From assembly GCA_951406725.2 (NCBI GenBank), contig OX597830.1, forward strand, positions 2,108,001 through 2,172,000: 64,000 nucleotides of DNA. Reading direction: 5' to 3'. This DNA comes from Octopus vulgaris (lineage: Eukaryota). A program made the translations under genes and the position numbers. Below are positions 1 to 64,000 of the stretch, in pieces (within the stretch, counting starts at the first letter, position 1; every line of letters begins with the position of its first letter). The notes below the pieces were generated by a model. It worked only from the letters and a program-made list of their open reading frames with translations. It made no database searches and was not told the DNA's origin.

Positions 1-884
1 CATAAGAGAAGAGAACGTGTATGGAGTTTGTGGCGAGGAATGAAAGCCTCCTTTTGCCCTCTTGTTTATCAGTTTCAATTCTATTATAAAGGTGTAACAG
101 TACCTTAGTTGATGGTGTTTAAAATGGTCAGCTCTGAAGATTCAAGTTAAATGGCGTTCCAAATGTGATCCCCACGTCTCGGTTACATCAAGATAAGATT
201 AAAGAACAAGTTAGGTACATGTGTGTGTGTGAGTGTGTACGTGTACGCACGCGGTTAATACGTTCAGTGTGTTCATCTTTTGTTCATGACCATAAAGTGT
301 GGCATAAGGAAGATTATCTGCTATTTCTAGAAGGTCAAACTTCCACATAGGCATTTGTTTTATGTGTATTGATTCGTTTTCTGTCGATAGTATTCAATGT
401 GGTTTGTCAATTATGTATTCATCTACGAACTGTCGCTCATTGAACAACCTTCTACTGGAAAGTATTTCAGTCATGACCACCCCATCAGACACTGTGAATC
501 CATTATATTACATTAATTCCGCTAAACTTAGCCTTTTGCAAGACAATAGGATAGCATGAAGGAGAAATTTAACTGCTATTTCTAGCATAGTGAGGAACCC
601 TATGGAGGTCTCAGTACAAGGTGAACCTTGGATTTGAGGGTCATAATAAAGAACATACCAAAAGATATTGTGCTTTTTCATTATGGAAGATTCACATTGG
701 CACTTACTGGACAGAGTCAAATGAATCTCCGTCAGTTTCCACAATGGATATTCTCTTGTTCCATTGAATAAACTCCCTGATTAAAGAATTTACTTGTGAT
801 TAAAGAATTACGATGAATGTTATGAGCTGTACCACAGTTAGGCATAGCTTTTACATGATTCTCATCTAGACACAACCAGGCACA

Positions 885-886
<2 letters not shown>

Positions 887-925
<39 letters not shown>
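887..925. repeat. (TG)n microsatellite
   Basis: Direct read of a pure TG run. Confidence 0.95.
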
Positions 926-926
<1 letters not shown>

Positions 927-949
927 TAAAGTTGATCTTTGAAATTACA

Positions 950-1125
950 CATACAGTCTGTTTAATGACCTTCTATACGGTTTCTTTTTATCATTTTTGC
1001 TCCAACAAATGTTCACTCAAATAGATGCTACGAGATACTTGCTCAAGATGCTACACAGAAAGGTTGAACTTGCAACTCAGAGATAATGAAGCAAATTTTT
1101 GAATCGCGACTGAACACCTCAGACA
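950..1125 (-). mobile_element. Decayed tRNA-derived CORE-type SINE fragment
   Basis: gatacttgctcaagatgctacacag...ttgaactt resembles the reverse complement of a CORE-SINE core plus B box, and sits next to a (TG)n tail. Highly diverged. Confidence 0.4.
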
Positions 1126-1640
1126 CTTGGTTTAGAAATTCAGAGAGTTTGGTGAACTCCATCCCTATCAGACTCTTACTTCTCACCTAATTTCTAAATG
1201 TATGTTCTGTTCAGCAGAGTGATCTCCCCCTCTTTCTTAACCTCCCATGCATAGATGTCAGCCTTTAACACATTTTTGTAATCTTCCGTACACAAGTATC
1301 GACCACAATCCTGATGTCAGAAGGTGATAACATCCTGCTTTATTTTCCATGTATTGGGTTCACTCACTGAGAGAATTTTAATAAAAACATATTGAAACGC
1401 CAACAGTTCATTGAATTAATTCAAAAGGCCACTGGATTGCTAGACATAGCAGCTAATTTCTGTAAAATTAAGTCTTACTATCTTAAATAATAGATATTTT
1501 GGACAATTTCCCTGATATAGAAAAAGGCAATCTTTTTTCTTTTATTAGTGTCTACCTAGTAGTAAACAATAACAACTAAAACAGTAATAAGAGCTTTTAC
1601 AAAGCTTTATAGAATTTTATTTCTTTCAAAATGAATTAAA

Positions 1641-1858
1641 TATGGCAGAAATGTTAGATCGTCAGAAAGCCTTTTCAGAATTTATTGTCTTTATATATTA
1701 AGCTCAGATCCCGCCCAAGTCATCTTTAGCTTTATCCTTTCGGAGTCAATAAAATAAAGTATTGGTGTGTGTGTGGGGGGCGGGGCAGATCGATGTTGTC
1801 AATTAAACCACACCCTGCAAAATTGCTAAGCATTGTGTCTAAATTAGAATACATTATT
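1641..1858 (+). mobile_element. Decayed copy of the dominant tRNA-derived SINE family
   Basis: tggcagaaatgttag head, tttatcctttcggagtcaataaaataaagta central motif and cattgtgtctaaattagaa tail align by eye to the intact copies at 16481 and 57178. Confidence 0.6.
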
Positions 1859-2764
1859 TTAAAATTGAATAAAATTCTTATCATTTTACATATATTTAAT
1901 TTTTTCATTTCTTTTTAGATAAAAGGCACTTAATGGCATTAAAACATTTAATAACTCCGTTCAAAGTACCTCGGCAGCAGCTGTTACTAAAACCTTAAGA
2001 AACATAATACTGACCTTTTTTTTTACGAGTGTCAGCATGTGGAGGGAAGATGAAGTAAATCATATAACAATAGAGCTCCTCGCTATTTTCCTAAATATAT
2101 TATTGAAAAGCATTTAACTCCAAATTTCAAAATCTATCTGCGTACGGGTTTCTTTGTTTTATTTTCTTTTTTATTCTGGTAAAAGACACTGAGATGAATT
2201 CTGACAGTTGCTTGCTTGCTTCTGTCTTTGAGTAGATTTAGATAGAAATGAAAGTAACTTTACAAATATAAACATAGATAATAAGGGAGGTTTCAAGGAA
2301 CTACAAGGACGGGTGAATGACATCAAAGAAAAAAAACACTGAATAATGAGTAAAGAGAAACGGGTGAGAAGCATAAATAATGAGTGAAACCCACGAATGA
2401 GAGAGAAAAAGAAATGATTGTGTTTGAAGGACATAAAACTTCAAACAATGTGTTATCTGTTTATGTATTTTAATATATTTTTTTTTTGTCTTCAGTTTCC
2501 CATTTTGCATTCATTTATTGCCATTAGGTTCACATAAATATTCTTCAAATAGGCATCAGGGAACTTCAAATAAAACTAAATGATCTTTAAAGAAATACAT
2601 AAACTTGTTCTCCAGTCAGGTCTCTAGTCACCTTACACTTCGGCACAATACGTCTCCAAAAGATAGAGTTTTTCCATATTTTGGTTAAAGTACTTCAGAT
2701 TTCTAAGTTCTCTTGCTGCGTTCTAACAGTAACACTTAGAATAGTTAAAAGAATTGATGTTGCT

Positions 2765-2990
2765 ATGGTTGTTTAAGCTCCAAGTCAGACTGATCGCTGA
2801 TCAGGTTGACCTACGATCAAGGGTACGCTGTCAGTGGCACTCCACTCTTTCTTCTTAAAAGAAGAATGTGTTTAGGGTTGCATTTTTTAATACGTCCTTC
2901 CTGTTTTAAGGCAGCACGAGTCATATGCAGGAAATTTGGTTTCTTTTTTAAAGCAGTCTAAGCAACAATGCAGAGGCTCTCTCTCTCTCT
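2765..2990 (+). repeat. Old dispersed repeat family (unclassified), representative copy
   Basis: gttgtttaagctccaagtcag...gatcaa...ggaaatttgg...tttaaagcag...gaggctc. Similar decayed stretches by eye near 450-610, 1425-1520 (inverted), 17620-17790, 35000-35130, 36170-36310, 50200-50370 and 50750-50850. Confidence 0.45.
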
Positions 2991-4306
2991 TGGCTTATAA
3001 GACATTTTTCAGTTACCAGGTGTTTAATTAAACAACTGGTATTTAGCTACAAGGTATATGATTAAAGTGATCAGTCGCAAAGTGTTTATATAACTGTTTT
3101 GAGGTATTAACTAGATCCAGTCAAAATCCTTCAGTTACCAGGTGCTTAACGAATCAAAACCGTTTAGTCACTGGGTATTTAACGAGCAGGTATTTAGCAA
3201 AGATATTTAACAATGAAAAATATTTGTCAACAATATCTCTCGCTTAATTTTGATGAACAAACCGTTGAATAAGTGTTTGCCTGTCAAAAATGTTAAGTGT
3301 CGAACATGTTCATAAAGTAATATTTAAGCTTCCAGTGACTCATAACCATAAGGTTTCAATATTGAGTTTTATAATCAAACATGTTGCCCGGGGTTTCAAT
3401 GAAAATTGTTTCCTTGAGTTAATGCTAAGTTTACTCACCAATATAATATACTTGCCAATTTAAACATATACTTGTTAAATATCAACTGATATTTCCCGAA
3501 ATAACAGCTACACGTAAATACGACAGACCAGAGTACTGAAACAGGTCTGGAAATCTGTGAAGGTCATGATCTGGTTGTTATGATGCAGGTCTTACTATCA
3601 AAACGCTATAAATTTCATTCTTGAGCCAAGGGAGGAGTGCATTTTGTCCTCCCGCAAGGCGCTACATTTCACATTGCTCAAGTCTGATCACATATCGATG
3701 CAGTTCTTTTCTCTTCTCTCCGGTTCTTCACTCTTAAATGTTATGCTACGTGAAGGAGCACAGAAAAGGTGCCTATATTTACCTGTGACTCCCGACGTAT
3801 ATAAATCAATTAGCAAGGACATACTACATGCTACCAAGCCATCCTTAATTCCAAGTCAGAATAGCAGCAGCAGTAGTAATGGTCGTGGTAACGGTGGTGA
3901 TGGTAGTGAATACAAGGCCTCAAATTTATTAGACGTAGAGCAGAATGACGTTGTGTCTGTTCGGCGCTTTCTTCAGTACATTTTTGATTTATGTAAAAAA
4001 CAAATTGCTTCGAATGGGTTCAAGGAATTGCTTCAGAGATTCTTCTTGACCAAACCTCATTGTTTTCTTGGTGAAGCTAACGGCTTTGTTTGTTTATTTA
4101 TCTAATCTAATGGCACCATACTGGTCAGATACATCATATTGGTTCATCCACTGCCGTCAAAAATCCGTTTCTCTGAATTATTTAGGATATTTGTGTAGTC
4201 TGTTTAGATGAAGGAAAGTTACTAAGGATTTATTTCTTGGAAGAAATGAATGCTGTGATTGGTCCTCCATACAGAGCAGGGAAACCGATTCTGAGAAAGA
4301 GAGGAT

Positions 4307-4437
4307 GAGAGAGAGAGAGAGAGAAGAAGAAGAAGAAGAAGAAGAAGAAGAAGAAGAAGAAGAAAAAGAAGAAGAAGAAGAAGAAGAAGAAGAAGAAGAA
4401 GAAGAAGAAGAAGAAGAAGAAGAAGAAGAAGAAGAAA
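4307..4437. repeat. (GA)n-(GAA)n microsatellite
   Basis: Direct read; it accounts for the poly-Glu ORF 4305-4505. Confidence 0.95.
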
Positions 4438-5925
4438 ATGATGACTACATCTATAAAGATGAAGTTGCTCTCAATGGCTTTTCAACTCAGAACTCAATCT
4501 TTTAGTGATTCTTGTAATGATCCTGCCCATCCGGTGTCTTTCTTTTCTTCATTAATTCTCCTTAAATTCATTGATGAAGCTGTAAGACAATAAATTTATC
4601 TATTGCCAAAAATTATTTAAAGAAGTGATGTATGTGAACAGGTGATATTTATTCTTTCCAAAAGAACGTTAAACACTATAAATTTTCACCTGGGAATTGA
4701 ATTAAAATGTTTTAAATCACAATTATAACTCAGAATTATTGACAAAGAATTTATCATTTCCTGTATATGTCCACATTTACCAAAGTGGAATTTGCACTGG
4801 AAAATAGAAATGTCCCCAGGTGTCAGTTTTACGGAGCCAAGAATACTACAGCACATGCCACGCCTCAAAACAACACTAAAACGGTAACAAAAGAGTGGGT
4901 CTTTATGAATTATTTCCATTAAATGTCCAAATTTACCAATTTCCCTTAACAAATTTAATAACAATAAAATTCCTGATTGCATTACAGCCTGATAAGTGTT
5001 GCTGCAAAAGAGAGTCAGTTTTAATAGATAATTTATGGCCCATAATTGGATTTGTTGTTTATAGATGTATTAACTGCACTGGAAATAGGTGGTTATTAGT
5101 TTAAATAAATAATCAGCTAGCATGTTAGATGCAGAAACACAGATTAGAAAGAAAGACTCAGGAGAGGTGCTGTTTTTCCTTGAACAGAGCAGTGTATAAT
5201 GCCATTGCCTAATACGTATACAGAAAGCAAACAGAAAAAGAGAATCACAAAGGTAAACCGAAATGAGAGAATTAAATAAGTGAACGCTTTGAGCAGCAGA
5301 TTCATGGTTGTTTGGTTTATGGGCAGAAAAAGAGAAAAGATAAGAAGATGCAGCTTAAACCTATCAAAACCATCACCACCAACAACACCAACAACAGCAA
5401 CAACCGCCATTAATGAGGTGCTGGGGGAACAGTAATGGCTCATCGATAGATTAGCTTTTATAAATAGCAGCTTGTGAACTTAGCACTCCAGGTTCGCATT
5501 GTATTTCGGTTGACTAAAATGTTAAGTTTTGTTCTTTCCTTTACTGGGTTCAGACATTGCTCTGCGTCCATGTTGAAGCACTTATATTTTTCTAATAACT
5601 CTTAATTTATAAGACCTAAAACTGTAAACACAGCATCAGCCCATATGTACACAGACGCATGCACACACGCACACAAGCGTGCACACACGCACACAAGCGT
5701 GCACACACAAATACACGATACACGAAACTTGCTTGCTTGCAGACATTCTGGAGCCAGATGCCTTTCCTTGTACAAACTCTCAGCTATTACGATTTTACAG
5801 AGCAAGGTATTGCCTTTCTAAGGCCAGAAACATTTACACGGGTGATTGGAAGCAAATGACATCCCTTATTAGACCATGTTGCTCATTTACAACTAGCATA
5901 TGATGTGGAGAGGAGGACACACACA

Positions 5926-5963
<38 letters not shown>

Positions 5964-6913
5964 ATGTGTGTGTGTGCGTGCATGTTTAGATCCCTGGGAT
6001 CCTTTTGTCCCCACCAGAGAATGAAGCACTAAAAAGACTTGTGGGTCTATAGTTCTTCCTCTGACGTAGGATAATAACGAACAAAATATAACATGTTCAA
6101 TAGAATATCAGGAAACTAGGGATATTCTAAAGAATATGTTTTTGGCCGGATAATTCTAAGGAGCTTTGATACGCTTGTCAACTCAAAGAGGTAGACTCTA
6201 CAGTGTCTTTCAACCTAATGGAACTAAAAAATTTCCTTCAATCACATGCTATCAACTTTATTAAAATTCATTCTAGACACTGTAGACTTACATCTCCCTA
6301 AAACAGGCAAGGCCTCTCATGTCACGTGATACGTCTTCCTCTTGAAGCAAAACAAAAACAACAAAACACATTCGTTTTCTGCCTTTTGTCTGAGACCAAA
6401 ATGTAGCAACACCATCAATTACAGATTTTCGCGGTTATATGTTCGCTGTACAACGAATCTCCGCATAATGCTTATAGTTATTTGTGTTTTGCATTTTCCG
6501 TATTTTAAGTGAATAGCTGAGAGAAGGAAGGAAGGGTATGAAGACGAGGAGGGTCTATACCAATGCCTTCTACACATTGTCTTTCCCCTTCCTCTTAGCC
6601 AAAACAGTCAATGCCATCAGCAGATTACATTAACAGCAGTATCAAGTTTCGCATTATCAACCCTTCAATAGTTCAGCCAGCACCTAATCAACTTGACCAT
6701 TTTTCAGTTCCACAATCAATAGTTTTCATAAATTACATATTTCTCCATTCACTTCATTGAAGGAACAAATTCCAAGTTGAAAGCAGGTTTCAGAATTTTA
6801 TTGAGTGTTTTGAAGCTATTTTAACCAACTTCCCTCTGAGATCTCACACATCATAAATTTCCGTTCCTTTTGACTATTCTTTTCAATAATTTTGATCGTT
6901 ATTTTTGCCAACG

Positions 6914-7060
<147 letters not shown>

Positions 7061-7409
7061 GAATTTAAAAGGAAAGTGAAAATTTGAAGTGATAACAAAC
7101 TGGAGATAGAGAAATATAGTTTAAATTATTAGCTTCCAGCCATTTAGGTATCACAGGAAAAATTTTTACAAACTCTGCCAAAATGCTAAAGTCACAGCAT
7201 CGTGTTCCTGATTTGAAGTAACTAAAAGAAACTTGTTCTGTCATCTTAGCCAAAGATTGGTGCCAATGCTGCTAAGTACATATCAACACCTAAAAATCTT
7301 CTGATGAATATATTTTTTTTTATTAGTGTTATTATAAGAGTGACTATGGAATCCACAGAATTATTGATTTCTTCCATAGATACATAGCCAATTTTAGTCA
7401 GAAGAAGGT

Positions 7410-7453
7410 AGTTGTTGTTGTTGCTGCTGCTGCTGCTGCTGTTGTTGTTGTTG

Positions 7454-7524
<71 letters not shown>

Positions 7525-7525
7525 G
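7410..7525. repeat. Compound (GTT)(GCT)(GTT)(ATT)n microsatellite
   Basis: Direct read. Confidence 0.95.
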
Positions 7526-7899
7526 CCATCATCATTGAGTCTTGTGTAATGTTTTTTTGCTTCTCTCATCAAAATACGATCTATTCAAACATTGCTAAAT
7601 GGAATTTTCATTGGAATTCTTGTAAAAGGAATTATAATTGCCTGAGGGAAGCCTGCCCTTCATACCCGGGAGTAGACAGCAAAGATGTGTTATTTCACAT
7701 TCTTTTAAAATTATATTTATAAACATTAGGTTTCCTCACTCAGTCACACATAATTATGCTACAAAACTAAACGCTACAAAGGCAATAAAACAGCACCTCT
7801 GATTGTACAAGAAGAATATTAACAGTGAATATTTAATAGAAAACACCACAGACACTCATAGAAGTAATTCTAGAATCAGTGATAATATTGATAATGATA

Positions 7900-8115
7900 A
7901 AGGTTTCAGCTTTTGGCACAAGGCCAGCAATGTCGGAGGGAGAGGCTAAATTAATTACATCGACCCCAGTACTCAACTGGTACTCATTTTATCGACCCCA
8001 AAGGGATGAGAGGCAAAATCGACCTCGGTGGAATTTGAAGTCAGAATGCAAAAACTGGCGAAATGCTGCAAAGCATTTTTCCCAGAGTGCTAAACAATTC
8101 TGCAAACCCAGCCTC
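7900..8115 (-). mobile_element. tRNA-derived SINE
   Basis: ggcacaaggcc...atcgaccccagtactcaactggtactcattttatcgacccc...ggcaaaatcgacctcggtggaatttgaagtcagaa is the reverse complement of the family body and B-box region. Confidence 0.85.
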
Positions 8116-9110
8116 TCAGTAACGATAAGGATAATAACTACAACAACAGTAACAGCAAGTCTTACGATTTCAAATAGAGAAGTCATTTCCTATAACAGCT
8201 GTATTAAAGCATTCACCCCTAAATAAAAATAAAACGTTTCTTAAATCAAATTTTAGCGGGGAGAAGTTTGTCAAAGTGAACAGGGTTTCTTTGCCCCAGG
8301 ACCTAATTGAGAAGGAGGCAAATAAAACATTAGGTATTGTGACTTAGAAAAATGTAAATGAACTTATTCTTTGATTTTCTCAAGTTGCACAAGACATTCT
8401 CCAGGGCATATCGAGGTCGGTCATCTTAACTGAATGAGACCAAAGTTAGACCTTCTCTGTTGCGTCTATGGGTTTAAACCTATAAATGCAGCCAAAGCCC
8501 AAGCTGAAATTGTCTGACATATCTCTGCCAATAAATCTGTGCCAGGTTCATGGATCAGAGTAACAGAAAAGTCACAATAAGAGAGTGCAAAGCATAACGC
8601 TGATCCTTGGCTAGTAATCACATTCATACCGCAGGAAGGGAGAATGATCGAAAGAAGATTAATGAAAGGTGACATGCGGTCAGTGGTGGATCAAAATGAA
8701 TTATGAAGTCTTAGCAACAACCGGAAATGACAAAGCTATGCTGGGACCTTGCCCAGTTGATAATGCCTAGACAAAAGTTATGAGAATGACGCAAGACTGA
8801 AAATCTACTTTGCTACAAAACTGAGTAAACTCAACTTAGAGTGGAATGCACCGAACTAGAAAATGTGAACATAAGAAAGGAAAACAGAAATAATGAAGAT
8901 CATCTATGTCAGAAATAAGAAGAACAAAGCCCAGTTGTCAGAGAACTACCAGGCAAACGTTGGGAATGGCAAGTGAAATATTTTTATGCTCAGTATCAGA
9001 AATAATGTTGCTTACTGGTACATTTGATAGCACTCAAACCGAATTCGGGAAATGGTAAAATAAGCAGAATCATAGTGTGCCATGACTGAAGCTGTATTAT
9101 TATTATCATT

Positions 9111-9510
9111 GCCTTTGCACAGCTTCTAATGCTGAGGATATACTACTGCATCAGCTGTTCACTACCAGTGAATTAATGTAATACCTCTTATTTTTCGAGT
9201 ACCTTCTGGAGTATTCGAGCAGTTCCAAGCAGTGCTGTTTTCTGCAAGTGTGCCACCCTTATTGCAGCCCCTATTTGTTACATGTACTTCTCAAGACTTT
9301 TACTCACTCTTCCCAGGGCTCCAAAATTATTGATACTACTACCACCTTTTTCATCGACCACAACTGTTTAACTTCCCAATCTAACCTGTCATACCTATCA
9401 ACTTTTCTTTCTTCCTTATCGCATACCTTGTTGTCAGCTGGGCATGCTATATCTATGATCCAGCATTGTTTGCTTTCTTTCTCAATTAGCACTATGACTG
9501 GTTTCCTATA
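9111..9510 (-). mobile_element. 3' fragment of an R4/Dong-type non-LTR retrotransposon (restriction-like endonuclease)
   Basis: ORF 9304-9492 reads IEKESKQCWIIDIACPADNKVCDKEERKVDRYDRL..EVKQLW, the RLE signature (IID..P.D...KE..K..KY..L). The fragment ends in a (TAA)n tail at about 9096-9110. Confidence 0.85.
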
Positions 9511-9547
9511 CTCTATTGAGGGCTTAACAAGTAAGACATATATTTTT

Positions 9548-9758
9548 CAGTTCTATATTTAAGAGATGAGGAATTATTTACATTTGACGGATATTTATCA
9601 TCTTGTTTGTTGTTAACACGTTTTGGCTGATATACCCTCCAGCCTTCATCAGGGGTCTTGGCAAAATTTCGAACCTAGGATCTCATTATTATTATTCACG
9701 TCACTGCTTGGAATCGAACTCGGAATCTTGGGGTTAGTAGCCACTACACCATATGCCC
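9548..9758 (-). mobile_element. tRNA-head/(AAT)n/hammerhead element, copy 1 (decayed)
   Basis: Aligns to 29646-29926. The minus strand has a tRNA-like head and CTGATGA-A-GGCTG..CAGCC, but GAAA is mutated to AAAA. Confidence 0.8.
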
Positions 9759-9787
9759 AAGTTTCTGAGTTCGATTCCAGGCAGTGA

Positions 9788-9886
<99 letters not shown>

Positions 9887-10033
9887 CAACAACAACAACA
9901 TCAAAAACTACCTTAAGAATGAGAACCCAGGTTCGAAATTAACCAAAGACACTTGATGCAGTCTGGAAGTTATATCAGCCGAAACTTCATTTTAACAACA
10001 AACAAGATGAGGACAAAATGTAAATAAAGTAAA
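9757..10033 (+). mobile_element. tRNA-head/(AAT)n/hammerhead element, copy 2, inverted head-to-head with copy 1
   Basis: gagttcgattccaggcagtgacct (B box), then (AAT)n, then gaatgagaacccaggttcgaaatt..gacacttgatgca..tatatcagccgaaac..taacaacaaacaagatgaggacaaa. The core is mutated. Confidence 0.8.
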
Positions 10034-10699
10034 CATTTATTTTTGTTTCTACTGCACTTTAATATTGAAACCGTTCTCATTGACCCAAATTACTACTTTT
10101 CCAGACTCAAGAATAGTTTAGCAGAGTCGACCAATGTAAAAACATTTTACAGATACCTTAGGGTAAAGAGTTTATTATGGCTGTACTGGTATTACCACGG
10201 TAAAATATCTAAATGCTGAAGGCAAATATATTTACCGGTGAATGGTAACTGATATAAATACCTGTAACAGAGGAATACCTTAGTTCATGGTGAAGCAGTA
10301 ATTCTATCAGCTATCAAATTAATGCCAAGGGCTTATTGTATTTTCTATGGCAGCTATCATATAAAATTGTCTTCCATTATGATGCAAATTTAATAGTTAA
10401 CCCAATAGGATGAAAATGAATGAAATTCAGCACCAATAAGTTAGGTGTTTATTTAGATCAAGTATAATAAACTAGGAGTAAAATATGGCACGTGTCCAGC
10501 CGCAGGTATGATTCAGAGCCAAATATTGTGTGTATCCAACCTTATCAAATTTGCAGAGATTTAGTTATTGTATTCACACTGCATGTTCCTTTCGACTGGA
10601 GACATTTGAATTAATAGATCTGTCCTTTGAACTTTTAAACAAATCCATGCAAGCATCACTTTTAGTAAGGTTCTGTTGGGTGCTTCCAGAATTATCTTT

Positions 10700-11130
10700 A
10701 GAATACGGTAAGACATAATTAAAATGTCTGACTATAATGCTGAAGTAGTAACTGAAGTGATTACACGTTTGCTTTATACTTTCTCGTTTCTTTCTCCAAA
10801 TTGCTGACACAAATATTTCCATGATTTAAAGAATTTACCTACAGCGAGAATGTCTGTAGTGCTTGAAACAAAATGTTACTGGATTAGAGTGTGTGACCAT
10901 GCTTCCAGAATGGAATGGTACAGGACACGAAAGGTAAAATTAAGATGGACACCAACTGGTAATGAAAGCCTGAACAGTCCAAAAACATCTCTAGGTAGGG
11001 AAGTTGGAAGTGAACTGAAAGAAATGGATATGACATGAGGCAGCAGCACACACTAACTCATCTATTTGAATGGTTTGGAAACATTGAAGCTGATTTCGCA
11101 ACTAGGAGAAACGGAATAATAATAATAATA
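10700..11130 (+). mobile_element. 3' remnant of an RTE-clade LINE
   Basis: ORF 10850-11038 ..WIRVCDHASRM..KVKLRWTPTG..PKT..EVGSELKEMDMT resembles the RTE C-terminus (RWLGHVLRM..LRWTP.GKR.RGRPKTTW...E.ELKEM.LTW). A short (AAT) tail follows. Confidence 0.7.
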
Positions 11131-11140
11131 TGAAGAAGAA

Positions 11141-11330
11141 TCGTTTCTAATTTTGGCACAGTTTTGAAGTTAGGAGACAAATCAATTACATTGACCCAAC
11201 TATTTGAGTGGTACTAAATCGACCCCACGAAGTATAAAAGGCAAAGTTCGCCTCAAGTAGGATTTCAACTCAGAATGTAAAGAGCTACAACAAATACCGC
11301 ATAGCATATTGTCTAATAATTCAGGCCAAC
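11141..11330 (-). mobile_element. Decayed tRNA-derived SINE
   Basis: ttggcaca..ggtactaaatcgacccc..aaaggcaaagttcgcctc..gatttcaactcagaatgta matches the family. Confidence 0.75.
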
Positions 11331-12386
11331 TAAATGTGTAATCCAGTTTGCCACCCAAAATAAGGACTCGCAGAAGAGATTCACAATGAAGTGGTTGTTT
11401 TTAATCGCTAATAATCAGTGACGATAAGTGTTGTGACTGCTGTCAATTTCAATCTTGCACCGAACACCATTGGAGATAAACGAAATTCCACCAATAATAC
11501 ATTAAAATGGATTCTGTCATTAGAGTTCCTCTAATAATGGTGTGGGGTTTATGCCAAGTGAAAGAACGCAACATCATTGACTTCCTCTTCGTTGCCATCG
11601 ACATCATCATCCTCATCACCATCATTTATTGTTGTTATTATTTAATTTATTTAATATTCTTATTTAGCTTGGGAGGCAAAGCTGCTTTCGTGATCTTGGT
11701 TAGGTCCACCGTCACCTTCGTTCCATAAGTCTGGGCTGATATCCAAAATATTTCATCAAATTCTACAATAGTATTGAGATTTAATTCACAGCTCCTGTAG
11801 ACTTTTCCAAAAACCTATAAACTCTATACACGTGTGGTAAGAAAGGAATGGTATAAATTGCACCAGTTTACAGCTATGAATATAGGACTAGCAGGAAATT
11901 TGTCTAACAGATCCGGTTCTACATAGAATACGAGGAAATGCCGTAGATTATTCTATATTTCGATAATTCTATATACTTGCCCAAAAACTTTTTAAAGGAG
12001 ATGAAGAGGTAGTGTGAAATCATCCTGTGTATATGGAATTACCCCACCCAGTGTTAGAGACTTTCAGCATTTGTCATGCGGACGTTTTCACAAACCATTT
12101 ACCATTTAAAAATGAAGAGACGCACATACGTTTACATACGCATTGAAGAAATGCACACGCATACATACATACACCAATGCAAAAGCACACAATTACACAA
12201 GCACATACAATCATCAAGACGCATACACTTACAAGCACACACAAATACATACACCCATAACTACACACAAACACATATACAAGGAATACACACGCATACA
12301 ACCTTACACATACATTTACTTTTCAGGGTCAATCAAATAAATACCTGCTGAGTACTGGAGACGATGCACCAAAGAATTCTGTCTCC

Positions 12387-12433
12387 CTACCACTACTACT
12401 ACTACTACTACTAGTACTACTACTACTACTACA

Positions 12434-12500
<67 letters not shown>
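12387..12500. repeat. (CTA)n microsatellite
   Basis: Direct read. Confidence 0.95.
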
Positions 12501-12501
<1 letters not shown>

Positions 12502-13293
12502 AGTGTTACTTATCATATTTTGGGGTGATATAGAAGTAAACATTTACCTCGATGCGGTAATACTGTGGGTATTAAGGGCATACAAACAATAAAGATAATT
12601 TCACCTTTATCAATTTTTCCATACTTATGGAAAATGATTGAATGAGTGCTAATTTTCTGCAGAAAAGTATTTATAAATTTGAAATAAATATATTTAAAAC
12701 CAATCTCTGAACGGTCGACCTTATCTCACTCTGCTTCTTCGTAAACCTATCTGTACAAAATTTCAATACAAAAAATTCTGTTCACAAAATTCTACGACAC
12801 ACCCTGCACCATTTGCCTCGACTCCCTTGGCGTCTCTCTTTTACCTTATCTCCCAATTCTCTGGAGACACTATAAAGCGTAGCTTGACAAATCAGCCGAG
12901 CAGCCTGCCAACATTTGCAACAACTATTATTAAACAGAGATCATTACTATCATCACCATCATCACCATTATCATCATCGTCGTCGTCATCATTATTGTTG
13001 TTGTCGTTGTTGTTATTACGCAGGCAGTGAACTGGCAGAATAGTCATATTTTCAATACAACACATTTAATACACACATAGACCACATTTATTTATTAATA
13101 CATATGTATGCGCATCGCATATGCATATATACTTACAAAAATCTGTGTGTATGAATGTATAAATGTAAATTATATGTCTACATATTTAAATATTTGCACA
13201 CATATATATTTCCATATACGTATATAGAAAGTATAGATACGTATATGTCCATATATGTCCGTATGGGTGTATATACGAGCGTGCGTTGCATGC

Positions 13294-13357
<64 letters not shown>

Positions 13358-13898
13358 ATATATTCTCATACACAGAAGAAAAAGCTAAGCTCTCACAGCT
13401 TCACATATCAAACTTACTTCAAACACCAAACTTTTACACTTCACAAAGCAGTGAGATTTTTTAGGAATGTCTGCAAAAAAATCTTAAGGATAAGAATCTA
13501 AAAGTTTTGCACCAAAATCGAATAAAAATGCAAGAACAAAATAAAAGAACAGAAAGTAAAACGTATGTTTACGACACTACCTACATAACTATCTTGCAGA
13601 AAATCTAGATTAGAAATAAAAGGATGCTTGCCTTAGAGGCTATTTGGAAATAAATGTAACAAGATCAAGGAAGAATCTGTCTATGCTTTGCTTATTTTGC
13701 TATTTCCTGGTGAGAAAATTTCTGCATAAATATGAGAAGGGCAGTATTGTATTTGTTATATTTATTGTGTTAGTGTTGGTTTCGTTTTATCTTTTAATTT
13801 TTTTTTTCATTTTAAAAACCTCTGTTTTTACATGAGTAAATATTAAAACTGTATTTTTTTTATGTGGTTTAATACTGTGAATGTAGCTAGATTTGATA

Positions 13899-13955
<57 letters not shown>

Positions 13956-14627
13956 CGAACAATGAGACTGAGTGCTTTACAACACATTGGTGGATGTGTA
14001 ACCTTAAGTATCCTCATCCAAAAGGGAAGCGATTATTAACACCTTTTGTGGTACGCTTGAACAATTGTGAAGTTCTGTTAACATGAAGTATGTATATATG
14101 AGTGTGTGTGTGTGTGTGTATGTGTATACCAGTGTATGTGGTCAAGCATTTATACCTTAGCAACTCCATGGTGTTAATACCACTGGATTGAATACTGAAG
14201 GAATCAAACCTGTCATTATATCCGGTCAACTGCAGGAGTTCAACCTATTCTCAATCCGTTCTTTGTTTATTATGTTCTGGATTTATCTGCTTTTTTTAAA
14301 AATTCTGTTATTTACTTTTATATAATTTTTTTTCCTTCGATATTGTTTGAACTTCTTTGTTTCTTTTAACGAAAAGACTTCTTTTCTTTATTTCTTCATT
14401 TATATTGCTTTGCTTCGAAGTATTCCTTTACGAATATTCTGTTAACTCAAGTTGACACACCCCACAATGCCGTCTGTGTAACGTATTACATTTGACTTGT
14501 CTATCTTATAACTCCGTTAGCAATTCACATTTTCATTGCAACCCTATATTTTCACTCGTACATATTCCTTCCTTCCACGCTCCCTATTGACAATCAACAC
14601 TCCCTGTTGCACCTGGTAGGGGACTGC

Positions 14628-15896
14628 GTAGGATAGTGAGAAATACACCCACCCACACATACACATACACACCGGTACATGCTCACACACAGATACGTGT
14701 ATATATATATACCAATTAAGGACTGAACACGAAAAGTGGACAGTCAACATGCTAGATATAGACGTCAAATCGCCACAGAAGAGAAATCGCCATTCTCCAC
14801 AAAAGTACATGGGTAATTATTTTATTTCGTATATTTTCACTTGTTTATTGCTATGGTTTTGTGCTGAGTTTGATCTGAGAACATAATCTTTTGTGGAGAA
14901 TGGCGATTTGACGTCTATATCTAGCATGTTGACTGCCCACTTTTCGTGTTCAGTCCTTAATTGGTATATATAAATATTTTAATCTTCGGATTCTTTTTTA
15001 ATATGCTAGACCACTGGTCTTAATTGATAAACATCAATTTCTACCCTTAATTATATATATATATATATATATAATTATGATATAGGGTTAATTGCAACAA
15101 GTTGCTCAAAACAACGCACCAAAAATATTAGAAATAGCAGCTAAATAGGTCACCATCACTACTACTAGAAAAATAATTCTCCACAAACAAACAGAATTTG
15201 TAACCCGTATGTGGTAAAGAGAAAGAAGATAACGAAATCCCAGCCTATTTGGATTAATTATGAACGAATCCGTTTCTGGATTAGAATCGAAAGTTCATTT
15301 CCTTATCAACATAATATTTCCTATAAATCTAGAAATGCTAGGAAAAAACTCGACCAGGCGACATCGAACGATATAACAGTCTGCCAGCATCTCCACATTT
15401 ATATAGACAGGCGAATTCGTATCTCCCTCCAAAATTTCACCACGTGAGTTACAAAAACAGTACCACCGAAAAGAAGTTTCGCAGATTCATTGTATGGGAG
15501 TAATAGTATTCGATACACATAAAGGGTGAAATATAATTAATTTAATAAAATTAATATAATTGTGGAGATGCTGGCAGACCGTTAGATCGTTCGATGTCGC
15601 CTGGTCGAGTTGATGTAATGGGTGAGTTTTTTCCTAGCATTTCTAGATTTATAGGAAATATTATATTGACAAGGAAATGAACTTTCGGTTCTAATCCAGA
15701 AACGATTTCGTCTATAATTAATCCAATAGGCTGGGATTTCGTTGTCTTCTTTCTCTTTACCACATACGGGTTACAAATTCTGTTTGTTTGTGGAGACTTA
15801 TTTTTCTAGTAGTAGCAATAGTGACCTATTTGGCTGCTATTTCTAATATTTTCGGTATGTTGTTTTGAGCAACTTGTTGCAATTAACCCTATATCA

Positions 15897-15955
<59 letters not shown>

Positions 15956-16024
15956 GTATCTGTGTGTGAGCATGTACCGGTGTGTATGTGTATGTGTGGG
16001 TGGGTGTATTTCTCACTATCCTAC
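14628..16024. repeat. Nested inverted-repeat complex
   Basis: Outer arms 14628-14700 and 15952-16024 are exact reverse complements (73 bp). Inner pair A is 14704-14805 / 14888-14972. Inner pair B is about 15070-15400 / 15557-15902, diverged and with one indel. The blocks are separated by (TA)n. Confidence 0.92.
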
Positions 16025-16064
16025 AACTTGTTACAATTAACACTTTATTATAACTATATATAAT

Positions 16065-16474
<410 letters not shown>

Positions 16475-16480
16475 TTGTCA

Positions 16481-16711
16481 GGTAGTGAGCTGGCAGAAAC
16501 GTAAGCACTCCGGGCGAAATGCGTAGCCGTATTTCGTTTGCCGTTACGTTCTGATTTCAAATTCCGCCGAGGTCGACTTTGCATTTCATCCTTTGGTGGT
16601 CGATAAATTAAGTACCAGTTACGCACTGGGGTCGATGTAATTAACTTAATCCATTTGTCTGTCCTTGTTTGTCCCCTCTATGTTTAGCCCCTTGTGGGTA
16701 GTAAAGAAATA
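16481..16711 (+). mobile_element. tRNA-derived SINE, near full length
   Basis: ggtagtgagctggcagaa (A-box-like)...gatttcaaattcc (B-box-like)-gccgaggtcgactttgcatttcatcctttggtggtcgataaattaagtaccagt, then tail gtttagccccttgtgggtagtaaagaaata. Closely matches 57178-57411. Confidence 0.9.
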
Positions 16712-17134
16712 TATATATATATATTTGTGCGTGTGTGCGTGTATGCTGAGAAAGACAATAGAGAGATGGAGGGTGATATAGATCGAGGTAAAGATTGTAT
16801 TACTGTAATATTCTCTTTGTTAAATGCTCGAAGTTCGGTAAGTTTTATTGATGATGCCATATGTAAGGCAATCAGTAATCCTCGCCAAAACCCGCGTTTT
16901 AACGTGGAGTGTCGTCATTAATGATCGTCGCAAGAAATATTCTATTTCAAATACTTTTGGTTCTTGTTTTTAAACACACACACACACACGCACGTGCACG
17001 CGCACTCATGCACGCGGATATAAAAAGCTATATATACATGCGAATCATGTAAATATGTCTTCATACATGCACGTATATATAAAAATAAATGTATACACAT
17101 GTATACCTGCATATGTTTGTACATATATATATAC

Positions 17135-17168
<34 letters not shown>

Positions 17169-17879
17169 ATACACATAAATTTCTACCTTCACACACACAC
17201 ACATGCATATGAATATTTATATGTATTCGAATACATTATATATGTACATTTATATATGTATTTGTGTATATATGTATATATACATATAAATGCACACACA
17301 CAGATGGATAGATAGATAGATAGACAGATAGAACAGAGAGACAGACCATACAAAACCATGCAAAACATACTTTTGTAACAATAAGTAAGTTAGAAAATAT
17401 CAAAAAGAAAGCTGAAAACAACAAAAAAGTTCCTTTCTGCCGGGAATCTTTCACCATTGTACATGTGTACGTATCAACAAAAGATGTTATTCATATTCCA
17501 TTCATACAAAAGAGTCTTCAGCATATTGTTTTCAGAATACATCGCTTTTGAGAAACATTTTCCACCTGAAGCAGTTTGATTCAATTTTAAATCTCAAATT
17601 CAAAAAATACTACGTTTGTTGTTTAGCTTCAAGTCATTGCTGATTGATCAATGTTTCCATCCATGACCATCCTGTCATGCTTTCATACAATATATTCAGG
17701 TGTACTTTATTGAACGTATTCTATTTCTTAAGAGTAAGATATGGTTTGAAGGAAATTGGACAGGTCTTTCTAGCAGAGTTGTTAGTGCATTGCTTTCAAA
17801 AGTATGGCAAACTATGGAATATTTTTATGCTGATAGTCAAGAGGAACTACATGCGACATTCTTTTACAGAGTATTCAAC

Positions 17880-19900
17880 AAACTAGATGTGTGGCCTGTT
17901 TTCCTTGCAAGGGAGTGCATTCTACAAGAGATAGTGAAATGCATGAGTGTTGGTTTGGATGTGGGTCAAACATTGTGTTATTCAATAAATCAGAACCTAA
18001 GTGGCGGGGACAATTTCTACAATTTCTAGCATCTGGTAATTTGGCATGTCTCATGGAAGTTACTAGTGGAGGGTAGTACCTTTTTGCATTCGATGTCCAG
18101 AATGTGTATCTCATCGAGTGTCCAGTCCAATATTCCACTGCAAAAGCATTGTAGATAGGGTCTTGCTAAATGCAGACAGCGCTGACTTCCATATTTTTCG
18201 GATTTTACAGAAGCACACTTTTGTTATTCTGGGATAAGTCACAGCATCAACGTATGCAACATTCTCATCGATTCCGAGACATTTGTAGTTTTCATCATTA
18301 GAGAGAGGGGAGATGGAGAAGCCATTGCTGTACATACTCTATGTCCGTTCGACAGACTATTACGTTTGGGCATTTATCTTATTCTTCATTCCTGTGGCTC
18401 ATGAGAATGTTGTGACTACTTCTAATGGTCTCCCGATGTTCGGTATGTTACAAGAATATTACTTTGGGTCATGTACGAAGAATGTGTGGGTGACGTTCTA
18501 CTCTTTTCTGAATATCTTAGTATGTAACCATGCCATTTTGTTAACAGAGCTGACAGGAGGTTCACTACCTCTACAAACAACATTGCAAATAGATCATCAC
18601 CTTAGAATATGGCTGTTGGTAGCTTAATTGTGTTTGCATCATTAGGTGTTGCTTTAGTAGTTGTCATTGAGAACTGTGTGGACCACTTTGTGGCCATTCT
18701 TTCAATAGCATTCACTATTACAGCTGGTACTTTGACAAGAGTGAAGCACCTGAGTCGAATGCCTTCTTTTAGTCTAGTCTTATTGTTAAGATATTACGGT
18801 AATGTGGTTTGGCTTCCTTAAGGACAACTTTGTTGCTTGAAGAGGAGCTGTTCAGCACAGTCCCAGACTCCTTTCTGTCCTCCTTCTAGTTAACTATTTG
18901 TTTAGCAGTGGTCTTGGAGATATATATTCAGACAACCTGCGTACAGTTTGTATATAATACTCAACCAGATTATGGGACTGACTTATGGCCCTGTGGGTCT
19001 CTTTTTTTTCCATGTGGATAAGCGTAGTCCGTGCAACTGTCAGCCAATCTGGTAAATCTAGTCCATTGTTTGTTTTTTGTGTTTTCTTTTTTTTGTTAAA
19101 TAAACAGGGTCGTTAGAATTTCCCTGTAGAATGTGAGCTTTTAAACCAGTAGCATACTATGTGGTCCCTTCTAGGTGCTTTTTCACTCGGCAGTTGCATA
19201 ATAACCGTTAGGTGTATTTCACCGGGGAAATTATATATTGTTGGAGAGGCATTACGCTTTATTTCGTTTAGCCATGCTACATTGCGATTTTGGCTTTCGT
19301 TTTCATTCCACATTCCTCACCAGAATGGACTCTAGGCTTTCCTGGGTAGGAGCGTTTACTACCTTGATGATATCTCTTTCATACTGCAGCATAGAGTTTG
19401 TGCGTTTCGGACAAACTTTTGGTTTAACATCTTTCGTTCGTGTAGTTCTTTACCATAGCAAATTTTCTCTCTTACGGCAGAGAGATTGCGTTTGAGGGTG
19501 ATTAGTTTGCTTATGAGTGTCACTCGACAGCAGTTCTCGTAGTTTCAAGAATCTATCATGCAGCTGTTGCTGGTGACTCGGGAACTCATTTTTAGCTTTG
19601 CATTTGATGATAAGGTCCAACTGTTTTATTTTTTTAGGTTCATTTGAGCCAGTTGATGAACAAAGATAATCCATTTGGGTTCAGTATTATCATTTGGATT
19701 AGTTTCTTTTACTCCCATATGTTGGTGCTCAATATAGCAGAACATTTATTACCCAAAACCTATTCGAGTAGTGGTGATGACTTGTTGTTGTTCTGTCCGT
19801 CCTGGTTGTGCTTCTTCTCATTGACAGTCTCTTCGCGGAAAACGTTTACTCTGTTGCTAATAATGGCTGAGTAATTTGGTTTATTAGGGTGGCATATTTC
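17880..19900 (-). mobile_element. Decayed RLE-type non-LTR retrotransposon (RT region)
   Basis: Minus-strand frames give KAPRRDHIVCYWFK (RT region 0), PIIWLSIIYKLYAGCLNIYLQDHC and GGQKGVW.CAEQLL (RT 0-1), and YKCLGIDEN..RITK..KIRKIWKSALSAFSK (RT7/thumb). Many stops and frameshifts. Confidence 0.8.
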
Positions 19901-20143
19901 TTTTCAGCACATGTAGTTTATTGGTGTAATTATGTTTCTGAAAAATTTGAAATGTTGGCTGTTTCTTATCCCAATATTCCGTACGTATCTTCATGAACGT
20001 CTGCATGTATGTATTTATGTCATTGTTCAATTTTATTTGAAGATCTCTCACCAAAAGAAAGAGAGCCGGTTTCTAACGAAGATTCAGTGCTCCTTCATTA
20101 GAATTTTCACGTCAACAACGGGGTATTTTTGTTTGTATGCATG

Positions 20144-20177
<34 letters not shown>

Positions 20178-20224
20178 TGTATGTATTACGTACGTACATA
20201 CGTATGTATGTCTGTATGTATGTG

Positions 20225-21400
20225 AGTAGATTTGCATGTTTGCTTTAAGTTGTATTCTCATGCATATAGTTGCATATCTAAACATGCTCATGTATATTTA
20301 AATAATAAACTTTTAGAAATTTTTACAGATTTTTACAGTTCCAGCAATAGAATAAGCTTTCTCATGTGTGGTTTTGAGAAGCCTAATTACACAAGACTGG
20401 TATTTAGGCAGTGTTTTACAGATCCCAGGGCCCCAATAATTACAGGTATAAACCTGAACTTGTAATCTCGACAGAGTAACTGCAGATTTCTCAATAGTTC
20501 TGCATAGGTGTTCTCTTTTTCACATATGAGTAAATAATATCGTGATGAGATCGTCGGACAACTGCTTACGATATGGGCGATATCGTCAGTGTTAACTCCA
20601 CAAAGTCTGCATCGGTTGTCACATTTTACAGCTTTTCCCGCATCTCTATCGCTTTTGTGCATCAGGTATTTGACTGATATTTCCTGTTCCTGGATTGCAA
20701 GCACACATCCTTCAAACTGGGAGGTAGTAATCCGGCTAGTGGTCCTTGATAAACTGCTCTGATGATCAATGTTACTATCATCTCGGAGCTTTTTGCGAAC
20801 TTAGTCTTCTGCTCATATATGCTCATCCTTTCTTCTGATATGTTTCGGTAGAGTCGTGCTTTCCAAGTCTTATGATGTTATCAGCCTCATGTATTCAAAA
20901 TTGGTCCGGGGGTGCACTTTGACACTTGGTGGTTAAAAGGTGATGCAGAAGGAGTATGATATAACATTCAAAGGTATTTTGGATCGATGTTAAGCCTCTG
21001 CCGCCTTGTTTTCGTTTTAGGTAGAGGCGGTTTACGTCACTGTTTATGTGGAAATTATGAGTGCTTCTTAGTAGTTTCCAGGTTTACACATCAATGGCTC
21101 GGATCTCATCAAGCGTCCAATTAATTGTTGATATGAGTACTGGCACTGCAAGCACATTTTGGGCCACTGCTTTATTGAACGCAGTCAGTTCTGAAGTCAG
21201 AATTTTCTTTATTCTGCTGGAATATTCTTTAGTGACACGTATTTTGTTACATGTGCAACCTCTAGGTACCGGTAACACTTCTCGTCAGATACAGGGGAGT
21301 AAGTCAAATCATTGATGGAGATGTTGCTTGTCTGGTTTATAGTTTTCTCCCTTTTCACAACCATATAACAACATGTGTGTATGTAATTGAATCGTTCAGA
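20225..21400 (-). mobile_element. Decayed RLE-type non-LTR retrotransposon (thumb, CCHC knuckle, endonuclease end)
   Basis: TKEYSSRIKKILTSELTAFNK; HINSDVNRLYLKRKQGGRGL; AIQEQEI..CRLC...DIAHIVSSCP (CCHC); YAELLRNLQLL..YKFRFIPVIIGALG. The 3' side abuts (CATA)n at about 20137-20225. Confidence 0.88.
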
Positions 21401-22599
21401 AGACAGTTATTTGAAAGATTTGCAGTGTGAGGAATTTATCATTATTAAAGTTCTAAAAATGTTCTTTACTCTCTGATGTTCTTCTTGCTTTCTTGTTTTC
21501 CCCCTTTGATGATTGTTCTTTTTTTTCACTATATTTTAGATAATTTCTTGAAATTTTAATATCTACTTATTTTTTACTGTACAAGAAAATTTTATCTATG
21601 TGTTCAACTGCTACCTGGATGAAACAGCTAGCTGTGTACGTGGCTAAAAGAGATATACTTGCCAAATTTATATCATATGTTTATCAGCATTTCATTTGAA
21701 TGTATCAGTTAAATGTAAAGGAAACTGAAGCTAAAACATGAGTTTGTCCCCTATCACTCGTTCGACATGAACATAAAGCGTGTGAATTTATGTAAGAAAA
21801 TGAAACAAAGGACATTTATATTTTTGTCAAGTTTATCGGCTCGTTGTGGATTAACTTTACCGATCCTACTACAGTAGTCAGGGCCATTGTTATAAGACTA
21901 ATAGGATAAGGTTCTATTTAAAATTTGAGAAAACAAAAAGAAGCTGGATTTTAAAACACTAAATCATATATACAAAAACATTGCTCCATATCAATCCTTT
22001 CATGTTGCTAGCTTAAAAATAGTGAAGAAATGGACTGGTCCCGACATCTGATGTGAGTTAGAAAGGAGAAGTGAAACTGGGGTTACAGCTTCTCATGGAA
22101 CTACCGGATATCCTTGAGGTAAAGTTTCTCTTTTGCTAAGAACTGATGGGAAATCTTCTGAGTGGTTAAATATATTCTTAGTAAATTTACGTTAACTTCA
22201 ATTTACAACTAATTAACTTTTGATTGTTATTACTTCACATTAAAACTTGACTATCTGAGATTCAAAAACTTTTAATGGAATAATAATAAGTCAAGCTTCT
22301 TCATTAATAGGAATCTTTTGTTCACGTGGAAGACATTTCTCAGCTTAAAACGGTTCCTTTAGAATTTGGTGCCTGAGACCAATGAAGCCAGAGGATTTTC
22401 AGAGAACTAATGTTATGCCAAGAATACTTGAATTATAAAAAATGTTCAGTGGAATTTAATTTCTGAAATACACTCAAATTGTAGAATAGTTTCAGATTTT
22501 GATGATAGTTGCATAGAAGATTAAGGCTATAAGAAACTTTGTTAGAGTTCATTGGATGTATTCAGTTTAATGAGAGCAATTTCATCGTCTAACATCTTT

Positions 22600-23030
22600 C
22601 AGTGTAGTAACTTATTGTTTAAATTCTTCATTTTAAGGAATAAGTTTTTGGAAGAACATTTCAATGTTTCAGTTTCCCAGAGGAAAAGTTTACAATTTCA
22701 GTTAAAGTCATCAATGAAAATTTCACAGTGTAAAATTTCTCCGCAATAAGTTTAGCAATATAAACCTCCTAATTGATTTACAGACTAAAACACCATTAAA
22801 GTTTTCTGGTCGAAAATCAATCAGCATGAGGATTGCAGCCTTCGATATCTCAGTGCAGGTTTATAGCGTATAAAACTCTTTAGCAAACATGCATAACAAC
22901 TCAGTGAACGTTTTGTCTTCTAAAGCTTCCTCAGTGGAAGTTTTTCAGCCTAAAAACACACCAGTGACTGTTTAACAATGTAAAACTCCTCACCTAAAGA
23001 CTTCCGGTCTAAAACATTTTAGGAAAAAAA
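22600..23030. repeat. Highly degenerate ~30-bp minisatellite
   Basis: Recurrent cagtgaa..ttt.cag..taaaac.cct motifs at roughly 30-bp spacing, judged by eye. Confidence 0.4.
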
Positions 23031-26000
23031 TCAAAAATCTAGTCAAAAATTTTCTCTGTAGAAATTTAGTGATTTAATGGAAATGTTTTCACTTTATGTC
23101 TGTTAAATGTAACTTCCATTTTTATTATTACCGTATTGGTTTCCATACATTATCTTTCATTGTAACCAAATTTTCAAAGGATTAAGCAGGCTTATAAATA
23201 TTAAATCCATTTGTTTCCATTATATTTTGTGGTTTCTCCTTTCTTCTGCCCTCGTTTTTTTTCTATTGTTCGTTAGATTAAAATTTTTACTTGTTTCGTT
23301 TTATCCTTTATTTGCTTTCGTATTTTATCGCATTATTTTCTTTTATTTGTTTTTCCATTTTTTATTTTTAGATTTTCTTTACTATTTTAAAAATGATTTT
23401 GTTTTGTTTCTGTGTTGTTTTGATTTGTCAGAAGAGCCAACCTTTGTTGCAACAACAGCTCTGCCATTGTTTATTCATAATTAATTATTAGATCCATTCA
23501 TTTTGATGACTGGTCGTTGCATCAACAACATCGTCATCCTCCTCCTACTCCACCGCTTCCACCTCCTCCTCCTCTTCCTCATCATTATCAGTGTTGTAAC
23601 GATGCCATTCCTAAAACTATCATCATTGCATGAATTTCTACATCTTTATCCTTCCCAATTACTCTCCCTCACCCTCTCCTTTCCTGTCTCTCTTTTACTC
23701 TCTCCCACCCCCTCCCTCTCTCTATTTCTCTAGCTAGCTGTCTTTCTGTTTCTCCCCACTCGTTAACCCCACCAGACAATTTTTCATCATTATCATGTTT
23801 ACCATTCCGGAGTCAATAGAAATGGTAGCATGTTGGACTTATTGACTTAGATTCCTTTCTTAAATATGCGATTACATTTTAAGTTCAAATTCCAACAACC
23901 ATCACATCAGCTTTCAAGTCTAAATCTAACGCTGAACTTCTTTGCATTAACTGTCTCACCCCAACCCTTCAATGGTTCATTCTGTCACTAACACAGAAGT
24001 TATTTTGAATAAAATAATAGAAAGTGGTATGATGCAATACTTTTTAAAATAATTATTTTATTGTACACAGATAATCTAATTCCTAAATGAAGTTTCGGTA
24101 AAACTGTCCATGTCAGAATTCATGTGAATTATAATAATTATATTTTTATAATTCATATGAATTTTATGTGAATTAGAGTAATTAATCAGATTGTAGATAA
24201 TTCCTTTGCACATCCTTTCTTTGTTTGCTGTCAAAGAGGTGAAATTCGCTTCAACATTGGTCATCCATCCTTTCGAGTGTCGTTATGGCCATTTAAACCC
24301 TACGGTCAATTGCCAGAGCTACTTCGAAATTTCATCTGACTAGTATGGCATTGTCTTTAGCACTATATTCTGTTTCCTCTCTCTCTCCTCTCACTTTCTC
24401 TTTCATCTGGTAATAGCGTCAATTTTAAAACATTGTGCCAAATGGTGTTCAATTATTTTATTCAATTTTTCAATTTTATGCAGCTTTGTATGATTCCGTG
24501 ATATTTTAAAAATAACAATAAGAACAAAACTATTCGTTGAATTAATAATCTCGCCCAAGATACACCATGGCTGCAAGCATGGAACAGTCAAGTTTGACAT
24601 GCAGTTGACCCTTGTGTGCTTGATCAGAAATTTTTACATGGCTAAATGGTAACTACTACTACTGTTACTACAAACAGTGTCATAAACGCATGAAAGACCA
24701 ATAATATTGGGTTTCTGTCATAGGAAAAGTCACCTATTCGTGGCTATTTCCACCCTCAATTATATCAATCCCAGTAACTTACTTTTATTCTATTTCATCA
24801 ACCTTAAGTTGCAGATAAGATTTCTATTGGTGCAGTTTAATGTCAGAACGTTATGATTTGTAACAAAACACCAACACCTTTAAAATAATATTATTGATAT
24901 TACGAAATATTATTGATATTATGAAATCAAAAATATTGATATTAGGCAATATCAGCTTAAATCGAAGCAGATTTAAAAAGTTGTAGCATTTGTCGAAAGT
25001 AACTGAGTTCCATCCTTAATGGAATTTGTGTCTGGTTTTCATTAACTTGAGTTTCTTGTGTTGCCCGTTTCATGTGGAGGATGTCGTTAAGGTCTCGTCG
25101 TTACTGGAAAATTTGACATAGAAGTCACTCAAATAAGAACCAGGAAAATATGGTACAGACACTGTCTACCCTTTGCATTGAAAGCCTTTCTTTCTTGGAG
25201 AAGAAATATTTTGACTGTTTATCTTTATAATGAGAGAACACGAGTAGCTTTCAGTTTCAAGCTTCACAGCGAGCATCTGTTATTTTTTCCCATACGCTAA
25301 TTGCTAAATTTATTGTAATTATTCTGGCGATTTAAAAGTTCAGAATTTTAGAATTTTAAAAATAATTTGCAAAGAGCATTTGGAAACATTATTCAAATAT
25401 TTTATCGTTGCTAATGAAAAATGTTTATAAGGTTTAAAATATAATTGCTTCAACTTTATTTTATGGGTACGTGTAAAAATCAGAGATTATTCCAATAAAC
25501 CTTGTTCTGTAGAAAATCTAGAAGCTAAGATAACTTATGCAATTCAAACTATAACTGAGAATAATCTGTCAAATGAATTTCTAGAATTTCAAATTGTATC
25601 ACGGTTTGTATATGTAATGAAGTAGGAAATTTTTAACCTAAATCTATTTTAAAATGTAATAGATTTTCCCTTATCCTTTCTGCAGATTAACTTTACTCTA
25701 TGCAGAACCCAAATTACATATATTTAAATTTGCTCGAGGATTTAATAGCGACCCGGTATAAATAAAAGGAGACAATTAAATTCAAGGTGAAATTGATGGC
25801 CTTCGTCAATTAATACTCAACATAAACGGCAGACAATATGAAATATATTCATTTGCTGTGAGGAAGAGAATCCTACCAGTAAACTAAGTTGTTTCATTTC
25901 ACAAAACTTCTTATGATTAAAAAGTTAAACTTTGTGAACATTTGTTGGGGGTCGAAGTGCATTGAGGTCAAACTCGATGGAAATTAGAAATTCGTTTGTC

Positions 26001-26100
26001 ATATTCTTTCTTGCGGTTATAATCTCGAAATTGTTATAAAGATAAAAAATATTTTCCTATGTAGAATTAACAAACGATTTCATTTGCTCTCCCTCACTAT

Positions 26101-26134
<34 letters not shown>

Positions 26135-26310
26135 ATACATGTGTGTGTGTGTGTGTGTGCATTCGCGTGCACTAATTTTCGTTTTGACCGAGATTTGTGC
26201 CCGACAATTTATTTACCTAATGTGGTTTAAAAGTTGTTAGTTGAGACTTAAAGAACCCCTCAAAAACGAAATTTATCATAAAATAGCAGCCTTAAATTAA
26301 TACGCACGTA

Positions 26311-26356
<46 letters not shown>

Positions 26357-27590
26357 TACACACATGCACACATACAGTCTTACGTGAATAATTCTTACCT
26401 AAAGCTTTATGATAGAAAGTGATCAATGAAAACTTAGCGTAAATAATATAAAATATAAAGTTAATTATCCTGAAATTTTAAATTAGTCTAGTGATGCTTG
26501 TTTATCAGAATCTTGAAAAAGTGTATAGAAAATTTTCTTCGGGCAATTGTGAAATACTGAAGAAAAATAAGTTCGAGAAGTTTCCTGGAAACAAGACGCT
26601 CTGTGATAAGGCACCAATTTACAAAATTGAAAAAATATCAAGTATATCGGATTAACAGACATAATTCACCCGAAGGTGGTCTCCACTCCAAATTGTTTTA
26701 TTAACTCAGTAGAAATGCTGATGGAGTCTTTTTTAAAATTTTGAATATTTCTTCAAAATGTCCTTCGAGGAAACATGACTGGAAGTTAAACATTTATATT
26801 CTTTTTTCTACATTCACAATAAATTTTCCGTTGGCAACTATTAACTTAGAATTAACATCTCTGCTTTTAATATGATTGGATAGGTTTCATGGATCTACAA
26901 GTAACAAGCTCTGCTTAAATCTGAGTGATTATGCTTTTAATTTAATTATACTTAATTCAGAGTAAGCATTGTAATAATTAAAACAAAGCTTTCTCAGTTA
27001 TGAAGCCGTTCTTTGGTTAATGATACTGCGACACCAATGTAACATAAGTCTGTGTGTGGATTTACACACGCAAACACATATTATGAAAGCAATGAACACA
27101 AAAATAAATCACACATCACTGCAGGGTCAACTTTAGCAAATGTTGCATTGGTTTGTTTAAAGAGAAGGAAAAGTGCTTCAGCTTTTCCAACACTCGTCCT
27201 TCATCAGTAGGAAGGGCAGGAAAATAAAGGATAGAGAATAAGAAAAAAAAATGATTGAAAGAGAAAAAAGGTTAATGGGTAGGGGCCAGGCAGAAAGAAG
27301 GTGCTATAAGGACGTTAGAAATTAAGGAAGAGAGGGGGAGTATAAAGGAGTGTATCCATTATACAGAGGGCATGGTGAAAGGTGTGTGCATGCCGGTAAC
27401 GGTTTCTAAGTCTGGGGAAGAAATGTATAGAAAGATAGGTTTACCATGTAAATGGCGATTATGCATCATCATCTCACTTTAGCTACTAAGAATTAATCTT
27501 ATGGGTTTGGTTTCTCTTTTCTAAAATACATTTTCTAAAATGCATGTAAGCATGTGTGTGCCTTTCTCTGTGTATCTCCTTCTTTCTCTT

Positions 27591-27639
<49 letters not shown>

Positions 27640-27999
27640 TAACTGGTTGTTTCTTTATTGTTAAAAATGTTAACAAATGAGAAACTGCTTCTGTTCAGAA
27701 ATATTATGTGTCATACTTTAGTTTATGATGTGAGCTTTGCAGTCATAAAACCTTAGGCTTGGTTTTTGTAATCTCGAAAACTCTCTGCGGAGTCGCCATA
27801 AATTCTTATGAGTTCCAAGCAAGCATAAATTTTGATGATTCTAAATAGCTGTAAATTCTAAAAACCCATCGACGTTTTAGCATTAAAGACTGTTTATGAA
27901 GTGAAAAAATTGCTGCAGCATGGTAAATGACATCTAATGTCTGATGAGTAATAATAAACTGAAGGAGCAGGTAAATAGCTTCTTCTGTTTTATATGTTA

Positions 28000-28350
28000 T
28001 TCAGAGAAGACATTGCAGTCAGCTTTTAGGGTCGACGCCACCAATATTGGCGAGATTGCTGTCACTGATGTCGCTAATATTTATTTTGAATATTTGCATG
28101 TCAGTGTGAACAGGAATGAAAGAGTCTAAAATGAAATGCAGAATATATTTACTGTGGTCCTTTTGAGATAATTTACAAAGGTGAGGGGACCGGAGGAAGA
28201 ATGAGACAGGAGAATACAATGACTGCAGTTGTGAGTGAAAATCCCAGATGTTGTTTGTGAAGCAGTTGTATCTTCCATCATATCGCATATTGTATTACGT
28301 TGTGGGTCTTATTTTCAAGGCAGATACGTTTACTAACCAAATGTAGTCCC
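28000..28350 (-). mobile_element. Possible LINE APE-endonuclease remnant
   Basis: Minus-strand FFLRSP (cf. LYRSP) and a downstream ADCNV (cf. GDFNV) in the expected order. Very decayed. Confidence 0.35.
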
Positions 28351-28473
28351 CTTAATTAATTTAGCTAATTTGAAGTTTCATATTGCTAGAAGAGCAGTGT
28401 GGGCTGGGTGGTAGGAATATGTAAGGTATACTGATATGTTAAATCAGTGGTCTGATAATGCACGTGACCTGGA

Positions 28474-29563
<1,090 letters not shown>

Positions 29564-29564
29564 C

Positions 29565-29638
<74 letters not shown>

Positions 29639-29645
29639 CATCATT

Positions 29646-29926
29646 CAGTTCTATATTTGAGAGATGGGGAATTATGTACATTATTTACATTTGACGGATA
29701 ATTGTCTTCATCTTATTTGTTGTTAACACAACGTTTCGGCTGATATACCCTCCAGCTTTCATCAGGTGTCTTGGGGAAATTTCGAACTTGGGTTCTCATT
29801 CCTAAGGCATTTTTTCTATGTTATTATTATTACTATTATTATGAGTAGTAGTAAGGTCACTGCCTGGAATTGAACTCGGAATCTTTGGGTTAGTAGCCCG
29901 CGCTCTTAACCACTACGCCATATGCC
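29646..29926 (-). mobile_element. tRNA-head/(AAT)n/hammerhead element, best copy
   Basis: Minus strand: ggcataTGGCGTAGTGGttaagagcgcGGG-CTACTAA-CCCaaagattccGAGTTCAATTCCaggcagtgacct (A box, anticodon-like loop, B box; 29854-29926), then a short trinucleotide tract and a hammerhead at 29725-29770. Confidence 0.85.
29725..29770 (-). ncRNA. Minimal type I hammerhead ribozyme motif (Penelope/retrozyme type)
   Basis: GACAC-CUGAUGA-A-AGCUG-gaggguauau-CAGCC-GAA-AC/GU-U-GUGUU. Stem I is GACAC/GUGUU, stem II has 4 bp plus a basal A-C mismatch (G-C in the 9.6-kb copy), and stem III is the palindrome ACGU with a GUU site. Confidence 0.75.
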
Positions 29927-30017
29927 TGTGGGCAATTATGGAGTGAATTTTTTTAAGGCTTATAAATCTAATATTTTCCTTAATACCAGTTCCCATATGC
30001 AGTTCTAGTACAGATAT

Positions 30018-30089
30018 GAGTGGCTTATGGGAACTGGTATTAACAACAAACAGGATGAGGACAAATATCTATCAAAGGTAAATAATGTA
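30018..30089 (+). mobile_element. Internally deleted, inverted partner of the hammerhead element
   Basis: tatgggaactggtattaa (30026-30043) is the exact reverse complement of 29980-29997 and is fused directly to the family 3' end caacaaacaggatgaggacaaatatct. Confidence 0.75.
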
Positions 30090-30114
30090 TTATTATTATT
30101 GTTGTTCTTCTTCT

Positions 30115-30789
30115 TGTTGACTTTTGCTTTGTATTTGTATAAGTTGACTCCAAGTCTCACCCAGAAACCTCAAGAGACAACAAGTTAGAAGTTTATGTTG
30201 GTGTTATGCCTAGGGTGTTATATATTTGGTTTTGCACATAGTTCTAGTGAATGTTTAAGGAAACATAAGAAAATTATGAGTTTGTTTTAAAATTTGAGAT
30301 TACTTAGACAACATTTTGCGTAGGACATGGACAGTTCCCATGAGTACTAACTTTTGATTTTCTGCCATTTTGGGGTTCTTGGTATTTGAGCTAGGTAGGA
30401 ATCAGCCCCTTTTGCTATCATTCCTAGGGCATCTATGAAAACAGTTCGGGTTCCACATTTTGCCAATTTCTATTTCAAGATCTTTATACTTGCTCAATCT
30501 TTGGTAAGTCTTGACAGATACATTTATATTTGATCGGGACAGTCATATCAATGATGAGACATGATTTTTGTCTGAAGTCTTTCAATATAATGTCTGGCCT
30601 ATTTGCATATCTATCTTTCTATCAGTTTGAATGGTGGAATTCCAGAGGAGTGAGATGTGATCATTTTCAAGCATTGGAGGTGGTTTGTGTTCCCACCACT
30701 TTTTATCATGTCCGGTCCAGGTTTTTGCAAATTTCCCAGTGAATATATTGTGCTGCTCTATCATGCCTGCTGAGATATTCTGTAGGCAC
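30115..30789 (-). mobile_element. R4/Dong-type retrotransposon 3' fragment
   Basis: WWEHKPPPMLENDHISLLWNSTIQTDRKID followed by the RPDI..CL.IDM RLE region. Same subfamily as 32721-33441, with (TAA)-like flanks. Confidence 0.92.
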
Positions 30790-30839
30790 ATTATCATCAT
30801 CATCATTATTTTTGTTATCATTATTATTATTATTAATTT

Positions 30840-32544
30840 TTATCTGTATCTTTGTTACAGTCACTTACCAGGACATACCCAGCATCCTGGGGTGAGTGAA
30901 GGATAAGAGATGTTACAATATGACTGAAAGCTTGGGGAGGGGAAGTAGTGAAATATCTTCATGTAATACACCACAAACATTTAAATGGATAGGATTTTCC
31001 AAAGGATGTGGGCTGTACTTCTCAGTACAATCTTTAGGATTTCTCTGCGACATCGCTCTCCTGCGGTCTTATCTAGGTGTTTCTGACATCCCTTTTATAT
31101 CATACCCTAGGGCACATACAATAACAGAAACAGATTTTGCTTTAAGATGCCAAATCTTTTGTATTTCAATTTCAAGGTTCTTATATTTAATTAATTTGTC
31201 AAATTCCATGACAGATATATTTTTATTAGTGAGAACACTTACTTCTATTAGTGTACAAGTATTTTCTTCCCTAACTTTAAAATTTATGTCTGGTCAATTA
31301 GCCTGGATCGTTCTCTCAGTGTTGACTGGAAAAACCCGGAGGATAGCAGCATTTTAACCTTCAACGACTGGTTCAGGATGATGTTCGTACCAGTAAGTAG
31401 GAGTGTTGATTTTGTCGTGTTCACATATTTTCCAATGTAAATACTGTCCTACCCTATCGTGGTGATTGTTATATTCGTTTGCTGTCAGCACAGGACATCC
31501 TGAGAAGAGATGGTCTATTGTTTCAGCAAATGTGTCGCAGAATCTGCCTATAAAATTTCTTTGCAACTGTCTTGAATATCTTGTTTTATCGATAAAATTT
31601 GATTTTTTTTTTTGTTATACCATCTGAGCCGTTGGGTTTTCAGTTGTATTCGTTGTTTTAATTTTTCCTTGGTTGCAGGAAGTTTATAAAATCTTTGGTT
31701 TTATATTTTTGCTTGATTTTTCTAGCTCGTTTCCTCTTAATATTTAGTCCTCCAGCAAGTTCATCAAAAACTAATACATCTACCCGCAGTGATTCGATCT
31801 TTTTGTATTGCTACTTCCAACTTAGGACGTCTATTTCCATGGGTGGTCCCTTTCTGTGTCGTCCTGATACCTAATTGCGCAGTTACAACTTTAGCAGTGG
31901 AATAGATGGGGTTATTTAAGGTTGTTAGGTCATTTCCCTTATTATCTAAGATCTGTCTAAGATCAACATTATATATCATGATTATGTTGTTTTTTTATGC
32001 TGTTTGAGAACTTTGCCAGTGGTTCTCTATTAAGTATATCAGTAGACTCAGTCTTGCTAAGTTCTCTCATAATATCTTCTTTTGCTTTTATGATCTTCTC
32101 TTTATCATTCACCTCGAATTCTATGTCAGACCTATTCTGATGTTCTTGAAATAGGTATACTCTCCCCCTATTTTCCCGCAAATCTGTTCTTCGATATGCT
32201 TTCTTCAGCTTCCTTGTTGGGATGTACTACTTGTACACTGCATTCTGTGCATCTGTTAACGATTTCATCTGCATTGTTGCTGTTTTCATTTGGTCTACCA
32301 TGAGATGTGTCTTAATTTGGTTAATTTGAGCGTCGGTTAACCTTTTATACTGAATGAAGTCTTCACATACGTTACTTATTTGCATCTATATATCTGCCTA
32401 CTTCGTTGCCTCCTAAGTTTCTCCAGTAAATCTAAGTTTGTACTCTGAGGTTATTGCCTGGGTTTAGTTGGGCTGTGTAGAAAGCTTTCAACAGATCTCT
32501 ATTATCCTCTCCAATCCATTTTAAGCATTCTGCTTTAGGTTTTT

Positions 32545-32545
<1 letters not shown>
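30840..32545 (-). mobile_element. R4/Dong-type retrotransposon, internally deleted
   Basis: RFCDTFAETIDHLFSGCPVLTANEYNNHHDRVGQYLHWKIC (CCHC knuckle), followed by an RLE region. N-terminal-type segments (DLTTLNNPIYSTA; KWIGEDNRDLLKAFY) lie upstream, with no recognisable RT core between. Confidence 0.85.
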
Positions 32546-32720
<175 letters not shown>

Positions 32721-33441
32721 CTATGTTAGACTTTTGCTTTATATTTGTACAAGTTGGCTCTAAGTCTCACCCAGAGACCTCAAGAGACAATATGTTGGAA
32801 GTTCACGTTGTTGTTATGCCTAGTGTGCCATATATTTGAGTTTTTTTTTGGTGTTGTACTAGTGAATGTCTAAAAAAAATCATACGAAAATTATGTTTGT
32901 TTTAAAACTTGAGATTACATAGAAAGTATTTTGCGTTGGATATGAGCAGTTCCCATGAGCAATTTCTTTTGAATTTCTGCCATTTTGGGGTTTCCTGGTA
33001 TCTGAGTTAGATAGCAATCAGCCCCTTTTGCTATGCTATCATTCCCAGGTCACCTATGACAACAGGTATTGTTTTAGTCTTCAGGTTCCACATTTTGCTG
33101 ATTCCTATTTCAAGATCTTTATATTTGCTCAGTTTTTCGTAGGTCTTGACAGATACGTTTATATCGATTGGGACAGTCATATCAATGAGGAGGCATGTTC
33201 TTTGTCTGAAGTCTTTCAATATGATGTCTGGCCTATTTGCATCTATCTTTCTGTCAGTTTGAATGGTGAAGTTCCAGAGGAGTGAGATGTGGTCATTCTT
33301 AAGCACTGGAGGTGGTTTGTGTTCCCACGAGTTTTTTTATGGGGCAAATCCAGGTTTTTGCAAATTACCCAGTGAATATATTGTGCAGCTCTATCATACC
33401 TGTTGAGATACCCTGTAGGCGCTAGAAGACTGCACTTGGAG
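32721..33441 (-). mobile_element. R4/Dong-type retrotransposon 3' fragment
   Basis: ORF 33031-33306 LLWNFTIQTDRKIDANRPDIILKD..CLLIDMTVPIDINVSVKTYEKLSKYKDLEI..MWNLKTKTIPVVIG.LG is a classic PD-(D/E)xK RLE. (TTA)n lies on both sides. Confidence 0.95.
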
Positions 33442-33455
33442 TATTATTATTATTA

Positions 33456-33523
<68 letters not shown>

Positions 33524-34821
33524 GTTATTATTATTATTTAGAATAATCAGATGAATAATGAAGAATAATAGTTTCCATGACACTGTTTCATTATTTTTCC
33601 AAAGCTTTCGAGGTAGACGTGAAGAATGAAGATTCCTGCTTGAAATGGCTGCAAAATAAGCACATTCGGATAACTTTATTAAACGAAGCAAAAGATTAAG
33701 TCCCGTCATGTGTAACATTTGGTAAAATTTAATGAAAGAAATATTTATTGAAATCATTCGTACGTCATCAGTTTCCAAGACGTGATTCTAGAACGAATGT
33801 CACGATGCTAGTTATAACAGATATTCAGGGATTTCTTTTTAATAAATCTTAGGAAATCTCCAAAATTAGAGGTCAAACAAATCAAACTTTAATACAACAC
33901 TGTTGAATTATACTGTCATTTTTCAGAACAGGGAGAACATAGTGTGAACTGGGGGAAAATACTATGATGTTATTTAGTTGTATACCCCTAGGTTTCAAAT
34001 CCTTCTGAGGTCATCTTAAACTTTTCTCATTGAAGACATTAATGAAACAGATACCAGTAATATACTGGGGTTGCTATAATCAATACATCCTACCGTCATC
34101 AAACTTTGTGGAATGGTAGCAGTATTTGAAATTGGTGTTGTAAATTCTCTATTTGCATTGTAAAACAATTTTCAGTAACTGGATCGAGACAAAATAAAGA
34201 GAAAGGAAACAGCTTGATACAATCGCCATTACATTTCCCATATTGTATATGCATTCATCTGCATTTACAAACTCGCGAGCACACACACACGCATGTAGAA
34301 AGGTGTGGAAAGGTAAATATGTACATGCATATAGGTCCGTACACTCACATTTATTTATATATTCACACATAAAATGTTTGATGTACATATTCATGCACAC
34401 ATATACACACACACACATATATATATATAATTATCAATATGTTTGGTAAAAACTTTCTGGATTAATCAATTTATGAACAATATTAATGATATTATGAAAC
34501 TACTAAGTAAATTCTAATTAAATTTTATCTTATCATTAATATAAATTTAATTTGATTTCCAATCAACCCATAAAATGCCTTCTATATATTGTTTAGTTTT
34601 TCAACATCAAATAATTCAATTGTTTTTTAAAGAATCGAACGAATTTCTTCTTTTCAATGGCTGAATCATAATGGCTCTCAAATTGCCCACATCACTTGCT
34701 ACGTTCTGAATCTAGTGAAACAAAGTTTTCTTGACCTGTGTGACAGAAAAGCAGGCTATAACACTTGTGCGTTACTTAAAGGTTGATTATGTTGATATGT
34801 GAGTGTGTGTGTGTATGTATG

Positions 34822-35000
<179 letters not shown>

Positions 35001-35169
35001 CCTTTTAGCCCTAAGTCCTCAATTGACCGATCAGACTTATAATCAATAAACTTACCAAGCAATGTCTATTATTTGTTTTCTTCCCAGTTATATACGGATA
35101 ATTAACAGTAGGATAATCTTTAGGATAAATCCAATTGTAGATATTATAAATAACGATTTACACCATCAC

Positions 35170-35560
35170 CGCCGCCACCTTTTCTACATCTTTTTGTCTA
35201 TACCTGCATGGGTTAGCTGAAATTTGTCACATGTCGCCGTTTGGAATCGCATCTGTCAGAATTCACCTTTCGAGTTTAACAGCGTTCACCTCTTCCCCAC
35301 ATTCTTCCTAGCTCTCACTGATTAACACTTTCGCTTCACTTTGTTTGGCATTTCATTATTAATGCTATCTTCCATAGACATCTCCTCTCCATACCAGTGC
35401 ATTCTTCTGGCTTGCACACAACATCGGATTCTTCTTATATCTAGTTTTCCTCTCTGATCACTTGTCTTCTGCCGTTCATATGTTCTACCCGAATGTATTT
35501 AATGCAACATTCTTGCTTCACTTCACATATCGCTACTTTGCATAATTTCACTTTATACGA
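35170..35560 (-). mobile_element. RTE-like LINE 3' remnant
   Basis: Minus strand IRRIRCCVQARRMHWYG resembles the RTE thumb motif (..RRLRWYGHV.RM). Confidence 0.5.
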
Positions 35561-37453
35561 AATCATCATACAATGTCCCTTTTGTTCCCAGCTTACTAAA
35601 CATTTTAGCTCCATTCTTTCTTTACAAGTTCTATTTTCATACCATTAACCACATTTCCTAATTAGATCATTCCCCTATCAGAAATTAATTACTATTTTTA
35701 GGTAACCTACAAAATGTTTGGTGGAATTTCACGTTTGATTCAAATGTTGCTAACTACTCCAGCTCTGATCAGCCGTCACATAAGAAGGCTACTTTCTCTG
35801 TCACCCTACCTTTACACATCCAAATTTATCATCTTGGTAATAAATGAGGAGGAGGAAGGGGAGGATATAACTAATGATGCAGTCTACATAGATTATCTTG
35901 AAAACAAGATGTGATGGCTGTAGTTGAATTTGTCTTTGACCATTGGCTTCAATGATCAGATGTGGTCCCGGCTTAAACAACCACAGCAACTACTTAAATG
36001 ACGACACACATATCATAAACAACTTAAAATGTAGTCCTATAGAATAGAGAAATAGAAAAAACGCTTCAACAGTCAACCAATGATCAAGGGTTCTAATCGC
36101 ACTGGAAGTACTATTTGTGTCTGAGTTGTCGTAGTGTCATTCCAGATATTTCTTGGGTGAACGGATTGTGTGAGGTTACAGATATTCCGGCCGTGACCAT
36201 CTCTTATTTCGATTCACACTAGAGAGGTCCTTTTTTTAAGATGACAGAGAGTAAAATTTGAGAGGTACTTGACTGTTTTTTCTGGAAGATCAAGTAACTA
36301 ATATTAGAAATTTCGGTAAAGTTTAATTTGTTGTCGACCACCAGCATATCAAAGAAGACAGCGTATCTTGTGTCCCCTTTATGCATCTGAAACGAGACAT
36401 GTGATTCTTGAAAGCATTTACTCGACAAATGGGTTGATTGCAATAATTCAGTCTTTTCTGTGTCTTATTTCAGCCAATTAATTATATTAATTATATTAAT
36501 TCCAGCATCCTTAATGTCTGCTGCATTCTTTTATGATTAAAGAATGGATTAATAAAACCTAAACTAAAATGGAATGGAATATTCTGCTGAACTACAAAGT
36601 TTCCTGAGTTATTTTCTAATTTAAAAGTATTAAATTTTCACTCATTCCTCCTTAAATATATTACTTTCTCTCGTTTTTCTTAAATTATTAAATAAGATTT
36701 TCAAAGTTAGGATATTTGGCAGATATGCAATAATTAGAGACAAGATCATATAGCCTCTGCACTGATGCAGCGACTAAGTGTCTCCACATTTATAAAATTA
36801 TTGTCTAAAAAATAAAGATTTTACACAAAAAAATATAAGAGCGCAATACGATAAAAAATTTACGTAACATCCATGTTATTCCTCAAATTCATTGGTTTTC
36901 TGAGAAAGCATTTTATTTCAACAGCAGTTGCTTCCCATAAGTTTTTAGAAGAAGATGGCAGGCTGGTGCGAAAAGTCTCGTTTTTTTTGAAGTGAAATTG
37001 CTTTAAATGGGATGGAAATCATTGTCATGGAATTAACTTACTGTCGTCTTAGATTCCACTTAGAAGCACTTACATATTACAAAGATAGATCGAAGAAATA
37101 AGTGAATACTCGCGCACACACACACATACGTACATACACATATAAATACATAAAGTTATATGTATTTACGCACATCTCTTAAATTCTGTATCGAATATTT
37201 TTTCCCTTCCACCTCTTAATCCTTTACCGTTTCTTTGGTGGATGATGTTGTTAGATATCAGAGAAGCTTTAGATCCTCATCTAGTTCTTCCTTTGTCGTC
37301 TTTATCTTTATCAGGCACTTCTTTCAATGATGTTTTTTCACTTAATATTTCTATGCATTTCAGTTTCCTGTTTTTGTTCACATCTAGTTTGATTGTCTCC
37401 TCTTCGTTGCTCATAAATTCATCTTATTTGTGGGATATACATACATACATACA

Positions 37454-37511
<58 letters not shown>

Positions 37512-38068
37512 GAGAGAGAAAGATATAGATGTATGTAGATGCCCTGCATAACGATGAAATTGGGGTTTGAGCTTCACACGCACACATTACTATGTTTTGA
37601 GTATATTTTTTCCTGATATCTATTCTATGCTCAACGTGGAATAAATCAGAAATAACATGAAACGTCCATATTACAAAGCCTCGCATGAATAAAAACGCAA
37701 ACTGTTTCTTTCTATACTCTCCCTATGTAGAGAGAAAGGAGAGTGTACCTTCTGATGAACCGAGACTCTCCACCTCATTTCGCATCAACTGCATAGAAAC
37801 GACCCGATTATATTCTTATTATAGCCACAACGAGATTTTCCAATATTTAAATTTCACTTTGATTTTCATGTTTTAAAATCAAATTACAATAGTAAATTTC
37901 ATGATTTTCAGAAAGTTTGCTTACTACACGAAGAAAAATGTTGCTGATGCTTCGAGAGTTGTCCTTCCTTTGTTACACAAGGAAGATTTTCGTGATTGTA
38001 TATTTAAATATTCAAACACATACAGAAACACACACACACACACACACACAGGTGTATATGTATACATA

Positions 38069-38694
38069 TGATGAATACAGAGGTATGAAATCACAGGTGA
38101 TACAAGTCCATATTTTTAAATGTCTTACTTTGAAAAATTGCATTCGGTGGGATTAGTAAAGTTTTGGTAGAAATGACTAATTTTGTCCCTCTTAGCGTGT
38201 GGCATGTATGTATAATAATGCCCTCTATATATAAATTTAATATGTCCAATAAGAGAGAATTATTTTCGAAATTTTTTCTCTTATGAGGTTTTTCACGCTA
38301 TCTACCCGATAATTTCTTGTTAAGTTTTCCTTATTAAGAAGTCCTTAATTGCTAAATTTTTATTCCGAAAAAACTTTTCCTTTCCCGAAATGCAATTCGT
38401 AAAAGTCTGCCATTTACCGGATGTAATATATGTAAACTAACCCATGTGCGTCGTTGATGTTGATCAGTTGGCTGCCCGGCTTTGACGATGTAGGGTCGTT
38501 TATTTATAATACGTCCAGACTTGCTGATGAATACAGAGGTATGAAATCACAGGTGATACAAGTCCATATTTTTAAATGTCTTACTTTGAAAAATTGCATT
38601 CGGTGGGATTAGTAAAATTTTTGGTAGAAATGACTAATTTTGTCCCTCTTAGCGTGTGGCATGTATGTATAATAATGCCCTCTATATATAAATT
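38069..38694 (+). mobile_element. Hammerhead-bearing partial tandem repeat (retrozyme or Penelope pLTR-like), ~456-bp unit
   Basis: 38069-38237 is repeated almost exactly at 38525-38694 (difference only at agtaaag/agtaaaat). The repeat starts inside the hammerhead core and is flanked by CA/TA microsatellite. Confidence 0.85.
38518..38564 (+). ncRNA. Type I hammerhead ribozyme
   Basis: GACUUG-CUGAUGA-AUAC-agag-GUAU-GAA-AUCA-cagg-UGAU-A-CAAGUC. Stem I (6 bp), stem II (4 bp) and stem III (4 bp) are fully Watson-Crick, the core is intact, and the predicted AUA cleavage is after 38558. Confidence 0.9.
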
Positions 38695-38779
38695 ATATAT
38701 ATATATATATATATATAATAAGGGTTTTTTGCAACAAGTTTTGCAACAAAATCCCTTATTATTATATATATATAAATTT

Positions 38780-38865
38780 TTACCGAATATGGTCCTTTTC
38801 CATACCGAAATACTACTAGGTGAAATTTATTGATTTTATTAAATTAATTATATTTCACCCTATAT
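38780..38865 (+). repeat. Second copy of the small TA-associated element seen at 16065
   Basis: High similarity to 16065-16160. It is preceded by the fold-back taataaggg..ttgcaacaagttttgcaacaa..cccttatta (38716-38761), which resembles the terminus of inverted arm B at about 15080. Confidence 0.8.
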
Positions 38866-38872
38866 CTGTAAT

Positions 38873-39027
<155 letters not shown>

Positions 39028-41403
39028 CAGATAGATAGATTTGGATATATGTACATTACACTCATATATACTTGTGTGTGTGTATATATATTATATATAA
39101 TATGCATATATGTATATGTGTGTGTATATGTATGTATAAGCATACATACGCATATATATATACATATATGTGCACACATATATATATATGCATGTATATG
39201 CAAATATATATTTATATAGCATCTATGTGTGAGTATATGTATGTGTATATAACCCTCAGCTCAATCGTATTCGTGTAGTGCGATCCTCTGTTTCATGTCC
39301 TTTCCGCGTTTGTGTGCAGCAACAGAACGACTGAAATCAGTAAACAACAAGTCTCACATAAGTCTGCGTGTGCGATGGATAGCGTGTGCGTGTGTATAAG
39401 TAAACTGCTGTCGTTTCCAAAATAGTTTTAGACATTGTCATGATGCAATAATGTCCTTGTTGGAAACTGACTTTATTTACGTTACTGCCTGCACCGAGTT
39501 CCACACACACACACGCACGCGCGCATGCTAACACATGCACACACATACTCTCTTTGGCACACAGGTATACACTAACACGTATAGCTACATCACACAACGA
39601 ACATCTTATTCTCTCCTATATCTATTTTATTGCTTAACGTACGCCTTTCAGACAACACATCTGAAATGATACTGCGTTTCAAAAGTATACTTTCTTTAAA
39701 CATCGTGGACAGAAACAGGTCCTAGCGACCGGTTTCAAATCTTTTCGATGAAATTATTGGTAATAACTATAGATGATCAGTAAATGTAGGGATTTAGCTC
39801 AGTTGATTAATCTGGTTAACAAAAATATATGCTTTGTTAAGGTTTGAATGAAATAAATTTAGTACACACTAAACATCTCTCTATTGTAAATGCCGTAGTA
39901 GGTTGCAAAGTAAACTTTTAATGCAATACACTGGTTTCGTTGCCATATTCTAACTATTTAATAAATGTCTGGGAGACACTCCTTCATGTCTTTTGTTCAC
40001 TATTGTCACAATGCACCAATGATTTCGCCTCGGTGCGTTGCGAATAAAGGTTTACTGAACACTACAGTGTACTTCATTACACCATGTGTGTGTGTATGAG
40101 TGTGTGTGTGTGCATGGATGTGTGTATATGTATCATAATACTTTGCACACATACGTACAGATATAAACACAGATGCACCCACCACATACATATCTATAGA
40201 CATTAAGTATATTTATGGGTTTTACGCATACCGTAATAGTGCACTGTGATAGAAATGAATTGCAAATATTTACTAAAGTAAATATCTAATATATAGAGTT
40301 TAGGTACTGGTTAACCATATTCCGCTGCTCAGAACTCCATGTTCGTATTTACGGACAGACTACAGGTAGAATTCTCAGGTGAATCGGTGATATCTTTAGA
40401 GAGTGAATCTTCGTTTTGTTGGTTTTTAAATTTTCTTGCAAATGGGGTATTGATCAGCAGACTTTGGGTTGTTTTGGTTCTGCTATTTAATCTAGTTTGA
40501 TAGGTCTGCAGAGATTGGAATCTAAGAGATTTTGTGCAGCTGAAATTTAATTTCTGTTATTGCAGAGCTTACAATATTTTTCCAACATGATTTGAAAATA
40601 CAGAATTGACATGGTGATAGAAAAACTGTCAATACTCTAATCTTTCCAGTACTACACATTGTTTGATAATGCAGTATTATGTTAGATAATTATTTTAAGT
40701 TAGACAGGGAGATTGAGCAACAACCATTCAAGTGACTTCACACATTCCAGTGAAGTATTCAAGAGATTATGTGACTCCTGGAACTGACTCCGTGACCTAC
40801 TAATTTACGGATACTCTTTTGCAGGAATTTTTCTAGTGAGCATAACTCTTTACTTCGACTACACTACGTCAATGAAATAATTCAAATAACTGCCTACTGA
40901 ACTGGTTTCTTAGTCTTAACACTTATTAAATGATCTGAAATACTTGCTACACGTGGTGATGTCACCTTATGCTGATCCAGCAACCCATCAATTTTGCAGA
41001 CTAGTTTCAAATCTCTCTGTTGTTTTGGTTGGAGATTGGCAGAATGTCTGTTGGTCACTTTTAGGGAGTTCTTGTTAATACTAAAGTTTATTTTAAGGTA
41101 ACACGGTGTGTTGAACAGGATTACATTAAGATTATAATTTTTGTAAGTTTTAAATTGTTTAGTTGTTGTTTGTTCTGCTTTGGGATTTAAACGTAATTTT
41201 TAAAACTAAATTTACAACTCGTGTTCGCTTTGTTGTAGTGGTTTGCGGCTCTTTCAAATACCCCTTTGTCCCAGGAGCCTTTAAAATGGTAGGCGAGAAG
41301 AGCTTATCATTTTTCCCCCTCCGTTGTTCTCTATATATGCTAAAATGTAAGGTATCTTAAAGCAATTTAACTGTGTCATATTTGTAGTTATTTAAATTTG
41401 CTA

Positions 41404-41451
41404 AACATTTATTTTGTTAGAAAGATATATCTTTCTAACAAAATAAATGTT
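41404..41451. repeat. Perfect 48-bp palindrome
   Basis: aacatttattttgttagaaagata|tatctttctaacaaaataaatgtt: 24 consecutive complementary pairs, no spacer. Confidence 0.95.
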
Positions 41452-42512
41452 ATCACTGTATAGACCTCAATCTGAAATGTTAAATGTAGATTTAAGCAAA
41501 TCTAAGCTGAATAATCCACATAGATTGCAATATTTGCCTTAAAAAGAGCTCATTACATCATATAAATCATTAGGGTCAGTTACGCTTGCTTAATTTCTGT
41601 CAGCAAGTTGTAGCTATGTATGAATGACTGAGTCGAAAACGCTTTCATCAAGACCTCAACACGTGGTTCTAAAATTGCAAGACCTAGGTGAGGAGCCATT
41701 TGGAAACGGACAATTAAAATTTAATAATAAATAATTGGGTCTACTTTCATCTGTTTTCATCGCTAGTATTACAAAACCAGTTAGGTATTGTGTTAGTGCT
41801 ATTCCATCATTGACATCCGGTGTCATTTCTCTTCGAACTATTAATGGGCACCACTAAGTATTCGATGAAGATTCTAAGTTCACTTTATGTAAGAATTATT
41901 ACCCAACAAAATTTTCCTTGTCGTCTTTAAGTGTTACGTATGGTTAATTTGTAAAAACCACTGTACTTAGATACTTTGTGCTTCACAGTCATTATTTTAA
42001 TTTTTTGTTTGGTCGCAGATGACAGGATGTCACCCTTATCTCTTGTTAGGGTCCCTGAGACGGATGGGAGAAATTTAAAATATTTCCTTAGATCAGAAGC
42101 CTAACTTAAATGCCTGAAACCTATATTACTTTACGAAATACACATAAGGATCAAGTAGTGAAGTGAAACTGGGTGATAGTTTATCTCATCACAGGTGTGT
42201 GTGTGCTTAACGCAGAGATTAACATAAGCATTTTTGACACGTTTGAACAGATTTTCTCGTCTGAAATTGTGTACATTTTCTTAGAGTTCTTTATATTCAT
42301 GACATCGGATTTCAGTGCACGATAGAAGTTATTTCTGTGTTTGTTAAAACTTAGTGTACTAGTTGTTGCAGACGTTTCAGCTTGAAAGCTCTCGAATTTT
42401 TTAATCAGCAGTAAGTGGTTCCGGACTGTTGTTTCCGAACGTGTCATTTGGAAAGTCACGTGACTAGCATCGAGAAAATGTGCCTTGCAGCACATTCTAC
42501 TTTCCTTCATAC

Positions 42513-42579
<67 letters not shown>

Positions 42580-42614
42580 TATACATATACATACATATAT
42601 ATATATATGTATAT

Positions 42615-42646
<32 letters not shown>

Positions 42647-43699
42647 GTATATACATATATATATACACATGCATATTAGAGTGTGGGAGAACGAGTGACA
42701 TACATACACACATTCATTCATAGATACATACATATGCAAACAAAAAAAGGTAGATTTTATATATTTATTTGAGAGAAAAACTTTGTTTCCTCGCCACGCA
42801 CGTTTACGTTCGCACCGATTAACATGTTTCAGTGTTAGTTTTCCGGAACGAGAAACTCCGAGTAGTGACAATAAGAACCCTCGTCTTCAGATGACAATGT
42901 GCTGTAAGGATTATACGAAACTCAGAAAAAATTATCGAAAGTCAAAAAAAATCATTTCATTACTATTGCAAATAATTTATTCATAAATAAATACATTGAA
43001 TTCCATGAGGAATGGCAGGGTATTTCTTTCAATTATTTCGAAGAAGATATAAAGACACCTCTTAAGATATAAAAAAAAGTAATTACACAAGACATTATGA
43101 ATAATTTTGCATCTCATTCATAGATTTATGCTAATCTCAATTCATGCTTATTTAGATAACATTGCTTAATTTACTGATACTTGGAATATTTATTGATAAT
43201 ATATTATCTCGTCTATTTTGTGATATATTGTGAAATAGCTGAGTGGCGATAAGGTACCCGAGCTAGCAAAAAGTACCCTTGGTAATTCTACGGTTACTTC
43301 GTAAACTGCAAGATGGTGGTAAGTTCATAGAGGTTAAATATATAATTCCATTTCAAATAGCATTATTTATGAGACAGTGGATGCTTGAGATGGTATGAAT
43401 TTCCTACAAAAGAGTACAAAAGGTGAACTCTTTGGAAAGATGATCTTTCAAGTGTACAGTCTTTGTTACAAACTTGTCGACATTTTCGCCTTCAATGTTA
43501 GTACTTCTACTCTTAAGACAAGAAGTAAGCATTTTTAATCATGGAAAGACGTCGAAGCTACTACGTTGTTAAAGTTTTAATAAATCACGCAACGCTGTTT
43601 CATATCAGATAAAATTTCAGGTGATTGGACTTGAACCCATTGTCTCTTTCAACTGGCTCTTCTCTAAGCTTCTAAGAAAAACAAATGTACCAGTAATAA

Positions 43700-43860
43700 A
43701 GGTGTAAGGACAGACGTTTATTTTAAAGTTTTACTTCTCAAGAACGTGGTTTCATGTTCGGTCACAAAACATTTCTCGTTAAACACGTGTCATCAAGACT
43801 TGGATTGACTAACACTTTGTGAGTGAAATTGTTAGATGGATACTGTATGGAAGCCCATAT
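43700..43860 (+). mobile_element. Decayed CORE-type SINE
   Basis: tRNA-like start, then ctttgtgagtgaaattgttagatggatactgtatggaagccc and a (TG)/(TA) tail. Resembles the inverted remnant at about 950-1125. Confidence 0.45.
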
Positions 43861-44612
43861 AAATGTGTGTGTGTGTATGTATATGGTATGTGTCTGTATT
43901 CATGTTTCTATGTTTCTATGTTTGTATGTTTATACAGTAATGTTGCTTATGCACTGTAGATTAGTGGTGCCAAAAAATAGTGTTAAAGTATGTACAATCT
44001 TAGAATTATGTACCAGTCAACTAAAACTAAGGGCGATGCTCCAGTGGGGACATAGGTTATTGAATAACATCAGTAAAAATCTAAACAAACAAGAATACTG
44101 ATTTTAAACCTTATTTAATTCGAAGCAAATGTTAAATCTACGACCATAAATATTTAGATTTAAAATCTTCAGTTATCTTTGTCCTGCAGGATCGTAGGAT
44201 ATTGTTTATAAGCGTGTAATGATTTTAAAGTGCTGCATATTAATTTCTGGGCGTAGGTTCAATTCCTGCAACATTCGGTTTGTTTATACGTTGGCTCTAG
44301 TGGCATCACTTGTAGAATAATTTATATGAGCGATATCACAAATAGAACATCTCTTGTAAGGACAATGAGTTGAGAATAACCAAACCCCAACGTTCGAAAT
44401 TTCAAGAATGTTTCCATTTAGAATTGGAATCTGAATTATAGTTAATAAACATATCCGTGTAAAATAAGGATAATTCTCAAATAAGGACTGAGTGTATAAT
44501 GGCCGAAACCTTGTGCTTCAGGTAAACAAGTTCAAGACGATGGTTTGAATATGTCAGTGTATTATAATGGTAATTCCTGATCTTAGAAATTCAGAAATAT
44601 ATGTGTGTGGGA

Positions 44613-44656
<44 letters not shown>

Positions 44657-46034
44657 CTGTGTGTTGTTTTCTTTTTATGACAGAAAGGTAAAACTTAGTT
44701 GTTCGAGATGTAGAGATTGATAAAAAGAAGTACAAGACGGAACTAAATACCAGGGCTGATTAAAAACATTTGATGTCAGTATCCCATCATGGCTAGAATT
44801 GATTGAAACCGGTAAATGTCCTATTTTTGATCCATCACCAATACATCTCTTACATTTGTATCAATCAACAAAATAAACCTTAGCATTCTATCAATCATCA
44901 ATCCAATTTTTACGTCATTATCAATCAGTAAATGATCTTCTTTCTTTATAAGAGTCACTGCTCCAACCAGGCCAAACTTGAACTGCTATCAATAGCAAGC
45001 GAATCATTCTGAAATATATTGTGTTTGAAAATGAAGAAGGTGACTTTAGACAATGAACCCATTGATATAACAATAAAAACCCAAATAGTCAGATATAGAA
45101 CACTATTGAGCATAGATCTGTTTGATCGGATCAGATTTGATCCTGAGTTATATAACAACTAGCTTCATCATTTTGACGTTGGAGAATCGACCACTAGAAA
45201 TAATTTAATTTTAGAAAATGAAATTTTCAACTGAAAAACTTGATTCGATCAGTGTATGACTTGAACATTTAGCCATTGAAATCTGTTTCTATATGGTTTC
45301 CATTCATATCTTTACAAGCTTTTCATTATCACTAATTTTGACAAAAGACGTTATCTTTTGTATTTTAAGAGATAATACATTTCAAATGCGATAAGTTGTT
45401 GTGGATTTATGAATGGAAAACTTTACGATTCATCTGATAAAAACAGTTTCCACTTAAATTTATGACTTCTCCACCACAAATATTACATTTGTCTCCTCGC
45501 AATCTTTCACTTCTTATTTCAATCTCATATATAAAGTTTCTATGAGGTTTCTAAACTTGACTATGGCTCTCTACATCATTCTAATATCAATTAATGTCTG
45601 TCCTTCAACAGTGAACATTTTCAATTACTGTCTACTTGAATGCATTAAAATTCAGCCATAAAGGTATTATATTCAACAAACAATTTTTCAATAACAGAAC
45701 TGGTTGGATATGTATATATGCAGGAGTAGGTGTGGGTAAGCCTATATAGATATATAACGTGTATATATATATGTGTATATATACAGTGTGTGAGAGAGTG
45801 AGGGAGAAAATTTATATACATAGAAATGTGAAGATATATATGTATGTATAACTATATATTTATGTGTGTGTATAAATAAGCACAATATATGTATAAATAT
45901 GAATATACAACAAGAATATACAGGAATATGTATATAAGTAAGAATGCGACTATAAATGTAATAATCTATATGCACGCATACATATATGTATGAATATGTG
46001 CATATATGTACGCATACACATCACACACAAACAA

Positions 46035-46072
<38 letters not shown>

Positions 46073-46293
46073 ATGTGTACATCATTAGAGCGAATGAAAC
46101 CAACTCAAAAGCTTACTGTAATTATGCGAAAAATAATTTACTTAAAACATAAGACTTTTCTAGAATTTTAATGTAACATGTTAGACTGACATACGAGATG
46201 ATTTTTTTCACATGAGCAAACTGCAAGTAATTGTCAGTGTCGGTTGAAAGTCGACTAAATTATTTGAATATTTAATATTACATTGGTCGGTAA

Positions 46294-46468
46294 GGCAACG
46301 AGCTGGCAGAATCGTTTCCATGCCAGGCAAAATGCTTAGCGGCATTTCGACCGTCTTTACGTTCTGAGTTCAAATTCTGCCGAGGTCGACTTTGCTTTTC
46401 AAGCTTATTAAAATAAGTACTTACCTCTCGCCTGTAATTGCTGGCCTTGTGCCAAACGTTGAAAGTAT
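46294..46468 (+). mobile_element. tRNA-derived SINE with internal deletion
   Basis: ggcaacgagctggcagaatcg..aaatgcttagcggcatttcg..gttctgagttcaaattctgccgaggtcgactttgc..ggccttgtgccaaa. Confidence 0.88.
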
Positions 46469-47286
46469 TTCATCGATCAGCATTATTTCCTTTAATTCGT
46501 TAGTATTCACATCCGCTTTGCACAGATGTGTGTGTGTGTGTGTGTGTGTGTTTGTAGACATATGTATATATGTATGTGGCTATAAGTATTTAATGTTTGT
46601 CGGTTTTGTTTCCCTAAATATTGAGAACTGCTGGTAGACCTTAGTCAAGTCTGCACAGAAGTGGTTACACTGCCAAAAATGAACAACACTCATTGCATTA
46701 TCATTGAAATTGTATTCCTGTAGACATTTTAGTAAATGTGTTACAAAATCCATAGCAAGTGCCCAAATGTAAAAGGAATAAAGCATTATGACAATGCTTA
46801 ACTACTGTAGAATAACATGAATTGTAAAGAAATTTAGAAAGAACAAAAATGAAGACATGAAAATTTAACGGGGAAAAAAGCACATTTAACATTATTTCAA
46901 AGTAGGTTTTAAAATGTAGTTCTGCCCAGCAGCGAAAGACTTTCATATCTGAACTAATTTCGTTTTAAGTCTGGTTGCTTTTTTTTTTTTGTCTAATACT
47001 CATACAATATGAATAACTTCTACAGCGAAACTAGATAGAGAACGTTACGATTTCTACAGAGCCGAAAATAGATTCTTGCTTAAGGCGAAGATAATTGAAA
47101 GAATCGTATTGAGACAGTGACTGAGATTTCATTCTAAGGCATTCTATCTCAGCTTGTGTTTACAGTTGCCACTTTGCACATGCCATTGCACTCAGTTAAT
47201 CATATAAAGAGAGACATAAAAAATATGCACCTATTTTTTTCTAAGTAAATATATATACATACATACAAAAATGCATTTATATATAC

Positions 47287-47327
<41 letters not shown>

Positions 47328-47414
47328 CAAACACATATATATATATCCATATATGTATGCATTTACACATATACACATACGTATACAAACAAAACTATAT
47401 ATATATATATATTT

Positions 47415-47447
<33 letters not shown>

Positions 47448-47500
47448 AGTATGTATATATTATAAATATATATGTATATATATATGTGTTTATATATGTA

Positions 47501-47536
<36 letters not shown>

Positions 47537-47554
47537 TGTATATTCCTATATGTA

Positions 47555-47619
<65 letters not shown>

Positions 47620-48886
47620 GTGGTATCAAAACGTTCTCGGACAAGTTACGTTATACACCTACGCTTTGGCATCCGTTCCTTCGCAATTGTCACTTAGCGC
47701 AGCAATACATTGGTCCCAGCGTTTCTGTCACTTTTGGAATCCATCCTAGAAGTTGTTTTCCTTAAGCGAGTCGAGGACCTTCTGCGATTCATTCTGTATC
47801 TCGACAATGGGGCTAAGACAGAGTCCTTTAGGCTGAAGCTCCCTTTTCATCTTGGGGAAGAAATGGAAGTCTGCAGTGTTAAATCTGGTGAATTAGGCAG
47901 GGGAAGAAGCGATACCATGTTGCTTTTGGTGAGAAACTCACGAGTGAGGAGAGTTCAGTAACAGGGTGCATTGTCGTCGCGAAGAATTGGATTCTTCGCG
48001 CTCACCAGATTCGGTTACCTTCGTTGAATTTTCTTCCTGAGACCCTTCAAAATGTCAAACTAGAACTGTCGATTGGCAGTCTGGCACTGGAGGGAAAATT
48101 CTTGAAGCAACGGATGTCGACGAAAACGATGAGCATGCTCTTGATTGAGATGCAAGTCTGTCGTGCCTTCTTTGGTTGTGGAGATGAAGGGCTCTTCCAT
48201 TGTGACAACTGCTGCTTCGTCTCAGGGTTGCACCCGTAGACCCAACTCGCGTCACTGGTGATAATCCTCGATATGAAGGATGGGTCATCAGTGGAACGCT
48301 GACGGCGATCTTGATAGGCTTCAACGTGATGTTCTTTCTACCCAGTGCTCAGCAGGCTGGGGGACAAACTTAGAAGAGACACGCTGCATGTTCAATCCAG
48401 ATGTTAGTATTGCCAGTGCGGACCCATACGTTAGACCAGAACACCAGCAATGTCGTTGGTTGTCCTCCAACGGTCCTCAAGCCCGAGCCGATGAATTTTC
48501 TCCACTTACCCGAGGGTGACGCTCGTGTTAGATCTTCCAAATTGCTCTCCGTCTTTCAGAAATGTTCTTCCGCTTTTGAAGCGCCCATGCCACTTCAAAC
48601 ATTGCGTACGACCCAGTGCCTCGTCACCGTAAGCTTGCCAAAACGGACTTCCCAAGTTTAACGCAAAATCTCACATTATTCTAAATTTCTATCCATCAGA
48701 AAATCGCAGACTACAGCATGCACGTGATCACAATAATACAAATTTCACAACCTGCCAAGTAAAAACAGGGATATTACTCGGCACAATGTCTCATTAAGAT
48801 GACAGCTAGATCTCATTACGCACGCAACCCTGTGCTGCCATCTGTTGGCAGGCTACAGAACTAGTCCGGGAACTTTTTGATACCAC
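47620..48886 (-). mobile_element. Mariner (Tc1/mariner) DNA transposon, decayed full-length copy
   Basis: 28-bp TIRs at 47620-47647 and 48859-48886 (25/28 match) in a TA-rich context. Minus-strand transposase remnants: QAYGDEALGRTQC..W..RFKSG (HTH), TSDASWVYG.NPETKQQ.SQWKSPSSP.PKK, DDNAPC and NSPDL. Frameshifted. Confidence 0.93.
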
Positions 48887-49859
48887 ATTTATATAATTTT
48901 ATATATATGTATTTCTATTCTATACACATAATCTTTAAGCTGTTTATATATATTCTGGAACTACACTTGTCTAACAAGATATTTGATAAGCGATGATTTT
49001 TGGTGAAACTAAAATAAAATTACATCATAAAAGTATCATTTCAGAACGCACAAAACTGCTTTATTGATTTATATTTAGTCATTTTTTTATTTCTGTGGGT
49101 TTTTTCTTTTGTTTTTCTTTTTGGATTTATTTATTTATTTTCTTTCTGAGGACTCAAAATTTTGCTGCTCGTCCGTGTCTGACTCAGGTCCGCTTTGTAT
49201 ATTTTTATTATTTCATTACTAAAATATTAAACATTATTTGCTTGTGAGAAAAACAGTGACTAGCCATAGAATACTGTTTCAACATGTTTCGTACAACCCA
49301 TACCAATATGCAAAAACCAAGCATAAGTATACTAACGATGATGACAGCGATCAAGATTATGCTGATGACGTGTAATTTGAGAACTAATCATGTAATTTGA
49401 AGATTGTGGTGCTGATATTGTCTACATTGGTACTGAGGTACGAAGTTACATTTGAAGTGAAACCTTTTGGATTTCCTCTCAGTTCTTAAGATACGTTTAC
49501 AATACTATTTCTTTCACAGAATCCAGAACAGATATCATAGACAGGGCCTTCAAAAGGGTCGGACAAAGTCAAGACGTTTGACAAGAACAAGACATGGAGG
49601 GGAACATGAATGTTGTAGTTTTGAATACGAAGCATTTTGTTACGATTTTGATATGAAGCCAAAAGAAAGAAACACTTCGGAGTTTCGATACCTAGACGTG
49701 GGTACAATCCTGGGTCTGGGCAGACACTAACCATAGCATACTATTTCAAATCAAGCAGGGGTCATGATCTTGTTAACTAGTATACTGTTAATTTGTGAGT
49801 GATTAGCTTTACTGTGTTGGTTAATGTAAAAGGTAGTAAGGCTCGGACACTTCTGCCTC

Positions 49860-50100
49860 AGGTCCAGAGACCTCTAAGTCCACCTACCCGGTTTCCAAAG
49901 GGTACAAGTGAATAAGATCACAATATTCTCCACTGAACGAGACACCGGTTAATCACGTGGTGACTCGTTTACAGCTGAATGGACATGACTAATGTGAAAG
50001 GAAGTGTTTTTGGCTCAAAAAATATCGCACTACTACTCTGCGAATCAGAACTGGTGTTGTGATTCTAAGTACAGTACCCTAACCTCTAAGACACGAACAC
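49860..50100 (-). mobile_element. Decayed CORE-type SINE
   Basis: ctcgtttacagctgaatggac..gtgaaaggaagtgtttttggctcaa..gaatcagaac..ccctaacctctaag resembles the reverse complement of a CORE domain plus tRNA head. Confidence 0.55.
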
Positions 50101-52591
50101 CTTCATTAATGAACAGTTGATACCTAGGCCGACACCCTTTCAGTCAATGTTGGCCAAAAGGATTATATTGTTGCTCATGCTTAACATCAGGCATTTCATT
50201 TGAATAGTCTTATACTCAAAGACAAACAGGATGTCGTCATCCTGCCATTCTAAGGCTTTCTCTGCATCAAACTAAAATCTCTATTATACACCTTTTCCGA
50301 GGTTAGAGCATGATCTAAAGGAATCTTAGCTGCTGTTTATGGCAAATTGAGCAAATACGTTATGGCCGTGTTACTCAAACTGTTTTGATTTGCAATGAAC
50401 TTCAGAGTAAATAGTAATATTAAGGTGCAATTTATGCAAAAAAAAATTTAAATTGTGCTAATAAGAGTTATTTATATTTTAAATTTATAAATTTTAATAA
50501 ATGGAAATATAGGAAGTCATGAAGTACTTCACTGTTTGCTAAATAAATCCCCTTTTTTTCAATCAGAATCACAAACCCGATGTTTTTGCTAGATTTTCTG
50601 AACTGATTACAAGGTATGAAGCACTCCCTCACTTCCAACATTGGCGCTTGCTTTACTGTTCGATTTTCTATTATTGATAGACTTTCGATTTGTATTTTTC
50701 AGTTTCTTTAAAATATAGATTTTATTTATTTTGACAATGCACCTAACCTTCCTTATAGAAGACTGGTTGGAACTGTATTGGGATGTGTTTTGAGGCAAAT
50801 TTAACTGCTGTTTCTAACACATAAAACGACTACAAAGAGCTTCGTCTTTAATTTGAGAATACTAATGTTTAGAACAGTTGTGCTCCTAGGGGTGGGCAAT
50901 ACTGCAATGTTGCTTTTACTGTTTAGAAATAAAGGAAAATGTCCTACAACCAAATATTTCCTCACGTGATTGTCCTGTCTTTGAAATATTTAGATCTCCC
51001 TTTTTCAACATGATTTCCCTTTTTAATATGTCAAAGTTCAGTTTAAAGAAGTGGGTGTTGTTTTAGCAAGATGTGTGACCATGTGGAGGCTCGTCTGAAG
51101 GTTCATACGAATGTGGCTTGACAGTAACTGTCGAAAGTCCAAGTATTTGATCTGTCATCTGTGTTCATTATATTCTTATCATAGTAGAAAGTATGGCTGC
51201 TATTTCAAAATTGACCGCTATTTCTTGCTTGACGTGTATGAACCTGTGCCAGTTACTTTGCTAGAAGCTGATCGTCTTTTACGTTGTTAAATACAAAGTT
51301 TGAGTAAGTCTGCTTCGAGAAATCAAATATGGAACTGACTTCTACTTTGAATCACAAAAATCAAGTTACAGAGCCTTATTGTCTTGGAGAGACTTTGCAG
51401 AAATCATACATTTTCCAGCCTAACACACTTTTACAGTTACTGAAACTTGAGTCTTTGTTACACATTGGTTGTGATGACAACAGATGGTTGGTCAATGTCT
51501 GGTGTACAACAATCCTTAGGTTGTGAGCGACCATTTCTGGAGAAAAGAGAATAAAGAAGAAGAAAAAGAAGTGATTTCTCTTACATAATTCTATAAGGAA
51601 TAACGAGGGGGATGTATATCTCAACATCTTATACACCTTACACGCGTGGAAATAATCTCGATATGAGCCAATGAAGACAGACACTCCATAAGTCAGCGAT
51701 TTGGCCTCTCAGTGAGTCTGTAGTATTAATGTTCTGCAGTCACCTCAATACACCCGATGTCACAATTCGCTAGAATATTGCCCACGTGATCAACAAAATC
51801 TGGCCAATTACAACTTCGAAGGAATAGACTCCAGAAACGATTTCATCTTTTGGTGTGTTTCCTTTTGAGCCTATCCATCAGTATAAATTCGGCTCACCTC
51901 GGCTACTAGCCAGAGAACTTTGGAATACAATAGAGAGAGCAAAGATGGCAGACGGACGGCAAAGAGTCGCGGACAGCTGCTGACAACAACCACAATGAAT
52001 GATCGGTGACAGCAACATAACGAGCAGCAGTTAACTTATTGACTACTATTACAATTAGACCAAGAATAATAGCATTCAAACTCTCTCGATATTTTGTCAT
52101 TCGTAATAACGACGGTATTTGTTCTTTTGGGTTGCAAATGTAATAGAAGTTTTGTTTATCAAAAGTTGCAACCTTCTCCAGTGTTTTTCGTACAAGTCAA
52201 TGATTTAACCGTTCCATGAACGAGCGGGATTGCGTCTCCATAGGCCAAAACTCATTATGAGCCAATGAGATATGATCAGCATGAGTTAACATGATAATCT
52301 ATACGCAGCCTCAAAGCTTGTTAGAAAAAATAACTTAAATCATTTTTATATTATACATTGCCATCTTATAAATGAAAAAACAGATTGCAAAATGGCTCGG
52401 TGAAACTAACTTGAATGCTTTTTTAAATTCTGACAGAACTCATTTGGTCTAGGGCTTAAAAAAAATGACTAAACAAAAATAATTTACACATTTATCAGAT
52501 ATCAATAAATGGAGGGTGAAATCAACTGTTCCAATGACATCATGTGCTACCATGGCCTAGGGCTACAAACAAGACAACATATATTGGTTTC

Positions 52592-52658
<67 letters not shown>

Positions 52659-52662
<4 letters not shown>

Positions 52663-52870
52663 TTTCAAAATTTGGTACAAGGCCGCAATTTCAGGGAGGG
52701 AGTAAATCAATTACATAGATTCTAGTGTTTAACTGGTACTAATTTCATCGACCCGGAAAGGTTGAAAGGCAAAGTCGACCTCTGAGGAATTTGATCTCAG
52801 AACGTACAGATGGACGAAATGCTGCTAAGCCTTTTGTCCGGCCTGATAACGGTTCAGCCAGCTCGCAGCC
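52659..52870 (-). mobile_element. tRNA-derived SINE
   Basis: ggtacaaggcc..aactggtact..atcgaccc..gaaaggcaaagtcgacctc..gaatttgatctcagaacgta..gccagctcgcagcc. Confidence 0.88.
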
Positions 52871-55128
52871 TTGATAAAGATATTATCAAAGTAGAATCAT
52901 TGAACACAGACTGATTAGCTATGACGAGAAAGGGGTCACGAAAGAGCCCACACCCTCGAGGCTTATCAGCTCCAGATCGGAGACATTCATAGCAGCTAAT
53001 TTTTCTAAATCTCAGCTTCACAAACCGTAGTATAGCCCAAGTTCCTCCAACCATCGCTGCTGCTTACATCATCTATTAATAATACAAGAGAAAGCTAGTT
53101 TCGTGTACCATGTATTGAAAGTTGTCTATGGTCCACAGTGTGTTATTGATTTAACTCAGCGAGTTCAATGTGTCAAAATAAATGTTTATCTCATTTGCAC
53201 ATTTCCTGCCCTTATTATAAATACAGTATTTTGTCATTTAAATGCGTTGCGTTTGTCTTATTTAATAAAAAAAACATGTGATGTTGAAATGTAGGTTATT
53301 ATAAATGTTGAAGACATAAAATATGTCTTGGTAGGACATAAAGTAAAGTATTAAAACAAATATTAACAATTCATACGAGCTGTTGAATAAAAATAATGAA
53401 TAAAGAGTAGCCTGAGGTAGGAAATAATAACGGTTGTTGGGCGATTTTAGGGTTGTTTTCTAACGGTATTTTTTAGATAAATATCGTTTATTATAAATAA
53501 AATAAAATAAAAAATCTTTTAATAAATATTATTTGTCATATATAAGATTTTTAAAGTTGTTTTTTACGATGCATATCGATTGCTTTATATATAAAATTAA
53601 AAACTTTTTTAATATCGTTTGTTATATATAAAATTAATATATAAAAGCTAACGGTTGAAATTTTATTCTTTATTGACATTGCAACAGAATATTCCAAGTC
53701 TTGCAGACAAACAACGTCAATAATAAAAAACAAAATACCTGAACAAAATATAAAAATAAAAGGAATGCCTATGAATGATGTAGTTTTCAGCGGTATTTAA
53801 CAATATCAGAAATAGTCGTTGGACAAAGACTTCCTAATTATTCTATAATTGCTCTCAGCAAAATTATGGCTAATCAAAAGTATGTTTGCCTGTTTGAAAT
53901 AGAACAAACATAATTTTTAGTATTATTTCTGTTTTTTTTTAATAACAGAAAAAATATATTACAAGAATAAAGATTCGGCAAGTTTACTTGATTAAAAATT
54001 GTTTAATAAAACTGAAATGTTTGAAAACGGTGTAAAATGCCTTATTTGAGTTTCGAATTTTCTTTGGAAACTTGTTTTTTGTTGTTTTTTCTTCCCTGTT
54101 TTCCTGTCAAATTATTGCATTTCCATGAAATTAAGCACAAAATTGAAATGATGTGAGAAACAATTATCAAAGCACCATCAACATCAGCATCAACACTCTC
54201 AGTATAATTTGCAAGTTTATTTTCATGTGTTGGCATGGCTTGCTGGAATTTATAGTACACTAAATTATTATTTGCCTTATTTGGACGAAAATTATGTGTT
54301 AGCACTACTTCGTGTTTGACCAAACTATGTCTGCCTTCTTGATTCGACAATCACAGCCAATTCTACATCAGACTAATGGTAATCTTTTACATTCACCATA
54401 TCACATAAACCAAAATCCACATTAAATGTCTAAACCAATGTACGAGTAGTTGGCACTATTATGTACCGCGACAGATAATGTTCACTAAATTTCTTCAATT
54501 TGTTTATTGAGTACAGTCATTCTTCATCACATAATATTGGCCTTTAAATATGAAATGTAAAATTGAACTTCAATATCTTGTATTTTACAATATATATCCC
54601 ATAATTCAGTTCCATACACACTGACTACAATTAACCTTAGTCAATTGCACGCATCCATATAAACACATACACACACATCGTTTAACTACTAACCATATCA
54701 AAGTGATTTTTCTATCAAGAATTAATTATATTCTCAGCCTTCTTCCTCAATAATAATTCTTCAAGCCATTCAGCTTCCTCTATCTACCTCCCACTCACCT
54801 AAACCTACTCCTACGCTACCTCTTCTCATCTTAGCCACAGCCAAACATAAAATGTTCCTTGTTATACAGCAGGAATGGACTAGATATCAGTCGAACTAGA
54901 GATAGCAATTAATTTCGTCATGGTTGGTTAAGTTGACCGTAAAACATTCAAACGTCTGGACTATAAATTAAAACAGGAGGGGAAAAAATAGGAATTCTTT
55001 CACGCTTTGAGAGAATGCAGAATCTTTTGGGCACTATTTTATCGCACTATTTCAAACCGGCTTTGTTATTCCTTATGATAAAAGATTAAAGGAGCAAAAC
55101 CAGACACTACTGCTGCTGCTGCTGGTGG

Positions 55129-55172
<44 letters not shown>

Positions 55173-55239
55173 AAATAAAAGCAAAACTGCATCAGCAATA
55201 GTAAAGTGATTAACTGGTGCTTATTTTATCTCCAAGAAG

Positions 55240-55320
55240 GTTAGAGAGTATATCAGCCAAAACGTTGCGTTAACAACAAACAAAATGAGGACAAACATCT
55301 ATCAAAAGTAAATAATGTAC
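55240..55320 (+). mobile_element. Fragment of the tRNA/hammerhead element (3' half)
   Basis: gtatatcagccaaaacgttgcgttaacaacaaacaaaatgaggacaaacatctatcaaaagtaaataatgtac matches the family; the CUGAUGA side is decayed. Confidence 0.75.
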
Positions 55321-55839
55321 GTTAATATCAGTTTTCTTAAATATTTTAACAGAGCAAGGAGATGGAAGACATTCATGTTGTTGCTATTGTAGTTAAGTAT
55401 AGACTCCAACTTCTAAGAATCGCATGGAGCATAGTGGGATCATAGCGTTGTAAGGGCTGTAATTCATTTCTAATTCATTTATCTCTTTATCGACTACTAA
55501 AACTAGGGCAAAGAAAACTGTCTATTTTGAATAAAGGACAAGAGTGAGTTGACAGCTCATGGCTAAGTATGGTCATAAATATTATATATATCCCTTTTTC
55601 CCCCCAGGGAGGGAGTAAGGCATTCAGCGTAGACAATTGGATATAAGAAACTGTCTATAAAAAGAGGTAGGATAGAGGTGGACTTTAAATCATGATGTTC
55701 ATTACCAGTTAAAGGGGCAAGAAGCTAAGAGGAAGTTTTATTTAGGGGCACGACGGGGTAAAATGGTTATAAACCATTTTATTATGTTGTATAAAAATAA
55801 AAACTTAAGAATTTCAAAAATGATATCATAAACAAAATA

Positions 55840-55895
<56 letters not shown>

Positions 55896-55964
55896 GCGTG
55901 TGTATGTATATCTATACAGATATATATCTGTATGTGTATAAATATGTATAGATATACATATATG

Positions 55965-56006
<42 letters not shown>

Positions 56007-56297
56007 TGTTTGTATGTGTGTAGAGAGGAGAAGGAGAGATGTATATACCCTTGTAGTTAGAGATGGTGCACTCAATAACAACATAGCATGAAATTGTTCA
56101 TTTAAACGAGTCCAGTGACTTGTTACTCTGACGTGTCCATAAGTGTCCATTCACATCTTCGAACAAAGCAAACTTGGCAAAATGACACGTCACAGCACAC
56201 CGATAATGGAACGGAAACAGTGTGCAAAGGTGAAAGTATTACGGACAGGGATAATAAGAAGGGGAAGAATAATAAATTCATAAGAAGTAACAGTGCT

Positions 56298-56453
56298 TAT
56301 GATAATGATAATGATAATAATAATAACAATAACAATAACAATAATAATAATAATAATAATAACAACAACAACAACAACAACAATAATAATAATAATAACA
56401 ATAATAACAATAATAATAATAATAATAATAACAACAACAACAACAACAACAAC

Positions 56454-56509
<56 letters not shown>

Positions 56510-56525
56510 TAATAACAACAACAAC

Positions 56526-56562
<37 letters not shown>
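56298..56562. repeat. (AAT)/(AAC) compound microsatellite
   Basis: Direct read. Confidence 0.95.
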
Positions 56563-56565
<3 letters not shown>

Positions 56566-56609
56566 TTTTCAACTAGCAATAACCCCACCTCGGATTTACC
56601 TCATTGGCC

Positions 56610-57411
56610 ATGGTGCCTAATAATAACATCTACTATAAACCCAATGACTGGTGGGAGGGAAGTATGATTACATCATTCCCCAAGGTTCAGTTGCTGCTTG
56701 CTTCATCGACCCCGAAAAGAGGAAAAGCAAAAGTGCCTTCTGTGCTGTTTGAACTCAGAATGCAAAACCGAAGGAATCCCTTTTTGTTTCACCGGTAACA
56801 ATACCTTCAGCTCGCTGCAATAAAAATAATGATAATCCTTTCTACTATAGGTACAAGGCCTGAAATTTTAGGGGAGAGGATCAGTCGATTACATCGACCC
56901 CAGTGCTTCATTGGTACTTAATTTATCGTCCCCGAAAGGATAAAAGGCAAAGTCGAACTCGATGGAATTTGAACTCAGAATGTACGGACGGACGAAATTC
57001 CGCTAAGTGTTTTGCCCAACGTGCTATAGGCACAAGACCTGGAATTTGTGGGGAGGAGGTAAGTCAATTACATCAACCCCCAACACTCAACTGGTACTTA
57101 ATTTATCGCCCCGAAAGGATGAAAGGCAATGTCGACCTCGGCGGAATTTGAACTCAGAACGTAGCGACGGGAGAAATACCTATTTCTTTACTACCCACAA
57201 GGGGCTAAACACAGAGAGGACAAACAAGGACAGACAAACGGATTAAATCGATTATATCGACCACAGTGCGTAACTGGTACTTATTTAATCGACCCCGAAA
57301 GGATGAAAGGCAATGTCGACCTCGGCGGAATTTGAACTCAGAACGTAGCAGCAGACGAAATACCACTAAGCATTTCGCTCGGCGCGCTAACGTTTCTGCC
57401 AGCTCACCGCC
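56610..57411 (-). mobile_element. Cluster of four co-oriented tRNA-derived SINE units
   Basis: Units at about 56610-56818 (old), 56838-57027, 57025-57178 and 57178-57411 (young, full head ggcggtgagctggcagaaacgttagc). Confidence 0.9.
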
Positions 57412-57500
57412 TTAATAATAATAATAACAACAGTAGCAGCAGCAGCAACACCACCACCACCTCCACCACCACCACCAACAACAACAACAATAATAATAAA

Positions 57501-58055
57501 TACCCTGATGCAGTACCAGGCAGTGGCTCTCGTGGCTTCTGATCTTAACTGATTGGAAGTGTTATCATGTACATTGTTTTGTCTTGGTATAAAAGATGGA
57601 CTACAATAAATATTCTGCTCAATACCACAGATTTGCTTGTCAGTAGTTTGACCATAGCCAGTTGAGCATGTCCCTTAGTGGCTGATGGTATGTGCATCTC
57701 TAATCATGCGCAGAAGTAGTGGGGAGAGCATCATAGCCACGTGTTGAGAGGAATACTTTGGGGTTTGAATAATTCACCTCAGGAACACATTGGTGTTTCG
57801 TTCATCACTCTTAGACAACTCTTATTCAGGGACCTTTTGAGCAGAATGGACTACTTAACCTGAAGTATATTCTAACTGGGCCCCACCTGCAAGGTCATGC
57901 ACTGTTAATCTTGATATAAGATCACCATGTGGCGCACATACGGTTGTGATGCATGTACCTGGTGTACCCAAATCAGGCAGGTAGTCATGATGGGTATACT
58001 TGTCTTTGTATATTTTATCCCAGTGCCATTTTGAAGGCATGCACTGTTCTCTCAC

Positions 58056-58057
<2 letters not shown>
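57501..58057 (+). mobile_element. ~555-bp non-coding element embedded in (TAA)n, copy 2
   Basis: Colinear over its full length with the reverse complement of 28529-29083, with (AAT)n on both sides. Confidence 0.88.
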
Positions 58058-58128
<71 letters not shown>

Positions 58129-60339
58129 AATCGCAGTTATTGGGAAGTGATTAGTATGTGGTCATTATGGTAAGGTAGACCCAATGTGAGTGACAAGAGA
58201 AGAGAGAAATTGGATGGATCTTCATGGAGACATGTAATCAGTCGTCTCTGAGAAATAGAGGTCATTGAAAGGTTGCTAGAAGATGTAAAAAGCGGAAACT
58301 GTGTGTGTCTGTGGAACAAATATTGTTGTGGAGAGATTTTATATCAATCAGTCGGATGATCTTTCAGAGCAACGTAGTCAAGAATGTAGATATGTTGCAG
58401 CCCCGTAACAAGACTAGGAATATAAATCCGTTATTGGTTCTTTTAAGGATTGAGTTGGATCGATAACAGTTGAAAGCTGAAGTATTTTCTGTTAAAAATC
58501 AATAATAGGGTTTTAATACATATCAATGACTAATACAGCAATGTTATTATAGCAGGCTTTCACATCAAAATCTCCACATTCAGGTTAGGTTGACTTGAGT
58601 GATAAATTTTGTGTGTATAACTGTTGGTCAATTGTCTATCTGTTTGCTCTCTGTGTCTCTTACACACACATACACACAGACACACACATATTCACACGCA
58701 TGCACACACACAAACATTCATACGCATGCACACATATTTAGTATTCAGCCATGAAAGTGTACACTAAATGGCATGCTAGTTGAGTTGGTTCTCTCACCGA
58801 ATCATATATAATATATTTCAAGGCTGATTGAACAGTGTAGTTGAAAGGTGAACGAGTCTATAGCATATCTAATGGTGTGAATGTTTGTTCCATCCAACCA
58901 GTAACCGGCATTCACTCTTCCACACGAAATCGCTGTTCAAGCAGAGTTGTAGCCAGACATTACATTTAATTCGCCAATCATTATATACACGTACACTCGC
59001 ACATTCACGTATAAACGTAATGACACATACACACAGTTACAAAAATAGTTACACACACAAATTTATACACCCACATACAAAGTTTCACGCGCTCGTGCAG
59101 TCACATGCAAACACTTGTGCACAAAGTTATACACACACACAGAGTCTTAAGCACACATCACACATGCACATATACCCACATATATATATATACATACGTG
59201 TATTTATTCACACACATAGTTACATAATTGAGCTGAAATTCTTTTGTCACGCATCATATATTAAGGCGAGTTATATTATTACTTATTCTCTTATTCTCTT
59301 ACAACATAGTTGAAGTATTAACTTGCCTGATACTTCTGGGATTTTGAGATTTGTGGGAGAAAAGGGAGTAAGGATAACTGAGAGTTCCTTGTAATAGAAA
59401 TTTGGTGACAGAAATATTGTTTTGGCATTCGTAAGTTCTATTTGCATGCAACAGGTAAAACAAATGTTCACCTTTGATTTTGACTCTTTAATCTGTTAGA
59501 AATAATATTCCCTGGTGTGTGGTTTCCTGTTACTCACCGTTGCATGTTCTGAGGTGAATAAGTATTAAGTGTTCAGCTCAGTAACAACGCAATATCGACA
59601 TAGGTGCTGATCTACTTGGTCCTTCATCTTTTACATGCAATACATTTAGTGATTTGTCTGATCAAAACGTTTTCAGCATCATACTTACATTATAAATATC
59701 AGAAACGACTTTAGTGTATGTTTTCAATGATCAGCAGACTATTCCGATGTTCTTCAATAAAAAGTGAGATGTCCTAGCATTGACTCGGGGTACTACAATT
59801 TGAAATACCATATATCCTCGATTACTGGGGTGGGGTGAGGGGGGAGATTTTGTAAAGCAAAGTCAAATCTGCCATTGTAACTAACTATAAGGGTAGAGTG
59901 CTACAAAATGGAAGTAAAGGCAAGGTTCTTGATTTACTTCGGCATTCTATGAGAGAAAATAGAGTTTGTTCTCATATTTTTTTCTTTTTCCTTTAAGCTA
60001 ACTTTGAGCAAACAATTTGCTTCCAGACTGAAGATGGAATTATTGTCGCTTCTGGTGTTGTTGTTGTTGTTGTTGTCGATGTGGTCGTTGTTGTTGTTGT
60101 GGTGGTGGTTTAATTGAACAAACCTATCATTGAAAAGCATTCCACTGAACACTGTAAGATGCGTCTTTCCTCGCCTAAAACTGAGAGCTTTTATTTCGGG
60201 GATGTTTTTGACTATTATTTCAAACAGATCAAATGACTTCAAGGAGTCTTCTGGAAGCAGTTTAGGTATGATGTATAGCAGACAGAATCAAGAAGGGAGA
60301 TAATCGTCATCACCATCATCGGCGTCGTCATCAACTAGA

Positions 60340-60503
60340 GTTGCGGTCTGAGTCCAAATGTCGTTGATGTCGACTTTGCCTTTCAGCCTTTTGCGGCCAG
60401 TAAAATAAATACCAATCTCAGCGCTGGGGGGGGGGGGTCGATGTCATCGATTAGCGTCCTCTCTCAAAATCTCAGATCTAGCACTAAATTTAGAAAGGAT
60501 TAT
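60340..60503 (+). mobile_element. Decayed tRNA-derived SINE
   Basis: tctgagtccaaat..gtcgactttgcctttcagcctttt..taaaataaataccaa..ggggtcgatgtcatcga..tagaaaggattat. Confidence 0.75.
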
Positions 60504-61215
60504 CGTCATCTAGAATTCGCATAAAACCTGTGCAGAGAATTCGTAAATTTATGTAGGTTCGTGTGACTCAATGACTCTAAACTCCAGTTACAATGTTTCT
60601 GAAGAAAATATTTCAAATGTTTCTGACGACATCAAGAATGTAGGTTTCGAATGTCACTGTGGCTGACTTAAAGGAAAGTTTTTACTCAGCCAAATAGATG
60701 TTGTTATGCCAAAGCAAGAGGAGTTACGAGACGAAAGCAGAGGAAATTACTGGGCGGCGGCACCGAAGGTGTTTATTGAGTAGAACCAAGGGAGACTGAG
60801 TTTTAAAAAAGACTGTTGGTGAATGGAAACAAAAGAATTTGTTGAGATAAAACCTGAGAAGCTATTCCGTCAAATGAAGGAGAATCGTTGAGTTCAGTTG
60901 AAAGAGGTCAGGGAATCAGATCAATGAGCGGAGGTGAGAGGAGACAAGATGAGTGGCGAAGCGCTGTACAGTGGACAACTCCTAACCACTTCAAGAATAA
61001 ATAGACTTCATAAATATTAGACATTTATATTGAAATCAAGTTTATAATAAAGTGAAAATGTACATTGTAGAATAACAGATATTTACAGGCTTTGACTATC
61101 AGCTGTAAAAATTCCAGCGTTTGAATTTTACTGGAACTAAATTATGAATTTCGTTTGTGGAAAATCAATAAAATGACTACAAATAATGTACATATATGTG
61201 TGTGCGTAGTCGTGT

Positions 61216-61218
61216 GTG

Positions 61219-61263
<45 letters not shown>

Positions 61264-61524
61264 GTATATATATGTATATATGTATATATGTATATATATA
61301 TTTGTATATATGTATATATATATATGTATATATGTATATGTATATATGTATATATGTATATATATATATATATGTATATGTATATATATATATGTATATG
61401 TATATACATATACATATACATATATATATATACATATATACATATACATATACATATATACATATATACATATATATATATGTATATGTATATATATATA
61501 TGTATATGTATATATATATATATG

Positions 61525-61594
<70 letters not shown>

Positions 61595-61750
61595 CAGATA
61601 CATACATATATATGCATGCGTAAGAGTGTATATGTATCTATAAATACATATATATATATATATACATATGTATATGTATATATATATATAGACAGATACA
61701 TACATATATATGCATGCATAAGAGTGTATATGTATCTATAAATACATATA
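61216..61750. repeat. (TA)/(TATG)/(CATA) compound microsatellite with a ~58-bp local duplication
   Basis: Direct read; cagatacatacatatatatgcatgc.taagagtgtatatgtatctataaatacatata occurs twice (about 61595 and 61692). Confidence 0.9.
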
Positions 61751-61949
61751 CTCTATATAAATGTCTGTGAATATATATATATATATAAGTTCGTTCACTC
61801 ATATAAATACATTCCCTTACAAAGAAAATGCATTGCATCGAGATAAAAAACAATTCAAACATAAAAACAATCAATATTCTATGCATAGAAATAGTAATAC
61901 CACTTAGAAAACATATCTATTGCCAGATATAATTTTGAAAAGCACCACC

Positions 61950-61988
<39 letters not shown>

Positions 61989-62092
61989 ATGTCAATAGAC
62001 ACACATAGATTGACACAGCTATCTGTCTATCTATAAACCTTTCTCTCTGTCCCCGTGTGTGTGTATATATATATGTATACATGCTCACATGA

Positions 62093-62141
<49 letters not shown>

Positions 62142-63572
62142 CTACATATATAAATATATGTATATACACACCTACATACGCGTGCACACACACATGCAAG
62201 CATACATATGGCTCTATTTTCATTCAAAGGGAATCTTCATGAGGAACAACTTCCAAGAATAGATTTTGTTTCAATTTACTTATCTATTTTAAAGTTTTTT
62301 TTTTATTTTAAGTTATTTGAATATTAACATCAAAATCAGGAACTTTTCCGGGAATTAATATTATTATATCTGACGATATTTTGCAGTGTTCTGAGGCCAG
62401 TATAAAAGGCATATTTTATTACAGTTTAAAATCTCAGTGCAAAAATGTTAAAATATACAAAAAAAACCAACTTATAAATGAAAGAAAAATAATGATTAGC
62501 AATGATATAAACCTGAAACTGGAAATAGCAAACACTACTTGTAGTAATAGATACTAATATATATATAAATATGTGTGTGTGTGTGTGTATGTGTGTGTGT
62601 GTGTGTGTGTGCGTGTGTGTGTGAGTGTGTGTGCGTGTGTGTGTGAGTGTGTGTGTATAGTAATATTATTGATGTGTGTGTGCATGTATATATGTATGTA
62701 TAATGTATCATAATCATATATGAACTAGTTTCTATGGAACTTGAAAGGAAATATGTATAAATAAACATACACACATATATCATTAAGGGAGGGAGATAGT
62801 TTTGTAATGAAAGCTTAGAGTTACAAAATAAAGTACTCAATGCATGATCAAGTAGAGTGTGTTGTATTATTGGGTGAGACGTTTGAAGAAATCTATTTCG
62901 ATTCTATGGACTAATACAAATAGTAACAAACTTTTACATCTAGATTTCAAAGATTACTATGAGTTTATCTCAAAATTCTTGATGGTTGCAATCCTCTTCA
63001 CCTACACGGGATCAACAATCAACTTCAGAGATGAAAACAATTATACTAAAGCAGTTAAACATTCCTTCGGATATGAGTATGGGCACATCTTCGGTAGATA
63101 TTAAGGATTTTTGTTTGTGGTCTTACACTTACTATTAAATCTAGGTACCAGCTACAGAGGTTTATACTGGGATGCTGAGTTTATTCAACTTTGAAACTTC
63201 AATTTCCAACGCATACAGACATGGATTTTCTACAGAATTTTATAGTCTCTATCACCCAAGAAACAAATCACTCTTGGACAGTGACAATTTCGTAAACATG
63301 ACGCTATTAATGATTCATTGTATCATCCTTTTTGTAAACAAAATAAAACGTTAAGTCACATCCACAAACATTCAAACCACCCAGAAATCATCATCAAAAG
63401 CTTCATCTCAGTGTATCTGAACTCACTAAATTCTCAATTAATATGAAAATTGTCCTCAAATGAGGAATAGCATTAGAAATACCACCCGACTTTATTTACT
63501 TCTCCACCTCATAGTGTCCATGTTGTTATCAGAATGATGTTTGTTGCAACAAAATTAGGAAGCAGAAATACA

Positions 63573-64000
63573 TTTCTTCAACAACCCACAGATTGACTTA
63601 TTCTAATCCCTTTTCTTCAACAACCCACAGCTTGACTTTATTCTAATCTCTTTTCTTCAACAACCCACAGCTTGACTTATTCTAATCCCTTTTCTTCAAC
63701 AACCCACAGCTTGACTTATTCTAATCCCTTTTCTTCAACAACCCACAGCTTGACTTATTCTAATCCCTTTTCTTCAACAACCCACAGCTTGACTTTATTC
63801 TAATCCCTTTTCTTCAACAACCCACAGCTTGACTTTATTCTAATCCCTTTTCTTCAACAACCCACAGCTTGACTTTATTCTAATCCCTTTTCTTCAACAA
63901 CCCACAGCTTGACTTATTCTAATCCCTTTTCTTCAACAACCCACAGCTTGACTTTATTCTAATCCCTTTTCTTCAACAACCCATAGCTTGACTTTATTCT
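63573..64000. repeat. Minisatellite, 39/40-bp unit, about 11 copies, running off the window end
   Basis: Unit tttcttcaacaacccacagcttgactt(t)attctaatccct in near-identical head-to-tail copies with no spacers. Confidence 0.97.

Follow-up and report, generated by a model that had tools for sequence, protein, structure and literature searches.

Retrozyme papers propose rolling reverse transcription of RNA circles by Penelope-like proteins (PMC7229834), and animal retrozymes have been linked to pLTRs (Li, Clavereau & Pollet 2026, bioRxiv 10.64898/2026.07.22.740005). The nearest metazoan non-LTR example to the unit described here is the mussel retrozyme, of 350-390 bp (Cervera & de la Pena 2020, PMC7229834); in non-LTR retrozymes the target-site duplication, when present, is given as longer than 4 bp. 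Penelope-like elements themselves often lie in microsatellites without clear target duplications (PMC8557442), and the anole element shows AT-rich nicking, internal initiation and use of uncut RNA in vitro (PMC11167929). For Octopus vulgaris, 190 Penelope-like families have been reported, which account for 6.83% of the genome, 31 of them recently active (PMC13282606). Cephalopod Naiads are reported to be dead; hence, a Neptune- or Penelope-type partner would be the likelier mobiliser of the octopus unit.

In the window (the whole stretch of Octopus vulgaris DNA analysed, 64 kb), positions 38069-38694 hold an element with several features of metazoan non-LTR retrozymes: a small non-coding unit with GC below 50%, a canonical type I hammerhead motif, head-to-tail arrangement, a multi-copy family with high copy number, and a monomer RNA that is predicted to be strongly self-paired; some mussel circles also have a ribozyme predicted to be blocked (PMC7229834). 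The mussel family and the octopus unit are likened by description, circles and cleavage of the latter being predicted only. The unit differs from the known metazoan non-LTR retrozymes in its cephalopod host and in the single complete ribozyme at the locus, and in size it lies at the upper end of the 150-450 bp given in one paper (PMC7229834) and inside the 51-972 given in another (bioRxiv 10.64898/2026.07.22.740005). With Penelope-like elements (PMC4209133; PMC8557442; PMC11167929) it shares the partial tandem, the 5'-truncated first copy, the palindromic helix III, a 3' end well downstream of the ribozyme and an AT-rich microsatellite as target. Unlike them, it has no ORF, a period of 456 nt and canonical helices of 6 and 4 bp in place of the minimal motif, and an inverted 5' copy of the unit and a tail are both absent among the features identified. 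A compact branched circle whose ribozyme is in an inactive pairing, both predicted for the octopus unit, recalls hammerhead viroids and the LTR retrozymes of plants (summarised in PMC7229834); however, the octopus motif is of type I and not type III, neither an LTR pair nor a 4-bp target duplication is seen, and the unit resides in an animal genome and shows no indication of infectivity, nor of a ribozyme on the minus strand.

We consider it probable that 38069-38694 is a copy from a circle-forming retrozyme family of the non-LTR, non-autonomous Penelope-like kind; the copy itself is probably a young, truncated insertion into a TA-rich microsatellite, and a dead end. If this is true, retrozymes would extend to cephalopods and a high-copy octopus repeat would be given a function. 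The surprise is modest, since the class of element is already known (PMC7229834; bioRxiv 10.64898/2026.07.22.740005), and the octopus unit is most likely a new member of it. Our literature search, outside which most subscription papers fell, found no cephalopod retrozyme in print; supplements might contain one, and the repeat family may already be named in Repbase or Dfam.

The tandem unit and its hammerhead motif

The element is 626 nt long, which corresponds to 1.37 units of 456-457 nt. An earlier note on this DNA had described a 169-bp block repeated at a 456/457-bp offset, and global alignment bears this out: the blocks at 38069-38237 (169 nt) and 38525-38694 (170 nt), both on the plus strand, differ by one substitution and one 1-nt indel, and the two offsets arise because both differences fall in a single A/T run. 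The 287 bases between the blocks are non-coding. The same note had seen no long ORF in the unit, and rightly so, the longest stop-to-stop frame overlapping 38051-38700 being of 85 codons and extending into the flank, with no Pfam match in the four unit frames, all of which were scanned. No tRNA module was found in the unit and no second copy of it elsewhere in the 64-kb window, and a 24-base unit probe had no matches in metagenome, viral and prokaryote collections. Matches to bacterial promoters and terminators in the stretch were set aside as irrelevant to animal DNA. On the left, the element is flanked by a (CA)n tract and a TA-rich palindromic stretch (38029-38068); on the right, the second block ends in a TATA-like run at the border of a (TA)n tract (38695-38717), the likely insertion target, so placed that the 3' boundary is uncertain by a few bases. 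No target-site duplication can be discerned at the element, both flanks being TA-rich.

The complete canonical type I hammerhead motif is found at 38518-38564 on the plus strand, with the architecture described in PMC4209133. Helix I is formed by GACUUG/CAAGUC (38518-23/38559-64, 6 bp) and helix II by AUAC/GUAU (4 bp, loop AGAG), the core elements CUGAUGA (38524-30) and GAAA (38543-46) are intact at all core positions, and pair 10.1-11.1 is A-U instead of the usual G-C. Helix III (38546-57) is palindromic and the triplet is AUA, with a predicted cut after 38558. Our hammerhead descriptor matched nowhere else on either strand of the window. Over 300 dinucleotide shuffles it gave 0.01 matches per window in its loose form and 0 in the as-observed form. 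The descriptor found no hammerhead on the minus strand of the unit. Rfam returned no match in the whole window at the gathering score, and at E<=10 over 37600-39000 it gave 19 weak matches, mostly microRNA models on low-complexity tracts, with no hammerheads among them; the ribozyme call is thus based on the descriptor and the published architecture. A minimal-hammerhead scan returned nothing, but its length limits also made it miss the 38518-38564 motif, so this negative carries no weight. A hammerhead-like core with a later GAAA at 37752-37810, 320 nt upstream, failed the helix tests of the descriptor and is probably a chance occurrence.

Because the first block opens only at U4 of the hammerhead core, its ribozyme (38069-38108) is missing C3 together with the 5' strand of helix I, which the earlier note had also observed, and it cannot form the motif in cis. 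With a single complete ribozyme in the copy, release of a monomer by the copy itself is improbable, and 38069-38694 can probably not produce one on its own. An active locus has been defined as one with two consecutive complete ribozymes (Li et al. 2026); the upstream motif being defective, we do not count this one as an active retrozyme locus.

From cut site to cut site, the predicted monomer (38103-38558, plus strand) is of 456 nt and 34% GC. Its predicted folding energy is -115.9 kcal/mol (z -4.9) as a circle, with 65% of the bases paired, and -122.1 kcal/mol (z -5.8) as a linear RNA; the minus strand does equally well, with a z of -5.0. Of 25 background windows, five came to a z of -4.5 or lower, and four of these five contain dinucleotide repeats. 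The modelled compact fold is thus unusual, though not unique. Octopuses are known for heavy A-to-I editing, and a very abundant, highly paired RNA would be of interest in such an animal.

The octopus ribozyme is predicted to be mostly misfolded. An alternative hairpin pairs 38519-38528 with 38546-38554, the active fold being 3.5-4.5 kcal/mol less stable, and free folding of the ribozyme region did not yield the hammerhead fold; the pairing probability predicted for helix I in the whole 1.37-mer is about 0.08. The palindrome of helix III is predicted to form a homodimer at -11.2 kcal/mol. Canonical metazoan type I motifs with a palindromic helix III are described as cleaving as dimers in tandem transcripts and as quiet in the monomer (PMC4209133), a behaviour that, by analogy, the predicted misfolding and the predicted helix III dimer would fit. 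Among predicted Xenopus retrozyme dimers, one of nine cleaved in vitro and the other eight did not (bioRxiv 10.64898/2026.07.22.740005).

Copies, joints and variants of the family

Parts of the stretch occur in 20 of the 24 sequencing runs listed, over 12 studies and six organism labels, and half or more of its words in only two; no listed run is on record as RNA. We aligned contigs from four runs to one monomer (38238-38694) at 80% likeness; X1 and X3 are DNA runs, and X11 and X13 are RNA by guess. Across all identity bands, 3205 contigs aligned in X1, 1320 in X3, 113 in X11 and 10 in X13, with a summed depth of 10^5-10^6 in X1 and X3, which is not equal to copy number. Distinct contigs in the thousands could not all derive from one locus, and from these counts we infer at least hundreds of copies and probably thousands.

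At least seven contig joints in X1 and X3 connect 38686-38694 to 38240-38274 of a following unit, with various AT-rich linkers in between; in the element itself this linker is at 38238-38272, and it differs strongly among family variants. The periods implied by the joints listed are 427-454 nt, assuming that the rest of the unit is equal in length. As these joints recur, the head-to-tail unit of about 450 nt belongs to the family and not to this locus alone, although, the contigs being short, long arrays and other partial tandems would look alike. Neither circles nor cleavage products nor two complete ribozymes in a row were seen, forms that contigs of this kind could not reveal. At least six other joints reflect a short tandem duplication of a small hairpin near 38653-38673, present in some family members, with a summed depth of up to 4204 (X3).

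A single-copy local duplication, which the earlier note had named as the finding that would speak against it, is therefore excluded by a large heterogeneous family with the head-to-tail junction in other variants. We give very little credence to the related possibility that 170 bp of a monomeric SINE-like repeat were duplicated in tandem, locally and as DNA, with the ribozyme as a relic. A recent duplication in unstable, microsatellite-rich surroundings would equally explain the near-identical blocks, and the low cover over the ribozyme described below would suit it; however, the junction recurs in other variants with different linkers, a pattern that a single event would not produce and that calls for a family unit which is repeated or circular.

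In both DNA runs, median cover drops directly 5' of the predicted cut: over 38478-38557 it is lower than elsewhere in the unit by factors of 18 and 20, and it recovers directly after 38558. Contigs listed as spanning this segment have 12-21 mismatches over some 80-140 nt, and different versions of the ribozyme are visible in loose ends. In those of X11 and X13, helix III is one base shorter, still palindromic, and the 3' strand of helix I differs by one base; one X3 loose end, with only one half visible, is compatible with a longer helix III. The plain reading of the drop is divergence past the 80% cut-off, and, given the low cover, many relatives may be without a ribozyme or carry an altered one. 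Another reading, which we find rather improbable, is that the cleaved linear monomer gave rise to the majority of genomic copies, which would start exactly at the cut and end at the tip of the long hairpin, the place of an internal start by the Penelope enzyme; rarer more-than-unit copies, such as 38069-38694, would come from the circle. Copies of the former kind would make cover collapse over the 80 nt 5' of the cut, and the contigs fit this and divergence alike. If it were true, octopuses would harbour a viroid-like RNA parasite with a ribozyme, in thousands of copies, and the DNA of the family would record ribozyme cutting in the germ line and the RNA form used by the reverse transcriptase.

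Of 46 family variants 40 are listed, and three of these 40 fall inside the ribozyme, where cover is low. One is at 38528, the free position N7; the other two, 38531 A>G at position 10.1 and 38519 A>G in helix I, each leave a G-U pair. All three are at tolerated places, and none of those listed hits the invariant core. The long rod-like hairpin directly 5' of the ribozyme (38419-38516, plus strand) has 25 listed variants; scored singly, 8 are unpaired, 13 keep pairs and 4 break them, two of the latter being a single double change from G-U to U-G. The expected number of breaks is 9.7 (P 0.002; P 0.02 when only paired sites are counted). Over the whole stretch, 10 of 40 listed variants break pairs against 14.9 expected (P 0.036), and in the region 38238-38418 all three paired variants do so. 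Since the variants are unphased, their relatedness is uncontrolled and the structure comes from one copy, this is at most suggestive of a structural constraint on the modelled long hairpin.

One X13 contig (depth 8.4) has extra letters 5' of 38270 on the plus strand, which we take to be a template-switching cDNA adapter. If so, X13 would be a cDNA library holding RNA of ribozyme polarity with a 5' end at about 38267-38270, away from the cut, a weak hint at plus-strand transcription of the unit. One X11 contig reads through the cut site, as would be expected of a precursor, a circle or DNA alike. X13 has no cover over 38558-38694 and one of its contigs ends four letters past the cut, although holes in contigs prove nothing. 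Differences in the runs guessed to be RNA, such as 38506 A>G in one X13 contig, were rejected as evidence of editing, which needs DNA of the same animal.

Template and insertion

The insertion extends from 34 nt 5' of the first predicted cut site to about 135 nt 3' of the second. Because it reaches beyond the cut, a cleaved linear monomer alone is excluded as its template in a single pass; the template would rather be a circular or uncut tandem RNA, most likely copied by a Penelope-like reverse transcriptase. The earlier note had proposed this kind of origin for the 1.4-mer. The 34 nt across the cut and the canonical retrozyme architecture are in its favour; however, no Penelope ORF was found in the window. 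None of 116 frames (112 non-repetitive window frames of at least 70 codons plus the four unit frames) matched any Pfam family, RT and GIY-YIG included, so that neither a Penelope ORF nor a host exon is recognised nearby. The data agree with the suggestion of a recent insertion: a single substitution over 169 nt corresponds to about 0.8 My (range 0.02-4.6) with a borrowed rate implied in PMC13282606, and assuming that the blocks were identical at insertion and that their difference is not an assembly error.

In the mechanism that we propose, master copies with two or more units would be transcribed from the plus strand, and successive hammerheads would cut the transcript, probably as dimers through the palindromic helix III, to yield an RNA of about 450 nt. 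A host ligase would circularise this RNA, in which the predicted alternative hairpin would keep the single ribozyme off. The protein of an autonomous Penelope-like element would then nick (TA)n DNA, reverse transcription would begin within the unit at a point about 135 nt 3' of the cut, and the enzyme would pass the cut-site junction and continue for more than one unit, having halted here within the ribozyme core.

An identical 1.37-mer would result if linear tandem transcripts of a non-autonomous Penelope derivative were copied uncut, with no circle involved and the hammerhead as a rarely cutting feature inherited from a pLTR. The anole element uses unprocessed RNA in vitro, where ribozyme mutants insert normally (PMC11167929), the octopus ribozyme is predicted to be mostly misfolded, and the sole adapter-marked 5' end, at about 38267-38270, is not at the cut. 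However, the canonical rather than minimal motif, the variants at tolerated positions and the compact cut-to-cut fold suit a processed RNA, and units of a similar kind in mussel, coral and axolotl are described as circular in vivo (PMC7229834), so we hold this origin to be unlikely. The RNA form that serves as template for Penelope proteins (circles, uncut multimers or cut monomers) is of wider interest: papers propose circles, while uncut RNA serves in the one system studied in vitro. In a family as numerous as this, with a cut site that can be recognised, the choice is testable from the ends of the copies.

It is highly improbable, in our view, that an autonomous Penelope-like element instead left 38069-38694 as a truncated, rearranged copy of its 3' end, the pLTR region. 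Penelope elements do show partial tandems, hammerheads and insertion into microsatellites (PMC8557442), and a relationship between retrozymes and pLTRs is described (bioRxiv 10.64898/2026.07.22.740005). The 456-nt period is, however, without an ORF and recurs at similar lengths in the other joints, of which there are at least seven, the window frames gave no RT or GIY-YIG match, and autonomous metazoan elements are described as having mostly the minimal motif, with a long helix II (PMC4209133).

Other repeats in the window

A second non-coding, (TA)n-flanked repeat family adjoins the 3' end of the element at 38700-38870, in the form of a short hairpin and an end fragment. With the unit it has only short AT-rich matches (best 20/24), and we regard it as an element of its own. 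A larger, nested copy of this second family is found at 14628-16187, with inverted arms at 15052-15404 against 15922-15554 (90%) and at 14628-14711 against 16024-15941 (100%), a Penelope-like inversion pattern without a standard hammerhead core. An exact match of 13 bases between the unit (38340-38352) and the ends of the 14628-16187 element (14712-14724 and 14952-14964) may be due to chance or to a shared recognition motif.

Two repeat copies on the minus strand, at 9546-9700 and 29644-29810, have 89% column identity and by eye resemble a minimal Penelope-type hammerhead, with a different defect in each; they are probably decayed pLTR ends of another family. Also on the minus strand, 33034-33336 is a decayed non-LTR retroelement fragment with 94 protein matches, the named ones mostly from Octopus bimaculoides, which also provides the best (81% identity, E 5e-39), and 20390-20800 was judged by eye to be a decayed non-LTR retroelement fragment. 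At the end of the window, 63573-64000 is made up of units of about 79 nt in tandem, 96-98% identical, and the array continues past the window end.
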